This document shows positions 1-35,212 of a DNA stretch of 35,212 nucleotides, piece after piece. Each line of letters opens with the position of its first letter. Position 1 is the first letter of the stretch. The position numbers were made by a program, and so were the translations under genes. Source of the stretch: Bacteroidaceae bacterium (lineage in GTDB: Bacteria; Bacteroidota; Bacteroidia; Bacteroidales; Bacteroidaceae). The notes below the pieces were generated by a model. The model saw nothing but the letters and a program-made list of their open reading frames with translations. It was not told where the DNA came from and did no database searches. The DNA lies in contig CAVHNA010000003.1 in NCBI GenBank assembly GCA_963637205.1, positions 1-35,212 on the forward strand, in the 5' to 3' direction.

Positions 1-123
1 GTGTTGGCGTTGGGAGGAGTCTCCTTCGACAAGATTCCGCTGGTGATGCGGATGGGCTTCGGCGGCGGCATGGTATTGGGTGACGCTTGGAGATTACAGT
101 GCGCCGCCACGGATGTAAATTAG
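1..123 (+). CDS. 3' end of a CDS cut by the window edge (product not assignable)
   Basis: Frame 1 is open from nt 1 to TAG at 121-123 (VLALGGVSFDKIPLVMRMGFGGGMVLGDAWRLQCAATDVN*). Codon usage resembles the neighbours. It is too short for a family call. Confidence 0.3.
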   Translation: MLALGGVSFDKIPLVMRMGFGGGMVLGDAWRLQCAATDVN

Positions 124-164
124 GAGATAATATATATAAGGTATAAACAATAAGTGTTGACTAT

Positions 165-2846
165 ATGTATCGCATAAAAATCACAGTCCTTATGGCAATA
201 TGTCTGACGTTGCCAATGTCTGCGAAGCAGAAGAAAAATCAGGGGACATGGGCTCCGAGAGTGGACAAGCCCTTGGTGCTGCCTGTGTCGCGTCCTTACA
301 CGCCCAAGGCGGGTCTGCAAGACCGGCACATCGCCATGTGGCAGAGTCACGGATGGTACTACGAGCAGAAGCTCAACAGGTGGGAGTGGCAGCGCGGCCG
401 TCTGCTGCAGACGGTGGAAGACCTCTACACGCAGAGCTACGTGTTGCCTTTCCTGGTGCCTATGCTTGAGAATGCTGGCGCCAACGTTCTGCTGCCTCGC
501 GAGAGGGACGTGTGCAATGTGGAACTGGTGATAGACAACGATGACGCCAACGGCACGGACGGGGTTTATTCCGAAGACACCGGATGGACGGATGGTGGCG
601 TAGGGTTCGCTCATCGCAAGAAGGTCTATGGCGACGACGACCGTCCTTTCTCCGACGGCACTTTCCGTCAGGCCACCACTGTCCGCAAAGGCGACGTGAG
701 TGTGGCCAAATGGACTCCTGTCGTTCCGCGTAAAGGGGAATATGCGGTATATGTCTCATACAGGACCGTGGAGGGTAGCGCCGAAGACGCTCTCTATACG
801 GTGAAACATCTTGGGGGAGAAACCAGTTTCCGTGTCAACCAGACCATGGGCGGAGGCACGTGGATTTACCTCGGCACATTCCTTTTTGACAAGGGGAGCC
901 ATCCTGACTGCTGCGTCACCCTGTCCAACATCTCACGCGACAAGGGCCGCATAGTCACTGCCGATGCGGTGAAGATAGGTGGCGGCATGGGCAACATAGC
1001 CAGAAACGGGCAGGAGAGCGGATACCCAAGGTTTACTGAGGGGGCCAGATACTGGTTGCAGTGGGCTGGCGCGCCAGACAGCGTATTCACTCCGTTCAAG
1101 GGAGAGAACGACTACGATGACGACTACTGCTCCCGTGCTCTGTGGGTCAACTGGCTCGGCGGCGGCTCCGACGTGCTCCCTGACCGTGAAGGACTGCACG
1201 TCCCTCTGGATATGAGCTTTGCGTTCCATACTGATGCCGGGCTTACGAAGAGCGATGCCACTATAGGTACGCTTATGATTTACGAGACAGAGACGGAAGG
1301 ACGTACCACATACGCCAACGGAGCTTCACGCGAACTGGCCGGACTCCTTGCCGACACCATACAGAAACAGATTCTTCACGACGTGCGCACTCTTCACGAG
1401 CCTACATGGAACGGACGCGGCATGTGGAACAAGGCATACTTCGAGGCTAGGGTTCCGGAGGTGCCGGCGGTATTGTTGGAACTGCTCTCACACCAGAACT
1501 TCGCCGATATGCGTTATGGACTGGACCCTCGTTTCCGCTTCACGGTGTCGCGTGCCATATACAAGGGTATACTTCGCTTCCTCAGCAAGCAGAGGAGACG
1601 CAAATGCGTGGTGCAGCCTCTTCCCGTTACGGCCATGAAGGTACGGATGGAGTCTGGCCTCAACGCCGTTGTAGAGTGGAAGCCTGTGCAGGACTCTCTG
1701 GAGAGTACGGCTACTCCCGACTCGTACGTAGTGTATGTTCGCAAGGACGACGGAGGATGGGACAACGGCAGTCTCGTGGAAGAACCTCGGTACGAGATGA
1801 AACTGGAGAAAGGACATGTCTATAGCTGGAAGGTTTGCGCCCTCAACGACGGCGGAGCCTCCTTCCCCGGCGAGATTCTCTCGGCCGGAATTCCTGCCGG
1901 ATGGACAGACGCTGACGGTATGGCGATGGTGGTCAACGGATTCCAGCGTGTCTCCGCTCCTGCCGACTTTTGTTTCATGACTACCGACAGCGTGCGCTTG
2001 GCAGGGTTCGTGGATACGGAAGACCATGGAGTGCCTTACATCAGGGACATCAGTTATATAGGTTCGCAGAAGGAGTTCAGATGCGCCATACCATGGGTTG
2101 ATGACGACGCTACCGGCTTTGGAGACAGCTACGCCGACTACGAGACTCAGGTGATAGCGGGCAACACGTTCGACTATCCTTTCATTCACGGCAAGGCTCT
2201 GATGTCAGCTGGTCTGGCGTTCGTCTCCTGTGGCAGTGAGGCTCTTGCGGATTCCGCGTTCTCCCTCGCTGGTTATTCCATGGTAGACCTTGTCCTCGGC
2301 AAGCAGTGCCAGACCAAGATGGGTAACGGCAAGCATCATCCCATGGAGTTCAAGACCTTCCCGCAGCATCTGCAAAAGGCTCTTGCCAAATACTTGCAAG
2401 CGGACGGGGGAAAGCTCTTCGCCAGTGGTGCTTTCATAGGTACAGACCTTTGGGCCAACAAGCTGGTGGATGCCGTGGAGGAGGACAAGACCTTCGCCAC
2501 GGAGGTACTGAAATACAGGTGGAGGGCAGGGCATGCCGACAGGTCGGGCAAGATAAAGTCGGTAAGCTCCACATACTCTGTGAAGGGCGCTGGCTATTCT
2601 TACGCCAACACGCCTAACACCGAGACGTACGTGGTGGAGGCTCCCGATGCCATAGAGCCTGCCTGTGCGGAGGCGATGACCACGCTCCGTTACTCGTCCA
2701 ACAACCTCAGTGCGGCTGTTGCGTATCGTGGAGACGATTATGCCACGTATATCATGGGACTTCCTTTCGAATCTATCAGTGGCGAGGATGAGAGAGCGTC
2801 ACTGATGAAGTCCGTGCTTGGCACTTTGGGGATAATCAAGAATTGA
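165..2846 (+). CDS. Secreted amidase-like protein with an inserted golvesin-C-terminal-like domain (this family is often auto-annotated 'xanthan lyase' or N-acetylmuramoyl-L-alanine amidase)
   Basis: 893-aa ORF with an ATG start and an N-terminal signal-like segment (ITVLMAICLTLPMSA). GEYAVYVSYRTVEGSAEDALYTVKHLGGETSFRVNQTMGGGTWIYLGTF matches the golvesin C-terminal-like pattern. The flanking segments (HIAMWQSHG, FAFHTDAG, LLELLSHQN) resemble a split Zn-amidase fold. The family call comes from memory of motifs only. Confidence 0.6.
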   Translation: MYRIKITVLMAICLTLPMSAKQKKNQGTWAPRVDKPLVLPVSRPYTPKAGLQDRHIAMWQSHGWYYEQKLNRWEWQRGRLLQTVEDLYTQSYVLPFLVPMLENAGANVLLPRERDVCNVELVIDNDDANGTDGVYSEDTGWTDGGVGFAHRKKVYGDDDRPFSDGTFRQATTVRKGDVSVAKWTPVVPRKGEYAVYVSYRTVEGSAEDALYTVKHLGGETSFRVNQTMGGGTWIYLGTFLFDKGSHPDCCVTLSNISRDKGRIVTADAVKIGGGMGNIARNGQESGYPRFTEGARYWLQWAGAPDSVFTPFKGENDYDDDYCSRALWVNWLGGGSDVLPDREGLHVPLDMSFAFHTDAGLTKSDATIGTLMIYETETEGRTTYANGASRELAGLLADTIQKQILHDVRTLHEPTWNGRGMWNKAYFEARVPEVPAVLLELLSHQNFADMRYGLDPRFRFTVSRAIYKGILRFLSKQRRRKCVVQPLPVTAMKVRMESGLNAVVEWKPVQDSLESTATPDSYVVYVRKDDGGWDNGSLVEEPRYEMKLEKGHVYSWKVCALNDGGASFPGEILSAGIPAGWTDADGMAMVVNGFQRVSAPADFCFMTTDSVRLAGFVDTEDHGVPYIRDISYIGSQKEFRCAIPWVDDDATGFGDSYADYETQVIAGNTFDYPFIHGKALMSAGLAFVSCGSEALADSAFSLAGYSMVDLVLGKQCQTKMGNGKHHPMEFKTFPQHLQKALAKYLQADGGKLFASGAFIGTDLWANKLVDAVEEDKTFATEVLKYRWRAGHADRSGKIKSVSSTYSVKGAGYSYANTPNTETYVVEAPDAIEPACAEAMTTLRYSSNNLSAAVAYRGDDYATYIMGLPFESISGEDERASLMKSVLGTLGIIKN

Positions 2847-3760
2847 TGGAAGGAGAAACGGATATATTTCGGAGGCCCGTATGGGTCTCCGTCTTCGCTA
2901 CGACCGCCGCCATAGCGTGGGGATGGGCTTATCCGCTCATCAAGTTGGGCTTTGCCGAATTTGCAATCACGCCCGAGATGACCGGCAGCAAGATGGTCTT
3001 TGCCGGTGTGCGTTTCTGCTTCGCCGGTCTCGTCATACTCGCTCTGGCTCTTAGGCAGAAGAGGAGCTTCGCCGTACGCAAGTCGCACGACTGGTGGTTC
3101 ATCCTCGTCTTCACCATGCTCAACACCACTCTGCATTATGCCTTCTTCTACTTCGGCCTCTCGCACAGCGTTGGAGCGAGAGCCGCCATACTCAACTCGC
3201 TGGGGGTGTTCACCGTGGTGATTTTCGCCTGCGTCTTTTTCCCGAGCGACCGCTTCAATGTCCACAAGGTTGTCGGGTGTATAGTCGGGTTCACAGGTAT
3301 CATGGCACTCAACATGGGCAGTGAGCAGAGCGGAAGGTTTACATGGCAGGGCGACGGCTTCATCATCCTCAATGCTCTCTGTAGCGCCAGCGCTTCGCTT
3401 CTCACGAGGGGGCTTGGCAAGAGGGTCGACATATATTCGGGCACAGGCTACAGCCTTTCGTTCGGGGGACTCATGCTCCTTGTGGCCGGTTTGGCCATAG
3501 GCGGCACGTTGCCGCGGGTTACGACGGTGGGGATTGCCTACCTTCTGCTTCTCATCGCCATCTCGGCGTTGGGGTTCGCCCTGTACAACCGGCTAATCAT
3601 GTGCAATCCTATAGGTAAGGTGGCGATATACAACTCGTTCATCCCCGTCGTGGGAGCCATCACTTCCTGCATGTGTCTTCACGAGACGTTCTACTGGAAA
3701 TACCTTGTGGCAGCCACCCTCGCCACGGTGGGTATTTACCTTGTGAATATGAAGAGGTAG
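2846..3760 (+). CDS. EamA/DMT-superfamily permease
   Basis: The ORF is hydrophobic throughout with about 10 predicted TM helices in two similar halves. The N-terminus has the typical IAWGWAYPLIKLG. The ATG at 2846 overlaps the upstream TGA (TGATG). The track start at 2843 is a TTG one codon earlier. Confidence 0.8.
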   Translation: MEGETDIFRRPVWVSVFATTAAIAWGWAYPLIKLGFAEFAITPEMTGSKMVFAGVRFCFAGLVILALALRQKRSFAVRKSHDWWFILVFTMLNTTLHYAFFYFGLSHSVGARAAILNSLGVFTVVIFACVFFPSDRFNVHKVVGCIVGFTGIMALNMGSEQSGRFTWQGDGFIILNALCSASASLLTRGLGKRVDIYSGTGYSLSFGGLMLLVAGLAIGGTLPRVTTVGIAYLLLLIAISALGFALYNRLIMCNPIGKVAIYNSFIPVVGAITSCMCLHETFYWKYLVAATLATVGIYLVNMKR

Positions 3761-3847
3761 GCATGACGTGGTTGCCGTTTTGGCGTTGATTGTTGCCCGG
3801 AGAAGCATTTTTCCCTTGAAAAGGACTCCTATCTCACGCTAATTTGT

Positions 3848-3855
3848 TACCTTTG
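3848..3855 (+). promoter_or_regulatory. Bacteroidota -7 promoter box (TACCTTTG = TAnnTTTG) for the epimerase gene
   Basis: Exact match to the TAnnTTTG consensus, 24 nt upstream of the ATG at 3879. No clear -33 TTTG at the expected spacing. Confidence 0.5.
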
Positions 3856-3878
3856 CGGACAGAAGAAAAACTACGACA

Positions 3879-4934
3879 ATGGTAGAGTATAACGTAAATC
3901 TTGAGGGCAAGACTGTCCTCGTCACCGGTGCCGCCGGCTTCATAGGCAGCAACCTCGTAAAACGTCTTTTCCGCGACGTGCGTGACATACGTGTGATAGG
4001 GGTCGACTCTATTACCGACTACTACGATGTAAATATCAAATACGAACGTCTGAAGGAGATAGAGTCGCTGGGGCGCGACTGGACTTTTGTCCGTGCTTCC
4101 ATAGCGGACAAGGATGCGGTTGAGAAGATATTCACGGAGAACGGCATCGCTGTCGTCGTCAACCTCGCCGCCCAGGCTGGCGTACGTTACAGCATCACCA
4201 ACCCCGACGCTTATATCCAGAGCAATCTCATCGGGTTCTACAACATTCTCGAGGCTTGCCGTCACCATGAGGTTGAACACCTTGTCTATGCCTCTTCGTC
4301 ATCGGTATATGGCAGCAACAAGAAAGTGCCCTACTCCACCGACGACAAGGTGGACAATCCCGTCAGTCTCTATGCGGCCACCAAGAAGAGCAACGAGCTT
4401 ATGGCGCACGCCTACTCCAAGCTCTACAACATTCCGTCCACAGGCCTTCGCTTCTTCACCGTCTACGGTCCTGCGGGTCGCCCTGACATGGCGTACTTCG
4501 GGTTTACCGACAAGCTCGTCAAGGGCGAGACCATCAGGATTTTCAACTACGGCAACTGCAAGCGTGACTTCACGTATGTGGACGATATCGTAGAGGGCGT
4601 GGTTCGTGTCATGCAACACGCTCCGGAGAAACGGAACGGCGAGGACGGGCTTCCCGTACCTCCTTATATGGTGTATAACATAGGCAACAACTCCCCCGAG
4701 AACCTTCTCGACTTCGTGGACATCCTTCAGGAGGAGCTTGTACGTGCCGGCGTCCTTGCGGCGGACTACGACTTCGAGTCGCACAAGGAGCTTGTTCCCA
4801 TGCAGCCGGGCGACGTGCCTGTGACGTATGCCGACACCACGCCTCTTGAGCGTGATTTCGGTTTCAAACCTTCCACTCCTCTGCGCCAAGGGCTTAGGGC
4901 TTTCGCCGAGTGGTATAAAAAGTACCGCGGGTAA
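3879..4934 (+). CDS. NAD-dependent extended-SDR sugar-nucleotide epimerase (UDP-glucuronate 4-epimerase-like)
   Basis: GAAGFIGS Rossmann motif at the N-terminus, ASSSSVYG, and the catalytic YxxxK (YAATKKSNE). Length is 351 aa. The overall pattern is that of Cap1J/UDP-GlcA 4-epimerase-type enzymes. Confidence 0.85.
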   Translation: MVEYNVNLEGKTVLVTGAAGFIGSNLVKRLFRDVRDIRVIGVDSITDYYDVNIKYERLKEIESLGRDWTFVRASIADKDAVEKIFTENGIAVVVNLAAQAGVRYSITNPDAYIQSNLIGFYNILEACRHHEVEHLVYASSSSVYGSNKKVPYSTDDKVDNPVSLYAATKKSNELMAHAYSKLYNIPSTGLRFFTVYGPAGRPDMAYFGFTDKLVKGETIRIFNYGNCKRDFTYVDDIVEGVVRVMQHAPEKRNGEDGLPVPPYMVYNIGNNSPENLLDFVDILQEELVRAGVLAADYDFESHKELVPMQPGDVPVTYADTTPLERDFGFKPSTPLRQGLRAFAEWYKKYRG

Positions 4935-4946
4935 TCCCGCGGTACT
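4921..4946. terminator. Perfect 11-bp-stem hairpin between convergent genes (candidate bidirectional terminator)
   Basis: AGTACCGCGGG-TAAT-CCCGCGGTACT. The loop contains the epimerase TAA stop. It lies between the convergent 3879..4934(+) and 4972..5841(-). There is no U-tract, so its strength as an intrinsic terminator is uncertain. Confidence 0.45.
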
Positions 4947-4971
4947 GACCGTTTCCTTCCTTCTCTGACTG

Positions 4972-5841
4972 TCAGAATTCCAAGTCCGCCCAGTGCGGAT
5001 TGTGGTCGGAGAGGTGTGCGTCGTAGTGTGGCGGTTCTATGTGCGTCCTTTCCACATGTATGCCTGGCGTGATGAAGATGAAGTCTATCTTGCCGCATTT
5101 AAGGGGATGTATCTTCCCGAAGTCGTGGAACGTGAAAGTAGTACCCGTGTGGTGCAGCGACCGGTGGTAAGCGTCGTACATACGGAAGGGACTGCTTACC
5201 ATCGTCTGGTACGCCTCGTTGCTTTCCTCCACGTTGAAGTCTCCTGTCACCACGGCTGGCTTGTCACCCACTATCTCTTGTATCTTCTTCATGATGAGCA
5301 GCGCGCTCTGCTTGCGCGCCTCCACGCCCACGTGGTCGAAGTGTGTGTTCACCGCCATGAATATCTTGCCTGTGGCCTTGTCACGCAACTTGACGTAGCT
5401 GGCTATCCTCTCCAGCGCCGCGTCCCATCCCTTGCTGCCTGGCACGTCGGGGGTCTCGCTTAGCCAGAAATTGCCTTTCTCCAGAGCTTCGTATTTGTCT
5501 TTGCGGAAAAAGACGGGACTGTACTCTCCCTTTGTCTTGCCGTCTGTCCTGCCTACGCCCACATAGTCGTATTCCGGTAGGCGTTCCACAAGGTCCAGCA
5601 ACTGTGGGTGCGTCACCTCCTGCATTCCCACCACGTCTATATTGTTGTTTTTCACGTATTGGGCTATGCGGTCTTTACGTACGTCCCATCCCACACCTTG
5701 CTTGGCGTCGTTGTCGTTCTTGTACCTTACATTGAAGGTTCCCCATCTTATATCAGCCTTGACTTCTGCCTTTGACGGCTTTGCGGTCAGTAAGGCTGGC
5801 AGCAGCAGTGCCGCCAAACCAAGAAAAACTCTTCTTCTCAT
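4972..5841 (-). CDS. Secreted endonuclease/exonuclease/phosphatase (EEP) family protein
   Basis: Signal peptide (MRRRVFLGLAALLLPALLTA). EEP motifs are present in order: GMQEV, NTHFDHVG, TGDFNV, LSDHNP. Confidence 0.85.
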   Translation of the reverse strand: MRRRVFLGLAALLLPALLTAKPSKAEVKADIRWGTFNVRYKNDNDAKQGVGWDVRKDRIAQYVKNNNIDVVGMQEVTHPQLLDLVERLPEYDYVGVGRTDGKTKGEYSPVFFRKDKYEALEKGNFWLSETPDVPGSKGWDAALERIASYVKLRDKATGKIFMAVNTHFDHVGVEARKQSALLIMKKIQEIVGDKPAVVTGDFNVEESNEAYQTMVSSPFRMYDAYHRSLHHTGTTFTFHDFGKIHPLKCGKIDFIFITPGIHVERTHIEPPHYDAHLSDHNPHWADLEF

Positions 5842-5972
5842 ACTTTACTTATTGTTAGGTTCGTTATTCCTTATACATTATAATATATATACGTTCATCT
5901 CATGCGAAGTTAGGACTTTTGTCCGGATTATGGAAGCAAACGGTTGGATAAGTGTGAAAAAATGTTGTTTTG

Positions 5973-6004
5973 TTTGCCGAAAGGCAATATAATGACTAAC
6001 TTTG
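5973..6004 (+). promoter_or_regulatory. Bacteroidota promoter: -33 TTTG (5973-5976) and -7 TAACTTTG (5997-6004)
   Basis: Both consensus elements are present with a 20-nt spacer, 21 nt upstream of the ATG at 6025. Confidence 0.6.
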
Positions 6005-6024
6005 GAACGTAAAAAGGAGGGATT

Positions 6025-7164
6025 ATGGCTATGCGCGCGGAAAAGAAGTATAAGCAGGTTAAGGACGATGCCCGACTGGCGGAAGTCCTGAGTAGCGAGG
6101 TCACGGAACTAAGGCACATGGCGTTCCAGTGTGTCAACATGACCGCCGACTCTGAGGCGGCTCTTGCCCATACTTATAGGGACTGCTTGTTCGTCGACTG
6201 TACGCTGCCCATGGGACTCAAACGTCAATCGTCCGACTGCCTTTTCCTGCCTGACATGGGCGAGCTGTTTCACTACCGCAGCCGCCTCTACTCTCCCGAA
6301 GAGCTGTACGAAGGGTATGACCCGTCGCGCCCGGGCACTTACGACAAGTGCTACGACGGCATGGTCTACCGGCACTATCTGCGGAAAGGTAAGCGTGAAA
6401 GCGACGTGAAGGAGACTCTCGCACGCTGTCTGCACGACCATAGCATCAGCGACTGCTTGTACGACTTCCTCTCGGAGTATGATGAGCATCGTCTCATAGG
6501 CGTGATGGGAGGTCATGGACTGGCACGTACCGACGACGACTACCGTCAGATAGCCCGACTGTCCAAGCGTCTCACGGAGGACGGCTTCCTCATGGTCACC
6601 GGCGGCGGTCCGGGGGCTATGGAGGCCACACACCTTGGAGCGTGGATGGCGGGTCGTACGGAAGGGGAGTTGGACGAGGCATGGCGTATGCTGCATGCGG
6701 CGCCCACCTTCAACGACGGAGGATGGCTGGAGACGGCGTGGCAGGTGCACGACAAGTTCCCTCAGACTGAATACCGAAGCCTTGGCGTTCCCACGTGGCT
6801 CTACGGGCATGAGCCTTCCACCCCGCTCGCCACGCACATAGCCAAATATTTCGACAACAGCATACGCGAGGACGGTATTCTCAACATCGCCAAAGGCGGT
6901 ATCATATATACTCCTGGCAGTGCCGGCACGTTGCAGGAGATATTTCAGGAGGCTGTGCAGAACCACTACCTCACGTTCGGGTACTCCAGTCCCATGATAT
7001 TCTTTGGGGAACATTTCTGGACGAAAGAGGTTCCGGTGTGGACTCTCATAAACAGGCTTTTGGAGAAAGGCAAGTACAAGAACTTGCTGCTCACGCTCAC
7101 GGATTCGCTCGACGAGGTGGAGAGGGTGCTCAAGGTGTCATCTTCAGAGCGTCAGCCACACTGA
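6025..7164 (+). CDS. LOG/PpnN-like (TIGR00730-type Rossmann) nucleotide 5'-monophosphate nucleosidase family protein with a ~150-aa N-terminal extension
   Basis: GGGPGAMEA and a PGSAGTLQEIFQE (PGGxGTxxE-like) motif lie in the C-terminal ~230 aa. The N-terminal ~150 aa is Cys/Leu-rich and I do not recognise it. Confidence 0.65.
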   Translation: MAMRAEKKYKQVKDDARLAEVLSSEVTELRHMAFQCVNMTADSEAALAHTYRDCLFVDCTLPMGLKRQSSDCLFLPDMGELFHYRSRLYSPEELYEGYDPSRPGTYDKCYDGMVYRHYLRKGKRESDVKETLARCLHDHSISDCLYDFLSEYDEHRLIGVMGGHGLARTDDDYRQIARLSKRLTEDGFLMVTGGGPGAMEATHLGAWMAGRTEGELDEAWRMLHAAPTFNDGGWLETAWQVHDKFPQTEYRSLGVPTWLYGHEPSTPLATHIAKYFDNSIREDGILNIAKGGIIYTPGSAGTLQEIFQEAVQNHYLTFGYSSPMIFFGEHFWTKEVPVWTLINRLLEKGKYKNLLLTLTDSLDEVERVLKVSSSERQPH

Positions 7165-8314
7165 TTGGCTTGCCTCCCACGTGAGCCACTATGAAGGCGC
7201 CGGGGAACTTGTCCTTTATCTTTTCCTTAGTCTTCTGCGCCTGCTTGTAGTCTGTGGTACCACCGTACAGGCCTTTGTACATGTTGCCGTCTTTGACGAA
7301 CGTCACTGGCGAGAGCCCCTTCAGTCGCGGGTCTTCACACGACACTTCCTTGCTTACCGCCACTATCTGTATGCTGTACACCGGTATCGAGAGTTGCCGC
7401 GTCTCGCTTTCCTGCGGTTGTCCTTCCGCCTTTTCCGTTGTGATGGTGTCCGTTTCTTCTTCTTGTGTTTCCACGGCCTCCGCCGTAGCGACTGCCAGTT
7501 CATTCTCTTCTTCTGCCGCCGTTTCCTTCGGAGCTTCTCCTTTCCTCATGCGTCGGTATGCCCCGGCGACGCTTAGCCGGAAACCGTCCACTCCGCTTTT
7601 AGCGTTTCCGCTGTTGCGTAGCTTTGTCAGCGTCTGCCCCTGTGTCTTGGCTTGTGTAGTGGCGTAGTACTCCATCAGGGCGTTGAAGATGTTGGTAGCT
7701 ATCTCATTCTTGCCCTCCTTGTTCGTCAGGTATGTCGCGTCTTCCATGTTGCTCAAAAATCCTGTCTCGGTGAGTACGGCGGGCATGTTGGTGTTCTGGC
7801 AGACGTACAGCTTTTTCTTCCTCGCCCCTCTCATGCTCGGACGTTCGCTCTCCATGTAGTTCTTCTGGATGAGACGTGCCAGCAGCTCGCTCCTGTCCAC
7901 AGTTCTGCTCAGCGACCCGCTTCTCACCGTGTTGCGCGTCTGCCGTATGTCGGCGTAGAAGGTCTCCGTGCCGGACATCATGCGGTTGGGTGCGGAGTTG
8001 ACGTGTATACTTAGGAAGAGGTCTGCGTTGGCTCTGTTGGCTTTCTTGCATCTGTCTTCCAGTGACACGAATCTGTCGTCGGTTCTGGTCATTATCACCT
8101 TGATGCCGGGTTTGTGCTTCGCCAGCAGGTCTTTCACCTTCATGGCTATGTCCAGGTTGATGTCTTTCTCCAGGTCTCCGTTGAACGACGTGCCTTGGTC
8201 TTTCCCTCCGTGGCCGGCGTCTATCACCCACACCAGCGGACGCAGGCTGCGCCCTTGGCATATCGCCGCCAGGAGTATCAGCGGGAACAGCAGGAATATC
8301 CGTTTCATCGTCAT
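7130..8314 (-). CDS. N-acetylmuramoyl-L-alanine amidase (Amidase_3) with a C-terminal SPOR-like domain
   Basis: Signal peptide; IDAGHGGKDQG, SIHVNS and LTETGFLSN amidase_3 motifs. A low-complexity E/T/A linker is followed by a ~75-aa SPOR-like end (YSIQIVAVSKEV...FPGAFIVAHVGG). The ATG overlaps the mfd stop (ATGA). Confidence 0.85.
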   Translation of the reverse strand: MTMKRIFLLFPLILLAAICQGRSLRPLVWVIDAGHGGKDQGTSFNGDLEKDINLDIAMKVKDLLAKHKPGIKVIMTRTDDRFVSLEDRCKKANRANADLFLSIHVNSAPNRMMSGTETFYADIRQTRNTVRSGSLSRTVDRSELLARLIQKNYMESERPSMRGARKKKLYVCQNTNMPAVLTETGFLSNMEDATYLTNKEGKNEIATNIFNALMEYYATTQAKTQGQTLTKLRNSGNAKSGVDGFRLSVAGAYRRMRKGEAPKETAAEEENELAVATAEAVETQEEETDTITTEKAEGQPQESETRQLSIPVYSIQIVAVSKEVSCEDPRLKGLSPVTFVKDGNMYKGLYGGTTDYKQAQKTKEKIKDKFPGAFIVAHVGGKPISVADALKMTP

Positions 8315-11300
8315 CCGTTTTTCAGAGTGCCTATCCTTTCCAGCGTCGCCACGGCATCCTCCACTGTGGGTATATCCGTGATGAGCAGGCTGCGCTTGCC
8401 TTTCTTCTCTTCCAGACGAGAGATATGGGGGAACGAGGTGGCGAAGGTTATTATACGGCCGAACGCTTCGCTCTGGTAGAAAGGACTGTCGTCGGACGAG
8501 ACGAAGTACATCCTCATCCTGCAGTTCTTAAGTATTATGCGTTCGCAGGCGTACTGCTTTCCCAGACGGCGTAGCGAGACTACCCTTATGAGTTCTTCTC
8601 CCTCGGGAGGTATGTCGCCGAAGCGGTCTTTCATCCTTTGCCTGAATTTCTCCACGTCTTCTTCTTTCTCCAGTCCGTCCAGCTCTCTGTAGAGCAACAT
8701 GCGTTCGCTGCATGTGGGCACGTACTCCTCGCTGAACGACATGGGTATGTCGCTCTCCACCAGACACTCGTCCACATAGTCGAACTTCCCTGCCATTTCC
8801 GACGCTTTGGCGTCTTCGCCGTACAACAGACTGAACTCGTCGTTGCGCAACTCGTTTACCGCTTGCGACAGTATCTTCTGGTAGGTCTCGTAGCCCAGGT
8901 CGGCTATGAACCCACTCTGTTCCGCTCCCAGCATGTTGCCCGCCCCTCGTATGTCCAGGTCTTGCATGGCTATGTGTATGCCGCTGCCCAGGTCGGAGAA
9001 CTCCTCTATGGCTTGCAGCCGTCGCCTGCTCTCCACGCTGAGCGACGCCAACGGTGGGGCGAGAAGATAGCAGAACGCCTTGCGGTGCGAACGCCCGACC
9101 CTGCCTCTCATCTGGTGGAGGTCGGAGAGTCCGAAGTTGTTGGCTCCGTTTATGATGATGGTATTGGCGTTGGGTATGTCCAGTCCGCTCTCTATGATTG
9201 TGGTGGATACCAGCACATCGTAGTCGTAGTGGGCGAAGCCGAGCATAACCTTTTCCAGCTCTTCCGCCGGCATCTGTCCGTGTCCCACCGCCACACGTGC
9301 GTCGGGGACGTACTTTCGTATCATGTCGGCAAGCTCGTAGAGACGGCCTATCCTGTTGTTGATGAAGAACACCTGTCCGCCCCTACTCATCTCGAAGCCC
9401 ACCGCCTCGGCTATCACCTCTGCGCTGAAGGTGGTTATCTGTGTCTGTATGGGGTGACGGTTGGGTGGCGGTGTCTGTATCACGCTGAGGTCTCTCGCTC
9501 CCATAAGGCTGAACTGCAGCGTACGCGGTATGGGAGTGGCGGTGAGGGTCAGCGTGTCCACGTTGTTCTTCATCTGCCGCAGTTTCTCCTTGGTGCTCAC
9601 GCCGAACTTCTGCTCCTCGTCTATTATCAGCAGCCCAAGGTCGTGGAAGTGTACGTTCTTGCCTACCAGCTTGTGCGTACCCACCACTATGTTTATCTCG
9701 CCCATCTTCAGTCCTTCCATGATGCGCTTCGTCTCCGTGGCGGTACGCGCGCGTGTCAGGTAGTCCACCTTGACGGGGAAGTTGGCGAGTCTCTCGCTGA
9801 AGGTTCTGAAGTGCTGGTACGCGAGCACCGTGGTAGGCACCAGCACGGCCACCTGCTTGTTGTCGGCGCAGGCTTTGAAGGCGGCGCGTATGGCTACCTC
9901 CGTCTTGCCGAAGCCTACGTCGCCGCATACCAGCCTGTCCATGGGGTGTGCGCTCTCCATGTCGGCTTTCACGTCTTGCGTAGCTTTCAGTTGGTCGGGG
10001 GTGTCTTCGTACAGGAAGCTGGCCTCCAGCTCGTGCTGCATGAAGCTGTCCGGACTGAACTGGAACCCTTTCTCCTGCCGGCGTGCGGAATAGAGTTTTA
10101 TGAGGTCGCGCGCTATGTCCTTTATCTTGGCCTTGGTGCGTTCCTTCATCTTCTCCCACGCTCCTGTGCCGAGGGTGCTTATCCGTGGTGGCTCTCCTTC
10201 CTTGCCCTTGTATTTCGAGACTTTGTGCAGCGAGTTGATGGACACGAAGACTACGTCATCGTTGTTGTATATTATCTTTATGACTTCCTGCATCTTGTCT
10301 CCGCACGGTATGCGCACCAGTCCGCCGAAGCGCCCCACTCCGTGGTCTATATGCACCACATAGTCGCCTATCTCGAACTGTTGTAGCTCTTTCAACGTGA
10401 GTGCCACCTTGCCGTTGTGTGTCCGCTCGCTGCGTAGGTTGTACTTGTGGAAGCGGTCGAAGATCTGGTGGTCGGTGAAGAAGCATGCCTTCAGTTGGTC
10501 GTCCACATACCCTTCGTGTATCGTCTTGTCCACCGGAGTGAACGTGATGTCGGTGTCGCTGTCCTCGAAGATGCTTTTCAGTCGTGCCGTCTGTTTCTCG
10601 CTGTCCGCCAGTATGTAGAGGCGCATCCCGTCCTTGAGGAACGACGAGAACGAGGACTTGAGGAGGTCGAAGTTCTTGTGGAACGAGGGTTGCGGATGCG
10701 TGGAGAAACGTATGCTCTTGTCGTTGTCCGTGGATGTGGGGGAGAAGTAGACGTGACGGAAGTCTTTCATCTGACGGTTGAACACGGACGGGTCTACCAG
10801 TGTGTCTTCCTTCACCAGCGTCTGTTGGTTGGCCTCGTTTTCCTTCTGCGCCTGGAACGAGAAGCCTTCGTCCCATATCCGTTGCATGGTGTCGGCGATA
10901 TAGGTGCTGTCCCTCATCATCAGCACGCTGTCCTGCGGGATGAAGGAGAGTATGGATGTCCGCTCTTCCTTTTCGTCGTTCATCTCGGGCACTATGCTTA
11001 TGCAGTCAAGGCGTTCCCTGCTGAGCTGCGTCTCCACTTCGAACGTGCGTATGCTGTCCACCTCGTCACCGAAGAAGTCGATGCGGTATGGCAGTTCGTG
11101 CGAGAAGGAGTACACGTCTATGATGCTGCCGCGCACCGAATACTGTCCCGGCTCGTACACGTAGTCGGTACGTGTGAAGCCGAAGCTGGCGAGGGTCTCC
11201 TGCACGAACATCACGTCCACCATCTCTCCTTTGTGCAGTTGCAGTGTCTTGTCCGATAGGGTGCTCCTGGTCACCACCTTCTCCGCCAGTGCCTGCGGAT

Positions 11301-11685
11301 GTGTCACCACTATGAGAGGCAGCTTGCCGGAGGTCAGTGAGTAGAGCGTCTCAGTGCGCAGTATCTCGCTGCCGGCGTCGCGCTGTCCATACTTTATGGC
11401 GCGCTTGAACGAACTTGGGAAGAACAGCATCGTGTCGCCGCCGAGGGTTTGCGTCAGGTCGTGGTACAGGTAGCCTGCGGAGTCCTCGTCTTCCGCTATC
11501 AGCACCCACGGCGAATGCGCCGCCTTGCCGTATTTGTCCGCCAGAGTGGCTGTCACCATGGCGGCCGCGCTCGGCAGCAGGCCGCTGACTTCTATGGGGT
11601 CGCCGCCCCCTGCGTCCAGCCTCTCGGCGAACTGTTTTACGCTTGGGTGCAGGGCGTAAAGGGTGAGTATCTCCTGTATCTTCAT
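8311..11685 (-). CDS. mfd: Transcription-repair coupling factor
   Basis: 1124 aa with a UvrB-homology N-terminus and a CarD-like RNAP-interaction segment. SF2 helicase motifs are GDVGFGKTEVA and LLIIDEEQKFG. A C-terminal TRCF domain is present. Confidence 0.97.
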   Translation of the reverse strand: MKIQEILTLYALHPSVKQFAERLDAGGGDPIEVSGLLPSAAAMVTATLADKYGKAAHSPWVLIAEDEDSAGYLYHDLTQTLGGDTMLFFPSSFKRAIKYGQRDAGSEILRTETLYSLTSGKLPLIVVTHPQALAEKVVTRSTLSDKTLQLHKGEMVDVMFVQETLASFGFTRTDYVYEPGQYSVRGSIIDVYSFSHELPYRIDFFGDEVDSIRTFEVETQLSRERLDCISIVPEMNDEKEERTSILSFIPQDSVLMMRDSTYIADTMQRIWDEGFSFQAQKENEANQQTLVKEDTLVDPSVFNRQMKDFRHVYFSPTSTDNDKSIRFSTHPQPSFHKNFDLLKSSFSSFLKDGMRLYILADSEKQTARLKSIFEDSDTDITFTPVDKTIHEGYVDDQLKACFFTDHQIFDRFHKYNLRSERTHNGKVALTLKELQQFEIGDYVVHIDHGVGRFGGLVRIPCGDKMQEVIKIIYNNDDVVFVSINSLHKVSKYKGKEGEPPRISTLGTGAWEKMKERTKAKIKDIARDLIKLYSARRQEKGFQFSPDSFMQHELEASFLYEDTPDQLKATQDVKADMESAHPMDRLVCGDVGFGKTEVAIRAAFKACADNKQVAVLVPTTVLAYQHFRTFSERLANFPVKVDYLTRARTATETKRIMEGLKMGEINIVVGTHKLVGKNVHFHDLGLLIIDEEQKFGVSTKEKLRQMKNNVDTLTLTATPIPRTLQFSLMGARDLSVIQTPPPNRHPIQTQITTFSAEVIAEAVGFEMSRGGQVFFINNRIGRLYELADMIRKYVPDARVAVGHGQMPAEELEKVMLGFAHYDYDVLVSTTIIESGLDIPNANTIIINGANNFGLSDLHQMRGRVGRSHRKAFCYLLAPPLASLSVESRRRLQAIEEFSDLGSGIHIAMQDLDIRGAGNMLGAEQSGFIADLGYETYQKILSQAVNELRNDEFSLLYGEDAKASEMAGKFDYVDECLVESDIPMSFSEEYVPTCSERMLLYRELDGLEKEEDVEKFRQRMKDRFGDIPPEGEELIRVVSLRRLGKQYACERIILKNCRMRMYFVSSDDSPFYQSEAFGRIITFATSFPHISRLEEKKGKRSLLITDIPTVEDAVATLERIGTLKNG

Positions 11686-11710
11686 CTCGTTGGCGTCGCC
11701 GGCCTTCCGG

Positions 11711-13969
11711 TCATTGTATTGTCTTTAGGAACTCCTCCGCCTTTTGTATGGTGTCTTGCTTGCCTACGTCCAGTATGCGCAGTCCTGGCTGTATGTATCC
11801 GTATATGTTCTCCTTGTCACACACGCTGAGGTAGAAGTCTATGATGGAGAACTTGTCGGGGAAACCGTCGAAATAACGGAACAGCCTTGGATGCATGTAG
11901 TGGATGCCGGCAAAAGCCAGATGGCGGTATTTCGTCACGTCCAGCAGCGGATAGGGGCTCTTCACCTCACCGGTCTGCACGTTGGCCCATCCCACCAGGC
12001 GCATATCGTCGTCGAACAGCAGGTAACGGTTTGTCTGTCTCTCGGACACGAGCAGTGTGGCGGCCTTGCCTGTGGCGTATGCCGTGAAGGCTCTCAGGTC
12101 GGCGTTGCTCAGTATGTCCACGTTGTGTATCAGGAAACCGTCCTGCGCGTCGTGCAGCAGCGGCGCGGCGTGCTTCACGCCACCTCCTGTCTCCAGCAGT
12201 TCGGCGCGTTCGTCGGAGAACCATACGTTCATGTCCTTGGCGTGCTCGGCGCACCAGTCCTCTATCATGTCGGCGAAATGATGTACGTTCACCACCACGT
12301 CTCTGTAGCCCGACTCTTTTAGCTTCTCCAGCAGGTGCTGCAGCAGCGGCTTGCCTGCCACTGGCACGAGTGCCTTGGGCATGCTGTCTGTCAGTGGACG
12401 TAGCCTTGTGCCGAGTCCGGCTGCGAATATCATGCAGCGTGCCGCGGCGAAGGTTTGCGTGATGCCTTGTTCGCGGTGGCATACGTGTACCTCTATGCCG
12501 AACTTCCTGTGTATGTGCTCCGCCAGATGCTGTGCGCTGTACACGCTCCTGTGCTGTCCTCCGGTGCATCCGAAGGAGAACATGAGGTTGGTAAAGCCGC
12601 GCTGTATATATCGCTGTATGTGTGCGTCAGCCAGGTTGTACACGCTCTCCAGGAAGGTGAGTATCTCTCCGTCGTCCTCCAGGAAGCGTATCACCGGCTC
12701 GTCCAGACCTGTCATCTTCTTGTATGGCTCGTAGCGTCCGGGGTTGTGCGTGCTCCTGCAGTCAAAGACGTAACCTCCGCCGTTGCCGCTTTTGTCCTCG
12801 GGTATGCCTTTCTTGTAGGAGAAGCTGAAGATGCGCACTACCAGAGGCCCTTTGCCGTCGTAGCGACTGAACGTGGCGGGACCGTCGGAGGGATGTGCTG
12901 GATAGGGGTTGTACTCGGTGGTCTTGAATCCGTCCGCTCTCTCCACCGGCTTCTCGGGCTCGGGCTGGAACTGGGGCAACGCCACCATGGCGGAGAGTAC
13001 CTCGCGCAGGTAGGGATACGGACAGCCGTCGTCGTTGAGGAGCTCTCTCAGGTTGGCTATCGCTGGCGGTATGCTTTCCAGGAAGTGCTTCTTGCGTTCG
13101 AAGTATCCTCTGAAGCCGTAGGCTCCCAGCACTTGCAGCAGACGGAAGATGACGCATAGCCGCAGCCCTTGGCGGAACTCTTTCTCGTTCACCTCCATGT
13201 AGAACTTCAGGTTTTCCACATAGGTGCTTATGAGTTCAGTGCGTAGTGAGGCGGAGTATTTGGCGGAGGCTTGCCACAGGAAGCTTGCCACGTCGTACTG
13301 CACGGGTCCGCGCCTGCCGCCTTGGAAGTCTATGAAGTAGGGGTTGCCGTCTTGGTCGAGCATCACGTTGCGCGCTTGGAAGTCGCGGTACATGAACGTC
13401 TCTCCGGGTATGTTCACTATGTCCCTGGCCATCAACTTGAAGGCTGCTTCCAGTTTCAACTCGTGGAAGTCTATGCCTGTAGCTTTCAGGAAGCAGTACT
13501 TGAAGTAGTTGAGGTCGAACAGCACGTTCGTCTCGTCCAGGCTCTCCTGGGGGTAGCAGTTGGAGAAGTCGAGTCCTCTCGCTCCCTTCACCTGTATCTT
13601 GGGCAGTATGGCAATGGTGCGGTGCAGCAGGTCTTTCTCTTTCTGCGTATATCTGCCGCCGGAGTCCCTGCCGCCTTTCAGCGCGTCGTAGAGCGACAGG
13701 TCGCCGAGGTCGGTCTGCAGGTATCTGAGGCCGTCCTCCGACTGCGCCACCACCGTCGGCACCGGCAGGTGTCGCATTGCGAAGTGGTCCGCCAGGTATA
13801 TGAAGGCGTGGTTCTCGTCCCTGCTCGTCCCTATCACGCCTATCAGCGTGGTTCCGTCCGACCCTTGCAGACGGTAGTATTTCCGGTTGCTGCCGGCTCC
13901 GGGCAGTGGGTCGCACGAGACGATGTTGAGCTTGGTAGTTTCTCTGTATAGTTGTTTCAGTTGTTCCAT
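11711..13969 (-). CDS. Three-domain fusion: AmgK-like anomeric sugar kinase (APH fold), RapZ C-terminal-type domain, and MurU-like sugar-1-phosphate nucleotidyltransferase
   Basis: One uninterrupted 752-aa frame from the ATG at 13969 (MEQLKQLYRE...).
- aa 1-335 (nt 12965..13969): GAGSNRKYYR, catalytic MYRDFQARNVML and FIDFQG, as in AmgK/APH kinases.
- aa ~375-502 (nt 12464..12847): VRIFSFSYKKGIPED...YVFDCRSTHNPGRYEPYKKMTGLDEPVIRFLE...FGCTGGQHRSVYSAQHLAEHI. This is co-linear with the E. coli RapZ C-terminal domain (SFGFKYGIP..., DVRFLPNP, MTGLD.PV..FL, GCTGGKHRSV).
- aa ~512-752 (nt 11714..12436): MIFAAGLGTRLRPLTDSMPKALVPVAGKPLL, the NTP-transferase signature.
The 52-codon upstream extension in the ORF track overlaps the permease gene and is rejected. 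Confidence 0.85.
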   Translation of the reverse strand: MEQLKQLYRETTKLNIVSCDPLPGAGSNRKYYRLQGSDGTTLIGVIGTSRDENHAFIYLADHFAMRHLPVPTVVAQSEDGLRYLQTDLGDLSLYDALKGGRDSGGRYTQKEKDLLHRTIAILPKIQVKGARGLDFSNCYPQESLDETNVLFDLNYFKYCFLKATGIDFHELKLEAAFKLMARDIVNIPGETFMYRDFQARNVMLDQDGNPYFIDFQGGRRGPVQYDVASFLWQASAKYSASLRTELISTYVENLKFYMEVNEKEFRQGLRLCVIFRLLQVLGAYGFRGYFERKKHFLESIPPAIANLRELLNDDGCPYPYLREVLSAMVALPQFQPEPEKPVERADGFKTTEYNPYPAHPSDGPATFSRYDGKGPLVVRIFSFSYKKGIPEDKSGNGGGYVFDCRSTHNPGRYEPYKKMTGLDEPVIRFLEDDGEILTFLESVYNLADAHIQRYIQRGFTNLMFSFGCTGGQHRSVYSAQHLAEHIHRKFGIEVHVCHREQGITQTFAAARCMIFAAGLGTRLRPLTDSMPKALVPVAGKPLLQHLLEKLKESGYRDVVVNVHHFADMIEDWCAEHAKDMNVWFSDERAELLETGGGVKHAAPLLHDAQDGFLIHNVDILSNADLRAFTAYATGKAATLLVSERQTNRYLLFDDDMRLVGWANVQTGEVKSPYPLLDVTKYRHLAFAGIHYMHPRLFRYFDGFPDKFSIIDFYLSVCDKENIYGYIQPGLRILDVGKQDTIQKAEEFLKTIQ

Positions 13970-15156
13970 ATTTTCTTGATACGTGTGTAAATGGCTATGG
14001 CGTTGGCAGCTCCCACCGCCAGCAGCATCACCGTCCCTGTGCACAGCGCGGCTGACATGCCGCCTTCGTTCATGTTGGGGAACAGGTTCCACAGGGCTTC
14101 CATATACAGGCAGCGAACCTTCCATAGCAGCAGGGCGGCCAACAGGAAGACGGCGACGTTCACCACCAGGGAGATGGTCTGGTATGGCAGCGACACCTCA
14201 AACGGGGTGTAGCCTATCAGCATGAGGTTGCGTACCTTCTCCATGTTCTTCTGCAACAGCAGGAAGATGCTGAGCATCAGTATGTAGAGGGACAATACGC
14301 TGATGAGCAGGCCTATCGCCGCCACGGTCGTCGCCACTACCTTCAAGAAGTACGTGGTCCTGCCTTCGGACAACTTGTCGTCTTCCAACTCCAGACTGTG
14401 GCTCTCCATGTACCGCACTATGGCGTCGTCCGCCGGGTTGTTCACTTCCACTATCAGACGGTTGGGACTCTGCTTGGCGTCGGTGGCGAGCTCTGCGTTG
14501 CTCCATTCTATGAACGACATGGGCACCAGCACGGTGTTCAGCCTTGTGCTGAAACCCACTACCTTGCCTGCGAGACGTAGCTCTCTACCGTTGCCGTTCA
14601 ACCGTATGTCCAGGTTCACCGCGCTTGCCACTGACTCTGATATCTTGGGCAGCGACTGGCTGCTGGCGAAACCGAAGTTGTACAGCGAGAGGTACGACTT
14701 GGGCAGTATGATGGGCACGGTGTTGTCGCCAGGGTTGTACGTCCACTTGCTCAGGTCAGTGTCTATGTAGGAGTCGGGCACGCTCTCGAAGAACATGTCG
14801 GTGCCCATGTTCATCATGCCTCCCACTCCCACGCTGCAGTAGACCTTGTAGCCGCTGGCGGTGAACTTGCCCACCGAACGGCAGAACGGTTGTCCTTCCA
14901 GTTCCTTTATCTCTTCGTCGGAGAAGGAGGTGTTCTCGTCTCCCAACAGGCTGCTCACCGTAGACACCTGTTTGGAGACTATGATGTATTGCTTGCCTAC
15001 TATGGCGTCGTCGCCTTGGAAGAAGGGCAGCACGTCGCTGTATATCTGCACGCTCAGCATCACTATGAACATGCCTGTCAGACTGGCGAAGAAGAAGCCC
15101 GCCAACTGCCCTGCGCTGACGTGCCTGCGTAGCAGTTTCCACACTAATGCGTTCAT
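13957..15156 (-). CDS. ABC transporter permease, FtsX/MacB-type (1 TM, large extracytoplasmic domain, 3 TM)
   Basis: 399 aa. An N-terminal TM helix (FFFASLTGMFIVMLSV) is followed by a ~230-aa soluble region and three C-terminal TM helices. The ATG overlaps the upstream ATPase stop (ATGA). Confidence 0.8.
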   Translation of the reverse strand: MNALVWKLLRRHVSAGQLAGFFFASLTGMFIVMLSVQIYSDVLPFFQGDDAIVGKQYIIVSKQVSTVSSLLGDENTSFSDEEIKELEGQPFCRSVGKFTASGYKVYCSVGVGGMMNMGTDMFFESVPDSYIDTDLSKWTYNPGDNTVPIILPKSYLSLYNFGFASSQSLPKISESVASAVNLDIRLNGNGRELRLAGKVVGFSTRLNTVLVPMSFIEWSNAELATDAKQSPNRLIVEVNNPADDAIVRYMESHSLELEDDKLSEGRTTYFLKVVATTVAAIGLLISVLSLYILMLSIFLLLQKNMEKVRNLMLIGYTPFEVSLPYQTISLVVNVAVFLLAALLLWKVRCLYMEALWNLFPNMNEGGMSAALCTGTVMLLAVGAANAIAIYTRIKKIWNN

Positions 15157-15815
15157 AGTCGTAATGTCTTGTTGTAGGGAAGGTTCGGATGTCTGCCTAC
15201 ACTGGTTATCACTATAGCTGCTCCCTGCTTGCTTGCCTCTTCAGTCAGCAGTCGGCATATCGTCTCGGAGTTGGTGTCGTCGAGGTGGCTTATGGGCTCG
15301 TCGGCGAAGAGGAAGTCGAACGGTTGGCATACCGAACGTATCAGCGCCACGCGCTGTTGCTGTCCTATGCTCATCAGTCCTGCCTTAGTGTCTGCCTTGT
15401 CCGCTATGCCTGTCGCCTCCAGCATCTCCATTATCTCCTTGCGTGTCTTGTGCCTTGTCAGACGGTTCTTTATCTCCACGTTCTCGTATGCCGTCAGCTC
15501 GGGGAAGAGGCGCAGCTCTTGCCACAGCAGGCTTATGTGCGTACGTCTCACGTCCGTCCATCCTCTCACGCCAAGGTCTCTGGCGTTGGTGTCGCCGAAG
15601 AGTATGTCGCCTTGGTAGTCGTGGCGGTAGCCTGTCACGAAGCTGCACAGCGAACTTTTCCCGGCTCCGCTGGCGGCCTCTATCAGGCAGATGTCGCCGC
15701 GTGTCAACTTCACTTCTTTCCTCCACACCTCGCTGTCCGTGTCACGGTCGGCGAACACGTCGGGCAGCAGGTTGCGCAGTGTTATGGTTTCCGTTTTCTT
15801 TTCTCTCGGGTTCAA
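15153..15815 (-). CDS. ABC transporter ATP-binding protein (partner of the FtsX-type permease); apparent TTG start
   Basis: Walker A ASGAGKSS, signature MSIGQQQR, Walker B FLFADEP, H-loop ITSVGRH. There is no in-frame ATG upstream of the Walker A motif. The ORF opens with TTG at 15815, preceded by AAGGAGAGA. Confidence 0.85.
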   Translation of the reverse strand: MNPREKKTETITLRNLLPDVFADRDTDSEVWRKEVKLTRGDICLIEAASGAGKSSLCSFVTGYRHDYQGDILFGDTNARDLGVRGWTDVRRTHISLLWQELRLFPELTAYENVEIKNRLTRHKTRKEIMEMLEATGIADKADTKAGLMSIGQQQRVALIRSVCQPFDFLFADEPISHLDDTNSETICRLLTEEASKQGAAIVITSVGRHPNLPYNKTLRL

Positions 15816-15835
15816 TGTTGCGTCTCTCCTTGTCT

Positions 15836-17266
15836 TTATTTCTTCATCAGGTCCTTCGCCACGTCCTTCACCGGCGTGTCGAGCGTGAGGTTCAGTCTTA
15901 GCTTGGTGTCCATGTCGGACATGATGTCGAGTCTCTCCATCTTGTCCAGGGCGGCGTACACGCTGAGGTCCGCGCCTATCATCAGCAGCGACGGCGCAGC
16001 CGCCTTCATGGCTTTCTTTAGGTCCAGCGAGGCGTAGAGCCTGTACTTCCCTATCTCCGCCTCTTTGTCCATAACTTCCTTGTGCAGGGTGCGTTCCTTC
16101 GTGTCGCCTACGAGGGCGGCGTTGTTGGTTACGTACAGCAACTTGTCCCTGACACCGAACGACAGCGGCACGCCTGCCGCTTGGAGGGTGTACTCCGTGG
16201 GCGACTTCTTCGTGGCCTGCAGGGCGAGGGCGGCGAGGTCGGATGCCGTGTCTCCTGTCCTTGCGAAGCTGTCGTCGTTTACCTTGGCTGCGAAGAGGTA
16301 GTCGGCTCCCATGGCGGTGGTGTTGTCAAGGGAGAAGGTCATCCTGCCGTCCACCGACTCCATCATGCCTTTCGTGTCTATGAAGGCTTGCGCCATCTGC
16401 AACCAGGCCTTCGCTTCCTCGCTCTCCTGCAGTGCGCCTGCCAACTTCCCTCCGTCTACGTTTATAGCCATCCAGAATGTTGGGGAGGGAGGCAGGAAGA
16501 GGTCGCCTACTTTGTTGATGGGCAACATGAAGCTGTGCAGTCCTTTCAGTGCTTCTTTTATCTTCTTGTCTGCCGTGGAGATGCCTGTGTCCAGCGTTAT
16601 GGTCTTGTCGTGTATCTCTACCTTAGTGGACAGCAGTACCTTCGAAAGGTCTACCGCTGTCGGGAAGTCACCGGCTATCGTCCTTACCGTGTTTTGCAGC
16701 ACGCTGCCCGACGAGATGACGGCTAACGGTGCGTCGTTGTCCAGCGATGCCAGCAGGGCGGCAGGGCGTGTGTCTTTGTTCATCAGCTTGTACATGTTGC
16801 CGAGCAGACGGTCTTCGTCGCCTTTGTCGCCGATGAGTGCGGCCAGCAGTCGCTCGTCGTCGTAGCAGCATATCCACTTGTCCGCCTCTGCCCAGTGCAG
16901 GCCTCGCTTGGACGAGGTCTCCATGCCTTTGCTTGCCAGTGTCTTCTCCAGTGCGGAGGCGTCTTTGATCTTCATCACCGCTCCTGCGGTGTTGTCGCCT
17001 GCCACGAAACCGTATATGTCGGAGGTCAGGTCCAGTCCGCTTTCCTTCAGCCAACTGTCTTGCAGCGTCTCGTCCACCAGGTCTTCTATGCCCAGTTGCT
17101 TCACCGCTGCCGCTGGACGCAGCACGGCCACTGCCTTGGAGTCGTCTGGTATAGCGTCTGTGTACTGGTGTGTCTTCTTGCCGTTCAGCCACACTGCCAC
17201 AGCCACGGCTATCGCGGCCACAGCGCATATAGCTATCGCTACCGTTTTCTTTTTTGTATTTTCCAT
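15836..17266 (-). CDS. N-terminally anchored exported protein of unknown function (possibly DUF4836 family)
   Basis: Start chosen at MENTKKKTVAIAICAVAAIAVAVAVWL (ATG at 17266). It has one N-terminal TM/signal anchor and then a ~450-aa soluble region. It is first in the run with the ABC pair. The family assignment is from memory only. Confidence 0.6.
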   Translation of the reverse strand: MENTKKKTVAIAICAVAAIAVAVAVWLNGKKTHQYTDAIPDDSKAVAVLRPAAAVKQLGIEDLVDETLQDSWLKESGLDLTSDIYGFVAGDNTAGAVMKIKDASALEKTLASKGMETSSKRGLHWAEADKWICCYDDERLLAALIGDKGDEDRLLGNMYKLMNKDTRPAALLASLDNDAPLAVISSGSVLQNTVRTIAGDFPTAVDLSKVLLSTKVEIHDKTITLDTGISTADKKIKEALKGLHSFMLPINKVGDLFLPPSPTFWMAINVDGGKLAGALQESEEAKAWLQMAQAFIDTKGMMESVDGRMTFSLDNTTAMGADYLFAAKVNDDSFARTGDTASDLAALALQATKKSPTEYTLQAAGVPLSFGVRDKLLYVTNNAALVGDTKERTLHKEVMDKEAEIGKYRLYASLDLKKAMKAAAPSLLMIGADLSVYAALDKMERLDIMSDMDTKLRLNLTLDTPVKDVAKDLMKK

Positions 17267-17327
17267 ATATGCGGATATGTGCTGTATGTGTATATTTGTC
17301 TGTATGGTCACCCTTGTCTAACGTGCC

Positions 17328-18068
17328 CTATATATTATTTATAATGTATAGGGTGTGTACCGCTGCCATCGCCGCGGTCTCTGTCCGCAGTCGGCACTTC
17401 CCCAGCGAGACGCTCCTGAAACCGTACTTGAGGGCGATGCGCACCTCCTCTACGGAGAAGTCGCCTTCCGGACCTATCATCACCACGGTGTCTTCTCCTC
17501 TCTTCGCCGCGTCCCAGAGCAGCGGCTTGTCGTTGTCCCTCGCCCCGGGCGTGATGTCGCCCTCGTCGTAGCAGTGGCAGATGAACTTGCCCTCGGCCTT
17601 CGCCTCTTTCACGAAGCGTGCGAAGGGTGTCATGTCGTTTACCTGTGGTGTCCACGCCTTGTGGCTTTGCTTCACGGCTGAGACTACGATACGTTCTATG
17701 CGCTCTCGTTTTATCTGCCTGCGCTCGCTGAACTGGCAGTCCAGGAAGGTCAGCTCGTCCATCCCTATCTCGGTGGCTTTCTCGGCCATCCACTCGTTCC
17801 TGTCGTTTAGCTTGGTGGGGGCCATGGCCAGGTGTATGCGTCCAGCCCAACTTCTCTCTTGCGGCATGGTGTCCTCTATCCTGTACATGCACCTGTGCCC
17901 GGTGGCTGCCGTTATGCTTGCGCGGAAGAAGTTGCCTTTTCCGTCCATCAGGTATATGTCGTCGCCCATGCCCAGACGTAGCACCTTCACGGCGTGCCTC
18001 GCTTCTTCTTCGGGCAGCTCCGTGGAGCTCTCGGCGTCGGGGACGTAGAAAAACCTTTCTTCTTTCAT
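17328..18068 (-). CDS. rsmE: 16S rRNA (uracil1498-N3)-methyltransferase
   Basis: 246 aa from MKEERFFYVP. PUA-like N-terminus, and a SPOUT C-terminus with IGPEGDFS and LRTETAA motifs. The ATG overlaps the nupG stop (ATGA). The longer track ORF overlaps nupG and is rejected. Confidence 0.85.
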   Translation of the reverse strand: MKEERFFYVPDAESSTELPEEEARHAVKVLRLGMGDDIYLMDGKGNFFRASITAATGHRCMYRIEDTMPQERSWAGRIHLAMAPTKLNDRNEWMAEKATEIGMDELTFLDCQFSERRQIKRERIERIVVSAVKQSHKAWTPQVNDMTPFARFVKEAKAEGKFICHCYDEGDITPGARDNDKPLLWDAAKRGEDTVVMIGPEGDFSVEEVRIALKYGFRSVSLGKCRLRTETAAMAAVHTLYIINNI

Positions 18069-19339
18069 CGTTCTTCCTTTGTGTGCTTGTACCGGAACAG
18101 CAAGGCGAACAACACCGCCACCAACATAGCGTACACGGCGAAGACGGTCCAGCATGCGCTCCATCCTTGCCATATCAGCATGCCGTCAGCGGTCGCGCCG
18201 AGGTCGTAGACGTAGTGATTCACCACTTTCTGCGCCGTCAGTATGCCCACGGTGGCTCCGAAGCCGCTGGTCATCATCATGAAGAGTCCTTGTGCGCTGC
18301 TGCGTATGTCGCTGTCTGTCTCTTTGTTCACGAAAATGGAACCGCTGATGCTGTAGAAGTCGAATGCCACGCCGTACACGGCCATGCTGAGCACGAAGAC
18401 CCAGATGCCGTCGCCGGGGTTGCCTACGGCGAAGCAGGCGAACCTCAACGCCCACGCCACGATGGCTGTCAGCATCACTTTCTTTATGCCGAAGCGACTT
18501 AGGAAATATGGTATGAGCAGTATGCACAGCGTCTCGCTCATCTGGCTTAGCGAGATGAGTATGTTGGCGTGCCTCACCCCGAAGGTGTCGGCGTATTCGG
18601 GTATGTTGCCGAAGCTGGTGATGAACGGGTTGGTAAAGCCGTTGGCTATCTGCAGGCACGCTCCGGTCAGCATGCTGAAGATGAAGAAGAAGGCCATCTT
18701 GCGGTTCTTGAACAAAGCGAAGGCTTTCAGTCCCAACGCCTCCGCCAGTCCTTTCCTCGTTCCTCCCTTGCACGTGGCGCATCGGGGCATGGTCAGCGAG
18801 TACAGGGCGGTCACCAACCCGAGTGCGCCGCTCCAACCGAACTGCATGGCGTTGCCTTGCATGCCGCATACGTCCACCGTCCACATGCTGGCTATGAAGC
18901 CTACCGTACCGAAGAGGCGGATGGGGGGATAGGTTTTCACGGGGTCTTGGCCTGCCTTCTCCAGGGCGTTGTACGCCACGGAGTTCGACAGGGCTATCGT
19001 GGGCAGGTAGAAGGCTACGCTGCATGCGTAGAGTGGGAAGAGGGTGGCGAAGCGTACGTCGTCGCCTGCCGTCATGCCGTACGCCGAAGCCGCCGCCATG
19101 AAAGCGGCTGCCATGAAGTGACAGATGCCGAGCAGACGCTGCGCCTGCACCCATCTGTCGGCTATTATGCCGAACAGGGCGGGCAGACAGAGCGAGACGA
19201 ACCCTTGCACGCTGTAAAACCATCCTATGCGCTGCGCCATGCCCGCCGCCGCCAGATAGGTGGCCATACTGGTCAGGTATGCTCCCCACACGGCGAACTG
19301 CATGAACATCAGTGCCGACAGCTTTGTTCTCGTGCTCAT
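18065..19339 (-). CDS. nupG: Nucleoside:H+ symporter (NupG/XapB MFS family)
   Basis: Co-linear with E. coli NupG along its whole length. Examples: FMQFAVWG, GIIADRW, PPIRLFGTVGFI, AFALFKNRKMAFFFIFSML, SQMSETLCILLIPYFLSRFGIKKVM, SAQGLFMMMTSGFG. Confidence 0.9.
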   Translation of the reverse strand: MSTRTKLSALMFMQFAVWGAYLTSMATYLAAAGMAQRIGWFYSVQGFVSLCLPALFGIIADRWVQAQRLLGICHFMAAAFMAAASAYGMTAGDDVRFATLFPLYACSVAFYLPTIALSNSVAYNALEKAGQDPVKTYPPIRLFGTVGFIASMWTVDVCGMQGNAMQFGWSGALGLVTALYSLTMPRCATCKGGTRKGLAEALGLKAFALFKNRKMAFFFIFSMLTGACLQIANGFTNPFITSFGNIPEYADTFGVRHANILISLSQMSETLCILLIPYFLSRFGIKKVMLTAIVAWALRFACFAVGNPGDGIWVFVLSMAVYGVAFDFYSISGSIFVNKETDSDIRSSAQGLFMMMTSGFGATVGILTAQKVVNHYVYDLGATADGMLIWQGWSACWTVFAVYAMLVAVLFALLFRYKHTKEER

Positions 19340-19361
19340 CTCCCCCGTCGCTGTTGTCGTC

Positions 19362-20546
19362 TTATTCTACGTAGAGCACCAGGCCTTTCAGGTACTCGCC
19401 CTCTGGATGGTATATGTTCACGGGGTGGTCGGCTGGCTGGTGCAACTGGTGCAGTATCCTTACCTTCCTCCTTGCCATGGCCGCCGCGGTGAAGACTGCC
19501 GTGCGGAACTGGTCCTTGCTCACCGCCTGCGAGCAGCTGAATGTGAAGAGTATGCCTCCCTTGGCTATCTTGGAGAAGGCTTTGGCGTTGAGCCTGCTGT
19601 AGCCTTTCAGGGCGTTCTTCAGCGCGTCCTTGTGCTTGGCGAACGCTGGCGGGTCCAGCACTATCAGGTCGTATGTCTCGCCCATCTTCTCCAGATAGGT
19701 GAAGGCGTCCTCGGCGAAGGCCTCGTGTCTGGGGTCGCCGGGGAAGTTGAGCTCCATATTGGCGTTGGCGAGCGACACGGCCTTGGCGCTGCTGTCCACG
19801 CTGTGTACCTTCTCCGCTCCTCCTCTCATGGCGTAGACGCTGAAGCCTCCGGTGTAGCAGAACATGTTCAGCACCTTCCGTCCCTTGGCGTACCGCTCCA
19901 GCAGGGCGCGGTTGTCTCTCTGGTCCACGAAGAAGCCTGTCTTCTGCCCCTTCAGCCAGTCTATGTGGAAGAGCAGTCCGTTCTCCTTCGCCACGTCGTC
20001 GTCGCTGTGTCCCAGCAGGAAGCCGTCTTCCTGTTGCAGGCCTGCCTTGTACGGCAGTGTAGTCTCGCTCTTGTAGTAGACTGACTTCAGACTGCCGCCC
20101 ATCACGGCTTTCAGCGCGTCGCAGACGGCTTTCCTGTCCCTGTGCATCCCCACGCTGTGGGCTTGCATCACGGCGTTGCCAGCGTACATGTCTATCACCA
20201 GGCCGGGCAGGTTGTCGCCCTCTCCGTGTACCAGACGGTACATGTTGTTGCCGTCGCCGTTGTCCGCCAGTCCTATGGCGCGTCTCATCTCCAGGGCTGC
20301 GGCGAGTCTTCCCTTCCAGAACTCGGTGTCCGTATCTTCTTCCTCGAAGGTGAGCACTCTCACGGCTATGCTGCCTATCTGCCAGTGTCCTTTGGCCACG
20401 AACCTGCCTTCGTGGTTCACCACGGTCACCACGTCGCCTTCCTCCACGTCGCCTTCTATGTGGTGCACGGCTCCGCTGAATATCCAGGGATGGTATCTCT
20501 GCAGGCTCTCTTCTTTGCCTTTTCTCAAGTATAGTATCTTGTCCAT
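19362..20546 (-). CDS. rlmI: 23S rRNA (cytosine1962-C5)-methyltransferase-like class I SAM MTase with a PUA domain
   Basis: MDKILYLRKGKEESLQRYHPWIFSGAV aligns with the RlmI N-terminus. SAM-binding motifs are VLNMFCYTGGFS and LDPPAFAK. An alternative ATG at 20576 (ATGA overlap with the upstream stop) would add 10 aa. Confidence 0.85.
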   Translation of the reverse strand: MDKILYLRKGKEESLQRYHPWIFSGAVHHIEGDVEEGDVVTVVNHEGRFVAKGHWQIGSIAVRVLTFEEEDTDTEFWKGRLAAALEMRRAIGLADNGDGNNMYRLVHGEGDNLPGLVIDMYAGNAVMQAHSVGMHRDRKAVCDALKAVMGGSLKSVYYKSETTLPYKAGLQQEDGFLLGHSDDDVAKENGLLFHIDWLKGQKTGFFVDQRDNRALLERYAKGRKVLNMFCYTGGFSVYAMRGGAEKVHSVDSSAKAVSLANANMELNFPGDPRHEAFAEDAFTYLEKMGETYDLIVLDPPAFAKHKDALKNALKGYSRLNAKAFSKIAKGGILFTFSCSQAVSKDQFRTAVFTAAAMARRKVRILHQLHQPADHPVNIYHPEGEYLKGLVLYVE

Positions 20547-20572
20547 ATTGTCGTGTTTCGCTGCCGCCGGCT

Positions 20573-21355
20573 TCATGACGCGGCTTTCGTGGTCGGGGCC
20601 TCGCCCTCGTCCTTCTTCTCTGTCTCGTCCTTCTTGGACTTCTTCTTCCTCGTCTTCTTGGCAGCTGGCTTGCGTTTCTTCTTCCGGGTGTCTTCCCCAG
20701 TGTTCTCGCCCTCGGCGGGCTGCATGGGCAGCGTCGGCTCGGGAATGGGCAGCACTGTCAGCTCATACCCTTCCTCTCTCATCTTCTGCATCTCGCGGTA
20801 CAACTGTATGCACGCCCACGCGTCGGTGGCGGCGTAGAGCTGCTGCTTGTCTGTCAGGGTGTCGGCTTCCCAGTTGCTCAACTGCTGCGACTTGTTGATC
20901 TTCTTTCCCAGTATGTTGGCGTATAGCTTCTGCAGCGACTTGTCCTCCACGCCCAGCATGCCGGCGAGTGTCTGCAGCTCCACGTAGCCTCCCATCTTGA
21001 AGTCCCGGCGGTGGTGCAGCTGCAGCGAGTCGTCATGCCACGACAGTCCTATGCGCAGCAGCGCGGGGTCTGTCAGCAGCCTCACCACACAGTCGGGCAC
21101 GCCTGTCTTGTTGAGGCGGAAGAGGAAACACGTGTCCTCCGAACTGGCTTGTAGCAACGCTACCTTGTGGAAGTCGCCTTTCTTGAACGTGGGCTTGGTC
21201 TCCGTGTCCAGTCCCACCACACTTTGCGACAGCAGGTAGTCCACGGCTTTCTCCGCGTCTTCCTCCGTCTCCACCACGAATATCCTTCCGCCGAACGCCG
21301 TGGTTTCCAGCGTCTGTATCTTCTCCTTGGGGAACCTATTCACTATCGTCTTCAT
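20573..21355 (-). CDS. 3'-5' exonuclease (DEDDy, RNase D/WRN-like) with a Lys-rich C-terminal tail
   Basis: ExoI motif VGLDTETKP and ExoIII motif YAATDAWACIQLY. The C-terminal ~55 aa is highly basic and low-complexity (RKKKRKPAAKKTRKKKSKKDE). Confidence 0.8.
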   Translation of the reverse strand: MKTIVNRFPKEKIQTLETTAFGGRIFVVETEEDAEKAVDYLLSQSVVGLDTETKPTFKKGDFHKVALLQASSEDTCFLFRLNKTGVPDCVVRLLTDPALLRIGLSWHDDSLQLHHRRDFKMGGYVELQTLAGMLGVEDKSLQKLYANILGKKINKSQQLSNWEADTLTDKQQLYAATDAWACIQLYREMQKMREEGYELTVLPIPEPTLPMQPAEGENTGEDTRKKKRKPAAKKTRKKKSKKDETEKKDEGEAPTTKAAS

Positions 21356-21887
21356 CGTCCGTCGTTTGTGTGGCGTTGTCCATCGTGTGCAGGTGCTTCA
21401 GCGCACAGAGGAGGTCTGCGCCCCAGTACTGGCGGAAGCTCTCCTCCACCTCGTACAGCGCCGGCGGCATGCAGGTCTCCAGCCTCTGCTGGTACACGAA
21501 CACGAAGTTGCGCAGCGGCTGGTATATGTCGGCCAGGTCTTCGCTCAGGCTTCTCCACTGGCTCTCCTCGGTGTTCATGTCCTCGTTGGCTGTCAGCTCC
21601 TCGTACTGGTCGTCCTTGCCGAATATGGAGTAGACGTTCATGCGTACGTAGTTGTAGTCGTCCTCGCTGACCTGTCCGTCGGGCAGGAAGGAGGCGTCCT
21701 CATTCATGGGCGGCAGCATCCTCGCCTTCATATACAGCAGGGGCAGCAGCTTGAGCATCGTGTCGGCGAAGTCGCTCCGTGTCTTGCCGGCGCACTGCTC
21801 CACCTGGGCGCAGTACTCCGCCGCCACGGTCACGAACTCCAGTGTTCCCTTGGCGTATATCGCCCCTTCAGGTGTACTTTCTGTCAT
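21336..21887 (-). CDS. Acidic cytoplasmic protein of unknown function (probably DUF5063 family)
   Basis: 183-aa ORF, first gene of the minus-strand run. It overlaps the exonuclease start by 20 nt. The pairing with a 3'-5' exonuclease recalls the conserved Bacteroidales pair. Family name from memory only. Confidence 0.6.
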   Translation of the reverse strand: MTESTPEGAIYAKGTLEFVTVAAEYCAQVEQCAGKTRSDFADTMLKLLPLLYMKARMLPPMNEDASFLPDGQVSEDDYNYVRMNVYSIFGKDDQYEELTANEDMNTEESQWRSLSEDLADIYQPLRNFVFVYQQRLETCMPPALYEVEESFRQYWGADLLCALKHLHTMDNATQTTDDEDDSE

Positions 21888-21909
21888 GCGGTCTTTTCCT
21901 TAATGGATG

Positions 21910-21917
21910 CAAAGTTA
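21910..21917 (-). promoter_or_regulatory. Bacteroidota -7 box (TAACTTTG on the minus strand) for the 21887..17328 gene run
   Basis: The reverse complement of CAAAGTTA matches TAnnTTTG, 22 nt upstream of the ATG at 21887. Confidence 0.5.
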
Positions 21918-21961
21918 CGAAAAAAAATCCGTCGGAAATCAATAATATGGATTATTTGCAC

Positions 21962-21969
21962 TAATTTTG
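21962..21969 (+). promoter_or_regulatory. Bacteroidota -7 box (TAATTTTG) for ftsK
   Basis: Exact TAnnTTTG match 39 nt upstream of the ATG at 22008, in the 120-bp divergent intergenic region. Confidence 0.5.
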
Positions 21970-22007
21970 CAGACGTATACAAGCATCAAGGAAAAGGGAT
22001 TTTGGAC

Positions 22008-24530
22008 ATGCCTACAAAAACGAGAAACAGGAAAAAGGACTCTGACAAGAACAAGACGAAGGAGAGCGTCGTTAAGAGGTGCCTCGGGTGGCTCAACCTC
22101 AACTTCCACTCTCAGGAGGAGGTCAACGACAGCAAGAGGATAGAGCATAAGGACAACGTCCGTTTTATCGTAGGCATCATCCTCGCCGCCGTGTCCGTTG
22201 CCTTGATGCTGGCTCTCGTATCACATATCTTCACGGGCAAGGAGGACCAGAAACTGCTCATCGCCGGCTCCGGCGTGAAGCCTTCCAACTGGCTCGGCTC
22301 TTTCGGCTATCATACCGCTCACTGGCTCATGGACAACACGTTCGGCGTGTCTTCCGTGCTGCTGCCTGTGCTGTTGCTTGCCGTCAGCCTGAAGACGATG
22401 AACGCGGTCAGGCATATCCGCTTGCACAAGTGGTTCCTCAACTGCATGATCCTCATGATATGGTGCTCGGGCTTCGCGGCTCTGGTCATGCACTTCCTGC
22501 CTTCCGCCGGACGTTCTTACATCAGATGGGGCGGCGAGATAGGCGAGAACGAACTGGCTTTCTTCATGGAGAAGACGGGCGTGGTGGGCTCCGTGCTGAT
22601 ACTCGCCGTCGTAGCTCTCCTTTATGTCTTCTACCTCAGCGACGAGGTGATAACGGCCGTACGTACCTTCGTGGTGCGTACGCCTAAGGAAACGGATGAT
22701 GCCGTCGATTCCGACGAGGCCACTGAGTACGATACCGAGGCCGCTGGCCTGGACACCGCGGTCACTCTGGCTGTGGGCGACGAGGAGGAAGGCGACAACA
22801 CTCCTTTCAACGACAAGCCGGACGATACTGCCACTACCATCGACTTCAGCAACCTCTACCCGAACGAGGAGGGTAAGCCGGACGAACCTGCGACGCAACT
22901 GGACGCTCAGTCTCTGCCTCTTGAGATATCGGAGCAACAGCCTGACGGCATGGACGTGGTGATAGGACAGGACCCGGAGAAGGCTTCGGTGGGCGAAGGG
23001 GAGGCGTTGGAGAAATACGACCCTAAACTGGACCTGGAGTACTACAAGTACCCTACCCTCGACTTGCTGAAGAAGTACGAGAACAGGACGAGCGTGGTGG
23101 ATATGGAGGAGCAGGAGAAGAACAAGAACCGCATACTGCAGATCCTCAACAATTTCGGGGTGCAGGTGTCGAGCATCAAGGCTACCATAGGTCCCACCAT
23201 CACCCTCTACGAGCTTACTCCTGCGCCGGGTGTGCGCATCAGTCGCATACGCGGACTGGAGGATGACATAGCCCTTAGCCTCAGTGCCTTGGGCATACGC
23301 ATCATCGCGCCTATGCCGGGCAAGGGTACCATAGGCATCGAGGTGCCCAACGCCAAACCGCAGATAGTGAGCATGGAGAGCGTGCTCAACAGCCGCAAGT
23401 TCCAGGAGACGGACTACGAGCTGCCTATGGCTATAGGCAAGACTATCACCAACGAGGTGTTCATGGTCGACTTGGCCAAGATGCCGCATCTCTTGGTGGC
23501 GGGCGCCACGGGACAGGGTAAGTCGGTAGGTCTTAACGCTATCATCGCTAGTCTGCTCTACAAGAAGCACCCGGCGGAACTGAAACTGGTAATGGTGGAC
23601 CCCAAGAAGGTGGAGTTCAGCGTCTACAACCCCATCGTCAACCATTTCCTGGCACAGGTGGAGGGCAACGAGGACAACGAGGAGCCTATCATCACGGATG
23701 TCAACAAGGTGATACAGACGCTCAAGAGCCTCTGCGTGGAGATGGACACGCGCTACGACTTGCTCAAGAAGGCGAGAGCGAGGAACATCAAGGAGTATAA
23801 CCAGAAGTTCCGCGACCGGCACCTCAACCCGCAGAACGGACATAAGTACATGCCTTACATCGTGGTGGTGATTGACGAGTTCGGCGACCTTATCATGACG
23901 GCCGGACGCGAGATAGAACTGCCCATAGCGCGCATAGCGCAACTGGCGCGTGCGGTGGGTATCCACATGATTATAGCCACGCAGCGTCCTACCACCAACA
24001 TCATCACGGGTACCATCAAGGCTAACTTCCCGGCTCGCATGGCATTCAAGGTGAGTGCCATGATAGACAGCCGTACCATCCTCGACAGGCCTGGTGCCAA
24101 CCAGCTGGTGGGCAAGGGCGACATGCTGTTCCTTGCCGGCAGCGAACCAGTGCGTGTGCAGTGTGCCTTCCTGGACACGGACGAGGTGGAGAACATAGTG
24201 TCTTACATAGCGTGCCAGCAGAGCTACGGCGGCCCGTTCCCTCTGCCGGAGGTGGCTCTCGAAGGCGGCGAGGATGGCGGCTCGGCAGACGTGGACCTCA
24301 ACCATCTCGACCCTATGTTCGAGGAGGTGGCGCGCATGGTGGTTACGGAGCAGAGCGGTAGCACCAGCATGATACAGCGTAAGTTCTCCATCGGATACAA
24401 CAGGGCGGGACGACTCATGGACCAACTGGAGAAGGCTGGCATCGTGGGACCTGCCAAGGGCAGCAAACCGCGCGAGGTGCTGTGCGTCAGCGACGAGGAC
24501 TTGCAGTTCCGGCTCGACAACCTCAGGTAG
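22008..24530 (+). CDS. ftsK: DNA translocase FtsK/SpoIIIE
   Basis: 840 aa from MPTKTRNRKK. It has N-terminal TM helices, an acidic linker, a motor domain (Walker A GATGQGKSVGLN, Walker B VVVIDEFGDL) and a C-terminal gamma winged helix (STSMIQRKFSIGYNRAGRLMDQLEKAGIVG). The track ORF start at 21300 runs antisense through two other genes and is rejected. Confidence 0.93.
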   Translation: MPTKTRNRKKDSDKNKTKESVVKRCLGWLNLNFHSQEEVNDSKRIEHKDNVRFIVGIILAAVSVALMLALVSHIFTGKEDQKLLIAGSGVKPSNWLGSFGYHTAHWLMDNTFGVSSVLLPVLLLAVSLKTMNAVRHIRLHKWFLNCMILMIWCSGFAALVMHFLPSAGRSYIRWGGEIGENELAFFMEKTGVVGSVLILAVVALLYVFYLSDEVITAVRTFVVRTPKETDDAVDSDEATEYDTEAAGLDTAVTLAVGDEEEGDNTPFNDKPDDTATTIDFSNLYPNEEGKPDEPATQLDAQSLPLEISEQQPDGMDVVIGQDPEKASVGEGEALEKYDPKLDLEYYKYPTLDLLKKYENRTSVVDMEEQEKNKNRILQILNNFGVQVSSIKATIGPTITLYELTPAPGVRISRIRGLEDDIALSLSALGIRIIAPMPGKGTIGIEVPNAKPQIVSMESVLNSRKFQETDYELPMAIGKTITNEVFMVDLAKMPHLLVAGATGQGKSVGLNAIIASLLYKKHPAELKLVMVDPKKVEFSVYNPIVNHFLAQVEGNEDNEEPIITDVNKVIQTLKSLCVEMDTRYDLLKKARARNIKEYNQKFRDRHLNPQNGHKYMPYIVVVIDEFGDLIMTAGREIELPIARIAQLARAVGIHMIIATQRPTTNIITGTIKANFPARMAFKVSAMIDSRTILDRPGANQLVGKGDMLFLAGSEPVRVQCAFLDTDEVENIVSYIACQQSYGGPFPLPEVALEGGEDGGSADVDLNHLDPMFEEVARMVVTEQSGSTSMIQRKFSIGYNRAGRLMDQLEKAGIVGPAKGSKPREVLCVSDEDLQFRLDNLR

Positions 24531-24595
24531 CTTTGCGCGTGTATAATATAAGGTATATAGACCAAGGTAAAAAGATACATCACAACATTCATTAC

Positions 24596-25216
24596 ATGAA
24601 CAGACTCATCATCATCCTCTTCTGCTTCCTCTCCCTCGGGGCGACGGCGCAGAAACCTATGAAGGTGCTCGACGAGGCTGCCGCCGCCGTGCGCAAGGCG
24701 GGCAGTGTCAAGGTGTCGTTCACCGCAGCCACGTTCTCCGACGGCAAGGAACTGAGTTCCACCACGGGCACCATGCTCCTCAAGGGCAAAAAGATGCAAC
24801 TGGACACCCCGGAGATGAAGATGTGGTACGACGGCGAACGGCAGTGGACGCTACTCACGGGTAGCGACGAGGTGAACTCTTCCGTGCCTACCGACAAGGA
24901 GATGGCTTCCGTCAACCCCTACTCTTTCATCTCTACGTACAAGAAGGGCTACCGCATGTCCATGCGCGAGACGACGCTCCGCGGACTGGCGGTCTACGAG
25001 GTGCACATGACGGCTACCAAGTCGGCCAACCCTGCGCAGGAGGTCTACGTGGACATCAACAAGGCGGACTACTCTCCTCTCTGCATTCGCGTGCGGCAGG
25101 ACGGTGAGTGGAACCGTATCTCCATACACTCCCTGCAAGGGGGCATGGAATTCCCTGACTCGGACTTCACCTTCCCCAAGGACAAGTACCCTGACGCGGA
25201 GGTTATAGAACTTTGA
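24596..25216 (+). CDS. LolA-like outer-membrane lipoprotein carrier protein
   Basis: 206 aa from MNRLIIILFCFLSLGATAQ (signal peptide). Its size and position between ftsK and trxB match the conserved Bacteroidota ftsK-lolA-trxB arrangement. Confidence 0.7.
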   Translation: MNRLIIILFCFLSLGATAQKPMKVLDEAAAAVRKAGSVKVSFTAATFSDGKELSSTTGTMLLKGKKMQLDTPEMKMWYDGERQWTLLTGSDEVNSSVPTDKEMASVNPYSFISTYKKGYRMSMRETTLRGLAVYEVHMTATKSANPAQEVYVDINKADYSPLCIRVRQDGEWNRISIHSLQGGMEFPDSDFTFPKDKYPDAEVIEL

Positions 25217-25218
25217 AT

Positions 25219-26163
25219 ATGAAACAGACCAAATTGCTTATCATAGGCAGCGGGCCGGCAGGACTCACCGCGGCCATATATGCCGGCAGGGCGGGTCTCT
25301 CGCCTTTGCTCCTGGAGGGCCTGCAGCCGGGCGGACAGCTTACCACCACCACCGACGTGGAGAACTTCCCGGGCTTCCCCGAGGGCGTGGACGCCAACGA
25401 GCTGATGGACAACATGCGCAGCCAGGCGCAACGCTTCGGCACGGAGATTATGACTGCCATAGCGGAGAAGGCGGACCTCAATGTCTACCCTTACCGTGTG
25501 TGGCTCGACAGCGGCGAGGAGGTGGTGGCGCAGTCCATCATCATAGCCACGGGTGCCAAGGCGAGGTACCTCGGACTGGAGGACGAACGTAAATACATGG
25601 GACAGGGTGTCAGTGCCTGCGCCACGTGCGACGGTTTCTTCTACCGCGGCAAGGTGGTGGCTGTAGTCGGCGGCGGCGACACGGCGTGCGCCGAGGCTTC
25701 CTATCTGGCTGGACTGGCCTCCAAGGTCTACCTCATCGTGCGCAAACCGTTCCTCCGCGCGAGTGCCGTCATGGCGCAGCGTGTCACGGCGGACAGCCGC
25801 ATAGAGGTTCTCTTCGAGACGGAGACGGTGGGTCTCTTCGGCGAGGGGGGCGTGCAGGGCGCACATCTTGTACATAGGAAAGGTACGGCGGACGAACGTA
25901 CGTACGACCTGCCCATAGACGGCTTTTTCCTGGCCATTGGGCACAGCCCGTGCAGCGGACTCTTCCGTCCGTGGCTGAAGACGGATGCCGAGGGTTACAT
26001 CATTACCGAGGGTGGCACGCCGCGCACCGGGGTGGCGGGTGTCTTCGCCGCCGGCGACGTGGCGGACGCTCGTTACAGGCAGGCTGTCATAGCCGCCGCC
26101 TCGGGAGCAAAGGCTGCCATGGAGGCGGAGAAGTTCTTGGCTGACAAAGGTAGCGCAATATGA
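25219..26163 (+). CDS. trxB: Thioredoxin-disulfide reductase
   Basis: GSGPAG FAD motif, redox-active CATC (SACATCDG), GGGDTA NADPH motif and C-terminal GDVAD. The ATG is at 25219; the track start at 25213 is a TTG. Confidence 0.95.
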   Translation: MKQTKLLIIGSGPAGLTAAIYAGRAGLSPLLLEGLQPGGQLTTTTDVENFPGFPEGVDANELMDNMRSQAQRFGTEIMTAIAEKADLNVYPYRVWLDSGEEVVAQSIIIATGAKARYLGLEDERKYMGQGVSACATCDGFFYRGKVVAVVGGGDTACAEASYLAGLASKVYLIVRKPFLRASAVMAQRVTADSRIEVLFETETVGLFGEGGVQGAHLVHRKGTADERTYDLPIDGFFLAIGHSPCSGLFRPWLKTDAEGYIITEGGTPRTGVAGVFAAGDVADARYRQAVIAAASGAKAAMEAEKFLADKGSAI

Positions 26164-27656
26164 CGAAACTGGAACTTTACCGACTCATCAAGCGCAACGC
26201 TTCTCTCAAGGACGAGCGCCATCCTATGCTGGAGAAGAACAGGTTCATGCGCCTGCTCATGGTCTTCATGTGGCTCTACTACGCCGCGCTGCTCCTCATC
26301 ATGGGTGTCGCCCTGCCTGTGGGCATGGAGGACGAGTACAACGGGGTGGCGGCGTTCCATGTGCTCGACGGCTTCTTCCCTATCCTTCTCATCACAGACT
26401 TCTGGGTACGCTTCGCGTTGCAGGAGACGCCTGCCATGCAGTGCCGCCAGTATGCGCTGCTGCCGGTGCGCCGTTCGTTCTTGCTCCATGTGTACCTTGT
26501 CCGGTCGGGCTTCAGCGTGGGCAACATGTTCTGGTTCTTCTTCCTCGTGCCCTTCGGACTGTTGTCCATAGTGGCGCACTTCGGGTGGTTGCCTTTCTTC
26601 GGGTGGCTGCTAGGGTGGTGGCTGATGTGCGTGGCGGACGGCTTCATATATCTCATCGTCCGTACGCTGTGCTCCAAACGGTTGGCGTGGGTTTTCTTGC
26701 CGCTGGCGGTGCACGGTGCGGTGCTGGCTCTTATGTTCGTGCCGGACCACAACCCTCTGGACATGCCATGCACCAAATGGCTCTACTCCATGACGCTGTG
26801 GCATCCGCTGCCCTTCCTCGTCATGGCCGCCGTCATTGCGCTGCTCTACCGCGCCAACTTCCTCTTGCAGGGTCGCGCGGTCTACAACGAGGTGGCGAAG
26901 AAGGAGGAGGTGGAGGTGAAGAACGCTTCGCAGATGGCTTTCCTCGACCGTTACGGCAAGGTGGGCGAGTACCTGAAGCTGGAGCTGAAGTTGCGACTGC
27001 GCAACAAGTCGCTGCGTACCGGCTTCTACGTGGTGCTGGGCGCCATGCTGCTGCTGAGCGGGATACTGGACTTCTCGGGCTTGTACGACTCTACCTTCAT
27101 GAAGTCTTTCATCTGCCTCTACGACTATATCGTGCCGGGCATGACAATGCTGGTGACGGTGATGTGCCACGAGGGTAACTACATGGACGGGCTTATGTCG
27201 CGCCGTGAGAGTATATACGACCTCCTCAAGGCCAAATATTACTTCAACGTGCTGCTGCTCGTCATACCCTCCATACTGCTCATACCGTCCATGGCGCTGG
27301 GCAAGATTGGAGTGATGATGAACTTCGGATACCTCTTCCTCACCGCAGGGGTGCTCTACCCCATCATGTTCCAGATGGCGGCCTACAACAAGGAGTCGCT
27401 GCCTCTCAACGCCAAGATTACCGACAAGCAGGGCAACACGGCGCAGAACATATTCTCCGTGGCGGCTCTCTTCGTGCCCATCGGCTTGGAGCGGCTCTCG
27501 GTGCTACTTCTGGGCGACACATGGGGCTATGTGCCTCTCATCGTGATGGGTGCCGTCGGGATGGCTACGTACCGTGTCTGGCTGCGCAGTGTCTACAGGC
27601 GGTTCATGGTGCGCCGCCATGTCAACATGGAGGGATTCAGGGCTTCGCGCGACTGA
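26160..27656 (+). CDS. Polytopic membrane protein (probably DUF5687 family), likely the membrane partner of the downstream ABC ATPase
   Basis: 498 aa with about 10-12 hydrophobic helices. ATGA overlap with the trxB stop. An ABC ATPase follows 37 nt downstream. Family name from memory only. Confidence 0.65.
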   Translation: MTKLELYRLIKRNASLKDERHPMLEKNRFMRLLMVFMWLYYAALLLIMGVALPVGMEDEYNGVAAFHVLDGFFPILLITDFWVRFALQETPAMQCRQYALLPVRRSFLLHVYLVRSGFSVGNMFWFFFLVPFGLLSIVAHFGWLPFFGWLLGWWLMCVADGFIYLIVRTLCSKRLAWVFLPLAVHGAVLALMFVPDHNPLDMPCTKWLYSMTLWHPLPFLVMAAVIALLYRANFLLQGRAVYNEVAKKEEVEVKNASQMAFLDRYGKVGEYLKLELKLRLRNKSLRTGFYVVLGAMLLLSGILDFSGLYDSTFMKSFICLYDYIVPGMTMLVTVMCHEGNYMDGLMSRRESIYDLLKAKYYFNVLLLVIPSILLIPSMALGKIGVMMNFGYLFLTAGVLYPIMFQMAAYNKESLPLNAKITDKQGNTAQNIFSVAALFVPIGLERLSVLLLGDTWGYVPLIVMGAVGMATYRVWLRSVYRRFMVRRHVNMEGFRASRD

Positions 27657-27693
27657 GACCTCGGGTTTGTATAACGATTTAACATAGAAGAAA

Positions 27694-28425
27694 ATGGATA
27701 TAACGATAAAGGACCTCACCAAACGCTTCGGCGAGAAGGTGGCAGTGGACATACCGGACTTCCACATCGCCGGCGGCGAGATGCTGGGACTGGTGGGCAA
27801 CAACGGTGCCGGCAAGAGCACTCTCTTCCGGTTGATTCTGGACCTCATAAAGGCTGACTCGGGGTCGGTGGTGATGACGGGCGAATACATGGGCGCACAG
27901 CGCAGTGTGGACGTGTCGCGCACGGAGGAGTGGAAGGACTGGACTGGGGCTTTCGTCGACGAGGGCTTCCTCATCGACTACCTCACGCCGGACGAGTACT
28001 TCCGCTTCGTGGCCAAGATCAGCGGACTCGACGACGAGGCATTGCAGGAGACGCTGCGTAGCTTCGAGGTCTTCATGGCGGGCGAGGTGACGGGACAGCA
28101 GAAGCTCATACGCAACCTCTCGGCAGGCAACAAGCAGAAGGTGGGCATCGTGGCGGCTATGCTGCTACGCCCACAGGTGCTCATCCTGGACGAGCCTTTC
28201 AACTTCCTCGACCCTTCTTCGCAGGGGGCTATCAAACACTTGCTTACGGAGTACAACCGTACTACCGGAGCTACCGTCCTGGTCTCCAGCCACAACTTGC
28301 AGCATACGGTGGACATCTGTCCGCGCATTGCGTTGCTGGAGCACGGCGTTATCATACAGGACATCGACAACGGCGAGGGACAGGCCAAGGCTCTGCTGGA
28401 GGACTACTTCCACATCGAGGCGTGA
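27694..28425 (+). CDS. ABC transporter ATP-binding protein (ABC-2/exporter type)
   Basis: Walker A GNNGAGKST, signature LSAGNKQK, Walker B LILDEP, H-loop VSSHN. Confidence 0.9.
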   Translation: MDITIKDLTKRFGEKVAVDIPDFHIAGGEMLGLVGNNGAGKSTLFRLILDLIKADSGSVVMTGEYMGAQRSVDVSRTEEWKDWTGAFVDEGFLIDYLTPDEYFRFVAKISGLDDEALQETLRSFEVFMAGEVTGQQKLIRNLSAGNKQKVGIVAAMLLRPQVLILDEPFNFLDPSSQGAIKHLLTEYNRTTGATVLVSSHNLQHTVDICPRIALLEHGVIIQDIDNGEGQAKALLEDYFHIEA

Positions 28426-28460
28426 CGCGCCTTCGTTTTCTCTGACAAACTGACACGGAT

Positions 28461-29246
28461 ATGCAAGACAGACAACTCAACAGGCGGCAGTACTTCCGCG
28501 AGCTGGCGGACACCAGCGGACATTATTTCATCCCTTATATCAACCGTTTCATACGCGTCGACTCGTCGCTCCGCATACTGGAGATAGGGTGCGGCGACGG
28601 CGGCAACCTGCTGCCTTTCGCTCGCATGGGTTGCAAGGTGACGGGGTGCGACATGGCGGAGTGCCGTGTCTCTGACGCGCGCCGCTTCTTCGACGAGGAA
28701 TGCGCCATCGGTACGTTCATAGCCTCCGACGTCTTCAAGCTCAAGGACTTGGAGGGTCGCTTCGACCTCATCATCTGCCACGACGTGATAGAGCACATAC
28801 CCGACAAGGCGGAGTTCATGCGCAAGTGCGTCACACTGCTGCGCCCCGGCGGCTCCCTCTTCATGTCGTTCCCTGCCTGGCAGATGCCCTTCGGCGGCCA
28901 CCAGCAGATATGCCGCAGCTGTCTCGTCTCCCACCTGCCGTGGATACACCTCCTGCCCGCGTCACTCTACGCATGGGCACTGCGGAAAGCCGGCGAGAAC
29001 GAAGGCTGCGTCCGCGAGCTCCTTGACATAAAAGCCACCAAGTGCCCCATAGAACTCTTCGAGAAGTCCGTCCCCTGCGACTTCCGCATAGTAGACCGCA
29101 CCCCCTGGCTCATCAACCCCCACTACCGGGTCAAGTTCGGCCTAACCCCCATCCGCCTATGGCCACCCCTAGGCAAGATCCCCTACCTCCGCAACTTCCT
29201 GACCACCTCCGCCTTCTACTTCCTGCAGCTGAGAACTGAGTGCTGA
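28461..29246 (+). CDS. Class I SAM-dependent methyltransferase
   Basis: Motif I ILEIGCGDGGN, an acidic residue after beta-2 (GCDM), CHDVIEHI and LLRPGGSLF. Confidence 0.85.
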   Translation: MQDRQLNRRQYFRELADTSGHYFIPYINRFIRVDSSLRILEIGCGDGGNLLPFARMGCKVTGCDMAECRVSDARRFFDEECAIGTFIASDVFKLKDLEGRFDLIICHDVIEHIPDKAEFMRKCVTLLRPGGSLFMSFPAWQMPFGGHQQICRSCLVSHLPWIHLLPASLYAWALRKAGENEGCVRELLDIKATKCPIELFEKSVPCDFRIVDRTPWLINPHYRVKFGLTPIRLWPPLGKIPYLRNFLTTSAFYFLQLRTEC

Positions 29247-29277
29247 GAGCTGAGTGCTGAGAACTGAGAACTGAGAA
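29229..29277. repeat. Heptanucleotide tandem repeat (CTGAGNN) x 7
   Basis: Units are CTGAGAA CTGAGTG CTGAGAG CTGAGTG CTGAGAA CTGAGAA CTGAGAA. The third unit contains the methyltransferase stop codon (TGA at 29244-29246). Confidence 0.9.
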
Positions 29278-29305
29278 TAGTAGGCGCGTTTGCGCCAAAC
29301 GCGCC
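29278..29305. repeat. GC-hairpin module, copy 1 (TAGTAGGCGCGTTTGCGCC...)
   Basis: GGCGCGTTTG-CGC-CAAACGCGCC is a perfect 10-bp stem (29283-29305). The first 19 nt (29278-29296) recur exactly at 29475-29493. Confidence 0.85.
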
Positions 29306-29323
29306 CCGCAAGCAGCCCATCCC

Positions 29324-29401
29324 TTCTAGAAAATCTCGGTCTTCTAGAGTACGGTGCGCCAAGGCGCACCTGCTAGAACAACTAGAGCATCTAGAAAATC
29401 T
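29324..29401. repeat. CTAG-rich palindromic module, copy A
   Basis: It contains five CTAG tetramers and two TCTAGAAAATCT direct repeats (29325-29336 and 29390-29401). These are placed symmetrically around the perfect 18-nt palindrome GGTGCGCCAAGGCGCACC (29353-29370). The 34-nt core at 29344-29377 is identical to 32695-32728. Confidence 0.9.
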
Positions 29402-29429
29402 AACCACCTCTCGCTCATAGGTCGCGTTT

Positions 29430-29461
29430 GGCGCAAACGCTCCTCCTATGGGCTGCGCCTC
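29430..29461. repeat. 32-nt perfect direct repeat, copy 1 (GGCGCAAACGCTCCTCCTATGGGCTGCGCCTC)
   Basis: Identical to 29853-29884. It is preceded by a hairpin-forming GCGTTTG-GCG-CAAACGC. Confidence 0.9.
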
Positions 29462-29479
29462 AAAGAGCTGCTCCTAGTA

Positions 29480-29499
29480 GGCGCGTTTGCGCCGTTTTT
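29480..29499 (+). terminator. Terminator-like hairpin with a T-tract (inside GC-hairpin module copy 2, 29475-29493)
   Basis: GGCGC-GTTT-GCGCC followed by GTTTTT. The stem is short (5 bp), but this is the only hairpin plus T-tract downstream of the trxB-to-methyltransferase gene string. Confidence 0.4.
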
Positions 29500-29604
29500 C
29501 GCTGTCTTTCTCTCCCCATCATTATCCCCCTTTATTATAATCTCACACAAGCACGTATAACACCGTCATAACGTGTACTATAACGATGTATAAATGTGGG
29601 CCCT

Positions 29605-29612
29605 TACGTTTG
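29605..29612 (+). promoter_or_regulatory. Candidate -7 box (TACGTTTG) abutting the 22-bp repeat array
   Basis: Exact TAnnTTTG match 3 nt upstream of the array. No clear -33 TTTG. It lies about 400 nt upstream of the first pilus-locus start codon. Confidence 0.3.
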
Positions 29613-29614
29613 CT

Positions 29615-29768
29615 GGCAATTGTCAGCAAGGTGAATGGCAATTGTCAACAAGATGAATGGCAATTGCCAGCAACTGTTACGGCAACTGTCAGCAACTGTT
29701 ACGGCAATTGCCATAACATTGGATGGCAATTGTCAGAAACTGTTACGACAACTGTCGTAAAATGTCAT
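29615..29768. repeat. Tandem array of 7 x 22 bp, each unit with a (near-)palindromic core GGCAATTGYCA
   Basis: The units read exactly in phase:
1. GGCAATTGTCAGCAAGGTGAAT
2. GGCAATTGTCAACAAGATGAAT
3. GGCAATTGCCAGCAACTGTTAC
4. GGCAACTGTCAGCAACTGTTAC
5. GGCAATTGCCATAACATTGGAT
6. GGCAATTGTCAGAAACTGTTAC
7. GACAACTGTCGTAAAATGTCAT
There are no unique spacers, so this is not a CRISPR array. Confidence 0.95.
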
Positions 29769-29852
29769 CACCTAGTTCCTTACATCATATCAACGTACGT
29801 CTTCAACCTGTCAAGTAGTACGTGTCGAGTCGTGATACTGTGGAGCCGAGTA

Positions 29853-29884
29853 GGCGCAAACGCTCCTCCTATGGGCTGCGCCTC
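29853..29884. repeat. 32-nt perfect direct repeat, copy 2
   Basis: Identical to 29430-29461. Its first 21 nt are also an 18/21 inverted match to 29473-29493. Confidence 0.9.
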
Positions 29885-29972
29885 TGCCCCCTTCTCTTGA
29901 CATAAATCAATAACTTTTTCTTCCTTTAATAAAAATTAAGTCGTTACTTTATGCTGTATGGCAGGATTTTCG

Positions 29973-29980
29973 TAATTTTG
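29973..29980 (+). promoter_or_regulatory. Bacteroidota -7 box (TAATTTTG) proximal to the pilus operon
   Basis: Exact TAnnTTTG match 37 nt upstream of the ATG at 30017. It forms one arm of the 8+8 inverted repeat TAATTTTG-CA-CAAAATTA (29973-29990). Confidence 0.5.
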
Positions 29981-30016
29981 CACAAAATTATGGTAAAAGG
30001 AACCGCAACGATACAT

Positions 30017-31438
30017 ATGAGACGTACTGCCTTACATAATATAACCATGGCAGTCCTTCTGTTTCTGTTTGGAGGACAGGGACTTGGTGCTTACGCCCAG
30101 CGTCCCGGTACTGTGGACAGTGCCTTCGTTGCCAACTCGCGCCCCATCATCTTCGTCGTCAACAAAACCAGCGTCAGCGCGGACGACAGGCACTGGCTGG
30201 CGGACTCTCTGCGTACCGCTCTCAGGGCGATAGGACCTACCGGTATCATCGTGGGACGAGCCACGGCCTCACCCGAAGGACCGCTGGAGGGCAACAAACG
30301 GTTGGCGGAGGGCCGACGCAGGACGGTAGACGGTATACTGCGACGGTTGGGCTACGACACCGACCGCATTCACTACGACGTGGTGGCGGAGGACTACGAC
30401 CTCCTGCGTACCCTTATGAGCAACAACCGCGATGCGGCAAGCGACGTGGTTGACTCTCTGTATTTTGCGCACGCGCACGAGGGCAAGAGCCTGAAGGCGG
30501 CTCTGCAGGCTGAGGACGGCGGCGCGCTGTGGCAGCGTCTGCTCCGCGAATACTTCCCTTCTCTGCGTGCCGTGCGTATCATGGCGGTGGACGGACGACT
30601 GCTGGTGGACGGCTACCTGATGCCCGACCTGCAGCAGAAGGACTTCCCACAGATTGACATCAAGGACTTGGCGAAGACGGAGAACGTGACTGACTATGAC
30701 CGCGACTACAAGCCGCTTACGGAATACCCCCGGTACGGCGTTGCCGACGAGGGCGCACGCATACCGCGCCGCGAGCTGCTGTCGGTGAAGACGAACCTGC
30801 TGTTTGACTTCGCCTATATGCCGGGCTACGACCGCTTCTGCCCCATACCTAACGTGGCGATAGAGTACTATCCTCTGCACGGACACTTCACCTACGGCGC
30901 GTCGTTCGACTGCCCGTGGTGGCAGCACTACCACGAGTATAAGTTCTTCCAGCTGCGCAACTACCAGGTGGAGGCGCGCTACTACTTCAAGAGCGGCGAC
31001 GTGGACAAGGTGGGCTACGGCAAGGGAGCCGCCTTTCGCGGCCTCTACGTGCAGGCGTACGGACACGCCGGCCTTTACAGCATCTGTTTCGACGAGGACC
31101 GCGGATGGGAAGGCGAAGGCGTGGGTGCCGGCGTGGGAGTGGGCTACGTGCTCCCGCTCAGCAAGAAAGGACACTGGAGACTGGAGTTCGGCTTGCAGGC
31201 CGGCGTCTTCTGGACCAAATACGACCCTTACCAGTACGAGAGCGTCATATACCCCGACAAGAGGGACGACCTCTACTACTACAAGTTCAACAATTTCGGC
31301 AACTTCTTCACCCGCAGGCAGCATCGCCTCACGTGGCTGGGCCCCACCCGTGTGGGCATCACGCTTAGCTACGACCTGCTCTACAGGAAAAGGATGAAGA
31401 AGGGGGCGAGCTTCAGAAGTTGGGAGGCTGTGAGATGA
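30017..31438 (+). CDS. Outer-membrane protein: OmpA-like N-terminal segment plus a DUF3575-type beta-barrel (typical first gene of Bacteroidales type V pilus loci)
   Basis: Start chosen at MRRTALHNITMAVLLFLFGGQGLGAYAQ (signal peptide); the earlier ATGs at 29951 and 29990 lie upstream of or within the -7 box. RATASPEGPLEGNKRLAEGRRRTV resembles the OmpA-C core. The C-terminal half (LSVKTNLLFDFAYMPG..., aromatic/Gly-rich alternating strands) fits DUF3575. Family names from memory only. Confidence 0.7.
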   Translation: MRRTALHNITMAVLLFLFGGQGLGAYAQRPGTVDSAFVANSRPIIFVVNKTSVSADDRHWLADSLRTALRAIGPTGIIVGRATASPEGPLEGNKRLAEGRRRTVDGILRRLGYDTDRIHYDVVAEDYDLLRTLMSNNRDAASDVVDSLYFAHAHEGKSLKAALQAEDGGALWQRLLREYFPSLRAVRIMAVDGRLLVDGYLMPDLQQKDFPQIDIKDLAKTENVTDYDRDYKPLTEYPRYGVADEGARIPRRELLSVKTNLLFDFAYMPGYDRFCPIPNVAIEYYPLHGHFTYGASFDCPWWQHYHEYKFFQLRNYQVEARYYFKSGDVDKVGYGKGAAFRGLYVQAYGHAGLYSICFDEDRGWEGEGVGAGVGVGYVLPLSKKGHWRLEFGLQAGVFWTKYDPYQYESVIYPDKRDDLYYYKFNNFGNFFTRRQHRLTWLGPTRVGITLSYDLLYRKRMKKGASFRSWEAVR

Positions 31439-32598
31439 CGGACATACTGCGTAAATGGTGCATGGCGCTCCTGCCGCTCGCCGTGGCGACGGTGATACTG
31501 ACAGGATGCGAACGACAGCCGATACTGCACCTCGACTACTATGGCGACATAGACACGAAGCTGCCGCTCGTGGAGCTGCGACTCGACGTGTTCTGGGACT
31601 ACAACGCGGAGCTGGAAGGACAGTACAACTGGCGCGACGAGTGGTACTACGGATGGGACGAGCGTGACAAGGAACTGTTCGGCGAGATCGGCTACACGGA
31701 GCCTACGGCGTTCCAGATACGCCGCTACTACACCGGCAGGTCGCCTTATGCTGCGCATACCACGGTGCAGTCCGACCTTATCAACAGCTACGTCTACTCG
31801 GCGAAGTTCGACTGGGGATTCTGGGACTTGCTGGCGTGGAACGAGATCAACACGCCAGACGGTGTGCAGAGCCTTCGCTTCGACGAGCAGTCCACGCTGG
31901 AGTACGTGACGGCGTACACTGGACAGACCATGAACGCGGCGCGCTACCAGGCTCCCAAATACACGAGGTCGTTCTACCAGCCCGAGCAGCTGTTCAGCGC
32001 ATACAGCCAGGCTCTGGAGATCAACGAGAACCTCGACGGCTTCGAATACGACGCGGAACGCAACGTGTGGGTGAAACAGCTGGAGATGATGCTGTACCCC
32101 GTCACGTATATATATCTCACGCAGGTGATACTGCACCACAACAACGGTAAGATCACTGACGTGGACGGTAACGCCAATCTCTCGGGTATGGCGCGTAGCG
32201 TGAACGTGAACACCGCAGTGGCGGGTTCCGACCCTATCACCGTCCACTACTACGTGAGGTTCAAGAAAGGATGCGACATGAAGGGCGAGAGTGTCGACAT
32301 CGCAGGAGGACGACTCACCACCTTCGGTATGTGCAACGTCAACGGCAGTCGCGCCACGGCAGCGGTTGACGACGGCATACGTCACTACATGGACGTGAAC
32401 ATGCAGTTCAACAACGGTATGGACTCCACGTTCGTGTTCGATGTCACCGACCAGGTGCGCAAGCGTTACAGAGGAGGTGTCCTCACCGTAGAGCTTGACG
32501 CCGACACCATCACAGTCCCCAAACGCAAAGGCGGCTCCGGCTTCGATGCCGTAGTAAAGGACTTCGAGGACGGCGGAACCCACGAGTTCGAGATGTAA
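31435..32598 (+). CDS. Lipoprotein, probably a FimB/Mfa2-like or DUF5119-type pilus anchor/accessory subunit
   Basis: ATGA overlap with the upstream stop. Lipobox LTGC (Cys25). The size (387 aa) and position between the DUF3575 gene and a fimbrillin gene fit. No catalytic motifs. Assignment is by context. Confidence 0.5.
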   Translation: MTDILRKWCMALLPLAVATVILTGCERQPILHLDYYGDIDTKLPLVELRLDVFWDYNAELEGQYNWRDEWYYGWDERDKELFGEIGYTEPTAFQIRRYYTGRSPYAAHTTVQSDLINSYVYSAKFDWGFWDLLAWNEINTPDGVQSLRFDEQSTLEYVTAYTGQTMNAARYQAPKYTRSFYQPEQLFSAYSQALEINENLDGFEYDAERNVWVKQLEMMLYPVTYIYLTQVILHHNNGKITDVDGNANLSGMARSVNVNTAVAGSDPITVHYYVRFKKGCDMKGESVDIAGGRLTTFGMCNVNGSRATAAVDDGIRHYMDVNMQFNNGMDSTFVFDVTDQVRKRYRGGVLTVELDADTITVPKRKGGSGFDAVVKDFEDGGTHEFEM

Positions 32599-32675
32599 GG
32601 AGGAAAAGATATGAAAGTAGGAGATGCGGCCAGCAAGAGGAAAGTAGGAGGCGCAGATATCCAAGCTGCGCCCAC

Positions 32676-32740
32676 TCTAGAGCCTCTAGAAAACCTAGAG
32701 TACGGTGCGCCAAGGCGCACCTGCTAGAGTAACTAGAGCC
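32676..32740. repeat. CTAG-rich palindromic module, copy B
   Basis: Five CTAG tetramers around the same perfect palindrome GGTGCGCCAAGGCGCACC (32704-32721). The core at 32695-32728 is identical to 29344-29377. Confidence 0.9.
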
Positions 32741-32762
32741 GCTAAAGCCCCCAAGCGAGGAG

Positions 32763-32910
32763 GTAGGAGGCGCATTGAGCCGCAGGCGAGAAATAGGAGG
32801 CGATTTCCATGAACTAAAAGTCGGCGGCCGAAGGGAAAGCCAAATGCGCCCACGCAAGAGGAAAGGCCCAAGCGAGCCCAGGGTTGCGTTTCACGGAAAC
32901 GCTCCTACTA
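32763..32910. repeat. ~150-bp intergenic repeat, copy 1 (GTAGGAGGCGCA ... GCGTTTCACGGAAACGCTCCTACTA)
   Basis: Aligns base-for-base with 35063-35212, with only about ten substitutions or 1-nt indels by eye. It ends in the hairpin GCGTTTC-ACG-GAAACGC. Confidence 0.9.
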
Positions 32911-33089
32911 GAGGCCCTACGGGCTGAAAGCCCAGCTGCTCCTAGCCCAGGGCATCGCCCTGGGTAACATAAGACGCACACGCCTGCGCCCTGTAAGGGC
33001 AGCTACACAAACGAACGAGGGGGTCGCCCCTACTAGAACATATACATTATATAATATATAAAAAGGTAAAACATAAAAATACAGAGATT

Positions 33090-35051
33090 ATGAAAAAGAA
33101 GGATTTTCTCCTTGCCGCTACAATGGGCATTGCCCTTGCCGGCTGTTCTGATGACTTGACGGGAATCACCTCAAGTCCGACGACCACTGAGGAGGCTCCG
33201 GAGGCTATCATGTTCGGCAATATCGCCAGCAAGATGACACGTGCCACCGGGGGCGAAGCAGCTGCCAATCTCCTTGGCAAAAAGATTTATTTCTACGGCG
33301 AAAAGGTGACTGGCACTGGCGCCAACGCTACCCACACACCTATCTTCGACAACTACTCGCTTGAGTATGACGGTAATGCCGGTTCCACCGCTACCAACGT
33401 CGCAGGATGGGAGTATGTGGGCAAGACTTCCAAGAAGGGTGCTGCACAGGACACCAAGTACTGGGACTACAACTCCAACGAGTACAACTACGTGGCTGTC
33501 TCAGCTAACGCTCTTCCTGATGACAAAGACCTTATCAAAGGTGCCGCTACTACGGACAGTTTGAAGATTAGCGTGCCCAACGCTTCTTCCGTGGACGGTC
33601 TCTACGTCGCTGACCGTATCACCAAGACACCTACCGAGTACAAGCAGACCGTCACGTTCAATTTCCGTCGCCTCGGCGCACGTATGCGTATCGGTTTCTA
33701 CGAGACAGTACCTGGCTACGCCATCAAAGACCTGATATTCTACTACGTAGGTGCACCCTCTGGTAGCAAGACGCTCGGTGTCGGCGGTGCCTTCCCCGTG
33801 TCCGGTAAGTACAATGTCAGCTTCGGCGATGACAACAAGGCTACGGTTAAGTTCAACGGCGGTAGCAACAAGATGGAATGGTCAAGCCAGTTCGGCGAAC
33901 TCGACTACACATCCGCTTTGTCAAAGGCTAACGTTTCCGGAAAGCAATACATCGACGAGAACGGTGCCGCTACTGCTACTGAAGTGAAGAAGTTCCTCGG
34001 CACAAACGCCACGGAGGCTACCTTCGCCAAGGGCTCTTACACCATTGACGGAGTAGAGAATACAACGTCTGACTACAAGCCCATTCTCCCCAACGAGAAC
34101 AACTCCCTGAAGATGCAGCTCCGCGTGGACTACACCCTTGTAGCTCTCGACGGTAGCGGCGACGAGATAAAAGTACGCGACGCATACGTCAGCGTACCCG
34201 TGGAATACCTGAAGTGGAAACCCAACTACGCCTACACCTACCTCTTCAAGATCTCCGACAAGAGCAACGGTTACACAGGCAAGGACACAGGCACAGTAGA
34301 CCCCGACACTGGTGGCCGCGAACCAGACCCGGACAACGGCGGTGGCGATAATGACCCCACTGACCAGAACAAAGATGGTAACGTAGATCCTCCATACGTT
34401 CCAGACCCGGATTATGTTGATCCTGAAACAGGTGAGAAGCCTGATCCATACATCCCCGACCCGGATAATCCAACCGATAGTATACCTAACCCCGACGTTC
34501 CTCTGGTTCCGAACCCTGACTATCCAGGCAACGACCCGAAGAACCCAGGCGACCCTGTTGCTCCTGACGGCGACCAAGGTGACCCGTCCAACCCAGTACC
34601 GACACCAAAAGACCCGGATGACCCAACTAAGGATGACCCTGAGAATCCCGCAGGTCTCTTCCCCATCACCTTCGACGCATGCGTAGAGGAGGTTACGGAG
34701 AACACCCAGGAGACAGTCTCCACAGTGGCTACGCCGAGCATAACAGCAATGTCAGCCACAAGCGATGTGACGACAAACGACGAGTATATGGTAGGCGAAG
34801 ACATCGTCCTCACCGTTCAGGACGGTGTGACAGCAAGCAAGTGGGAATACATCTACGAAGGCACGACAGCCATCTCTGAGAAGGCCGCAGAGCAGAAGTA
34901 CGGTAAAGCTACTACTTGGACTTCCCTCGGTACAGATGCAAAGGCCACCCTCACACCTAGCAAGGGTGCCGGCTACTACATAGTACGAGTAAACGTAGGT
35001 ACAGCCACAAAGCCTAACTACGGCTACAAAGTAATAAAGGTAGTAGCCTGA
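33090..35051 (+). CDS. Fimbrillin-family (FimA/Mfa1-class, type V pilin) lipoprotein with a C-terminal Asp/Pro-rich linker and an extra domain
   Basis: Lipobox LAGC (Cys19). An Arg at position 51 (SKMTR|ATGG) sits where FimA/Mfa1 propeptides are cleaved. VTFNFRRLGARMRIGFYE and surrounding beta-rich sequence are typical of fimbrillin N- and C-domains. aa 399-520 is low-complexity D/P/N/G. aa 521-653 is an additional beta-rich domain. Confidence 0.7.
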   Translation: MKKKDFLLAATMGIALAGCSDDLTGITSSPTTTEEAPEAIMFGNIASKMTRATGGEAAANLLGKKIYFYGEKVTGTGANATHTPIFDNYSLEYDGNAGSTATNVAGWEYVGKTSKKGAAQDTKYWDYNSNEYNYVAVSANALPDDKDLIKGAATTDSLKISVPNASSVDGLYVADRITKTPTEYKQTVTFNFRRLGARMRIGFYETVPGYAIKDLIFYYVGAPSGSKTLGVGGAFPVSGKYNVSFGDDNKATVKFNGGSNKMEWSSQFGELDYTSALSKANVSGKQYIDENGAATATEVKKFLGTNATEATFAKGSYTIDGVENTTSDYKPILPNENNSLKMQLRVDYTLVALDGSGDEIKVRDAYVSVPVEYLKWKPNYAYTYLFKISDKSNGYTGKDTGTVDPDTGGREPDPDNGGGDNDPTDQNKDGNVDPPYVPDPDYVDPETGEKPDPYIPDPDNPTDSIPNPDVPLVPNPDYPGNDPKNPGDPVAPDGDQGDPSNPVPTPKDPDDPTKDDPENPAGLFPITFDACVEEVTENTQETVSTVATPSITAMSATSDVTTNDEYMVGEDIVLTVQDGVTASKWEYIYEGTTAISEKAAEQKYGKATTWTSLGTDAKATLTPSKGAGYYIVRVNVGTATKPNYGYKVIKVVA

Positions 35052-35062
35052 CAGCAGGCTGC

Positions 35063-35212
35063 GTAGGAGGCGCATTGAGCCTCAGGCGAGAAGGTAGGAG
35101 GCGCATTTCCGTGAACTAAAAGTCGGCGGCCGAAGGGAAAGCCAAATGCGCCCACGCAAGAGGAAAGGCCCCAAGCCGCTCAGGGTCGCGTTTCACGGAA
35201 ACGCTCCTACTA
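35063..35212. repeat. ~150-bp intergenic repeat, copy 2 (runs to the window edge)
   Basis: See 32763-32910. It starts 12 nt after the fimbrillin stop codon. Confidence 0.9.

Follow-up and report, generated by a model that had tools for sequence, protein, structure and literature searches.

Direct repeats around a pilin-like gene of a Bacteroidaceae bacterium probably belong to a dispersed REPIN-like family of palindromic repeats

The closest described counterparts of the repeats analysed here are the REPINs, defined in Pseudomonas fluorescens SBW25 together with their RAYT transposases (Bertels and Rainey, 2011; PMC3116915), and the GTAG-tagged superfamily of REPs (Di Nocera et al., 2013; PMC3733652). 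In the latter survey, GTAG repeats were reported from Proteobacteria, Cyanobacteria, Chloroflexi and the PVC group, with only CGTC repeats in the Bacteroidetes, a phylum for which TnpAREP subclasses have been described (Quentin et al., 2018; PMC6006769). As in SBW25, the present repeats consist of two inverted palindromic units round a spacer, measure ~100–120 nt and can be folded as a long hairpin; they are extragenic, the spacer is less conserved than the hairpin arms, doublets are accompanied by singlets and clusters, and RAYT-type genes flanked by such hairpins are found in the same bacterial group. They differ in their host, which belongs to the Bacteroidales rather than the Proteobacteria, in an extra half unit on the left, and in having unequal arms, since the forward arm carries a 30-nt loop insert. 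With the GTAG-tagged REPs and the BIMEs of E. coli they share an unpaired GTAG-type tetranucleotide at the end of a 20–40 nt palindrome, the use of one tag on different palindromes, and the opposite orientation of close units, mostly after coding regions. The head is, however, often TAGTAGG or (G/A)TAGGAG, and purine-rich linkers such as CAAGCGAGGAG recur between units here.

Correia elements of Neisseria and ERIC sequences of enterobacteria are intergenic inverted-repeat elements of ~100–150 nt as well, often co-transcribed with their neighbours, and their size variants arise from internal insertions at fixed sites. The present repeats are alike in location, inverted-repeat structure, length and internal-insertion variants, but we know of no sequence relation to either family, and the TA target duplication made by Correia elements was not seen at the repeat studied here.

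The window, that is, the whole stretch of 35,212 nt that was analysed (contig CAVHNA010000003.1, assembly GCA_963637205.1), is probably an entire contig that broke within the second of two direct repeats, as a protein encoded in it is recorded on a contig of exactly this length. Its relevant features are as follows.

29277–29493, no strand assigned: cluster of GTAG-type hairpins after the methyltransferase gene, with a forward unit at 29278, an inverted unit at 29420–29449 and a forward unit at 29475 followed by a T run
29843–29884, no strand assigned: GTAGGCGCAAACGCTCCTCCTAT unit, within a 32-nt exact repeat of 29430–29461
29951–32598, plus strand: upstream genes for a DUF3575 protein (29951–31438) and a DUF5119-like protein (31420–32598)
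32644–32673, plus strand: further GTAG-headed hairpin, GTAGGAGGCGCAGATATCCAAGCTGCGCCC, in the same intergenic space as copy 1 and conserved in related locus L083 (130–183)
32763–32910, plus strand: copy 1, 165 nt past the stop of the DUF5119-like gene and before the AT-rich region 5' of the pilin-like gene
32763–32792, plus strand: half unit of copy 1, a GTAG head with GGCGCATT, then the linker GAGCCGCAGGCGAGAA; equivalent in copy 2 at 35063–35093
32793–32850, plus strand: forward hairpin of copy 1, ATAGGAGGCG-ATTTCCATGAA, module, ATGCGCC
32814–32843, plus strand: 30-nt loop module of copy 1, CTAAAAGTCGGCGGCCGAAGGGAAAGCCAA, directly after the GAA of the host hairpin
32851–32885, plus strand: purine-rich spacer of copy 1, CACGCAAGAGGAAAGGCCCAAGCGAGCCCAGGGTT; equivalent in copy 2 at 35153–35187
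32886–32910, minus strand: inverted hairpin of copy 1, reading TAGTAGGAGCGTTTCCGTGAAACGC on the minus strand; a module-free form of the same hairpin type
32920–33035, no strand assigned: second repeat family beside copy 1, with GGGCTGAAAGCCC (a module-free host hairpin), CCCAGGGCATCGCCCTGGG, GCCCTGTAAGGGC and an inverted TAGTAGGGGCGACCCC unit
33090–35051, plus strand: enclosed gene for a 653-aa lipoprotein with a predicted N-terminal type V pilin fold, a Pro/Asp-rich linker and a C-terminal beta domain
35063–35212, plus strand: copy 2, 12 nt past the stop of the pilin-like gene and cut by the end of the window or contig
35094–35152, plus strand: forward hairpin of copy 2, GTAGGAGGCGCATTTCCGTGAA, module, ATGCGCC, with the closing stem GGCGCATTT/AAATGCGCC
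35116–35145, plus strand: 30-nt loop module of copy 2, identical in type to that of copy 1
35188–35212, minus strand: inverted hairpin of copy 2, pairing with 35095–35115 as inverted termini

The initial annotation had described near-identical repeats of about 150 bp in the same orientation, the second starting 12 nt after the stop of the pilin-like gene, and both statements hold. In a global alignment, copy 1 (148 nt) and copy 2 (150 nt) are identical in 141 of 151 columns (93.4%), the remainder being six mismatches and four gap columns. Their longest uninterrupted identity spans 57 nt, and the stop codon lies at 35049–35051. The pair was recovered at E 4e-56 in a self-BLAST of the window, which returned just two further, shorter repeats, both intergenic (29344–29388 with 32695–32739, and 29430–29461 with 29853–29884). 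The right edge of the repeat is undefinable because copy 2 reaches the last base. Of the two marks of a MITE derived from a DDE-type insertion sequence, inverted termini are present, but copy 1, flanked by GCGAGGAG on the left and GAGGCCCT on the right, shows no evident target-site duplication; copy 2 has no right flank, and for the 150-nt unit neither a target-site rule nor an excision product was seen.

That copy 2 stops exactly at the contig end would fit a mis-join or a collapsed repeat, an explanation that we regard as improbable in the extreme. As the copies differ at ten positions, a duplicate read-through of one cannot have produced the other; hairpin repeats also stand directly after the gene in orthologous loci from other samples, and in a 'Flexilinea'-labelled assembled genome (CAVHDN01) contigs generally break within such repeats. 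A look-up of sequencing runs with 32600–35212 and with a 163-mer returned no run containing the stretch. In an exact look-up in public assemblies, the pilin-like protein and the methyltransferase were unmatched, and the ABC ATPase led only to a 2.4-kb contig.

The left edge is sharp, with the two copies becoming identical exactly at GTAGGAGG and the sequences to the left of the GTAG head being unrelated. This argues against the copies having arisen by tandem duplication of a pilin gene together with the spacer 3' of it, or by gene conversion from one spacer to the next, with no transposition involved. Such a local origin would accord with the tandem paralogy of pilin-like genes in relatives, with the spacer and extra half unit that the copies have in common beyond their hairpins, and with two near-identical doublets in one related locus (L084). 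It is nevertheless quite unlikely, as the DUF5119-like gene before copy 1 is not paralogous to the gene before copy 2, and the nearest ortholog locus, L083, retains the rest of the spacer without the repeat unit.

In each copy, GTAG-headed palindromic units are joined into a compound: a half unit is followed by a forward hairpin and, past a purine-rich spacer of ~33 nt, by an inverted hairpin, a layout of the REPIN/BIME type. The forward unit has an unpaired (G/A)TAG head, then GA, then the hairpin, and the inverted unit is of the same hairpin type; consequently, the inner 118 nt has 21-nt inverted termini, which in copy 2 (35095–35115 and 35192–35212) are 86% complementary, 76 nt apart and paired in the minimum-free-energy fold. 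Two inverted REPs with a spacer are thus present, as in the definition of REPINs, and the doublets of L084 share the layout; their spacer (GCAAAGAGGAAA...CAAGCGAGCGGAG) is related to that of the window. In copy 1, the head and 5' arm of the forward hairpin are degenerate relative to copy 2. The internal complementarity that had been proposed exists, with AATGCGCC at 32843–32850 as described and its partner GGCGCATT at 32769–32776, one base away from where it had been placed, and the terminal hairpin GCGTTTC-ACG-GAAACGC is present at 32886–32902. The fold energy of the whole 150-nt unit is only weakly better than that of shuffled sequences (z = -1.2 for copy 1 and about -2.5 for copy 2).

The two copies are accompanied by other units of the same kind. 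About a dozen hairpins with a (G/A/T)TAG head, which precedes every unit in the window, are confined to its three large intergenic spaces (29247–29950, 32599–33089 and past 35051). They include the palindromes GCGTTTC-ACG-GAAACGC, GGCGC-GTTT-GCGCC and GGCGCAG-N9-CTGCGCC, amongst others, and the motif TAGGAG[GC]CG occurs five times in the window against 0.8 expected. Inside the window, the repeats are found only in and beside the pilus locus. As the other 29 kb has no large intergenic space, the case for dispersal rests on related genomes.

Related loci carry GTAG hairpin repeats of their own, inside and outside pilus genes. The same head is joined to different palindromes in L083, L086, L084, L087, L089 and CAVHDN01, it stands before unrelated palindromes in L002, L084, L087 and L089, and in a crude test hairpins in most of these loci were preceded by GTAG more often than by permuted heads. 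Beyond pilus genes, GTAG hairpins lie at 2879–3133 in L087 and at 902, 4150 and 5282 in L089, and in CAVHDN01 the repeats adjoin SusC/SusD and glycoside-hydrolase genes. The latter genome holds eight copies of one subtype on seven contigs, five of which terminate in the element. In L083, whose protein identity is 82%, copy 1 is absent and window positions 32738–32919 correspond to ~17 nt. L084 has a homologous, module-free doublet at the orthologous place, beginning in the stop codon and recurring 3.9 kb downstream. Run X1, a low-coverage metagenome that shares 5% of words with 26000–29300 and is without the pilus genes, contains fragments matching the inverted hairpin 32886–32910 at a depth of 12.6, against ~2 for unique flank, and at least five small contigs, with four different left flanks and depths of 4–18, match the inverted hairpin 35188–35212. 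A tRNA search of the window, L084, L087 and L089 was empty, so the T-arm-like hairpins of the relatives are not tRNA genes.

These observations favour, with a probability of roughly 0.75, the reading that both copies are members of a dispersed palindromic repeat family of the REP kind, in a REPIN/BIME-like compound, and are not the boundaries of a pilin cassette. The cassette reading of the initial annotation is not borne out: the units fill every large intergenic space, they occur outside pilus genes in relatives, and L083 is without copy 1. The earlier suggestion that the repeat follows successive genes of the locus is supported, and the pilus loci of four related genomes each bear the genome's own repeat after successive genes. 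Set against the REP reading, these loci with their own repeats could point to something locus-specific, and the barely improved fold energy of the whole unit and the lack of a target-site rule or excision product also count against it.

The gene between the copies was identified as pilin-like by fold comparison only. Its 653-aa product begins with MKKKDFLLAATMGIALAGC, a lipoprotein signal peptide, and had no match in Pfam, NCBIfam or the PDB sequences, whether searched as a single sequence or as a profile. An AlphaFold2 model (pLDDT 72) aligned in Foldseek with the Bacteroidales fimbrial proteins 4qb7 (E 1e-8), 4gpv, 3up6, 3ufi and 5dhm and also with 4h40 and 3t2l, and on this modelled structure the protein is assigned to the type V pilin fold (FimA/Mfa superfamily). 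The upstream DUF3575 and DUF5119-like genes are syntenic with L084, L087 and L089. Another paralogous pilin cassette had been suggested as a possibility beyond the end of the window, and in related genomes paralogs do follow the ortholog; in L084, pilin-like genes of 629, 573 and 665 aa lie downstream of it with 29–34% identity.

Such paralogs are one reason for considering that the copies are kept as recombination substrates for deletion, amplification or exchange of the pilin with paralogous cassettes, with on/off or antigenic variation as the outcome. Both copies run in the same direction and share an exact stretch of 57 nt, a repeat of the same genome follows successive locus genes in L084, L087 and L089, and in L083 and L087 the gene order from the DUF5119-like gene to the pilin ortholog differs by a toxin-antitoxin pair. 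However, the units are not specific to pilus loci, and the window's repeats have no sequence relationship with those in bracketing position in L087 and L089, so there is no conserved recombination site; moreover, the nearest ortholog still has the gene without copy 1. Pilus switches known from Bacteroidales also work differently, by promoter inversion through site-specific recombinases. An inversion of this kind is described in PMC12940148. Maintenance for switching therefore appears highly unlikely. Across the 57 identical nucleotides, homologous recombination could on rare occasions delete the 2.3 kb, the RecA length threshold behind this estimate being that of E. coli.

The initial annotation had also offered a conserved 3'-UTR or sRNA as an alternative. 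In the window, L083, L086 and L084, hairpin repeats start no more than 12 nt past the stop codon of the pilin ortholog, or at the stop itself, and L089 has an unrelated inverted-repeat element ~5 nt past the stop; in L087, GTAG hairpins are found ~95 nt downstream of it, after a GTGAAGA-type tandem repeat. Both window copies are oriented as the genes, and in E. coli clusters of REPs stabilise upstream messengers. The unit could then act mainly in cis on the transcript, as a terminator, a processing site or a stabiliser of the 3' end, and determine how much pilin messenger is present relative to its neighbours, with the repetition of the unit due to selection at 3' ends and not to mobility. Several results speak against this. 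No T run follows the hairpins of the copies on the plus strand, and neither copy had a match in Rfam at E up to 1 over 28000–35212, where the sole nearby match (Acido-Lenti-1, 28 bits against a threshold of 37, 32920–32964, minus strand) lies outside the repeat. The changes in the left arm of copy 1 are not compensated in the right arm, and the loop module has a mixed orientation relative to neighbouring genes, about 30 the same and 37 opposite. A mainly cis-acting element is thus possible but somewhat unlikely; a role at the RNA 3' end is still conceivable because four related loci retain hairpin repeats in this position, directly at the stop codon.

For the REP family itself, candidate transposases are present in the same bacterial group. 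A protein of L015 passes the NCBIfam model REP_Tyr_transpos (102 bits, cut-off 80) and Pfam Y1_Tnp, and its family comprises 4488 homologs, some named RayT, in assembled genomes of Bacteroidaceae and Prevotella, with inverted hairpins on both sides of family members. The hairpin arrays that flank the L015 gene include a module-bearing hairpin and its empty twin, an observation that also touches on the mobility of the loop module. Within the orthologous pilus locus of L087 and L088 there is another Y1-type gene, and the composite found at 32920–33035 recurs in L087 immediately 5' of a Y1 transposase-like gene. The RAYT genes found go with a different hairpin type, GGATTTGCAATCC, which is absent from the window, and none was found adjoining the window's GTAG hairpin type in the related sequences examined.

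If, as is probable, the copies belong to such a REP family, the doublets would spread via single-stranded DNA through the action of a REP-associated tyrosine (HUH-Y1) transposase, whose single gene would lie elsewhere in the genome. They would settle in the spaces past stop codons. Copy 1 would then represent a lineage-specific gain, or else a loss in the nearest relative. The hairpins after the stop of the pilin-like gene might, more speculatively, have been retained as stem-loops at the 3' end of the transcript, and recombination between the copies would be physically possible yet incidental.

The 30-nt insert in the forward hairpins is a discrete unit in its own right, seamlessly gained or lost across many hairpins of related gut-type Bacteroidales sequences. 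Its core, GTCGGCGGCCGAAGGGAAAGCC, was present in 74 metagenome contigs and in seven contigs of one assembled genome, CAVHDN01. This genome was the only one matched in a scan of a genome collection, and the counts from the scan are lower bounds because it used a 25-mer with an AAA prefix that is specific to the window's module subtype. An exact-anchor search for empty sites found the module as a precise indel of 30 or 34 nt in the loops of at least eight different hairpin types, and in a filled and empty orthologous pair (L033 and L044), compared by BLAST, the flanks are ~99% identical over 688 nt, with the 34-nt unit as the only difference. The module always follows GAA and always ends in AA (CCAA), so the closing stem is regenerated. 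The module has a small hairpin of its own, in which two copies show a compensatory G-C to A-T change. By eye, it fits none of SRP-RNA domain IV, kink-turn, hammerhead, twister or group II intron domain 5, and it has no Rfam match.

These features invite comparison with the 'peel and paste' movement of IS200/IS605 elements by the Y1 enzyme TnpA. By analogy, the module may share with them the recognition of hairpins and a seamless gain and loss that leaves no long target duplications; its site is likewise beside a short specific sequence, and Y1-type genes adjoin the repeats. The putative mobile unit differs in having a single small hairpin and no gene, and at 30–34 nt it is much smaller than any member of that family yet described. 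The module could conceivably be a mobile "nano-element" that inserts into, or excises seamlessly from, single-stranded loops of REP-type hairpins, moved in trans by a RAYT-like Y1 enzyme, a proposal that we consider rather doubtful. If true, the module would be smaller than every mobile DNA unit so far described in bacteria and would parasitise a parasite, which would extend the lower size limit of transposable DNA and provide a simple substrate for the action of Y1 enzymes on hairpin loops.

The repeats of the window are probably ordinary selfish or semi-domesticated intergenic REP/REPIN hairpins, and an annotation of the locus as a cassette for pilin switching should be avoided. REP/REPIN families with a GTAG head appear abundant among the Bacteroidales of gut-type metagenomes; for their phylum, the broad 2013 survey (PMC3733652) had no GTAG-headed family. 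Such repeats break short-read assemblies at many places, something to be reckoned with in genome binning and in the interpretation of loci for pili and polysaccharide utilisation. The hairpin repeats after successive pilus-locus genes in four related genomes, finally, make the idea that REPs tune operons testable in type V pilus operons.

The two repeats around the pilin-like gene at 33090–35051, at 32763–32910 (copy 1) and 35063–35212 (copy 2), are indeed near-identical direct repeats, as the initial annotation had described: 141 of 151 columns of a global alignment are identical (93.4%), the others being six mismatches and four gap columns. The longest uninterrupted match spans 57 nt, and a self-BLAST of the window scored the pair at E 4e-56. 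In both copies GTAGGAGG marks a sharp start of the identity; to its left the two sequences are unrelated. Copy 2 begins 12 nt past the stop codon of the enclosed gene and extends to the last base of the window; since the contig recorded for the window's own protein has a length of exactly 35212 nt, the window is probably the whole contig, ending inside the repeat.

Each copy is a compound of several parts, better preserved in copy 2, where they are arranged as follows.

35063–35093: half unit, GTAGGAGGCGCATT and a linker
35094–35152: forward unit, GTAG-GA-GGCGCATTTCCGTGAA, 30 nt, then ATGCGCC
35153–35187: purine-rich spacer
35188–35212: inverted unit, reading TAGTAGGAGCGTTTCCGTGAAACGC on the minus strand

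Inverted termini of 21 nt (86% complementary) form the two ends of the inner 118 nt and pair in the minimum-energy fold, and the internal pairings proposed earlier are present, one of them sitting a single base from where it had been placed. In copy 1, one base is missing from the left arm and a G has become A there, and the right arm carries no compensating changes; copy 1 looks like the more decayed of the two. About a dozen units of the same design, with a (G/A/T)TAG head and a short palindrome, occur in the window, confined to three large intergenic spaces (29277–29493, 29843–29884, 32644–33035 and after 35063). The hairpin type takes two forms here, the forward unit being filled with a 30-nt loop insert (hereafter the module) and its inverted partner empty (GCGCATTTCCGTGAA-(30 nt)-ATGCGCC versus GAGCGTTTCCGTGAA-ACGCGAC). 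This anatomy is that of GTAG-tagged REPs, short palindromic intergenic repeats (PMC3733652), and of REPINs, their inverted doublets (PMC3116915). GTAG repeats were not listed for Bacteroidetes in a 2013 survey (PMC3733652); subclasses of TnpAREP have been described from the phylum (PMC6006769).

The product of the enclosed gene is a 653-aa lipoprotein for which no sequence-family match was obtained. Its AlphaFold2 model, built on 30 homologs with a mean pLDDT of 72, resembles Bacteroidales fimbrial and 'cell adhesion' proteins, with 4qb7 as the best match (E 1e-8) and further matches to 4gpv, 3up6, 3ufi, 4h40, 3t2l and Mfa4 (5dhm). Given this predicted fold, together with the DUF3575 and DUF5119-like genes upstream, 'fimbrillin' seems a fair label. 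The segment at 34300–34660 codes for an extended Pro/Asp-rich linker, periodic at 54 nt within 34391–34523; the linker is modeled with low confidence and is followed by a separate C-terminal beta domain, and in homologs of about 545 aa part of this region is missing.

Orthologous loci were retrieved through homologs of the 653-aa protein. In one relative with full synteny (L084, 66% identity), paralogs of 629, 573 and 665 aa lie downstream of the pilin ortholog, in line with the initial guess of further pilin genes there. At the orthologous place L084 carries a doublet that begins within the stop codon (TAGTAGGTGCATTTCTGTGAAATGCAC, spacer GCAAAGAGGAAA...CAAGCGAGCGGAG, then GCATTTCACAGAAATGCTGCTACTA) and recurs 3.9 kb downstream; its layout is that of the window copies and its spacer is related, but the 30-nt insert is absent. 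Other GTAG hairpins, also starting in the stop codon, are found in L083 (82% identity) and L086 (79%). In place of window positions 32738–32919, L083 has about 17 nt, the rest of the upstream spacer being common to both, and copy 1 is therefore present in the window and absent in L083. Two further relatives have repeats of their own after successive locus genes: in L087 an 84-nt repeat with a GTAG hairpin, and in L089 an inverted-repeat element that is unrelated and about 90 nt long. Both relatives also have GTAG hairpins away from the pilus genes (L087 2879–3133; L089 902, 4150 and 5282).

Two other features of these loci were observed. In some relatives (L083 372–1120, L087 9167–9855, L088 965–1653) a PIN-domain toxin-antitoxin pair separates the DUF5119-like gene from the pilin ortholog; it is absent from that position in the window and in L084, which has a PIN pair further downstream. 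A hairpin that looks like the T-arm and acceptor of a tRNA, GG(C/G)GGGGTTCGACTCCCC..., follows a pilin paralog in three related loci, in none of which ARAGORN found a tRNA at the hairpin:

L084, about 8505–8535: T-arm-like hairpin
L087, about 14660–14695: T-arm-like hairpin
L089, about 14780–14810: T-arm-like hairpin

A 25-mer from the conserved center of the repeat (the AAA-prefixed module subtype) was scanned over species-representative genomes and matched eight copies on seven contigs of one of them, CAVHDN01; five of these seven contigs terminate in the element. This genome is labeled 'Flexilinea sp.', yet its contigs carry SusC/SusD, GH43, a rhamnogalacturonan lyase and Bacteroidales-type repeats, indicating a Bacteroidota genome or a mixed bin, and the label or binning looks wrong. 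Intergenic spaces in CAVHDN01 are dense with TAGTAGG-headed hairpins. In the one public run that has any words in common with the window, word depth is about 2 for the unique flank, and the right-hand hairpin is matched by small contigs at depths of 4–18, with several different left flanks. Taken with the repeats of the related loci, these copies, depths and flanks show a repeat family with a shared head that is dispersed in related DNA and occurs in unrelated contexts, and not a pilus-specific sequence. The initial reading of the two copies as boundaries of a pilin cassette is thus not supported; homologous recombination between them is possible, and would be incidental if it occurs.

The surroundings of the locus hold several other repeats. 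A 22-nt tandem array of 5.6 copies (29614–29751, consensus TGGCAATTGTCAGCAAGATGAA) lies in the AT-rich stretch ahead of the DUF3575 gene, bracketed both by inverted REP-like ends (29277–29306 and 29843–29872) and by a 32-nt exact direct repeat (29430–29461 and 29853–29884). In architecture it recalls BrickBuilt, a P. gingivalis element in which a MITE encloses a 23-nt minisatellite (PMC4596501), and it could serve to bind a regulator or carry a promoter. Short purine-rich tandem repeats stand directly before a TAGTAGG-headed hairpin in three genomes, a common layout of differing sequence (window 29227–29296, GCTGAGAACTGAGT; L087 8977–9060, GTGAAGA-type; L089 4035–4199, ATATGGAA-type), and the window example runs across the stop codon of the methyltransferase ORF. 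A 69-nt repeat with 81% identity (29325–29393 and 32676–32744), conserved at L083 1278–1344, consists of CTAGAG/CTAGAA motifs around the palindrome GGTGCGCCAAGGCGCACC. A second widespread composite (32920–33004; GGGCTGAAAGCCC, CCCAGGGCATCGCCCTGGG, GCCCTGTAAGGGC) recurs at L087 12238–12500 and 15700–15810 and in many of the metagenome contigs L009–L082; its minus strand gives a sub-threshold Rfam match to Acido-Lenti-1 (28 bits versus 37), and in other genomes its first hairpin can harbor the 34-nt module.

A 22-mer of the module, GTCGGCGGCCGAAGGGAAAGCC, occurs in 74 metagenome contigs, nearly always at intergenic sites and in mixed orientation relative to neighboring genes. The module is 34 nt (AACGTCGAAGAG-core) or 30 nt long, is always immediately preceded by GAA, and sits within hairpins whose stems differ in sequence and retain complementarity, one stem pair being G-C in ten sequences, C-G in seven, U-A in two and A-U in one. 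Of 61 distinct filled variants, 32 have an empty counterpart in the retrieved DNA, a hairpin that shares their flanks and in every case differs by exactly 34 or 30 nt; this applies to at least eight host hairpins. Metagenome contigs L033 and L044 match in 681 of 722 aligned columns and their sole gap is the 34-nt module (GGGCTGAA[...]AAGCCT versus GGGCTGTAAGCCT); the module is therefore a discrete indel that comes or goes whole within a short evolutionary time. It can fold as a small hairpin, GGC-GG-CC(GAAG)GG-AAA-GCC, and in two diverged copies G5 changes to A jointly with C21 to T. No Rfam match to the module was obtained, and literature searches found no description of it.

Enzymes that may move such elements are present in this bacterial group, where RAYT (REP-associated tyrosine transposase) genes are flanked by module-bearing hairpins. 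One such gene, on metagenome contig L015, has a product of 181 aa that scores 102 bits with NCBIfam REP_Tyr_transpos, whose cut-off is 80, and also passes Pfam Y1_Tnp. The gene lies between hairpin arrays, with CTGGCGGATTGCAA[module]TCCGCCAG upstream and empty CTGGCGGATTGCAAATCCGCCAG downstream. At E up to 1e-10 the family counts 4488 members. Several are named RayT or come from Bacteroidaceae and Prevotella assembled genomes, and others have the same hairpin type on both flanks. That hairpin type is absent from the window, and no RAYT was found beside the window's GTAG type. The orthologous pilus locus of L087 and L088 contains a different Y1-type gene, which at 40.6 bits falls short of the IS200 model's cut-off of 55. 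This gene adjoins the GCCCTGAAAGGGC/CCCAGGGCAACGCCCTGGG composite also present at window 32920–33004; in L087 the composite is directly upstream of the gene. Many RAYT homologs (P0121–P0240) are on contigs of only 0.6–2 kb, as would be expected if flanking hairpin arrays break short-read assemblies.

The window doublets would have spread through single-stranded DNA by means of a RAYT-type enzyme, and their persistence immediately behind the pilin stop codon may be due to a role as stem-loops at the 3' end of the transcript. No counterpart of the nested module was found. Its nearest parallel may be the internal-insertion variants of ERIC elements, and the loop module is the part of the repeat worth following up.
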